From positions 1 through 35,794 of the IMG/VR virus record IMGVR_UViG_3300032335_000196: a stretch of 35,794 nt of DNA. One strand, written 5' to 3'. Each line of letters opens with the position of its first letter. Positions within the stretch are counted from its first letter, which is position 1. Positions 1-35,794 of this stretch are shown piece after piece. The notes beneath the pieces are model-generated. The model worked only from the letters and a program-made list of their open reading frames with translations. It was not told where the DNA came from and made no database searches. The DNA comes from a virus. Lineage: Duplodnaviria > Caudoviricetes. The translations under genes were made by a program, and so were the position numbers.

Positions 1-378
1 AAAGGTTTAGAGAATTTTTTTACAGGGTCACCATATACATATAAAATTGCTTTGTATGATGCAACGGCTACGATTAATAGTGAAACAACTGCATATACAA
101 CAACTAACGAAATTACAGGTACAGGCTACATAGCTGGAGGAAAAGTATTATCTCCAACAGTAGGTAGTGATACTAGTAATAACACGGCTTATGTAACATT
201 TGCCAATGTAACTTGGAATCCTGCAAACTTTACCGCAGCAGGCGCCTTGATATATAATAGCACTACAAACGCATCAGTCGCAGTATTAAGTTTTGGCGGA
301 GAAAAAATAGCCACTACAACATTTACAATAGAATTCCCCGCAGCTACTTCAACCACTGCTGTATTAAGAATTAATTAA
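1..378 (+). CDS. Conserved virion/tail structural protein, 5' truncated by the window edge
   Basis: The frame is open from base 1 (KGLENFFTGSPYTYKIALY...), so the listed start at 52 is probably not the real one. KIALY...TTAY...NE.TGTGY.AGG...GALIYN...AVLSFGGEK...FTIEFP...AVLRI resembles a widespread structural protein of aquatic podoviruses. Confidence 0.7.
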   Translation, partial: KGLENFFTGSPYTYKIALYDATATINSETTAYTTTNEITGTGYIAGGKVLSPTVGSDTSNNTAYVTFANVTWNPANFTAAGALIYNSTTNASVAVLSFGGEKIATTTFTIEFPAATSTTAVLRIN

Positions 379-388
379 GGAGAAATAT

Positions 389-997
389 ATGATTAAAGAA
401 ACAGGCGGTTTTGGCGATTCAGCTATAGCCACATTAAATACAAATGTCTCATCAGGCGAAGATTTAGGTATTCATGGTCATTACTATGTAATGTGTAGAG
501 ACAAAGATGGTAATGTTAAATGGGAAGAAAGCTTCCCTAACTTAGTTGTTGCTGTAGGTAAACAGTTAATGTTAGATACTTTATTAAAAGGTTCTGCATA
601 CACAGTAGTAGGCCCATTTTTAGGTCTTACTAAAGTATCATTAACTCCAGCAGCTACAGATACAATGACTACATTAGTCACAACTAATGCCGGTGAATTT
701 ACGAACTATACAGTAGGTGGTTCAGCGGTACGAGGTACAGCAGTGTTTGCTTCAGCTACTTCAACTGGTACAACACCTTCTAACGTTACAACTTCAGCAG
801 CTACATCTATTACTTACACTATTACTGGTGCTGGTGGTACTGTATATGGTTGCTTCCTTGTAACAGGTACAGGTGCTGTAAGTACACAAAGCTCAACAGC
901 AGGTACATTGTATTCTGAAGGTAATTTTACAACTTCTAAAGCAGTTACAGCTGGTGACACAGTAGCAGTTACATACTCAACAACAGCAACATCATAA
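389..997 (+). CDS. Putative tail/baseplate-associated structural protein
   Basis: AAGGAG RBS upstream. Thr/Gly-rich beta-type sequence with NLVV..GK..MLD and a C-terminal K.V..GDT..VTY, typical of small tail proteins. Lies in the tail module. Confidence 0.6.
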   Translation: MIKETGGFGDSAIATLNTNVSSGEDLGIHGHYYVMCRDKDGNVKWEESFPNLVVAVGKQLMLDTLLKGSAYTVVGPFLGLTKVSLTPAATDTMTTLVTTNAGEFTNYTVGGSAVRGTAVFASATSTGTTPSNVTTSAATSITYTITGAGGTVYGCFLVTGTGAVSTQSSTAGTLYSEGNFTTSKAVTAGDTVAVTYSTTATS

Positions 998-1059
998 TAA
1001 GTATTTAGTTAGGCTCGTAGTAAACTGTATTATGGGCCCAGCCATTACTTTACTTAATT

Positions 1060-1302
1060 ATGAAAAGCGCTGTTATCAACAGAGATACAACTGTAGTTGA
1101 AAACATTATTATGGCTGATCCTTCTGATCCATGGCCATACCCCGACACATTCTTAGTTTTAGTCCCAGACGACCTTCCAGTTAATATAGGTGATACCTAT
1201 GTTGATCCTTATTTTTACGATAAGGACGGTAATATTATTATGCCTATTCCACCAGAAGAACCTACAGAAGAAATTGTAGAGGAAGTAGACAATGGCAGCT
1301 AG
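1060..1302 (+). CDS. Small acidic protein, possible tail fibre assembly/accessory protein
   Basis: 80 aa with AVI....VVENII...V.IG..Y....F and a Pro/Glu tail. Overlaps the start of the fibre gene and supplies its RBS. Confidence 0.55.
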   Translation: MKSAVINRDTTVVENIIMADPSDPWPYPDTFLVLVPDDLPVNIGDTYVDPYFYDKDGNIIMPIPPEEPTEEIVEEVDNGS

Positions 1303-4300
1303 ATATTGGGTAGGTGGAACAGCCTCGTGGGATGGTACAGCAGGTACTAAATGGGCATTAACATCTGGTGGAGCTGGTGGTCAAGCAATCCCAACTTCTG
1401 CTGACGATGTATTTTTTGACGCTGCTTCAGGTGCAGTTACTTGTACGATTGCTACTGGTAATACAGGTGCTAAATCCATTGATTGCACAGGGTTTACAGG
1501 AACTATTACAGGAACAGCAGCAATTTCTGTAGCTGGTAGCATTACGCTTGTTGCTGGTCAAACTTACACTCATACAGGAGTAGTAACACTTACAGGCACA
1601 GGTACGCTTACAACTGCTGGAAAAACATTTAGTCCATTAACAATTAATGGTTCAGGTATTACAGTCACTTTAGGTGATGCTTTAAGTCTTAATCAAGGTG
1701 ATTTAATTGTTACACAAGGAACATTTACTACATCAGGTAGTAATTATAGTATAACAGCAGGTAGATTACAGTCTGATAATTCTAATGTAAGAACAATTAC
1801 ATTAAATGCAAGTACTGTTACCTTAAATCAAGGTGCAATTAGTGCTACTGTAGGTTTTGCAACTTCTACTAACTTAACATTTAATGCAGGCACATCTACC
1901 ATTAATTGTAATCAACCACAAACTATTTTTAATGGTGGAAGCCAAACATTTTATAATGTAGCAATTGGTGATACTCAAAATAATAGTCATACTATGACTG
2001 GTGCTAATACATTTAATAATTTAACTATTAATAATCGTAATGCAAATGGTACTAACAGATTATCAATAGCAGCAAATATTACTGTTAATGGCACATTTAC
2101 TTCTAATGGAACACAAACATTACCTTACAGACGATGTTGGATATATTCAAGTGTAGCTGGCACAAATAGAACCATTACAGCAGCAGCCATTAGTATTTTT
2201 GGTACAGACTTTAGAAATATAACAGGTGCTGGTGCAGCATCTTGGACTGATAGCTCAAGAACAGGTTATTGGGGTGATGCTGGTGGAAATTCAGGTATTA
2301 CATTTGCTACAGGTAGAAATGCTTATTGGAATTTAGCAGGCACACAATTATGGACTGCTACAGCATGGGCATTAACAAATAATGGAACTCCTGCAGATGC
2401 AAACTACCCTCTTGTTCAAGATACTGCAATATTTACAGAAGCAGGTGCTGCTGGCACAGTACAACTAACATCAAATGGTGTAATGATACCTACACTCACT
2501 ATGGCAGATGGTGTTTCTAATAGAACATCAGCTATGACATTAAATTTTGCCTCAGGTGATAGAGATAACTTCTTTGGCAGTATTACATTTTTTAGTAATT
2601 TAACTTTAAGTGGTGGTGGTGCTAGAGTTTTAAGATTAAGTGGATATAATAATACCCAATCTATTACAACAGCAGGAAAAACACTTGTAACTAATTTAGA
2701 AGTAAACGAGTCTTTTGGTAACACAGTACAGCTACAAGATGACCTTACATTACCTACCGCAAGAACATTAACAGTTACTACAGGAACATTTAATGCTAAT
2801 GGGTTTAATGTTTCTACTGGACTTTTTGTTAGCACAGGCACTAGTACAAGAACACTTACAATGGGTTCTGGCACTTGGACATTATCTGCAACTGGAACAG
2901 TTTGGAATGTAACTTCATCTTTAACATTAAATGCTAATACATCAACTATAGCATTTTCTGATACATCTACAACTTCTAAAACTTTTACTGGTGGCGGTAA
3001 AACTTATTACAATTTATCTATAAGTCCAGCAACAGGTATTGCTGATTACATCATTACTGGTGCAAATACTTTTAACCAAATATCAAGCTCTAAAACTGTT
3101 GCTTATTCTATTACTCTACCAGCAGCAACAACTACAACAGTAACAACTTGGGCAGCAGGTGGTTCATCTGGTAACTTATTAACTTTAAGGTCTAGTACAT
3201 TTCTTGGTACAAATACAAATGCAACATTAGCGGTTACAAATACATTTACAACAAACTTTACCAATGTAGCTTATGTAGCTTTATCATCATCTGGTATAGG
3301 CACAATTACTAATGGTATAACTGTATTTACATCTGGTTTTGGAAATTGGACTACTACATCAATAGGAAACTTATTAGCCTCTGGCACATCATGGACAGTT
3401 CCAGCTAACTGGAATAATGCTTCTAATAGTATTTATATATTAGGTGGTGGAGGTGGCGGTTGTGGTGCCACTATAGCGGTTACAACATCAAATAGAATTG
3501 GTGGCGCTGGAGGTGGAGGTGGTGGATTTACATTACTCACCAATCAAACATATAGTGGTTCTGTAACCTATGCTATTGGTGCTGGTGGTACTGGAGTTAC
3601 TGGAGCTACAGGTGGTGGTACAGCCACAGGTGGTACAGGTGGAACAACCACTTGGAATACTACTAACACAGGCACAGGTGGTGCAGGCGGGTCTTCTTCT
3701 GGAGGAACAACATCTACAGGAGGTGCTGGAGGCACAGGAACATCTACAGGTGGTACGGGTGGAGGCGCAACTGCTTCTACAACTACAGGCAATTGCGGTG
3801 GAGGCGGTGGAGGCGGTGCAGCAGGACCTAATGGTAATGGTGGCAACGGTGGTACAGGTTCTACATCCTCCGTAGGTAATGCTGGTGGTGGTGGTGGCGG
3901 TGGTAATGGTGGAGGAACAGCTGGTGGCAATGGTGGAGCAGCTATATCTGGTGCAGGCGGTAATAATTCACTAGGTTATGGTGGCGGTGCATCTGTGAGT
4001 GGTTCTAGTAATGGTACTCCAGGTATAGATGGTGGTGGTGGTGCTGGTGGTACAAGTGGCGGCGGTGCTGGCGGTTCGGGTATTGATATGTCAAATATCG
4101 TAGGTTCTGGTGGTGGTTCTGGCGGAGCTGCAGGACTGAATTCTGGCGGTGCTACTGCTGGATCTTATGGTGCTGGTGGTGGCGGTGCTGGATGCTCAAC
4201 TGGTAATACTGTAATTGGTGCTGCTAATGGTAGACAAGGCATGATATTTATTGTTTATTCTACAGGTGGCACTAATTATACAGACAGCATTACAGAAAAT

Positions 4301-5185
4301 ACTAGTTTAGCTGATGTATTAACAATGCTTGCTCAGTTTAGTGTGTCTCAAACAGAAGATAGTACTTTAGCTGATAATCAAACTATTATTCAAAATGCAT
4401 TAGCATCTATTACAGAAAACGCAACAATTGCTGATACTCCAACCATTACTCAAAATACATCAGCATCTATTACAGAGCCAATTACTTTAGATGATACTCC
4501 AACTATCACTCAAAATACATCAGCATCTATTACAGAAAATAGCACTATTGCCGATACTCCAACCATTACTCAAAATACATCAGCATCTATTACAGAACCA
4601 ATAACTGTAGAAGAAACAGAAGCTATTACAGCTCAATTTGCACAATCTAGAACAGAACCTACTACATTAGACGATGTAAGAGGATCACAAACCGCGTTTA
4701 ATGTTCAAAATACAGAAAATACTACAATAAACGATGTAGAAACAATACAAGCTAACTTTAACCCATCTATTACAGAAAATGTAAACATGGATGATTTACG
4801 GGATATTGTAGCTAGTTTCCTAGCCAGCATTGCAGAAGCTACAACAGTAGCGGATTTAATAACAATTGGTATAGCTTTTGCAGATTCTATTACTGAAAAT
4901 ATTACCTTAACGGAGGCTCAATCAGCTAGTTTAGAAGTACTATTTTCTATAACTGAAAACGTTGTTATTGATGATATTGAATCATTTAGAGTTGATTATG
5001 CTGCAGCTATTTTTGAGAATGTAGGATTATTAGATATAATATGTTATAACGGCTGGTTCAGAATTGATGACTCTCAAACTCCAAGTTGGACTGCAATTTC
5101 AACGCCGGCTGGTACATGGACAGATATAAACGACGCTCAAACACCAAGTTGGAGCACAATAGATACGTCACAGCCTTGTAGTTAA
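1292..5185 (+). CDS. Large tail fibre/adhesin-like protein (duplicated beta-solenoid module, Gly-rich domain, 20-aa repeats, Trp-repeat C-terminus)
   Basis: 1297 aa, T/G/N/S-rich with alternating hydrophobic beta pattern. Poly-Gly domain, 13 copies of an S-I-T-E-N-type repeat, and C-terminal W..I.DSQTPSW repeats. Confidence 0.75.
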   Translation: MAARYWVGGTASWDGTAGTKWALTSGGAGGQAIPTSADDVFFDAASGAVTCTIATGNTGAKSIDCTGFTGTITGTAAISVAGSITLVAGQTYTHTGVVTLTGTGTLTTAGKTFSPLTINGSGITVTLGDALSLNQGDLIVTQGTFTTSGSNYSITAGRLQSDNSNVRTITLNASTVTLNQGAISATVGFATSTNLTFNAGTSTINCNQPQTIFNGGSQTFYNVAIGDTQNNSHTMTGANTFNNLTINNRNANGTNRLSIAANITVNGTFTSNGTQTLPYRRCWIYSSVAGTNRTITAAAISIFGTDFRNITGAGAASWTDSSRTGYWGDAGGNSGITFATGRNAYWNLAGTQLWTATAWALTNNGTPADANYPLVQDTAIFTEAGAAGTVQLTSNGVMIPTLTMADGVSNRTSAMTLNFASGDRDNFFGSITFFSNLTLSGGGARVLRLSGYNNTQSITTAGKTLVTNLEVNESFGNTVQLQDDLTLPTARTLTVTTGTFNANGFNVSTGLFVSTGTSTRTLTMGSGTWTLSATGTVWNVTSSLTLNANTSTIAFSDTSTTSKTFTGGGKTYYNLSISPATGIADYIITGANTFNQISSSKTVAYSITLPAATTTTVTTWAAGGSSGNLLTLRSSTFLGTNTNATLAVTNTFTTNFTNVAYVALSSSGIGTITNGITVFTSGFGNWTTTSIGNLLASGTSWTVPANWNNASNSIYILGGGGGGCGATIAVTTSNRIGGAGGGGGGFTLLTNQTYSGSVTYAIGAGGTGVTGATGGGTATGGTGGTTTWNTTNTGTGGAGGSSSGGTTSTGGAGGTGTSTGGTGGGATASTTTGNCGGGGGGGAAGPNGNGGNGGTGSTSSVGNAGGGGGGGNGGGTAGGNGGAAISGAGGNNSLGYGGGASVSGSSNGTPGIDGGGGAGGTSGGGAGGSGIDMSNIVGSGGGSGGAAGLNSGGATAGSYGAGGGGAGCSTGNTVIGAANGRQGMIFIVYSTGGTNYTDSITENTSLADVLTMLAQFSVSQTEDSTLADNQTIIQNALASITENATIADTPTITQNTSASITEPITLDDTPTITQNTSASITENSTIADTPTITQNTSASITEPITVEETEAITAQFAQSRTEPTTLDDVRGSQTAFNVQNTENTTINDVETIQANFNPSITENVNMDDLRDIVASFLASIAEATTVADLITIGIAFADSITENITLTEAQSASLEVLFSITENVVIDDIESFRVDYAAAIFENVGLLDIICYNGWFRIDDSQTPSWTAISTPAGTWTDINDAQTPSWSTIDTSQPCS
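4283..5040 (+). repeat. 60-bp (20-aa) coding tandem repeat, about 13 units, near-identical at 4381-4620
   Basis: Consecutive 60-nt lines align directly, e.g. caaaatacatcagcatctattacaga at 4451, 4511 and 4571. The Glu codon recurs every 60 nt across 13 lines. Confidence 0.9.
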
Positions 5186-5229
5186 GGTATAATATAAACA
5201 AAAACAAACTAGGAATAGAGGACTAAAAC

Positions 5230-6594
5230 ATGGCATCCACCTACAGTAATTTAAAAATAGAGCTTATCGGGACAGGCGAACAGTCTGGTACTTGGGGCGA
5301 CACAACTAATATTAATCTAGGCACAGCAATTGAAGAGGCTATTACAGGTTCTGCGGATGTAAACTTTGCTACAGATGCTGATGTTACTATAACTTTAACC
5401 AGTACTAATACAGCTCAAACCGCCCGTAATCTACGTTTAAATATCACTGAAAGCTCTACAGGCATAGGTTCTGTTCGTAGCTTAATATTAGGCTCAGGTT
5501 GTCAAATTGAAAAATTGTACCTCATTAATAATACAGGTACTGGCGCTAAAACAATTAAAAATACAACAGGAACAGGTGTCACAGTTCCAGCAGGTAAGAC
5601 TATGTTTGTATTTAATAATGGTACTAATGTGGTTGATGCTACAACGCATTTATCTTCATTGACCCTTGGTTCTGCTCTTCCTGTGGCTTCAGGTGGTACA
5701 GGTGCTACAACACAAACAGCATACTCTGTACTTTGTGGAGGTACAACATCAACAGGTGCTTATCAATCTGTTGTTTCAGTAGGTACTGCAGGACAAGTTT
5801 TAACATCAAATGGAGCAGGTGCTTTACCAACATTTACAGCAGCAGCAACAGGAACAGTTACAAACGTTAGTTGGACAGGTGGTATTGTGTCCGTTGCAAC
5901 AGCTACATCCACACCTGCATTTACAATAGCTGGAACATCAGGTGGTATTCCTTATTTTTCAAGTGGAACAACTTGGGCTTCATCCGCTGCATTAGCTGCT
6001 AGTGCTCTTGTTATTGGCGGAGGTGCTGGTGCTGCTCCATCTACTACAACTACTGGCGCAGGTGTTTTAACAGCTTTAGGAATAGCCGCTAACGGTTCTG
6101 GTGGTTTTGTAACAGATACAGGTTCAGTTACACTTACTAATAAAACATTAACATCACCTGTTATTGGAACCATCGTAAATACAGGCACACTAACATTACC
6201 AACATCTACTGATACATTAGTAGGTCGCGCCACTACAGATACACTTACTAACAAACGTATTACACCAAGAGTTACTTCAATTACAGGTTCTGCTGGCGGA
6301 ACGATTACTCCTACAGGTGATACAGCTGATCAATACAATATCACTGCTTTAGGTGCTTCAGCAACTTTTGCAATTCCAAGTGGAACTCCTACAGATGGTC
6401 AAAAATTAAGTATCAGAATTGAAGACAATGGAACTGGTAGGGCTTTAACTTGGACTACTTCAGCAGGTGGTTACAGAGTTATAGGAACTACATTACCAAC
6501 AACTACAACTGCAAGTAAAACTATTTATGTTGGCTGTATATACAACTCAGCTGACTCATTCTGGGACGTTGTTGCAGTAGCCACACAAGCATAA
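5230..6594 (+). CDS. Tail fibre protein
   Basis: GAGGA RBS. N-terminal MASTYS.LKIELI.TGEQSGTWG.TTN.NL anchor typical of aquatic podovirus fibres, LPVASGGTGAT and TLTNKT fibre repeats, C-terminal PSGTP.DGQKL.IRI...WDVVAV domain. Confidence 0.8.
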   Translation: MASTYSNLKIELIGTGEQSGTWGDTTNINLGTAIEEAITGSADVNFATDADVTITLTSTNTAQTARNLRLNITESSTGIGSVRSLILGSGCQIEKLYLINNTGTGAKTIKNTTGTGVTVPAGKTMFVFNNGTNVVDATTHLSSLTLGSALPVASGGTGATTQTAYSVLCGGTTSTGAYQSVVSVGTAGQVLTSNGAGALPTFTAAATGTVTNVSWTGGIVSVATATSTPAFTIAGTSGGIPYFSSGTTWASSAALAASALVIGGGAGAAPSTTTTGAGVLTALGIAANGSGGFVTDTGSVTLTNKTLTSPVIGTIVNTGTLTLPTSTDTLVGRATTDTLTNKRITPRVTSITGSAGGTITPTGDTADQYNITALGASATFAIPSGTPTDGQKLSIRIEDNGTGRALTWTTSAGGYRVIGTTLPTTTTASKTIYVGCIYNSADSFWDVVAVATQA

Positions 6595-6617
6595 TTAATT
6601 AATAGGATTAATATTTA

Positions 6618-7526
6618 ATGGCACGAATAGTAGTATTTTTAACAACTGTAGGTACTGGAACATGGACAGTTCCTTCTAACTTTGGGTCTTTGGTTTCTGT
6701 TGAAGGTATTGGTGGTGGTGGAGCTGGTGCTGATGAAAACGGCACTAGCGGTGGCGGTGGCGGTGGCGGTGGAGCTTATGCGGCATCTAATACTATTAAT
6801 ACATCATCATGGGTACCAGGTTCGACTGGGATTTCTTTCCGAGTAGGCGCTGGAGGTATTGAGTTCCCTGTTACTGCCGCTACAGATACTTGGTTTGGGT
6901 CAGCAACTCCTTCGACTACCACAGGTATTTTAGCTAAAGCCGGTGCAAATGCAACTACTACTACTGGCGCCGCCGGTGGATCTTCTGCATCTTCTGTAGG
7001 TACAACTAAGTATGCGGGAGGAACTGGAGGTAGCGTAACAGTAGCAGGCAATGGCGGTGGTGGTGGTGGTGGCGCTGCAGGTCCAGGAGGTGTTGGAGGT
7101 AATGGTGCTAATGGTACTAATATTGGTGTCAATGATAACGGAGGTGGCGGTGGCGCCGGAGCTAGTCTTAGTGCGGCTGGAGGTAATGGCAGTAATGATA
7201 CTGGCGGTATGCCTGGTGGTGGAACTGCTGGGAATAACGGTACTGATGGCACTGGCGGTGGCGGTGGCGGTGCAAACAATAATAATGCTGGTAGAGGAGC
7301 TACTGGAAGTTATTGGACACAAACATCTCCTAGTACTACCGCAGGTTCAGGTGGCGGCGGTGGCGGCGGTAGTGATAATGCAGACGCTAATAATGGAGGA
7401 TTATATGGAGGCGGTGGCGGTGGAGCGGGTCTTGGTGGTGGCGGTGGCCAAGATGGAAGAAACGGCATTCTTGTTATTACGTACGATACTCCTATTGGTG
7501 GTGGTAATTTCTTTTTTCTCTTTTAA
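6618..7526 (+). CDS. Glycine-rich tail fibre-associated protein
   Basis: GTWTVP...VEGIGGGGAG...GGGGGAY start and G.NG.LVITY end, a phage Gly-rich domain. Ends in hydrophobic GNFFFLF. Confidence 0.7.
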   Translation: MARIVVFLTTVGTGTWTVPSNFGSLVSVEGIGGGGAGADENGTSGGGGGGGGAYAASNTINTSSWVPGSTGISFRVGAGGIEFPVTAATDTWFGSATPSTTTGILAKAGANATTTTGAAGGSSASSVGTTKYAGGTGGSVTVAGNGGGGGGGAAGPGGVGGNGANGTNIGVNDNGGGGGAGASLSAAGGNGSNDTGGMPGGGTAGNNGTDGTGGGGGGANNNNAGRGATGSYWTQTSPSTTAGSGGGGGGGSDNADANNGGLYGGGGGGAGLGGGGGQDGRNGILVITYDTPIGGGNFFFLF

Positions 7527-7535
7527 GGATTTTAT

Positions 7536-7808
7536 ATGAATATGGATAAAATAGCAAATATGTTGTTCCCAGTAATAGTTTCGGCTATTGCTTGGTTACT
7601 TACTTCAATGGCGTCTATACAAGCAGACTTAATTAGTATCAAATCTAAAATGCCTAATCTTATTACAGAACAAGGTGTGCCAACTGATAGTCCAATCTCA
7701 GCAGAAGCAAGAGCTAGATTAAAAGAAGAATTAAAAGCGCAGATGGGTGAACTTAACGTACGTATTAGAATTTTAGAAGAACATGACATGCAAAGGAAGG
7801 GTAAATAA
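7536..7808 (+). CDS. Membrane-anchored coiled-coil protein, probably lysis-associated (holin/antiholin-like)
   Basis: One N-terminal hydrophobic helix (MLFPVIVSAIAWLL) followed by a coiled coil. TAATG-coupled to the holin gene. AAGGA RBS. Confidence 0.5.
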   Translation: MNMDKIANMLFPVIVSAIAWLLTSMASIQADLISIKSKMPNLITEQGVPTDSPISAEARARLKEELKAQMGELNVRIRILEEHDMQRKGK

Positions 7809-8293
7809 TGTTTAGTATATTAAGCTCCATATTAGGTTTTGCAACTGCAGGATTACCTAGCATACTAGGATTCTTTCAACAAAAAGGAGACCAAGCTCAT
7901 GAACGAGAAATGGCTAAGATGCAAAATGAACAAGCTATGCTCATGGCTCAAAAAGGTTTTCAATCACAAGAAAAAATAGCAGCTATTGAATTGGAGGGTA
8001 CTTATGCAGAAACATTCGCACAAGAAAGACAAGCACTTTATGAACATGATGCAAAACTTGTACACGATGCAGCCCCATGGGTTAGAACTCTTAACGCAGC
8101 TGTCCGTCCTATTGTTGCTTTCACTTTTGTAGGACTACTTATATTTGTAGATGTAGCAGGTTTTATTTGGGCTGTAAGAACTGTAGGGTTTAGTCGTGAG
8201 TCTATGGATGTTATATTTTCATCTGACGAAATGGCTATTGTAGGTTCTATTATCGGCTTCTACTTTGGAGCAAGAACTTGGGAAAAGAAATAA
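7808..8293 (+). CDS. Putative holin (3-TM, gene-transfer-agent holin-like)
   Basis: N-terminal amphipathic helix, coiled segment, WV..L.A.VRP motif, two further TM segments and C-terminal IIGFYFGAR..EK. Directly upstream of the lysozyme. Confidence 0.7.
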   Translation: MFSILSSILGFATAGLPSILGFFQQKGDQAHEREMAKMQNEQAMLMAQKGFQSQEKIAAIELEGTYAETFAQERQALYEHDAKLVHDAAPWVRTLNAAVRPIVAFTFVGLLIFVDVAGFIWAVRTVGFSRESMDVIFSSDEMAIVGSIIGFYFGARTWEKK

Positions 8294-8743
8294 GTGAATG
8301 TATCAAAAGCTGGCATCGCACTTATTAAACACCACGAAGGCGTGCGTAGTCGTCCCTACCGTTGCCCCGCAAATCTGTATACTGTGGGCGTCGGTCATTT
8401 GATCGGTGATGGAAAAACGCTACCACCTGAATGGAACAGAACATTTACTAATGAGGAAATAGATGGACTTCTTAAATCCGACCTACGTCGCTTCGAGTTG
8501 GGAGTACATAAGATGCTACCTAACGTGCCTTTACGACAACATGAGTTTGATGCTCTTGTCAGTTTTTGCTTCAATCTGGGTCTTGGATGCTTTCAAAGAT
8601 CAACACTCCGTCAAGCGCTTCTTCGCGGGGATAAAAAGGCGGCTATGGAATCGTTAGTGAAGTATTGTCGTGCAGGTGGTAAAATATTACGAGGTCTACA
8701 AATTCGTAGATTAGACGAGAAAGCACTCTTTGAAGGTAAATAA
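8294..8743 (+). CDS. Endolysin, GH24 phage lysozyme
   Basis: GTG start. HEG.R..PY.C.A...T.G.GH gives an E-x8-C-x5-T triad; FDALVSF.FNLG and GL..RR..E..LF are also present. Confidence 0.92.
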   Translation: MNVSKAGIALIKHHEGVRSRPYRCPANLYTVGVGHLIGDGKTLPPEWNRTFTNEEIDGLLKSDLRRFELGVHKMLPNVPLRQHEFDALVSFCFNLGLGCFQRSTLRQALLRGDKKAAMESLVKYCRAGGKILRGLQIRRLDEKALFEGK

Positions 8744-10716
8744 TGCCATTAAGTAAATTAGTATTTAAACCCGGTGTTAACCGAGATCAAACTAACTACG
8801 CATCTGAAGGTGGTTGGTATGAGACTCAGCTCGTCCGCTTTAGATCAGGCTATCCTGAAAAGTTTGGTGGTTGGACTGTATCTAACCTAAATGCTTATAC
8901 GGATTCTGCTCGCTCTATATTTTCATGGTCTACAACTGACGGAACTAGTTTACTAGGTATAGGTACTAACTCAAGAGTTTATGTAGGAGCAGGCACAACA
9001 CTATATGATATAACTCCTGTTTTTGCTACATATACAACCGCTACAACGCCAGATACAGATAATTGTATTGGTACTACAAACGGCTCTAAAACTGTTACTG
9101 TAACTCTTTCAGCACATGGATTAACCTCACTTACTTACGTAACATTTAGTGGTATTGCGGGACCTACAATTGGTGGTATTCCTGTAGCTGAAATGAACAC
9201 AACCGTGCAAATTACAGTTATTAATGCTAATACATTTACTTTTCAAGCAACGACTACTGCAACATCTACTACAACTGGACAAGGTGGCACTGCTATTACT
9301 GCTGTGTGTTATATGCCAGCAGGGTTCCCTATTACTACAGCAGGTTTTGGTTGGAGTACAGGTGTTTGGGGTAGAGGTACTTGGGGTTCTGGTTCTACAT
9401 CTCCAATATTTCAACCCGCTAGACTTATTTATATGGATAAGTTTAATAATGATTTAATATTTAATACACAATACGATACTGTATCAGGTGCAGGGGGATA
9501 CATATATTATTGGGTTTATACAAACTCCTTTAGTAATGATGCTGTTTTATTAAGTTCCGTATCAGGAGCAGTAGCAGTACCCCAAAAAGTAACTAAGATT
9601 ATGTTTACACCACAAGGTTTCTTACTTGCTTTAGGGTGTACTAATTATGATGCAGCTGCAGCTTCTCCTAACTATTTAGGTACTTATGATCCGTTACTTA
9701 TTCGTTGGTCTAACGTTGATCCTGATATTGGTCCTGAACCTGAAAATTGGCAACCAACTCTTACTAATACAGCTGGGTTCTTACGACTTCAATCAGGTTC
9801 TAGAATTATTACTGCAATTAATACTAGACAAGAAACATTAATATTTACTAACACTTCTTTAACATCATTACAATTTTTAGGTACAGCTGAAGTATTTGGA
9901 ATACAAGAACTATCTCATAACATATCTATTATTGGTCCTAATGCATTAGTAGGTTCTAACAATATTACTTACTGGATGGGACGTGATCGGTTCTATACTT
10001 ACTCTGGTCGTGTTGATACTTTACCTTGTACTATACGACAATACATATTTACTGATCTTAATTATGAGCAAAGTGCACTTATTTTTGCGGGGGTAAACAA
10101 CAAATTTACAGAGATTATTTGGTTCTATCCTTCAGCTGACTCTAATGAAATTAACCGATATGTTGTGTTTAATTATCTTGAAAACATTTGGTATTACGGA
10201 CAACTAGAAAGAACTGCATGGATTGATTCTGGTGTCTTTAATAACCCCGTAGGATTATCTGATGGTTGGGTATACCAACATGAAAATGGTAATAACGATG
10301 GTCAACCACTAGGAGCGCCTCCTCTTCCTATCACTGCTTATATTCAGTCTGCTGATATTGATATTGAGGATGGAGATAAATTTATGTTAATACGTCGTGT
10401 TATACCAGATATTAACTTTAGAGGTTCTGAAACTACTAATCCTGTTACAGGCGCTCCGATTGTTCCTGAAGCCGATATTACTGTGGGGGTACGTAACTTT
10501 CCTGGTGCTGCATCGTCTACTACAAATGCAGAAGGACAAACTACAGATGCTACAATTGTAACCGCTACAGCTACAGTAGATCAGTATACTAACCAAGTAT
10601 TTATTAGAGCTCGAGGCCGCCAAATGAACTTTAAGATTGCGTCAGACACAGTAGGTACACAATGGCAACTAGGTTTACCAAGAGTTGATGCACGACCAGA
10701 TGGAACGAGGTCATAA
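8743..10716 (+). CDS. Tail hub/DNA stabilisation protein (P22 gp10 / tail tubular B-like beta-propeller)
   Basis: 657 aa with KPG.N.....Y..EGGW...VRFR.G.PEK.GGW, IRWS, and NNKFTEI.WFYP...WY.G.L.RTAW.D motifs. Position in the tail module fits. Confidence 0.7.
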   Translation: MPLSKLVFKPGVNRDQTNYASEGGWYETQLVRFRSGYPEKFGGWTVSNLNAYTDSARSIFSWSTTDGTSLLGIGTNSRVYVGAGTTLYDITPVFATYTTATTPDTDNCIGTTNGSKTVTVTLSAHGLTSLTYVTFSGIAGPTIGGIPVAEMNTTVQITVINANTFTFQATTTATSTTTGQGGTAITAVCYMPAGFPITTAGFGWSTGVWGRGTWGSGSTSPIFQPARLIYMDKFNNDLIFNTQYDTVSGAGGYIYYWVYTNSFSNDAVLLSSVSGAVAVPQKVTKIMFTPQGFLLALGCTNYDAAAASPNYLGTYDPLLIRWSNVDPDIGPEPENWQPTLTNTAGFLRLQSGSRIITAINTRQETLIFTNTSLTSLQFLGTAEVFGIQELSHNISIIGPNALVGSNNITYWMGRDRFYTYSGRVDTLPCTIRQYIFTDLNYEQSALIFAGVNNKFTEIIWFYPSADSNEINRYVVFNYLENIWYYGQLERTAWIDSGVFNNPVGLSDGWVYQHENGNNDGQPLGAPPLPITAYIQSADIDIEDGDKFMLIRRVIPDINFRGSETTNPVTGAPIVPEADITVGVRNFPGAASSTTNAEGQTTDATIVTATATVDQYTNQVFIRARGRQMNFKIASDTVGTQWQLGLPRVDARPDGTRS

Positions 10717-10991
10717 TGTCTAATGTTCGTAGACCAAAAGCGCCTAACTTACCTATACCTACGATAGCGTATAGTCAGACGTACACAGAATCTTTTAGTA
10801 ATGCATTACGTTTATATTTTAATACTATAGATTCAGTTATTAATGGGTTATTATCACCGGATGCAGGCACTACAGCCGCTCGTCCAACCGTTGGTTTACA
10901 AATAGGACAACAATATTTTGATACAACAATTAATAGACCCATTTGGTGGAACGGAACTAATTGGATAAATGCTGCAGGAACTGTGGTTTAA
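10716..10991 (+). CDS. Small tail protein (position of a tail needle/plug gene)
   Basis: APNLP...Y......N.LRLYFN.ID helix plus GTTAARP...G..YFDTT...PIWWNGT.W fibre-like motif. TAATG-coupled. Confidence 0.55.
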   Translation: MSNVRRPKAPNLPIPTIAYSQTYTESFSNALRLYFNTIDSVINGLLSPDAGTTAARPTVGLQIGQQYFDTTINRPIWWNGTNWINAAGTVV

Positions 10992-10993
10992 CG

Positions 10994-11022
10994 TTGTATC
11001 GGCACTTTATTAATGATATTAT
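10994..11022 (+). promoter_or_regulatory. Putative sigma70-type promoter for the ejection-protein genes
   Basis: TTGTAT (10994-10999), 17-nt spacer ending TGa, TATTAT (11017-11022), then AAGGA RBS and ATG at 11047. Confidence 0.55.
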
Positions 11023-11046
11023 TACACTAATTCTTAAGGACTTTTT

Positions 11047-12627
11047 ATGGCACTTCATTCTACAGCACAAGGTTTAGCAACTCTAGGTCGACATGGTGAC
11101 TCTGTTTTGGTTCATATGCAACCACAAGAAGTCGCCGGTCTTCAAGCTTTAGCTAAATCACAAGGCACTTCGCTTACTATTAACCCTGATACAGGTATGC
11201 CAGAAGCATTTAGATTAGGTGAATTTTTTAGTTCACTACTTCCTACTCTTGCTGGCTTTATGGTTGGTGGTCCTGCAGGCGCTGCTATGGGACTTGAAGG
11301 CACAGCGGCAACATTAGCTCCTATTGCAGCTGGCGTGGCTACTGGTGCAGCAGTTGCTGGTGCCAAAGGCGATGATGTGCTAAGCGGCGCTTTAATGGGC
11401 GGTCTTGGTGGTTACGGTGGTGGAAATTTAGGTAGTGCATTTGGTAAAATGGGTGCTCAAGGGGGCTATCAAGCAGGTCAAGCAATTACTCAAGGCGTAC
11501 CTCAAACAACTCCAGCAGGCTTAGATGCTTTAAACACAGCACCCAATGCATTTTTTGGGTCAGCAAATACAACGCCTTCATTATTGACAAATAGCACAGG
11601 TGCAGCTTCAGGTGTTGGTGCAGCAGCTCCGATGAGTTATACACAAAGTCTTGGACAAATGGGCCGAGGGGCTATGGATTTATTAAAAACTGGTGGATAT
11701 GATAAATTTGTTTCTCCAGAGATTGGTGGCTCAGCCATGCAATTGGGTAGTTCGCTAGGTTTACCTGTATTAGCTGGTTTACAGCCAGAACCATATGATT
11801 ACGCTGGAGATGAAGCTAAACGTAAAGCCGAAGAAAATAAATATAGAGACCCTATAACAGGCAAACTTAACCTAAGCGCATCTTCAGGACTTAATCTTAC
11901 AGGGTTTGCAATGGGTGGCCAAGTTGATCTTAATCCCTCTGTAGGAGGTGGATTGTCTGATTTGTATAATCGTCCAGAAGGTGCTACAACCCAATCAATT
12001 TCTAGTGATGGATATGGTATGGGAAGATTAGATAGACTATCACAACAAGGTTCACTCGCTAAAGCAGGTGACATGTTCTACGCACAAGGCGGTCCAGTAA
12101 GTTTTGCTGATGGTGGTGATACAGGTATGAATGTAGAAGGTTTAGGTTCACTTAATGTAAATACTGGTATGCAAAGTGGTGCTGGTATGGGTGCTGGTAG
12201 GGGAGAGGGACTAAATAAAAACTTCTCAGATCTTATGTTTGAATCTATGTATAGAGGTATAGGACCAGAAACTGTCCGTAAAATGTTAGGAATGTCAAAA
12301 GCAGTAACACAAAATGTACCAAAATCATATGCGCTTAATGTAAACTCCGGACAACAAGAAGCTCAATACGCTCGCGGCGGTTATTTAAATGGTGCTGGTG
12401 ATGGTATGTCTGACTCAATACCTGCTACAATAGAAGGAAAACAACCAGCGCGTTTAGCTGACGGAGAATTTGTTGTGCCAGCAGATGTAGTAAGTCATCT
12501 AGGTAACGGCTCTTCTAAAGCTGGATCAAAAAGATTATATGCAATGTTAGACAAAGTAAGACACGCTCGTACAGGAAACAAAAAACAAGGTAAAGAAATT
12601 AATCCTGCTAAATACATGCCCGCATGA
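11047..12627 (+). CDS. Putative internal virion/ejection protein
   Basis: N-terminal GR.GD..LVHM...EV..L....G..TINP.TG.PEAF, Gly/Ala-rich hydrophobic helices, and C-terminal G.GDG.SDSIPA...RLADGEFV.PADVVS.LGNGS..AG..RLY domain. Confidence 0.65.
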   Translation: MALHSTAQGLATLGRHGDSVLVHMQPQEVAGLQALAKSQGTSLTINPDTGMPEAFRLGEFFSSLLPTLAGFMVGGPAGAAMGLEGTAATLAPIAAGVATGAAVAGAKGDDVLSGALMGGLGGYGGGNLGSAFGKMGAQGGYQAGQAITQGVPQTTPAGLDALNTAPNAFFGSANTTPSLLTNSTGAASGVGAAAPMSYTQSLGQMGRGAMDLLKTGGYDKFVSPEIGGSAMQLGSSLGLPVLAGLQPEPYDYAGDEAKRKAEENKYRDPITGKLNLSASSGLNLTGFAMGGQVDLNPSVGGGLSDLYNRPEGATTQSISSDGYGMGRLDRLSQQGSLAKAGDMFYAQGGPVSFADGGDTGMNVEGLGSLNVNTGMQSGAGMGAGRGEGLNKNFSDLMFESMYRGIGPETVRKMLGMSKAVTQNVPKSYALNVNSGQQEAQYARGGYLNGAGDGMSDSIPATIEGKQPARLADGEFVVPADVVSHLGNGSSKAGSKRLYAMLDKVRHARTGNKKQGKEINPAKYMPA

Positions 12628-13034
12628 AACAAATGCAAATAGTACATCCCAACTATATACATCAAGTTTGGGACAAAATAGAAACATTTTTTGACAGGGC
12701 GATGGGAGCAGGGACAGACGATTATAGCGTTGACCAGCTAAAAATGTTACTTACTGAAGGTAAACAAACCTTATTCGTGTTTGTAGAAGATGAAAAAATT
12801 ATTGGTGCTTTATCAGCAGAAGTTATTAATTACCCAAATAATAGAGTTGTTCATACTTCAGCTGTAGGCGGCAAGGGAATATTTGATGAAAACACCATTA
12901 AGCAATATGAGGACTGGGCTAAGTCTCAAGGTGCAACTAAAATTAGAGCGTTTGCAAAAGATGCTCAAGCAAGACTTTATAAAATAAAAATGGGTTTTAA
13001 TGTCGTGACAAACGTCGTGGAGAAAAATATATGA
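12624..13034 (+). CDS. GNAT-fold acetyltransferase-like virion assembly protein (P22 gp14/T7 gp13-like position)
   Basis: 136 aa ending WAKSQGATKI......ARLY..KMGF, a GNAT-like signature. ATGA-coupled on both sides among ejection genes. Confidence 0.6.
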   Translation: MKQMQIVHPNYIHQVWDKIETFFDRAMGAGTDDYSVDQLKMLLTEGKQTLFVFVEDEKIIGALSAEVINYPNNRVVHTSAVGGKGIFDENTIKQYEDWAKSQGATKIRAFAKDAQARLYKIKMGFNVVTNVVEKNI

Positions 13035-14614
13035 TTAATTTGTTCAACTGGGTAGACAAACTTGTAGACTACTTCACTTTTAATTTTGGTGGTGGTGGCG
13101 GAGGTTCACAAACTTCTACAGGTACTACTTATACATCTAATATACCTGAGTATGCTAAGCCTTTCTTTGAAGAGGCAATGAAACAATCTGCTAAAGAAGT
13201 ATTTACTACAGATGCTTCAGGTAATGTCACAGGTATTAAACCCGTTACGCCTTATCAAGGCCAAAGAATTGAAACATTTACTCCACAGCAATTAGCATTA
13301 CAACAACAAATTGCGGGACTTCAAACTCCAGGAGAGTTTGACCTAGCAAGTCAAGGACTAAATACAGCACTATCTCAAGGTCTAACTAGATCTCAAACTG
13401 GTCTAAATAAAGCTTTAGGTTATGATCCTTCTGTTATTTCGTCACAAAATACAGCAGCGCCAAACTTAATGAATTATCAAATGGCTGGGGTTAATAATAT
13501 CACTGCTCCGGCGTTGCAACAATACAAAATGAACGCAGCACAAATGGCTTATGACCCACGCCTTACTCAATATCAAATGGGCCCAGCACAAAATGTAGCG
13601 TCTCAGAATTTTGGTCAAGGTGCGGCGGATTATTACATGAGTCCCTATATACAAGCGGCCATCAATCCAGCGTTACGTGAAGCACGTTTACAAGGTGACT
13701 TACAAAAACAAGCAGGTATGACAGGGGCTATTGGTCGAGGTACTTTTGGTGGTGCACGTCAAGCCTTATTACAAGCAGAACAAGAGCGCGGTACTCAACG
13801 TACTATGGCAGATATTCAATCTACAGGTATGGAAAAAGCATATCAAAATGCTCAAGCTCAGTTCCAAGCAGATCAAGCGCGTCAATTACAAGCTCAACTA
13901 GCTAACCAACAGGCAGGTTTAACTACAGGTCAACAAAACTTATCTGCTTTACTTGGCGTACAACAACTAGGTACTCAATCTAGTTTACAAGCTCAATTAG
14001 CTAATCTTACTAATGCACAACAAGCTAATGTTCAAAACTTGGCGGCTCAACTACAAACTCAAGGGTTAAGTGCAGAGCAAGCAATGAGAGCAGCGTTGGC
14101 TAATCAACAAGCGCAACAAACAACGCAACAACAAAACTTAGCTGCTCTACTCGGCGTACAACAGTTAGGTGCTGGACAATCGCTAGAAGCTCAAAAAGCA
14201 AACCAAGCTGCTGGTTTACAAGCTCAACAACTTACACAACAAGGTCAACAATATGCTGCTGGCTTAGGTAAAGATGTAGGCTTAGCTGGACTTGCTACTG
14301 CACTTGAAAGTTCTAAAGCTTTTGGTACTCTTGGTGCTGCTGAACAACAAGCTAATTTACAAAGACTTCAAACACAAGCTGCATCAGCTAAAGAAAAACA
14401 AGCGCTTGATCAACAAATACTTGATCTTCAATATCAAAAATTCATGGAACAACAAAACAGAGCTAAACAACAACTTGAATTTTACAATGCGATGCTTCGC
14501 GGCACTCCTGGTTTGGCTTCGACTCAAATTCAATATGCGCCTCAACCTTCGGCTATATCACAACTTGGTGGACTTGGTTTGGGTGCGTTAGGTCTTTCTA
14601 AAGCTTTCGGATAA
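13031..14614 (+). CDS. DNA transfer/pilot (ejection) protein, Gln/Ala-rich
   Basis: GGGGGG...T...IPEYAKP, YMSPY, G.FGG.RQA motifs, 11-residue Gln-rich helical repeats and a C-terminal GGLGLGALGL hydrophobic tail. Confidence 0.7.
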   Translation: MINLFNWVDKLVDYFTFNFGGGGGGSQTSTGTTYTSNIPEYAKPFFEEAMKQSAKEVFTTDASGNVTGIKPVTPYQGQRIETFTPQQLALQQQIAGLQTPGEFDLASQGLNTALSQGLTRSQTGLNKALGYDPSVISSQNTAAPNLMNYQMAGVNNITAPALQQYKMNAAQMAYDPRLTQYQMGPAQNVASQNFGQGAADYYMSPYIQAAINPALREARLQGDLQKQAGMTGAIGRGTFGGARQALLQAEQERGTQRTMADIQSTGMEKAYQNAQAQFQADQARQLQAQLANQQAGLTTGQQNLSALLGVQQLGTQSSLQAQLANLTNAQQANVQNLAAQLQTQGLSAEQAMRAALANQQAQQTTQQQNLAALLGVQQLGAGQSLEAQKANQAAGLQAQQLTQQGQQYAAGLGKDVGLAGLATALESSKAFGTLGAAEQQANLQRLQTQAASAKEKQALDQQILDLQYQKFMEQQNRAKQQLEFYNAMLRGTPGLASTQIQYAPQPSAISQLGGLGLGALGLSKAFG

Positions 14615-14623
14615 GGATAAATT

Positions 14624-16450
14624 ATGAACATTATTAAAATTCAAGATCAATTAAAAAATGCACCAGATGATGCATTAGTTGGTTATGTTCAAAACCCTAC
14701 AGGCCATGTACCAACCTATTTAGCGTTAAGTGAATTACAACGCAGAAAAGAAATGCGAGATTCATACCAAGCTAACAAACCTGAAGAAAAAACTGTAGCT
14801 GAAGATCTAGTTCAAGAGGCTCAACCTCAACCACAAATGGAAGGTTTAGCAGGGTTACCTGAAGCTCAACCTATGATGGAAGCTATGGCTCCTCCTCCAG
14901 AAATGCCGATGCAACAAATGGCACAAGGTGGTTTAGCTGAACTAGATGTAGGTGATATGTTTGATGAAGCTAACTATGCACAGGGTGGTATTGTTGCATT
15001 CGCTGATGGTGGTGATACAGAAAAAGGTATGAACTTAGACAATATGTCTTCACTTGATTCAAATACAGAAGGTGGTGAAGGAGCTACTCCTTTAGATAGA
15101 GAAGCTTTTTTAAATTTATTACTATCCCAAGGAAATACAGGAAGTTCTATGAATTTAAATAGTATGCCAGCACTTAATGTAAATACAGGAAGTAGTGGGT
15201 CAGATTTTCCTTTAGATAGACTTGTAGGAGGTCGTCCTGGAGCTTTTATGGATGCAGTACTACGAGCATCAGGTCAACAACAAGGTCAAGGCATGGCACA
15301 AGGCGGCGAAGTTAAACGCTTTGCAGGTCTTGATGGTTCTTATGTTAACCCAGAATTATATGGTAGACCAACTAATCAATCATTTTTAGACAAACTTAGG
15401 TTTGGTTTTTCAAGTCCAGATGAAATAAGAAAATCTAATATGGGCGAAGGCATGCCACAAAATCCATTTATGGGATATATGCCAGATGCTAATAGAGATC
15501 CGATGACTATCCAAGCTCAAATAGGTGAACTCTATAAACAATTAAATATTCCTGGTGTAGATAAAACTGCAATATATCAACAAATTAATGAGTTAGAAGG
15601 ACGTAATAAACGCCCATATGACATGGGTGGATACCAACTAACTAAAGAAGATTTAGCTCCGCCTAAACCACCTAAACCACAAGATCAAAACAAAGGTAAA
15701 GGTGCAGGTCCTAACCCATTTGATGCTATGATGTCTAAAGAAAAATCTTTAAAAGAACTAAGTGATGAATATATGGGTATTCTTGGTGAAGATAAAGGTG
15801 CTAAAAGATTATCTGAAAGATTAGCTAAGATGGATGAAAAAGCTGCTAAACAAGAAGAACAAGCGCCGTGGTTAGCATTAGCTAAAGCTGGTTTTGAAAT
15901 GGCTAATACTCGTGCAGAATACGGTAAAGCTGCTGAAACTCCATTTGCATCTCTTGCTCGAGGTGCTGGTGCAGGTATTAAAGATTATGCTGAGTCTAAA
16001 GAAGCACTTAATAAACTTGAAGAAAAACGTTTCCTCCTTGATAATGAATTATCTAAACAATCTCGTGCGGAACAAGTTGCAGCTCTCAATTACGGCAAAG
16101 ATAGTAAGCAACATACAGAACAAATGAATAAAACAATTCAGTTAGCTAAAATGAAAGATAATACTGAAAGAGAACTTGCCAACTTAGAAAATAATACTAA
16201 ACTTATTACCGCTATGCAAAAAGGTAATTGGGATAAAAAAGATTATTTCAAAGCTTATAATGAAGTTGCAGAAAGTGACGCATTCAAACAAGCTGAAAAA
16301 AATTATATAAATGAAAAAGGTTCTTGGGTAGTAGGCAGCCCAAAATATAATCAATGGAAAGATCTTACGATTAAACAACTTATTAGACAATCAGAAAGTG
16401 CCTCTGGAGCCCCTGCAGACGCGTGGACAAACTTCCAAAAATCTAACTAA
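14624..16450 (+). CDS. Putative ejection protein
   Basis: AAGGA RBS. VP.YLALSEL.RR N-terminal domain, repeated [MYF]AxGG motifs, ALAKAGFEMA..F..LARGA amphipathic helices and a charged coiled coil. Confidence 0.6.
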   Translation: MNIIKIQDQLKNAPDDALVGYVQNPTGHVPTYLALSELQRRKEMRDSYQANKPEEKTVAEDLVQEAQPQPQMEGLAGLPEAQPMMEAMAPPPEMPMQQMAQGGLAELDVGDMFDEANYAQGGIVAFADGGDTEKGMNLDNMSSLDSNTEGGEGATPLDREAFLNLLLSQGNTGSSMNLNSMPALNVNTGSSGSDFPLDRLVGGRPGAFMDAVLRASGQQQGQGMAQGGEVKRFAGLDGSYVNPELYGRPTNQSFLDKLRFGFSSPDEIRKSNMGEGMPQNPFMGYMPDANRDPMTIQAQIGELYKQLNIPGVDKTAIYQQINELEGRNKRPYDMGGYQLTKEDLAPPKPPKPQDQNKGKGAGPNPFDAMMSKEKSLKELSDEYMGILGEDKGAKRLSERLAKMDEKAAKQEEQAPWLALAKAGFEMANTRAEYGKAAETPFASLARGAGAGIKDYAESKEALNKLEEKRFLLDNELSKQSRAEQVAALNYGKDSKQHTEQMNKTIQLAKMKDNTERELANLENNTKLITAMQKGNWDKKDYFKAYNEVAESDAFKQAEKNYINEKGSWVVGSPKYNQWKDLTIKQLIRQSESASGAPADAWTNFQKSN

Positions 16451-19400
16451 TGGCTACATACAGTATTCAAGGACCAGATGGTAAAACCTACACCATAGAT
16501 GGACCAGATGGCGCTTCAAAAGAAGAAGTTGTCGCAGCCATACAACGTAAATCTATAGAAGCTTCTACGCCTCGTGATTACACATTAGGTGAAATTGTAG
16601 GTAAAGGATTTACTCGAGGCACTAAACAAATAGGTTCTGCTTTAGGTGATGTATTACCTGCTATGTTAGGTAGTGCGGTGGGTGCTGATGAATATGCTAA
16701 GCGTCAAATGGAAGAAGCTGCGGCTACTCAAGAAGAAATTGCTCTTAGATATGCACCTCAATATGGATCTACCAAAGACATACAGGGTGTAGGTGATGCT
16801 CTTAAATATGCATTAGAAGCTGTTTCAGAACAAGGTCCTAACATTGCTACATCCCTTATTCCTGGTGTTGGCGGTGCTGGTGTAGCGGGTGCTTTAGCTA
16901 GACGTGGTGTTGTTAGCGCTGCTGAAACAGCGGCTAAAGAAGCGGGAGAGGCTGCATTAACTGCAGGAGCTAAGCAAGCTTTATTAAAAGAATCTGCTGC
17001 TGATATTGCTAAAAAGCAAGCTATGGGTATGAATCTTGGTGTTTATCTTGGCTCATTCTCTCAAAACACTCCTGAAGTATTTCAAAATATTTATAACCAA
17101 ACTGGTGAATTAGCTCCCGGTGCGGCGCTCCTTGCAGGCTCAGTAAGTTCTGCGCTTGATTCTGCTCTACCTGCTTTTATACTTAAAAAGATTACTGGTC
17201 CTGCTAAGGTTGGACTAATAGAAAAAATACTTGAAGACTCAGGTATGCAAAAAGGTATTATCCGTAAGGCTGTATCAGCGCTTCCTGAAGCTGCGGCTAT
17301 GGAAGGTTTAACTGAAGGTACTCAAGAAGCCATCAGTATGGCAGCAGAACAATTTATATCTCAGAATAAAGACGTATTTAACTCAGAGGGTTGGAATCGT
17401 ATTATTGAGAGTGCGATTAAAGGTGCGGTTGTAGGCGGAGTATTCGGTGGTACATCAGGTGCTATTGAAGGAGCTAAAGATAAATTCACTAAGCCTATTA
17501 CGCCTAGCACCCAAGAGCCGACACCTGGTACTGAACCTGCTCCAACTGATTTACCTCCTATTACCCCGTTATCGCCTAGTGATGTCACTATTAACAAAGC
17601 CCTATTCGTTGACGAAGACCTCATAAATACACTTGGTTTACCTAAAAACGCTGGTATAGTTAAACGTATTAAAGACCTCGAAATCAACGAAGATAATGCC
17701 ACAGTTATTAAAGCTGAACTTAGTAAGTATCAAGGTGATGACGTAGTAAAAGAAAACATAAACAAATTATTTGATAGACCAGAATTTCAAGGAGTTCAAA
17801 TTGGACAACAACCTAGAGGAACTACTGCCACAGGACTTGGAGATGATATTTCAGTATCTAATGGATCCACTAAGAAGGCCCCTGCCGGTAAGGTTGCAGA
17901 CGTTGACGGAGCTGGAGTTACTGGGGCTGGAGTTGATGCTACAGAACTTAATGCAAGAGTTGAGGGAAGCGAAGCAGCTGAAACAAATACATTAACTAAG
18001 TCAGCTCTAGATCTACTCAAATCAGTAGCAGAAGGTGGTGTACCTGCGATGATGACTAACAACCTACGTAAAATTGCGATAGATAACGGCATTAAAGACA
18101 TCACACCTGCATGGACACCTAACCAAGTTATTGAAGCACTACAAACTAAATTAGCCGCAGCACCTGCCGCACCAACAATTAAAATCAATAAAGCTCCTGA
18201 AGTTCTTAAACAAGAACCTGAACTAACCCCAGAAGAAATCACTGCGGCAAACGCACCTAAAAAACAAACTAAATATGACTACTCAGGTATAACTCCGTTA
18301 TTAGATCGAGCTCTCAAAGAAGGTATTATCTCAAATGAGAACTATCAACAAGCTCAGAAGATGATGGAGAATGATACATTTAGTCCTCTTGAAATTGCCG
18401 CACAACTAGAGAATGCACAAAAACAAAGAGAAGCTGGTGTAACAGGTACAGGTAAAAAAGTATTACCTCCTGACCAACAAAAAGTAGCTAATGCTTGGAA
18501 TAACTTTAGTAAGCGAGTTAAGTTTGATGAATTAGTTGACCAAGATCAAGCTGTGATTACAGACGCGTTTAACAATGGAAAACTTGATAGAGACTTAGTA
18601 GACGAAATTATTCAAGATAGTGGATACTATGACTACTCTAAAAAAGATGTGAGCCGTGATATGAGTATTGTTAATACTATGGAAGAGCATGTAGATATTC
18701 ACGATGCAGTTAAAGGTTCAAAAACATTAGGCCAAGCATTAAAGAACGTTTTAGATAAGCATTCTGATATGTTATTACCTGCACAATCTAAGTTAATCAA
18801 TCGATTACTCAATGTTAGAAAAGCAGTTAATGCTAAGTTTAACCATAGCCCAACTAAATCTTCACCTCTAACTACTGACGATAGAATAGCAGTAGGTCAC
18901 TATACTCAAAACGCTCACGAAGTTACTCTATGGCAAGAAGGTGGACTAAAGACACTACTCCATGAAGCAGTGCATGCAGCTGCAATAACAGAGATGTATA
19001 ACCATATTGTTAAATCAGCTAAACGTAGTGGCAATAACTATATTAAAGATGCTAGAGGTAGATTGATATGGGAGCATAAGGTTAAAAATAATAGCCCTAT
19101 TGGTAAACAACTTTTTGCTATATTTAACGCAGCGAAAGAAGCAGCAGCAAAAGAAAAAAGAGAATACTATGGACTCACTAATATAGATGAGTTTATTGCT
19201 GAGACATTCTCAGATCCTATGTTCCAACTATTTTTAACAAGACAACCAAGTGTTTCTAATAAACCAGGTTCTAACTTATTACAAGACTTCTTAAACGCTG
19301 TAAGAGAAATGTTAGGCGTACCAGCAAGTCAAAAAACTATGTTTGATGATGTGGTTAATCTATCACCAACTTTATTTAAAGGTAAGCAAAACGTATTAGA

Positions 19401-22233
19401 TAAAGCAATAGATGCATTGTCAGGTACAGAATATAACATGGTATATAGAGGTGGTGTTGATCCAACTGGCGCTAGAAATATACTTAGTTCTATTGGTCAA
19501 ACAGTTAAAGATTTGCCTGCATATAATTCAACCATTGTTAAAGAGGTACGTAATGCAACCTCTCTACTACCAGATAATATGAAAGCATTAGCTTTATCCT
19601 TTATGTCATTACCTCAAAAAGTAGATTTATTTGCAGATAGATTACCTGTATTACGAGACATACTTAAAATACTTGAAGTACGTGGTCATAGAGTTGAAGA
19701 GCTTCATAAAGAAGTAGAAGACATGACGTTTCAAGGTATCAACACACTTCAAGAAATGACCAAGAAGTATGGCCCACAAGTTGTTGATAAGTTTAATAAA
19801 ATTGGCTCAGAGTTATCTGCTAGAAAAATTGATCCTAGATTAACAGAATCACAACAAACTAACTGGGATGAAAAACTTATTAGAGCTTGGAAAAACCTGC
19901 CAGAAGAATTAACAAGCGATAAAATCATAGGTCAAAAAACAGTTTCAAGAATAGTTGATGGCGTTGAAGTTAAAGTTAAATTGCCTGTGCGTAAAGGTTT
20001 AGCATACCAAATAGCAGATAGATATGAAGAATATCGTCATCAAATTATAGATAATGTTGAAAGAGTTGCTGGTGGTAATATGGCCGCTGATCTTCGTAAA
20101 CGCTTTGAGAAAAATAAAATATCATTCTACTTACCATTAAGACGTAAAGGTAACTATCGTTTAGCTTACTTTGATAAATTTGGTAAAGAAAGAACTATTG
20201 AGCATTTTGAAACGCCTGCTGAATTAGAAAGAGCTAAAGAAAAAGCTGATAAAGCTGGAGCTACTAAGATCCAAACATCATTAATAACTAGACAAGTTAA
20301 TTATAAAGAAACACCGCCATTAGGTTTTGTTAAAGAAATTATTGATACCCTAGATAAGAGCATAGAATCTTCACCAGAAAAAGATGACCTTATTAATGAG
20401 ATATATAGTATGTATCTAAACTTATTCCCTGATGAATCTATTCGCCAACAAATGCAAGAGCGTCAAGGTATTCCAGGTTATATTGAAGATATTGTAGGTG
20501 GCTTTGCTGACACTGGCTCACGCCTATCTTTACAACTATCTAACTTAGAATATAAACCTCAACTTGATACTGCATTTAAAACATTAGATCAACAACAAAG
20601 AGAGTTTATTGATAAGCATGGTGATTTAAAAGAAAATGCCATGATATCTCAAGTGGTACAGGACATGAATGGACAAAGAAAGTTTATTGAAAACCCTGTA
20701 GCTGATTCGATATCTGCTCAATTAAGCTGGGTAAGTTATATCTGGAACATTGCAGGTAATGTATCTTCAGCTATTATCAACTTAACACAGGTTCCTATGG
20801 TAGTTATGCCTATGTTAGGCGGAGAATATACATGGAATGAAGCTTATGATGCATTAAGTACTGCTTATAAAATGTATTTCAAAGGCGGTTTATTCAACGA
20901 TAATAATAGAAACTTCTTACCTGATCATACCTTTGGCGCTAACTTAAAACCAGGTGATAAACACTATAAACTCTATCATGCTGCGCTAGGTCGTTCTACT
21001 ATACGTCGTGGTATTGGTTACGAACTTAATGAGTTAAGACAAAAATCAGCAGAAGATTTTACCGGAACTAAAGCTAAGATTTATACTAGCCTAGGTTGGA
21101 TATTCCAAAACTCTGAACGTATGAATAGAGAAGTAACTCTGATTGCTGCATATGACCTAGCTTTAAAAAAGAATGGTGGTAACGTAGACGCTGCGATTGA
21201 AAAAGCTATTGAAACAACTACCCGTGCACACTCTCATGCATTATCAGAAGCTGGTCCTAAAATGTTCCAAAATGGTATAGGTAAGGTAGCATTTACTTTC
21301 AAACGCTTTGCCCAAGCACAGATTTATAATATGGCTAGATTATTCTATGTAGCTACACGAGACATGCCAACTAAAGAACGTGAAATTGCACGTAAACAAT
21401 TTTTAGGTATTTTAGGCATGACGTATGTATTCTCAGGTCTACAAGGCTTACCAGTTTATGGTGGACTTAATATGTTGTCTTCAGCTATTGCAGGTATGTT
21501 TGGTGATGACGATGAACCATATGACTTTGATGAAGAAGTCCGTGAGATTTTTGGTGAAATTGGATACAAAGGCCCACTCAATAAACTTTTAAATATTGAT
21601 ATAGCAGCGAGAACAGGTTTCAATGGTATGGTATTCCACGACGATCCACGTCGTTTAGCTGAGGTTGGATTCGGTCCATACTTCATAGAACACTTCTTTG
21701 GCCCTGCATATCAAACATTAGCAGTTAATCCTACACGTGCTGCTAAATTATTTGATGAAGGCCAGACTGAAAGAGCAATTGAAACCTTGGTGCCATCAGC
21801 ACTTAAAAACATAATGAAAGGTTTTAGATTTGCAACTGAAGGTGCAACTACAACTAATGGTATTAAAATAATTGATGACCCTAATGCATATAATAACTTA
21901 CTACAGATATTTGGTTTCACTAATGCAGATTTGTCAGAAGCTTATACTCGTGCAAGCTCATTGAAAAAATATGAAAAACATATAATGGATCGCAGAACTC
22001 ATTTATTAGATACATATTACCTAGCTAAATCAAACGGTGATACAGAAATGATGAGTAAAATCAGAGATGATATGCGTACCTATAGTTCTAAAGTACCAGT
22101 AGGTATTAAGATTACTAGTGATACTATTTCAAGATCTGTTAGAGGTCACAAAGAAAGAGAAAAACAAGCTAGAGATGGCGTTGTTATTAGTAAGAAACTA
22201 AAGAATCAAGCCGTAGAAGAAGCAGGAGCTTAG
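16450..22233 (+). CDS. Large polyvalent ejection protein with zincin-like metallopeptidase motif
   Basis: 1927 aa. N-terminal GPDGK.Y...GP.GA, Ala/Gly-rich membrane-active region (EG.TEG.QE), TLLHEAVHA at 18952-18978 with downstream DEFIAE, and a helical C-terminal region (N.SSA.INLTQ, F.FK.F). Confidence 0.72.
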   Translation: MATYSIQGPDGKTYTIDGPDGASKEEVVAAIQRKSIEASTPRDYTLGEIVGKGFTRGTKQIGSALGDVLPAMLGSAVGADEYAKRQMEEAAATQEEIALRYAPQYGSTKDIQGVGDALKYALEAVSEQGPNIATSLIPGVGGAGVAGALARRGVVSAAETAAKEAGEAALTAGAKQALLKESAADIAKKQAMGMNLGVYLGSFSQNTPEVFQNIYNQTGELAPGAALLAGSVSSALDSALPAFILKKITGPAKVGLIEKILEDSGMQKGIIRKAVSALPEAAAMEGLTEGTQEAISMAAEQFISQNKDVFNSEGWNRIIESAIKGAVVGGVFGGTSGAIEGAKDKFTKPITPSTQEPTPGTEPAPTDLPPITPLSPSDVTINKALFVDEDLINTLGLPKNAGIVKRIKDLEINEDNATVIKAELSKYQGDDVVKENINKLFDRPEFQGVQIGQQPRGTTATGLGDDISVSNGSTKKAPAGKVADVDGAGVTGAGVDATELNARVEGSEAAETNTLTKSALDLLKSVAEGGVPAMMTNNLRKIAIDNGIKDITPAWTPNQVIEALQTKLAAAPAAPTIKINKAPEVLKQEPELTPEEITAANAPKKQTKYDYSGITPLLDRALKEGIISNENYQQAQKMMENDTFSPLEIAAQLENAQKQREAGVTGTGKKVLPPDQQKVANAWNNFSKRVKFDELVDQDQAVITDAFNNGKLDRDLVDEIIQDSGYYDYSKKDVSRDMSIVNTMEEHVDIHDAVKGSKTLGQALKNVLDKHSDMLLPAQSKLINRLLNVRKAVNAKFNHSPTKSSPLTTDDRIAVGHYTQNAHEVTLWQEGGLKTLLHEAVHAAAITEMYNHIVKSAKRSGNNYIKDARGRLIWEHKVKNNSPIGKQLFAIFNAAKEAAAKEKREYYGLTNIDEFIAETFSDPMFQLFLTRQPSVSNKPGSNLLQDFLNAVREMLGVPASQKTMFDDVVNLSPTLFKGKQNVLDKAIDALSGTEYNMVYRGGVDPTGARNILSSIGQTVKDLPAYNSTIVKEVRNATSLLPDNMKALALSFMSLPQKVDLFADRLPVLRDILKILEVRGHRVEELHKEVEDMTFQGINTLQEMTKKYGPQVVDKFNKIGSELSARKIDPRLTESQQTNWDEKLIRAWKNLPEELTSDKIIGQKTVSRIVDGVEVKVKLPVRKGLAYQIADRYEEYRHQIIDNVERVAGGNMAADLRKRFEKNKISFYLPLRRKGNYRLAYFDKFGKERTIEHFETPAELERAKEKADKAGATKIQTSLITRQVNYKETPPLGFVKEIIDTLDKSIESSPEKDDLINEIYSMYLNLFPDESIRQQMQERQGIPGYIEDIVGGFADTGSRLSLQLSNLEYKPQLDTAFKTLDQQQREFIDKHGDLKENAMISQVVQDMNGQRKFIENPVADSISAQLSWVSYIWNIAGNVSSAIINLTQVPMVVMPMLGGEYTWNEAYDALSTAYKMYFKGGLFNDNNRNFLPDHTFGANLKPGDKHYKLYHAALGRSTIRRGIGYELNELRQKSAEDFTGTKAKIYTSLGWIFQNSERMNREVTLIAAYDLALKKNGGNVDAAIEKAIETTTRAHSHALSEAGPKMFQNGIGKVAFTFKRFAQAQIYNMARLFYVATRDMPTKEREIARKQFLGILGMTYVFSGLQGLPVYGGLNMLSSAIAGMFGDDDEPYDFDEEVREIFGEIGYKGPLNKLLNIDIAARTGFNGMVFHDDPRRLAEVGFGPYFIEHFFGPAYQTLAVNPTRAAKLFDEGQTERAIETLVPSALKNIMKGFRFATEGATTTNGIKIIDDPNAYNNLLQIFGFTNADLSEAYTRASSLKKYEKHIMDRRTHLLDTYYLAKSNGDTEMMSKIRDDMRTYSSKVPVGIKITSDTISRSVRGHKEREKQARDGVVISKKLKNQAVEEAGA

Positions 22234-22446
22234 CTACTTAATTCGCCAAGCTCTCACCCCGAGACATCCATCCTTCTGCGTTACAAAAGATCTAACAATA
22301 ACTCCTGCACGTTTAGCCCCACAATCTAAAGCATAGATCATAGGTGAAGGCTTCAGCGTAGGGATAAAGAAACTATCCCCCACCAACATTGATTCGAACG
22401 GAAATAACCATTCAGGTTCTTTTTGATTATCCAATTTTAATATCAT
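22234..22446 (-). CDS. Small conserved phage protein, possibly DNA-binding
   Basis: FPF..M.VGDSFFIP...GVR.WR motif familiar from phage replication modules. Confidence 0.6.
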   Translation of the reverse strand: MILKLDNQKEPEWLFPFESMLVGDSFFIPTLKPSPMIYALDCGAKRAGVIVRSFVTQKDGCLGVRAWRIK

Positions 22447-25279
22447 CAGGTAATGTATTTAAGTCTATACGATAAACACGTGTTGCAGATTTACTTACGT
22501 CTTTCCAACTTGCATACATACGTTTAGTTATATCTCTACCTGCTTCAACTTTAATACCTAGTGCATTAATTTGGAATAAGAACTCTTTAGTGCTAATAAG
22601 CATTTCATTGAGATACTTATCAAACTCTGTTTTAGATATCCACATTGTATTAATATCATTTTCGACACGAATAGAGAATGCAGTTCTAGGTTCCATAACC
22701 ATCTTATTATCTTTGAATGCTAAAATGCCTGTATGGTTCTTATTCACATAGTCTGACAAGATTGATTCATAGTTAATGCTATTGACTTTAACTACGTTAT
22801 CACGGATTGCAATCATCTCACCAACGATGCGAGCATAAACTCTTTCAAGATCAAACTCTGTAATACCAGCTTTATTTGCTATTTCACCTGCAGTCATACT
22901 AGCTGCTACGATGTTCTCATAGAAACGATATGCTGTGTCTTGTCCAAAATCTTTCTCGAATCTTAAACACCATTTAATAATATTTCTACTAACCTCTTCT
23001 TCACCTTCACGGTAAACTGCTTTGATAAATTCAGGACCAGCCCATCCATAGTTAAATCTAAAGCTATCAAATATATCACGACCAGCTGATGCATCATCTT
23101 TAAACACTGCTGGTTTTCTAATTGATAACTCAATCAATCGAGCTACCTCGCCGTTAGGGTCTTTCTTCAATGTAGTTAATCTATCATATAAGGAATGATT
23201 AGAAGTAAAGATAGCTATCAAGGATGCTGACATTTCATGGTCTCGTTCTGCATTCACTGAAGCTTGCATACGGATCTTTGATTTACCTTGTGATATCTTA
23301 TGTAACAACTGCGATAATGTTTTAGGTAACATATTACCTACTTCATCTAGACCAAATGGAATATTATGTAGACCTAAGTAACGGCCTGTCATACCATTTT
23401 CTGTTGCATCTAGAATAGATAAGTCTTTAGGATTACCCCATACGCTAAGAGCACTATACAACGCACCTGTCTTAGCCGCACCGGATTCACCTGTTAAACA
23501 CATAGTCACACCTGATGTAGATGTGTAGTCCATAAGCACTGAACCCATACCTGCCAACATAGTAAAGGCATGAAGTTCTAAACTAGGTGTATTTAATTTA
23601 TTAGCTGCTATTTTCCAATCACCATATGTACCAGCTGTAGCTAAGTGTTTAGCTATGCCTCGGCATAAAGGTGATGTTGGAGATGATACTGCATTGCCAT
23701 CTCGTGTATATTCGCTTGCACCAATCACAAATGATTCTCTGTTAGGAGTCCATCCCATTTGCATTCTCATTACTTCTGCTGAACTTTTATTCATTAGATA
23801 TTGCCCCCATTTAATTATGTAACTCATCAAGTAACCTACCTCCTTATTTCCAGGATTAAACAACACACCCATACTTGCCATGATCTCTTTAAACTTCTCC
23901 ATTGCATAAACATACTTTAGAGGTAAGAGAAACTCTCGTTCAGGATCATTAGGTAGCATGGCCTTCATTAATAAACATTCGCCATCAGACACACTATAAA
24001 TTCGCTTAGTAGGATATATATCATATAGTGAAACTATAGTAGGTTCTCTAGGAATAGGAACTCCATCTGAGTCGTACTCCATAGGTGGCATATAATAAAT
24101 ACCTCCGTTCTTGCCATATACAAACGGTTGTAATTCTTGTGGTAACCCATTTAGTCTTGTTGATACTTTAAAGGGATCAGTTGTGCTCATCTGTGCTTGT
24201 GGGATATGTTCTATAACAGTCTCAACTACGGGTTCAGATAATTGCAACTCATTACTAATACCTAATGGATTAGCTGGTCTAATTACGCCTTTAAACTTAC
24301 ATCCATCACATCCGCCTGGATTAATTGAGTTAAACGTATCACAACTATATGGACTTAGTTTAACTCCTTTAGGATAAGCTTTCTCAATTGTAGCTTTAAC
24401 ACTATATTCAGGATGATCTTCTGACATCAAATGAATCGCAGTGTCTGCATCAGAACAACTTACCGCAATAGATAAACCTGCTCTCCATACGGGCTCAGTT
24501 AAATTCTTAGCATTCTCTAAGATAAACTTAATCTGATTACATCCTTCGCCTTGTGCACTCTTGATAGCTATGTCTGAAAACTTAGACTCGTAGTTATCTA
24601 ACTTCAACATTTTCTTTTGGTCTTCACTTAGGCCACGAGGTATGTTAGCTAATATATCTTCGTTAGCTTGTATGACTTCACCTAGAAAATCTTTAAACTG
24701 TTCAAAACTATATATAGGTATATCTTCATCCAACATCTTTGTAGGCATTGGAGGATCAGTCTTTTGATTAAATGTATCAGGGCATCGTAGGATACGAGCC
24801 AAGTCTGCCGTTACGACAGGGTCTATATTCAATCCATGTTTTAAACAATAATCTTTAAACTTCTCTGCGTAAGGTTTCCACTCTGCTGCAGGTACATCAT
24901 GGTCAAATATCCAGTATGCGTGAACACCACCACCTGAATCAATCCTCACTGGAGGAGGCAATTCATTATCTAGTACAAACTTAGATAGCGCATCTAGTGC
25001 AGTATCTTTAGACTCATAACCTTTACCTTCGCCCACATCCAAGTCAACAAAAAATGATTTAACATACTCAGCTTCATCAGCTTTTCTGCTATACCCTTTG
25101 AATGAACTTAGTGCTACGAAGATATTAGTCTTAGCATCTTTTTTAGATTCTACGAAGTCTTCTAACTCATCTATAGACTCTACAAATTTATGTTTAGTTA
25201 TCTTAGTTTGTGGGTCAATTGTAGCTACACAATATACCCCGGTAGATGGCAATGCTTTTTTATAAAATTCTGTTCTCAT
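22427..25279 (-). CDS. Primase-helicase fusion (AEP/RepB-type primase, Cys-containing linker, DUF927-like P-loop domain)
   Basis: FFVDLD, DSGGGVHAYW and D.ARILR.P.T.N primase motifs; C.......GCDGC; Walker A-like GESGAAKT and Walker B-like FGLDE. ATG at 25279 preferred; GTG at 25312 is possible. Confidence 0.8.
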   Translation of the reverse strand: MRTEFYKKALPSTGVYCVATIDPQTKITKHKFVESIDELEDFVESKKDAKTNIFVALSSFKGYSRKADEAEYVKSFFVDLDVGEGKGYESKDTALDALSKFVLDNELPPPVRIDSGGGVHAYWIFDHDVPAAEWKPYAEKFKDYCLKHGLNIDPVVTADLARILRCPDTFNQKTDPPMPTKMLDEDIPIYSFEQFKDFLGEVIQANEDILANIPRGLSEDQKKMLKLDNYESKFSDIAIKSAQGEGCNQIKFILENAKNLTEPVWRAGLSIAVSCSDADTAIHLMSEDHPEYSVKATIEKAYPKGVKLSPYSCDTFNSINPGGCDGCKFKGVIRPANPLGISNELQLSEPVVETVIEHIPQAQMSTTDPFKVSTRLNGLPQELQPFVYGKNGGIYYMPPMEYDSDGVPIPREPTIVSLYDIYPTKRIYSVSDGECLLMKAMLPNDPEREFLLPLKYVYAMEKFKEIMASMGVLFNPGNKEVGYLMSYIIKWGQYLMNKSSAEVMRMQMGWTPNRESFVIGASEYTRDGNAVSSPTSPLCRGIAKHLATAGTYGDWKIAANKLNTPSLELHAFTMLAGMGSVLMDYTSTSGVTMCLTGESGAAKTGALYSALSVWGNPKDLSILDATENGMTGRYLGLHNIPFGLDEVGNMLPKTLSQLLHKISQGKSKIRMQASVNAERDHEMSASLIAIFTSNHSLYDRLTTLKKDPNGEVARLIELSIRKPAVFKDDASAGRDIFDSFRFNYGWAGPEFIKAVYREGEEEVSRNIIKWCLRFEKDFGQDTAYRFYENIVAASMTAGEIANKAGITEFDLERVYARIVGEMIAIRDNVVKVNSINYESILSDYVNKNHTGILAFKDNKMVMEPRTAFSIRVENDINTMWISKTEFDKYLNEMLISTKEFLFQINALGIKVEAGRDITKRMYASWKDVSKSATRVYRIDLNTLPDDIKIG

Positions 25280-25377
25280 ATTGCATTCGCTTTCTATATT
25301 TTTAGACAACACTACCCCGCCACAATAAATTGTGTTTTTTGAAATTTACTACGGGGTATTCCTATTCTACTACTTTT

Positions 25378-25689
25378 TTATATCTTGTCGATACGTATCG
25401 CACTTAAATAATTTTTAGCAACGTTCATATCAGGTGCGGGTAATATACCTTTATCTAATGCATCATTTACTTTATCAATAAACTTTGCTATCCGTTGATA
25501 ATTTTTATCTCTAACGTATTGACCTCTGAACCAACTATGTATAGACATGCGAGATACATTAAATGCCTCTGCAACGTATGTCGTAGGGAGATTTGCTTTT
25601 ACACAAACCTTTCCTAGTTGAACGCCTATCCTTGTCGGGTCAGCTCTATTTAAACCTAACTTAAACTCTTCACTATATGGTCTTGCCAT
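25378..25689 (-). CDS. Helix-turn-helix DNA-binding protein (Cro/XRE-like)
   Basis: TTYVAEAFNVSRMSIHSWFRG is an HTH pattern. AGGAG RBS. Confidence 0.7.
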   Translation of the reverse strand: MARPYSEEFKLGLNRADPTRIGVQLGKVCVKANLPTTYVAEAFNVSRMSIHSWFRGQYVRDKNYQRIAKFIDKVNDALDKGILPAPDMNVAKNYLSAIRIDKI

Positions 25690-25699
25690 ACTATTCTCC

Positions 25700-26572
25700 T
25701 TATGACTTCGCGCCCCACTTATTAATAATGCTACTTACATCATTAACTTTAGCGGGTTGTGGTTGTGTAGGAGCTTCCCTTTTTACAGGTTCAGCAATAG
25801 GTTCAGCTTGCTCTACTACAGGGTCAGCTTCAACGCCTGGTGTGCTTAGTGTAGGTTGCAACACATGAACCTCAGCTTCAGGAGCTTGATATACACGTAA
25901 CTCAATGTAACTCTTAGCTTCTTCTGTTTGACCTAGTTCTCTTAACTGAGCTTGCATTTCAGGTGGTACTGCACCGTTCGGTTTAAATAAAACACGTGGA
26001 TGTTGTACCGCTGTATCAAATTGCATCTTAGTTACAACGACTTCATTGTTAATACCAGCCGCTCCTAAGAATTGTATATATGGTCTAAACGGACGCTTAT
26101 CTTCAACACCTTCACCAAAACAAGACTTAGATGGTAGTGTTAACTGAATAAGTTCTGAAGGATTACTTGGTAATGCAATCGCAGTTCTCCATGCTAACTT
26201 ACATGACGGTTGTGCGCCTCTGATACTATGAGGACATTGATCACATTTAGGTGCTTGTGGATTCTTTACATCTTTATCAGGCGTTCTAGAATCACTTGAC
26301 CAACATAAGATTTTAGATTTCTTAGTAGGGTCATAGCTACCATCATAAAAAGTTCTTGATGCGCTAGGTGCCATACGAACAAAAATAACATCCATACTAC
26401 GTTCATCAATCTTAGCTACTTCTTTACCATTAACCATCTTACGAAATACACCACCTTCGATAGACAATCTTTTATTATTGGATCTACCGGCAACGGCCAA
26501 CATGTCTTGATTAAGTCCTGATGGCGACGCTAATGACATTTGTTGTAGTTGTGCTATTAAATCTGTACTCAT
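25700..26572 (-). CDS. Replication-module protein, possibly ssDNA-binding/annealing, with Cys cluster
   Basis: RLSI.GG.FR, CWS.D...PD, CDQCP...C motifs and a flexible Pro/Glu-rich tail ending in W. AGGAG RBS. Function inferred from position only. Confidence 0.5.
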   Translation of the reverse strand: MSTDLIAQLQQMSLASPSGLNQDMLAVAGRSNNKRLSIEGGVFRKMVNGKEVAKIDERSMDVIFVRMAPSASRTFYDGSYDPTKKSKILCWSSDSRTPDKDVKNPQAPKCDQCPHSIRGAQPSCKLAWRTAIALPSNPSELIQLTLPSKSCFGEGVEDKRPFRPYIQFLGAAGINNEVVVTKMQFDTAVQHPRVLFKPNGAVPPEMQAQLRELGQTEEAKSYIELRVYQAPEAEVHVLQPTLSTPGVEADPVVEQAEPIAEPVKREAPTQPQPAKVNDVSSIINKWGAKS

Positions 26573-26586
26573 AATTTTCTCCTTAA

Positions 26587-27015
26587 TTAACTTGCTCTTC
26601 TAACTGTTGCTCTATACTCTCTCATAGAACTAATTCCTGGAGGTAAACCTTCCTCACTATGATTAAGCATGTATTCATTAAAATTACTTTGTTGTAGTCT
26701 TTGTGATAATAATTCTAGCGCGCCTTGTTGTAAAACAAACTGCTTAAACTCATCCCAATTACTACATGTGTATTGTTCTTTAATCGATCTTGTTACAGTA
26801 CCAGCACTAGTGCGAATACTACTAGCTCCTACTTTATCGCACTCGTCTAATAAAACAATTTCAATTTGCTTTAACTCTTCTTCTAACTGACCACTTTTTA
26901 ATTGATACTCGGTATACAGTTTACTCTTCGCATCCCTTATTGTCAAATATACTTTGACTAATTCGTCAATCTTAGGGTTATCGTGAGGTACATCCATTAC
27001 TTGTTCTTCACTCAT
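26587..27015 (-). CDS. Conserved coiled-coil phage protein
   Basis: LVKVYL.IRD...S.RT..GT...W..F..F.......LL..R......LPPG pattern common in this kind of module. AGGAG RBS. Confidence 0.65.
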   Translation of the reverse strand: MSEEQVMDVPHDNPKIDELVKVYLTIRDAKSKLYTEYQLKSGQLEEELKQIEIVLLDECDKVGASSIRTSAGTVTRSIKEQYTCSNWDEFKQFVLQQGALELLSQRLQQSNFNEYMLNHSEEGLPPGISSMREYRATVRRAS

Positions 27016-27161
27016 TTTTTAAATCTCCTTCGTTGGTTTTCTAATTGATCTAACTCGTATAACACTTCAAACAATATAATTACTATAAACCCAAGCCACC
27101 ACTTATATGAAGCATTAAAGTTATACAGCAAAAACGCTGCCATAAAATTATTTAATATCAC
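27012..27161 (-). CDS. Small membrane protein (49 aa), not in the ORF track
   Basis: Translates as MILNNFMAAFLLYNFNASYKWWLGFIVIILFEVLYELDQLENQRRRFKK. GTGA overlap with the helicase stop and ATGA overlap with the next start exactly fill the gap. Confidence 0.65.
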   Translation of the reverse strand: MILNNFMAAFLLYNFNASYKWWLGFIVIILFEVLYELDQLENQRRRFKK

Positions 27162-28723
27162 GACTCTAATTCCTCTCTATATAAATCTACTAGTTTGGTG
27201 TGTAAATCTACTTTGCCTTGCAACATCTTATACATCTTTCTTTCTACCTCTGAACCTTGTAAGTGAACCACTGTCATTTTATTAACCTGACCTACACGAT
27301 CCATACGTGCGATACATTGTAAGTATGTTTCAACTGACATCACCGGAGACCAAAAGACAACTGTGTCAGCTCTTGTTAATGTCACACCATGTGATGCGGC
27401 TTGAGGTTGAATAATTAATACTCGTGGATCATCCATAGATTGGAACTGATTAATAATACTTGCGCGTTGCGTTGCTGATACACTGCCTTGTATAACTTGG
27501 TTATTAATATTATGTTCTGTTAAATACCTAGCTAACAATTCAATCGTATGTCTATACGGTACAAATATAATAATCTTATTCTCTGTCTCTTCTATAACTT
27601 CCATCAGTGCATTTAATCTAGGCGTTACATCAAACTCAATAACTTCATGTTCATCTGTATATACTGCACCACCTGATATTTGTAATAATTTATTAAGACC
27701 TGCAGCTGCATTGACTGCACTAACTTGTGTACCTGCAGCTTCAATCATCATCTGATCTTTAAGTTGTTTATAATACTTTTGTACTTGTGCTGATAGTGGT
27801 ATGTCACGTGTCTGATACATAACATCAGGTAGGTCAAGACATTCATCTTTAGCAAATCTAATTGCAGGTTGTAATACTTTAAATACTTCATGCCGTGCGT
27901 TAGGTCTAGGTACCCATTTAAAACGTGTAATCTGTTGCATTACTTTGTCACGCCATGCCATACCAAATTTAGGTACGTTCTGCGGACACACAAGTTTAGC
28001 TAGACCATATGCATCGACAGGAGATTGTGAAGCCGGTGTACCTGTCATCATCCAAAGTCTTGTCTCAGGTTTTAAAAGTTTAGCTAGGGTTTTCCAACGG
28101 GATGTGCTCGGTGTTTTATAAGCATTAGCTTCGTCAATAATAATTAAATCAAATCCGCCGTTCTTAATTTCATCTGCAACAATCTTAACGCCATCATAAT
28201 TAATAATAACAAACTCATATCCACCATTAATAATTTTTGCACGTTTCTTAGAATCACCGTGTGCAACTGCAACTGAACGATGCATTGCTGTATTTAAAAT
28301 ATCTGTTTGCCATGCTGAGAACATAATAGATAAAGGACAAATAACTAATGCTCTTTTAACTTCGCCTAACGACATTAGATAATCGGTTGCCCAGATAACT
28401 GAAGAAGTTTTACCTGTACCAGCTTCGTTAAAACAGAATGCTCTTTGGTGTACTGATAAGAACTCAGCGGTTACACGTTGATGATCAAACGGTTTATATA
28501 AGCCGGGATAGTTATAGTCACGCTTAATAGGTGAAGGTAATGTTTCTTTGAAGTTAACTATCTGATGTAGCTTAGTCATTTCAGGTACACCCCAATACAC
28601 TAACATCTCTGCTAGGTTATCTCGGTACTGAAGTACTTCGGATTTTTGTATATTTTTAGTTATGTGTGGAGCGATGTGCTCTGACACTGTGATTTTTACT
28701 GCTTGATTTTGTATGATTTCCAT
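27158..28723 (-). CDS. SF2 (SNF2-like) DNA helicase
   Basis: GTGKT (motif I), ICPLS (Ia), IIIDEAN (II), MTGTP (III), HGVTLT (V), QCIARMDRVGQ (VI). Confidence 0.9.
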   Translation of the reverse strand: MEIIQNQAVKITVSEHIAPHITKNIQKSEVLQYRDNLAEMLVYWGVPEMTKLHQIVNFKETLPSPIKRDYNYPGLYKPFDHQRVTAEFLSVHQRAFCFNEAGTGKTSSVIWATDYLMSLGEVKRALVICPLSIMFSAWQTDILNTAMHRSVAVAHGDSKKRAKIINGGYEFVIINYDGVKIVADEIKNGGFDLIIIDEANAYKTPSTSRWKTLAKLLKPETRLWMMTGTPASQSPVDAYGLAKLVCPQNVPKFGMAWRDKVMQQITRFKWVPRPNARHEVFKVLQPAIRFAKDECLDLPDVMYQTRDIPLSAQVQKYYKQLKDQMMIEAAGTQVSAVNAAAGLNKLLQISGGAVYTDEHEVIEFDVTPRLNALMEVIEETENKIIIFVPYRHTIELLARYLTEHNINNQVIQGSVSATQRASIINQFQSMDDPRVLIIQPQAASHGVTLTRADTVVFWSPVMSVETYLQCIARMDRVGQVNKMTVVHLQGSEVERKMYKMLQGKVDLHTKLVDLYREELES

Positions 28724-28730
28724 ATGTGTA

Positions 28731-28760
28731 ACTATATATCAGCTACATAATGTATGTCAA
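28731..28760 (-). promoter_or_regulatory. Putative sigma70 promoter of the helicase operon, with a palindromic spacer
   Basis: On the - strand: TTGACA (28760-28755), 18 nt, TATAGT (28736-28731), with an A/T-rich tract upstream. The spacer contains TACAT-N-ATGTA. Confidence 0.65.
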
Positions 28761-28771
28761 GTACTATTTTA

Positions 28772-29071
28772 CTATTTCTTTTTACGTTCTTTTTTACTAG
28801 TTTCTGATACTAAGTTATGTTTAGAATCTCTTTTAAAAGATCTATTCTTCTTAGCGGATTGAATAGAGTAACCGTCCTTGTTTGAACCACCTTTGTCAAG
28901 CGCTTTCTTATGAGATACATCTTTACCCTCACGGATATCTGCCGCACCATTACCATTCTTATCAGGATATTTCTTATCAATTGCACGACGTGCACGTTGA
29001 CGTTCCATACGCTTCTTATGTTCAAGCGGGGAATCTTTATAGATAGGTCTAGGTTTGTTTACGAAAGGCAT
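28772..29071 (-). CDS. Small basic HNH-like endonuclease
   Basis: R..RQRARR...GKDVSH...L.KGG.N.........NRS is a variant of the short phage HNH family (DVDH usual). Confidence 0.6.
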   Translation of the reverse strand: MPFVNKPRPIYKDSPLEHKKRMERQRARRAIDKKYPDKNGNGAADIREGKDVSHKKALDKGGSNKDGYSIQSAKKNRSFKRDSKHNLVSETSKKERKKK

Positions 29072-29084
29072 ACGCTATTATACA

Positions 29085-29741
29085 TTATCCTCTATGGTAG
29101 TCACAAGTTTTTACTGGACAATATCCACATAAGGGCGTAGGGTTACAAGGCCATACATTCGTTTCAAATGCTTTGTCAAGCCTAGTTAAAGGCCCTTCAA
29201 ATTTACCCCATGACTTCTCTATATCTTCCCGTTTATATTCTTCTGTAATAAAAGTATTGTGCATCACAAATAGTAATCCAGCTTTAATCTTATTAACTTG
29301 TGGGAAATGTGCAAAAGTCATTAACGACATAAGCCTAAGTTGCTTAGGGTCTGGGTAACGATTTGAACCAGTTTTATAATCAACAATAAAAGCATAATCA
29401 CCATCGACAATAAGCAAATCAACGATACCACGAACCCATCTAGTGGGATCATCAAAAGCGCAGGGAGTTTTGTCTTTAAATAAAGCCATTTCATATTCAG
29501 GATATTTGTCACCAGGGATTGCAATAAGTTCATCAACTGCTCCTTTGAACCTTAAATAATTTTGTGCTAATTCTTTACCATCTTTTACATAGTCTTCTAA
29601 AGCTTTATGCACTTCTGTTCCGTAGATCATCTTCTCTGACGGTATGACTACAAAGTTCTGAGCCACACGTATCTCATAGTATTTCTTAGGACACTTAATA
29701 AACTCATTTAAAGCCGAGTAAGACCATGTATACTTAGTCAT
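29085..29741 (-). CDS. PD-(D/E)xK exonuclease (Cas4/RecB-like)
   Basis: WSYS.L..F..CP, G..VH..LE, GIVDLL, IVDYKTG, QL.L and C-terminal CGYCP...C; four Cys arranged like an Fe-S staple. GAGGA RBS before ATG at 29741. Confidence 0.85.
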   Translation of the reverse strand: MTKYTWSYSALNEFIKCPKKYYEIRVAQNFVVIPSEKMIYGTEVHKALEDYVKDGKELAQNYLRFKGAVDELIAIPGDKYPEYEMALFKDKTPCAFDDPTRWVRGIVDLLIVDGDYAFIVDYKTGSNRYPDPKQLRLMSLMTFAHFPQVNKIKAGLLFVMHNTFITEEYKREDIEKSWGKFEGPLTRLDKAFETNVWPCNPTPLCGYCPVKTCDYHRG

Positions 29742-30168
29742 CTGTATCCTCAAATTTATTACGTTTCTTTATATTTTCTATAGCGGGTATAACTTGTAAA
29801 TTTTCAGGTATGTGAAGGCCTGATACATTTTTTCCTTGAAGTGGAATGATATGGTCTACGTGCCATGACATGCCTGTGCTTTTAGTTAAACTACTTGCCA
29901 ACATATACAATGCTTTTATTTGTTTTTTATTATCTTCAGTTAACCATGCGGGTAATCTATGTTTTTTTGCTAAGTTTCTTTTAGCATTTAATGCGTTAGC
30001 GTGGCCTCTATTTTTATCATACCATTGTTTTTGGTACTCTGATTCTTTTTCTTTATTACGGTAGTAATATGCTCTTCTCCATGCTTTTATTGCTTCTTTA
30101 TTTTTTTCATAACGTTTTTTACTTCGTTGATTTCCTCTTAATCTTTTCTCTTCGTCAGACAACGGCAT
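29734..30168 (-). CDS. HNH endonuclease, probably a free-standing homing type
   Basis: P.WL...IK..Y..A, WHVDHIIPLQGKNVSGLH.PENLQVIPA.EN..K.N, basic helical N-terminus. Start at 30168 avoids overlap with the upstream gene. Confidence 0.85.
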   Translation of the reverse strand: MPLSDEEKRLRGNQRSKKRYEKNKEAIKAWRRAYYYRNKEKESEYQKQWYDKNRGHANALNAKRNLAKKHRLPAWLTEDNKKQIKALYMLASSLTKSTGMSWHVDHIIPLQGKNVSGLHIPENLQVIPAIENIKKRNKFEDTDD

Positions 30169-30178
30169 TTTAGTAGTC

Positions 30179-30388
30179 TTACTTTTTAATAACTTCACCA
30201 GTCGACTTATCGAGTTCATACTCGGGTAAAACTTCTTTCCCTACGGGTTTCATTTGATCCCATTCTTTATCTATAGGTAACTCTTTGTTCTTCCTAAAAA
30301 TTAAATCAAAGTTCTTTTCAAACTGTTCGTTGTTAGGTTTAGATTGTAACCAATCACCCGTCACATCATTTTGTGCTGTTTTTTTCAT
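30179..30388 (-). CDS. Hypothetical phage protein
   Basis: A.ND.TGD.L.SK.....F..NFD.IF motif. GAGG RBS and in-operon position. Confidence 0.6.
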   Translation of the reverse strand: MKKTAQNDVTGDWLQSKPNNEQFEKNFDLIFRKNKELPIDKEWDQMKPVGKEVLPEYELDKSTGEVIKK

Positions 30389-30881
30389 GTTCTTTTACCT
30401 CATTAACTAATTCTTCAAATGATAACGCATCTAAGTCTTCTTCAAACTCAATACTTAATATGTATCTTGTTGTTTCAAAATTATATACTGTGTGGTTTAC
30501 TTGTGTATTAAATAAATAATAGGTCATAGGTTTGTATTTAAGTTCTTCTATATCAAATACCATGCCATGTTTATCGGGAGCAAATGCACATATACTCCTA
30601 TTAAAAGGGGTCAACAACATATTGATACCCACACCTCGCCTAGTATCAGTGTGCCAATCGTAACAAACATATGGATCTAATTTAAGAATGCCTGCTATAA
30701 AATTATGCTTTGTTAGTAACCATGCAAAAAATCTATCCTTAAATAGAAGATCAGGTGGTACTAGTTTAGCTTTAAAATTATAGTAATCCATCCATTCGCT
30801 AGGTTGCATAGCAAAGTCTAACAACTCAGATGATATTGTAGATTTTCTTTCTACTTCATAGTAACAATCAGCAGTCGCCAT
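30366..30881 (-). CDS. 2OG-Fe(II) oxygenase-like (double-stranded beta-helix) protein
   Basis: L.P...YDWHTD (HxD), INMLL, LFNTQVNHTVYN (distal His) and RYILS (RxxxS). GGAG 6 nt before ATG at 30881. Confidence 0.65.
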   Translation of the reverse strand: MATADCYYEVERKSTISSELLDFAMQPSEWMDYYNFKAKLVPPDLLFKDRFFAWLLTKHNFIAGILKLDPYVCYDWHTDTRRGVGINMLLTPFNRSICAFAPDKHGMVFDIEELKYKPMTYYLFNTQVNHTVYNFETTRYILSIEFEEDLDALSFEELVNEVKEHEKNSTK

Positions 30882-32733
30882 AACTTTCTCCATAATGTGC
30901 TTCACAAGCGACGGGTAGCCCACTCGCCCAACCAGGAGGCGTTGACATAATGTCTACGATGAAGTCATTAGCTAACTTGACTTCGGGTGTTGGAACTACG
31001 CAGACTACCGCATCGTGAACAGTTAACACAGGACGATACTTCTTACTTACTTCTAACATCTGCTCACCTACAATAATACGGGCAAGCGCTTGAACTACAT
31101 TCTCTACTACTGATCCACCCCATATAGATACCATACCTCTACGGGATTTATAAACAAATTTAGATTTAGCTTCTGAGACATCCCATGTAAGTCCGGGATA
31201 CTGAATATATAATCCGTTGGGTAGTTTAATACCTCTTGGTGTAACAAGTAATGATTCATTACCTAAGTAATAGGGTTGTTTATCTTTAGGCCATGATGCC
31301 ATGTCTTGTAACGCATCGTCACAATCACTCCATAACTTAATCACTTTATCATTAACTTCGCGGTAAACTCTAACAAGATTCCTACATTCTTGCTCAGTAA
31401 GAATAGCGCCCGGCGGGGACGTCTTTAATGTATGTTGTAGCTTTGCCCACCCTGTACCATAACCTAGACCTAATGTACATGTTTTACCTACGAATCGTTC
31501 TGTCGCATCAGCTTTAGTAATCGGTCTGTTATAAACTTTAGATGCAAACTCTGAGTAAACATCTCGTCCTTCTTTATACCATTGCACAATATCATCTTGT
31601 CCACTCAACCAAACTAATACACGCGCTTCGATCTGTGAAGAGTCACAGTTAATTACTTGATGTCCTTCAGGGGCTACGACTGCGTTCTTGAGTGCTTTCT
31701 TTTTCTTATCTCTGGATGGTAAGTTCTGGAAGTTAACCTTATCTGCTCCCGCCCAACGTCCTGTATGAGCGCCATAATATTTTAACGGAATAGGTAGTTT
31801 ACCTTTGTTACGTGCACCAATACCAATAAACCTTTCAATACGTGCCTCTTCCATGGTTGATTTAGTACCCAACCGCACGCGACAAAGTTCTTGAATAAAT
31901 AAATCTTCGTGTTCAGTCAGTTCAATAAAGCCATTGTCGTTTTTAGCTAAGGCAAACGTAGGGTTGCCCGTCGCAGGACTTGTCTTCATTGGTACTTCTA
32001 CGCCTAACTCGGTTAAGAGTTCTGCAAATTGTTTATTAGATGCAAGCTTAGCCCTAACACATTCTTCTGTGTCACACTCTAATCGCTTCATTAAACCCTG
32101 TAACATTAAAGCTTTTTCTTCTCTTATTTCCTCAACTCTTTCTTGTAGTAATGCATCGTCAACCTCTAAGACAGGTTCGGTATACATGCGTAACGTCATG
32201 TCAATTAGTTTGATTTCATTCTCGGGATATTCTTGAGCTAAGATTTGGAATAGTTTATAGGTAAGTTCAACGTCGTTGATACAATAATTTCCATACTGTA
32301 ATAACTCATCTTCACTAAAATCTTCTAAGCGTTTGCCTTTAGCTTGAACTACTTCTGTACCTTTAGCGCCTAGTTCATATCGTTCGACTAACGATGCAAG
32401 ACTTCCACCGGCATCGATTCCGTGTATTGCCCTAGCCATGCTGAGTGTATCGAGGTAGAGATGTGGAATGACATTAAAACGGAAAGACAATATACCACCA
32501 TCGAACTGAGTATTATGACAAAGAAGCGCGGAGTTCTTCCAATCAATCTTCTCAAATTCATTCTTGATTTCTTGATGTGTGCCTGTAACCCACTTTGTAA
32601 CACCGCTATCAATCTTAATACCAACACCGATGACTTGGAATCTTTCATCTTTAATATACTCCTCCGTTGTAATTCCGGATAAACTAAAACCTACGTCGTA
32701 GTAGGTCTCGAAATCTAGTGTGACTAGTTGCAT
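30868..32733 (-). CDS. polA: DNA polymerase family A with 3'-5' exonuclease domain
   Basis: Exo I DFET, Exo II HN.QFD, Exo III YC..D; HTGRW, N.QNLP; motif A DSSQIEAR, motif B R...KTCTLGLGYG, motif C TVHD. AAGGA RBS. Confidence 0.95.
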   Translation of the reverse strand: MQLVTLDFETYYDVGFSLSGITTEEYIKDERFQVIGVGIKIDSGVTKWVTGTHQEIKNEFEKIDWKNSALLCHNTQFDGGILSFRFNVIPHLYLDTLSMARAIHGIDAGGSLASLVERYELGAKGTEVVQAKGKRLEDFSEDELLQYGNYCINDVELTYKLFQILAQEYPENEIKLIDMTLRMYTEPVLEVDDALLQERVEEIREEKALMLQGLMKRLECDTEECVRAKLASNKQFAELLTELGVEVPMKTSPATGNPTFALAKNDNGFIELTEHEDLFIQELCRVRLGTKSTMEEARIERFIGIGARNKGKLPIPLKYYGAHTGRWAGADKVNFQNLPSRDKKKKALKNAVVAPEGHQVINCDSSQIEARVLVWLSGQDDIVQWYKEGRDVYSEFASKVYNRPITKADATERFVGKTCTLGLGYGTGWAKLQHTLKTSPPGAILTEQECRNLVRVYREVNDKVIKLWSDCDDALQDMASWPKDKQPYYLGNESLLVTPRGIKLPNGLYIQYPGLTWDVSEAKSKFVYKSRRGMVSIWGGSVVENVVQALARIIVGEQMLEVSKKYRPVLTVHDAVVCVVPTPEVKLANDFIVDIMSTPPGWASGLPVACEAHYGESYGDC

Positions 32734-32755
32734 GTATTTTCCTTAATAAATTAAT

Positions 32756-32837
32756 GCTATCTTATGCAAACGGCAGATAGCGGTGCCGTCAATTTACCTA
32801 ACTCTTACTTAAGGAGTTAGACCACTTGCATTGTGGC
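32756..32837 (-). ncRNA. Candidate structured RNA, double-pseudoknot motif, copy A (polymerase-proximal)
   Basis: GCCAC-aAUGCAA-GUGGU; CUAACUC/GAGUUAG; GACGGC; GCUAUCU-[GCCGUUUGCAUa]-AGAUAGC. All pairings are retained in copy B. Confidence 0.7.
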
Positions 32838-32842
32838 GGAGT

Positions 32843-32921
32843 CTACCTTGTGCAAACGACAGGTAATGTGCCGTCCTATAATCCGACTTCGAGGAGGGAA
32901 GTCGCCCACTTGCACTATGGG
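32843..32921 (-). ncRNA. Candidate structured RNA, double-pseudoknot motif, copy B
   Basis: CCCAU-aGUGCAA-GUGGG; CGACUUC/GAAGUCG; GACGGC; UUACCU-[GUCGUUUGCACa]-AGGUAG. Compensatory and G-U changes relative to copy A. Confidence 0.7.
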
Positions 32922-32929
32922 TTGTATGG

Positions 32930-33003
32930 TGAGCTACTCGCGGTTATATAATTGCAAAAATACCATCACGAATTTATACATATAAATAAAGTGCTTTCGC
33001 TCA
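32930..33003 (-). ncRNA. Candidate structured RNA, three-way junction with loop-E-like internal loop
   Basis: UGAGC-GAAA-GC ... GC-GAGUA-GCUCA closes two sub-hairpins (AC..AUUUAUA/UAUAAAU..GU and GGU/ACC). Confidence 0.55.
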
Positions 33004-33008
33004 TTAAC

Positions 33009-33263
33009 TTATTTCTTGTGCCTTTCATGTTCGTTTCTACATTCTACTGAACACCAACGTCTTGTATCTTTTACAAGGTTACTACACCATAAACATTTGC
33101 CTGTATCATTAACTGGTGTTTCTGCCTGTGCATGTGCATTAGCTATTGCTACATCTACAATCTTTTGTGCATATTCATTTGCTACATCTATATCGTCATC
33201 CAAAGTCGCATCTCCGCCAGTCCCTCTGTTAGCTACAGGGTTATGTAATAGTCTGTAATTCAT
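33009..33263 (-). CDS. TraR/DksA-like C4 zinc-finger protein
   Basis: DDIDVA (DxxDxA) helix followed by CLWC...RRWCSVEC. An alternative TTG start at 33203 has GGAG 8 nt upstream. Confidence 0.6.
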   Translation of the reverse strand: MNYRLLHNPVANRGTGGDATLDDDIDVANEYAQKIVDVAIANAHAQAETPVNDTGKCLWCSNLVKDTRRWCSVECRNEHERHKK

Positions 33264-33483
33264 TTTCTTTGCGGAGTTTCAATCCGTTTCTTAATCCTTC
33301 AGGTGTAGGGTCAGGTAATTTAATTAACCCTTGATCCGATAAATACTTTAATCTATGTGCGTTTGTAATGCAATCTTTTATTATATCTTTTCTAGTGCAA
33401 TTAGGATAAATTGTAATGTAGTTCATGATTTTGTTTGCTTGTTGCTGATCATAACTATAACTATATACTTTTCCTCTAGCCAT
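33241..33483 (-). CDS. Hypothetical protein, possibly winged-helix
   Basis: I..YI..YP.CTR.DI........RLKYL...GLI pattern. TAATG coupling at 33483. Confidence 0.55.
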   Translation of the reverse strand: MARGKVYSYSYDQQQANKIMNYITIYPNCTRKDIIKDCITNAHRLKYLSDQGLIKLPDPTPEGLRNGLKLRKENELQTIT

Positions 33484-33671
33484 TAAAACAAACACTCCTC
33501 GTAATCATTCGTATTGAAAGGTTTAGGTTTCTCTACGACTAGTTTAATGACTTTAGCACAAGGATTATTATTTGTAAACCATTTCGCTTCCTTGACAGAC
33601 CATCTATGTTGGCGTATGACTTCGCCCTCGTCATCTACTATAGCATATGTAAAAGGCATAGCGTCATGCAT
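33483..33671 (-). CDS. Hypothetical phage protein
   Basis: YAIVDDEGEVIR..RW... ; GGAG 8 nt before ATG at 33671 (the track gives GTG at 33680). Confidence 0.6.
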   Translation of the reverse strand: MHDAMPFTYAIVDDEGEVIRQHRWSVKEAKWFTNNNPCAKVIKLVVEKPKPFNTNDYEECLF

Positions 33672-33769
33672 ATTGTCCACTCCAATATATATCCGATACA
33701 GATCATCATTGTTGCTACAACGAATCCATCAGTTAAAGCTTGTAGTTTATTAGAGACCGTTATTTGCAT
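33638..33769 (-). CDS. Possible 43-aa hydrophobic peptide, not in the ORF track
   Basis: MQITVSNKLQALTDGFVVATMMICIGYILEWTICMTLCLLHML bridges the 33672-33749 gap, but the RBS is weak and it overlaps both neighbours. Confidence 0.35.
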   Translation of the reverse strand: MQITVSNKLQALTDGFVVATMMICIGYILEWTICMTLCLLHML

Positions 33770-33998
33770 CTACTAATCTCTTTGTTGCTTCTTTATAACT
33801 TTTAATGCCATCTAATTTTTCTTGTTGAGACTCATCTTTGTATAATGGAGTTAGCACGATGTTGTGTTTTTTGGAAGGCAAATCGCGAAACCAAGAAAGC
33901 TCTTTGGGACGTGTCAACATTAGTGATGACCATATAAGATTGCCTTGATGATCATATTCTTCTAATGCCCATGCGTATGGGGTTTTATCTACTTGCAT
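33750..33998 (-). CDS. Hypothetical phage protein
   Basis: AGGAG RBS. P.AW......G...PLY pattern common in small phage early proteins. Confidence 0.6.
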   Translation of the reverse strand: MQVDKTPYAWALEEYDHQGNLIWSSLMLTRPKELSWFRDLPSKKHNIVLTPLYKDESQQEKLDGIKSYKEATKRLVDANNGL

Positions 33999-34368
33999 AT
34001 TTTCTCTCCTCTTGTTTATAAAATATTAATTGTGACCATTGAACGATAGGCTTCATTCTACTCCAAGATTTAGGTTTTTGTATAGTTGTATCATGAAAAT
34101 TTATAGCACCATACGAGTAATCATATTCTTTTCTATGTAGTATCCGGTGTGCTAAGTCTATATATTCTTGACCGATAACCGAAGGTGGCTTTTTATATCC
34201 ATACCAAGAAAACTGATACGGTCTTTTCATTTCATTGCATATTTGTTTTTTATCAAAGTCCGCTCTTCGATATAAGACGTATCCTACGGCGATTTGAGCG
34301 GGTCTTGGTTGTGTAGAGCTTTCCATAAAGATGGTGGTAGCTAAGCAAAGCAATGCTTCTTCAATCAT
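33985..34368 (-). CDS. Cell wall hydrolase, SleB/Hydrolase_2 family
   Basis: CLA.TIF.E (catalytic Glu), Q.AV..V...R, IC......YQFSW, GA..FH, IFY. AAGGAGG RBS. Confidence 0.8.
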   Translation of the reverse strand: MIEEALLCLATTIFMESSTQPRPAQIAVGYVLYRRADFDKKQICNEMKRPYQFSWYGYKKPPSVIGQEYIDLAHRILHRKEYDYSYGAINFHDTTIQKPKSWSRMKPIVQWSQLIFYKQEERKYASR

Positions 34369-34427
34369 GTCGACCTCCTTTTAAATGAGCGAAAGGCTTT
34401 GATACCTGTTCCCTCACTTGAATGAGT

Positions 34428-34685
34428 TTATTTTTTGATTTGGGTTATATACTTATTGAGTTCCACCGCATACCAAACGATCTTACCTGAGTCCTCTACG
34501 GGATCACCTTTAAGACCTATACGGCTTGTGTATTTGAGAATGTTGCCTCTGAGATAGCCAATGTATTCATCGGGCGACATCTTGGCTTTGATGTAGTCGA
34601 TTGTTTCGATACCCCCGCTTGTGTAGTGTGGTGGGTGGTTTACCATATCTGTTGTAATCGGTGTTGCGCCTGCGCCTTGTGTCAT
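34428..34685 (-). CDS. DUF3310-family protein (T7 gp1.7-like, putative nucleotide kinase)
   Basis: DMVNHP.HY..GGIE.IDYI, GY.RGN.LKY..R.G.K....ED..K..WY. Confidence 0.85.
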   Translation of the reverse strand: MTQGAGATPITTDMVNHPPHYTSGGIETIDYIKAKMSPDEYIGYLRGNILKYTSRIGLKGDPVEDSGKIVWYAVELNKYITQIKK

Positions 34686-34975
34686 TATAGTCCTTTCATA
34701 ATGGTCAGCAATTCATCTATATTACTCTCATTAATTACGAATGCCAAGCCCTGATTGTCTTTGATGAGTTTCATGTTGTGTTTTTGCAACAAAGTAGGTT
34801 CATTGTTTCCACTCTTACATTCAATACCAATGAAGTGTCCTTTGTAGCATACGATAATGTCCGGCACTCCTGACCTACCATATCCCGCAGTCATAGGGGA
34901 AAAGTGATAGGCCTTGAGGTCGTCTAGTATCTTCTTAACTTGTTTCTTTACTTTGCCTTCCGGTGTCATCGTCAT
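34685..34975 (-). CDS. VRR-NUC domain nuclease
   Basis: TPE..VK..V, G.GRSGVPDI, F.GIECK, PT.LQ, G.AFVI. Confidence 0.85.
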   Translation of the reverse strand: MTMTPEGKVKKQVKKILDDLKAYHFSPMTAGYGRSGVPDIIVCYKGHFIGIECKSGNNEPTLLQKHNMKLIKDNQGLAFVINESNIDELLTIMKGL

Positions 34976-35195
34976 CCTCCTTGAAGAGAGGTTCTCTAGG
35001 TTTATGTTCGGCTATATAATGCATTGCATTCATCTCAACTTCACCTTCATGAATATCTAATGCACCATCAAATATAAATCCACAACCTTTTAAAAATATT
35101 TCTAGGTTAGCGACAACATCGCTCAAGTCATCAGATTCAAACTCTAGTTTATTCTTATATCCATCCTCTTTCATTTCTATTTTATATTTAGCCAT
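34935..35195 (-). CDS. Hypothetical phage protein
   Basis: AAGGAG RBS. EFE.D.L..V......FLKGCGF.FDG motif common in aquatic phages. Confidence 0.65.
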   Translation of the reverse strand: MAKYKIEMKEDGYKNKLEFESDDLSDVVANLEIFLKGCGFIFDGALDIHEGEVEMNAMHYIAEHKPREPLFKEDDDDTGRQSKETS

Positions 35196-35399
35196 CTTGT
35201 TTCTCCTTAAATGTTGATGTTCATTTGGTTAACGATTTCAAAAACATTAACATAATTTTTATTAAATTGAATAGAGTCTTGGTTATCTCCACCATCGTAA
35301 ACAAATTCATATGTGTGTGGATGTTCTATAATATATCTTACCTTATCTAAATCTATCCAAAAATTTTGTATATTAATTACTTTCATCTTGTTTCTCCTT
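35193..35399 (-). repeat. 16-bp direct repeat AAGGAGAAACAAGATG (35193-35208 and 35384-35399)
   Basis: The identical + strand string catcttgtttctcctt occurs at both positions. Confidence 0.85.
35207..35386 (-). CDS. Small AT-rich hypothetical protein (59 aa), not in the ORF track
   Basis: MKVINIQNFWIDLDKVRYIIEHPHTYEFVYDGGDNQDSIQFNKNYVNVFEIVNQMNINI with AAGGAG RBS. Its stop overlaps the next RBS. Confidence 0.7.
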   Translation of the reverse strand: MKVINIQNFWIDLDKVRYIIEHPHTYEFVYDGGDNQDSIQFNKNYVNVFEIVNQMNINI

Positions 35400-35513
35400 T
35401 TTAAATTTTTCTGAGTTTGTTGTTATCTTTTGTGCGTATGCTATCGCGTCCTCTAACGCACTATCTTCGAAGTAGCATTGTTCGTTTATAACATCATCGA
35501 GTGTTCTATCCAT
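35373..35513 (-). CDS. Small hypothetical protein (46 aa), not in the ORF track
   Basis: MDRTLDDVINEQCYFEDSALEDAIAYAQKITTNSEKFKKEKQDESN. TAATG-coupled to the upstream gene. Confidence 0.55.
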   Translation of the reverse strand: MDRTLDDVINEQCYFEDSALEDAIAYAQKITTNSEKFKKEKQDESN

Positions 35514-35794
35514 TAGTCATCACACCTTCCACCAACACATGCTCGACTTATGATCTCGTCTTCTAAATCATTGTATGCGTCAGCTTGAACAAGATGTTCT
35601 GCATGTTTCTTTTGTCTATCATATAGACTGTGGGTTGATTCTAGTACCGAACACTTGACAACCAAGCCCTTCTCACGCATCGGCTCGGCGATAATGGTTG
35701 CGATGTGATCACTTGGTTCTACACCCCATGTCTCTACTTGTTTTAAATATGTATCGTCCATGGATACTTCTACTACTACGCTAAACTTGGTCAT
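35513..35794 (-). CDS. Hypothetical phage protein (ATG at the window edge)
   Basis: 93-aa ORF ending in CVGGRCDD. Upstream context is not visible. Confidence 0.55.
   Translation of the reverse strand: MTKFSVVVEVSMDDTYLKQVETWGVEPSDHIATIIAEPMREKGLVVKCSVLESTHSLYDRQKKHAEHLVQADAYNDLEDEIISRACVGGRCDD

Follow-up and report, generated by a model that had tools for sequence, protein, structure and literature searches.

Two K units upstream of a phage DNA polymerase gene

The window, that is, the whole stretch of DNA analysed here, is a 35.8-kb phage record without DNA match among cultured phages, whose nearest polymerase reaches 35%. A family A DNA polymerase of 621 aa is encoded on its minus strand at 30868..32733 (PF00476, E 4.7e-30; PF01612), and a DksA/TraR-like zinc-finger ORF on the same strand at 33009..33263 (phrog_54, E 2e-10). 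The gap between them holds, also on the minus strand, two units of a predicted structured RNA, here named K, copy B being the upstream one (32842..32921) and copy A the downstream one (32756..32837); model R1, whose training set includes both copies, scores them at 61.6 bits (E 2.7e-10) and 82.1 bits, respectively. A second predicted structured RNA of ~76 nt, element U, occupies 32927..33002 (minus strand), immediately 3' of the DksA-like ORF, which is given as context only and showed no co-occurrence with K.

Copy A is followed by an AU-rich spacer (32734..32755, minus strand) that includes the polymerase ribosome-binding site (RBS) UUAAGGA (32746-32740), the distance from K to the start codon being 22 nt in the window and 16-35 nt, with 75% A+U, across 42 gene-adjacent copies. 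No promoter-like site was found in 33400-32600, while a canonical promoter precedes the helicase gene of the same phage, so K probably lies inside a polycistronic mRNA. Contigs from two lake metatranscriptome runs of one study cover both copies, with 19 nt in place of U; since one of them stops at 32756 and the other continues through, they are uninformative on RNA ends or transcription.

Predicted fold, covariation and strand

Each K unit is arranged as a 5-bp hairpin P1 with the loop A-RUGCAA (L1), a hairpin P2, the strand CGGC, a 2-3-nt linker, and a hairpin P3 of 6-7 bp that closes a 12-nt loop, L3. Bases 1-4 of L3 pair with CGGC (PK1, 4 bp plus an optional fifth pair that is unpaired in 10 of 46 units), and bases 6-11 with the P1 loop (PK2, 6 bp). 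In copy B (minus strand), P1 is formed by 32921-32917/32909-32905 around L1 (32916-32910), P2 by 32904-32898/32890-32884 around the loop CCUCCUC (32897-32891), the 5' strand of PK1 by 32873-32870, and P3 by 32867-32861/32848-32842 around L3 (32860-32849). The corresponding segments of copy A (minus strand) are 32837-32833/32825-32821 for P1 and 32832-32826 for L1, 32820-32814/32804-32798 for P2, 32788-32785 for the 5' strand of PK1, and 32781-32775/32762-32756 for P3 with L3 at 32774-32763. The 3' half of K is thereby predicted to be a classical H-type pseudoknot, with PK1 (4-5 bp) stacking on the 7-bp P3, and its free loop to kiss the 5' hairpin, tying both ends of the unit together.

The preliminary description, made from the two copies alone, placed two units of one pairing scheme on the minus strand at this site, and this stands: all four helices are present in both, and a structure-only descriptor matches three times in the window (the two K copies plus one chance match), while 25 simulated windows averaged 0.12. 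Its proposal that the 12-nt loop pairs in two ways is correct in that both PK1 and PK2 are found, but the two 6-bp helices then drawn cannot coexist, PK1 having 4 bp and the optional fifth. The segment GACGGCAC, then taken as invariant, varies among homologues and only GGY-AC is fixed, the PK1 partners CGGC/GYCG being replaced by CGGU/ACCG, UGGC/GUCA or AGGC/GUCU. The 7-bp second hairpin does occur in both window copies, yet it is not obligatory, since P2 is missing in L174 and unfolded or barely folded in L033, L082 and L110. Separately, a truncated K before the primase gene of L191 (about 1200-1233) keeps the 3' H-type pseudoknot and has lost P1/L1 and P2, through either a real deletion or an assembly artefact. 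From these variants without P2, the core seems to have a function of its own.

Covariation among homologues was evaluated on 46 distinct true units, obtained with the descriptor from pattern and protein scans and rising to 53 when the primase set was added; 11 of the 22 stretches of the pattern scan were chance matches, and chance loci were dropped from further scans too. In the 46-row alignment, whose rows were chosen for pairing and are related to each other, 98.6% of the cells pair against 93.0% after shuffling, and both-sided changes affect 10 of 23 pairs against 5.0 (0/500 shuffles), distributed as 4/5 in P1, 3/5 in PK1, 1/6 in PK2 and 2/7 in P3. Because of that selection, K was sought again in sets obtained by other routes, with nothing but a P3-like anchor and so without selection on the pseudoknots. 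All four helices were intact in every distinct variant so recovered (13/13 pol-anchored, 15/15 primase-anchored and 18/18 U-anchored), with four PK1 pair types. Covariation is strong for PK1 and weak for PK2, which is almost invariant, so that its support consists of one compensatory pair plus wobbles.

As for the strand, the earlier proposal that base differences in paired positions point to an RNA read from the minus strand is borne out by 66 G-U against 0 A-C combinations among 1012 cells, in a set tilted to this outcome by a descriptor that allowed G-U, and this balance favours the minus strand for K. Nested folding (z -0.89 and -1.88 for the minus-strand units, -3.78 for copy A on the plus strand) does not single out the minus strand, and the strand call thus rests on the G-U versus A-C count. 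The pairs UGCAA/UUGCA are invariant; among unpaired positions, this holds for two only, the A that opens L1 and the one following GGY.

Distribution among freshwater phages

K is known in 53 variants, all from freshwater phages, located without exception between genes and in the orientation of the following one, with 0-2 adjacent copies per site. It precedes the polymerase gene in group A, to which the window belongs, and the primase gene in group B, whose polymerases and primases are 39-40% and 28-29% identical, respectively, to those of the window. One K core sequence is identical in groups A and B, which we read as horizontal transfer between these distant phage groups.

The link to the DNA polymerase gene with which K was introduced applies to both window copies, which precede it, but it is not a specific one: K also stands before primase and in other contexts, and most relatives lack it. 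Among 51 variants with a scored downstream start codon, pol or primase follows in 44, and copies within arrays or before unrelated genes lie 99-444 nt from the next ORF start. K occurs at 20 of 47 pol loci (one truncated locus dropped) and 24 of 80 primase loci; among 66 further pol loci, mostly from more distant relatives, it is present in 3 and absent from 63, and in many relatives the pol gene abuts its predecessor directly, with no structure between. Quick trees of pol and primase each force at least three gains or losses of K. A search of 25 whole records, picked with one of the two sites already known, gave exactly one K match in 10 and none in 15. The idea that each genome carries K at one or other site was discarded, as the 15 records without K include one 100% complete and three 83-86% complete.

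At the HTH-primase slot (n = 80), a plain GC hairpin (29 cases), K (23), U (17), U plus K (1) or none of these (10) alternate, all alleles being followed by a similar AU-rich tail; in 15 group-B variants, K begins -1 to +6 nt from the upstream stop codon. Arrangements seen at the pol slot include U, U-K, U-K-K, U-K-U, U-K-V, U-K-U-K-V-W-X and U-K-U-W-X-K, V, W and X being additional modules that look structured. No partner protein for K was found among 225 clusters (best p 0.036, uncorrected, for 10 records with K against 8 without), and three pattern matches in prokaryote genomes were none of them scored by model R1.

PqqA, the PQQ precursor peptide, is encoded in all four complete K-bearing records searched (G001, G004, G005 and G006; 63-66 kb). 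Together with the assignment of a PqqA-bearing virus to Methylophilaceae (bioRxiv 2020.04.02.019802), this makes a methylotroph the likely host of K phages.

Element U

U is known in 54 variants (for example L011:2411-2487, L158, a short form, and L265:1351-1419). It is closed by a 4-bp stem, GAGC/GCUC in the window and GGGC/GCCC in most variants, and ends in ACCA in 47 of 54, a figure partly set by the search pattern. Its outer stem shows double changes in 2 of 5 pairs; with 3 pairs against 1.7 shuffled (88/500), the signal of U is weaker than that of K. Wherever U and K are both present (36 cases, module X included), U ends 9-12 nt 5' of the L1 loop of K; group-B copies of K are without U. 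By inspection, the GAA/AGUA beside the outer stem is loop-E-like, and U resembles the plain hairpin allele carrying an insert; it occurs at both slots, pol and primase, whether K accompanies it or not. Two other identities considered for U were rejected: as a promoter, because no sigma-70 match occurs there though canonical promoters exist elsewhere in the phage, and as a hammerhead, because CUGAUGA is absent.

The variable arm P2 usually carries an anti-Shine-Dalgarno word

P2 stems are wholly different between families, while the word CUCC recurs in the P2 region of 37 of the 53 variants (5.6+-2.1 after shuffling) and is absent from the other 16. It is found in 13 of 19 P2 clusters (12.2 against 1.5 shuffled when one member per cluster is taken), and is predicted to be unpaired with a mean of 0.82, above 0.5 in 34 of 37. 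Pairing of P2 loops with a canonical Shine-Dalgarno (SD) sequence amounts to -8.4 kcal/mol against -4.6+-0.25 kcal/mol for shuffled loops. CAU stands 3-9 nt 5' of the anti-SD, at start-codon distance, in 10 of 45 (3.3 expected), corresponding to 4 of 19 clusters, and in some P2 families the complementarity to a start region spans SD, spacer, AUG and first codons.

Both window copies share this feature, the most informative one of K, contrary to the statement in the preliminary description that no anti-SD was obvious. Copy B exposes the loop CCUCCUC, and copy A contains an anti-SD segment, CUCCUUAA (32809..32816, minus strand), lying partly within the P2 stem, whose UCCUUAA (32815-32809) complements the polymerase RBS over 7 nt; the CUC of this copy is inside the stem, and the predicted anti-SD/RBS duplex is worth -7.8 kcal/mol against -3.1 kcal/mol for P2. 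Nevertheless, across 45 copies P2 loops show no preference for their own downstream SD (-4.18 against -4.15 kcal/mol with others, p 0.43), which points to action in trans over action in cis. Host-selective silencing by a phage that itself avoids GGAG was considered and rejected, since GGAG is found at 9 of 36 gene starts of the window phage, and a generic anti-SD would not spare the phage itself.

Putative targets of the arm

The start region of a conserved replication-module gene in group B, encoding ~300 aa, has its reverse complement in the P2 loop of L017, with a perfect match of 14-15 nt to 20 of 51 distinct starts of this gene, all of group B. Sister arms in L018 and L185 have 11-12-nt matches to other group-B spacer and codon-2 alleles, while those of L002 and L180 have no match to this gene; the L180 arm matches the first codons of another early gene over 16 nt. 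The probability of at least 15 nt under a conditional null, with the anti-AGGA-NNN-AUG design given, is 0.0006, in a test that is post hoc, as the L017 match was first noticed by eye.

Across all arms, the start-region effect is modest. After exclusion of 45 chance loci, perfect start-region complements of at least 13 nt were found for 4 of 42 arms in antisense and 0 of 42 in sense (2731 starts), and 2 of 42 arms, both of one P2 family, reach p<=0.01. Own-genome starts gave no excess pairing in 11 guide-genome pairs, and no target was significant for either arm of the window (11 nt, p 0.26, and 9 nt, p 0.55). The L017 match could also record capture of sequence and not targeting.

The ~300-aa protein may, on weak grounds, be described as SSB-like, from its operon position and from the ranking of gp32 SSB cores for its structural model (pLDDT 62.8), where they stand second to third at E about 0.06 and nothing reaches E<=0.001. 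It has no Pfam, NCBIfam or PDB-sequence match, and no K was found before the gene in 18 records.

A proposed knotted chassis displaying an antisense arm

The reading that we prefer, with a probability of about 0.4, is that K is an optional, horizontally shared double-pseudoknot RNA chassis displaying a swappable antisense hairpin, P2, which would block the RBSs of target mRNAs. K would be co-transcribed within the early/replication mRNA, host nucleases would release it or trim it at its AU-rich flanks, and the knot would stabilise the released RNA. The C-rich loop would then nucleate pairing, as in C4 or alpha-r14/cuckoo RNAs, and the paired arm would repress translation initiation of the target mRNA. 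Genes of co-infecting related phages, such as the group-B SSB-like gene, might tentatively be counted among the targets, as perhaps might host mRNAs, and tandem copies with different arms, as in the window, might widen the target range. A stronger form, which we consider unlikely, is that K is a reprogrammable cassette for phage-versus-phage warfare, with arms captured from the start regions of rivals and stacked in arrays, silencing replication genes without a dedicated protein.

If the antisense reading is true, lytic-type freshwater phages carry modular scaffold-plus-guide RNAs that need no partner protein and are shuffled among arrays and distant groups. Few RNA mechanisms have been described for competition between co-infecting phages, and the L017 arm with the group-B SSB-like start would be a directly testable guide-target pair for it. 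Under any function, an architecture so well supported and without Rfam match makes K a cheap candidate for the bench, where a new ribozyme or an exonuclease block would each matter, and a 60-nt chassis accepting any hairpin would be a useful RNA display scaffold in bacteria.

Two kinds of known RNA come closest to this mode of action. C4 of phages P1/P7 is a superinfection immunity RNA of three stem-loops, which RNase P releases from a larger transcript by cleavage at a GG motif; its loop b' covers ribosome-binding sites, and specificity comes from loop a' (PMC5320573). K resembles it in being phage-encoded, in a size of about 77-85 nt, in combining a conserved scaffold with a variable loop (PMC5320573), and in the RBS-complementary loop predicted to be unpaired. 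On the contrary, K is predicted as a double pseudoknot with crossing helices and one optional arm, lacks an Rfam C4 match, and gave no sign of a cognate target in its own genome, judging from the 11 guide-genome pairs. The alpha-r14/cuckoo and AbcR sRNAs of Alphaproteobacteria have hypervariable stems and unpaired anti-SD loops that pair with translation-initiation regions, and occur as tandem copies (PMC7143759); the loop of copy B is of that type. They differ in being chromosomal, multi-hairpin, transcribed from their own promoters and without pseudoknot, as presented in that source, while K would display one arm inside a knotted core and has no Rfam match. K would accordingly work most like C4 and alpha-r14/cuckoo or AbcR RNAs, yet its predicted fold places it outside both.

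The absence of a match to known RNA families, which agrees with the preliminary description, was confirmed in Rfam 15, with 0 matches at gathering score in the window and in 14 homologous loci, and unrelated weak ones only at E<=10. No published description of the K motif was found among the papers compared, and a sequence search gave an 11-nt word in unrelated papers only. Fremin et al. 2023 (PMC10690425) report candidate viral structured RNAs directly before phage DNA_pol_A or DUF927 primase genes; the nine of these candidates compared here, by their table rows, are marine or gut, whereas K is freshwater, and K may match another entry of PMC10690425 or PMC5737381 as an orphan motif. A review of phage sRNAs (PMC12197685) lists antisense RNAs in superinfection exclusion, and the word 'pseudoknot' is absent from the portion of its text compared here. 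K is, in summary, a real and apparently uncatalogued structured RNA module with an unexpected scaffold-and-arm design, putatively of the RBS-blocking type of phage RNA, and its fold is without match among known families.

Alternative functions

A role of K in cis as a barrier in mRNA stability or processing, where it would be a tougher stand-in for the plain GC-rich hairpin, stalling 3'-5' exonucleases or shielding a processed 5' end, with the anti-SD as a secondary feature, seems rather unlikely. It would account for the alternation of K, plain hairpin, U or nothing before a similar AU-rich tail at the HTH-primase slot, for the start of K at the upstream stop codon in group B, and for the retention of the core in variants without P2; modules W and X likewise end in a pseudoknot helix. 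It leaves unexplained, however, the unpaired CUCC in 13 of 19 stem families and the 15-16-nt start-region complements, and the many relatives with abutting genes do without any structure before pol. Flaviviral xrRNAs stall a 5'-3' exonuclease by threading the 5' end through the ring of a three-way junction closed with a 3' pseudoknot; K differs from them, by inspection, in its helix order, and has no Rfam match of this kind. The antisense chassis and the cis barrier are compatible, as the knot may be a barrier turned display scaffold.

Control in cis of the translation of the next replication gene, either by a phage protein that the pseudoknot would nucleate on the spacer or as a riboswitch with an SD-sequestering P2 loop, is in our view distinctly unlikely. 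Its model is the T4/T2 gene 32 operator, where two stacked helices form an H-type pseudoknot and unstructured, A+U-rich sequence continues from there to the RBS of a replication gene (PMC3014915); K likewise has a 3' H-type pseudoknot and then its 16-35-nt, 75% A+U spacer. The prevalence of pol or primase as the following gene and the 7-nt pairing of copy A with the pol RBS would also fit. K nonetheless adds a kissing 5' hairpin and P2 to the gene 32 arrangement, is dispensable, and stands before pol, primase or unrelated genes and never before the SSB-like gene (18 records). Neither does P2 covary with the adjacent SD (p 0.43), as would be expected of a translational riboswitch. Such a riboswitch would also be tied to a fixed gene, and K has two unrelated gene contexts plus arrays, with the same core at up to 444 nt from the next ORF start; most relatives are without K, and no promoter-like site lies just 5'.

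The proposal that K represents a new class of small self-cleaving ribozymes cutting the polycistronic mRNA, P2 being a peripheral stem that it can spare, is quite improbable. The compact ~60-nt core with two pseudoknots, the invariant UGCAA/UUGCA pairs and the optional peripheral stem speak for it, and size and two pseudoknots are common to K and the HDV-like, pistol, twister and glmS ribozymes; helix order differs from theirs, and catalytic words are absent. HDV-like ribozymes have a nested P1/P2/P3/P1.1/P4 order with a catalytic C in J4/2, and their descriptor, or topology, was found in 0 of 46 K units. Hammerhead cores, in all permutations, gave 0/46 for CUGAnGA and 2/46 for GAAA, and core words of pistol, twister and glmS 0-1/46 each, again with no Rfam match. 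By inspection, the three-helix crossing pattern of pistol is common to K after circular permutation, and K was considered as a permuted pistol and rejected on the absence of the core words. The two invariant unpaired positions are few for a catalytic core, and the anti-SD loop would be left unexplained. As to context, the size and complexity of K are those quoted for ribozymes in PMC10085705, where bacterial ribozymes are also described as clustering near each other.

Very improbable is the suggestion that K, together with the modules next to it, acts as a tRNA-like or protein-decoy RNA sponging a host defence or translation factor: the acceptor-like 7+5-bp stack ending in ACYA (P3 of 7 bp plus PK1 of 4-5 bp, with an A following P3 in 46 of 53), the ACCA end of U, partly fixed by the pattern, and the multi-module arrays are countered by a K tail that reads ACCA in 9 of 53 only (ACUA in 20), by the absence of any Rfam tRNA or Y RNA match and by the lack of a partner gene. 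Equally improbable is that the 'anti-SD' is the RBS of a plus-strand micro-ORF extending in antisense across P1 and U. Of the 11 mirrored ORFs in variants with CAU, 8 pass through P1 in one frame and give peptides of 27-33 aa, and 26 of 36 U-K spacings are multiples of 3, but most variants, both window copies included, have no mirrored ATG, 3 of the 11 deviate (two in another frame, one stopping after 4 aa), group B lacks U, and variants reading UAU, UGU or CGU still pair with an AUG through G-U, yet would not supply a start codon.

Further modules and neighbouring features

Module arrays before pol were observed in L101 (927-1460, U-K-U-K-V-W-X), L110 (1087-1525, U-K-U-W-X-K) and L016 (2417-2770, U-K-V), without Rfam match. 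W and X are tandem H-type pseudoknots, and the large module of L016 has U-like ends. A third kind of W-X site is seen in L344 (reverse strand, about 1590-2075), where ~410 nt of seemingly structured non-coding sequence, with W-X at its end, follow a pqqA-like ORF and precede one of 331 aa, after which comes an ORF that probably encodes a terminase. In L101, the RNA array and pol are separated by an HNH endonuclease gene (1528-2007), and other accessory ORFs occupy the junction 5' of pol in L099 and L113; that homing helps to move the RNA modules is speculation.

Elsewhere in the window, a 1927-aa protein is encoded on the plus strand at 16450-22233, its C-terminal part matching a DarB-like antirestriction family. 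In the window (25310-25360, minus strand) and in group-A relatives, the HTH-primase spacer is filled by a different conserved long hairpin, whose paired bases vary.
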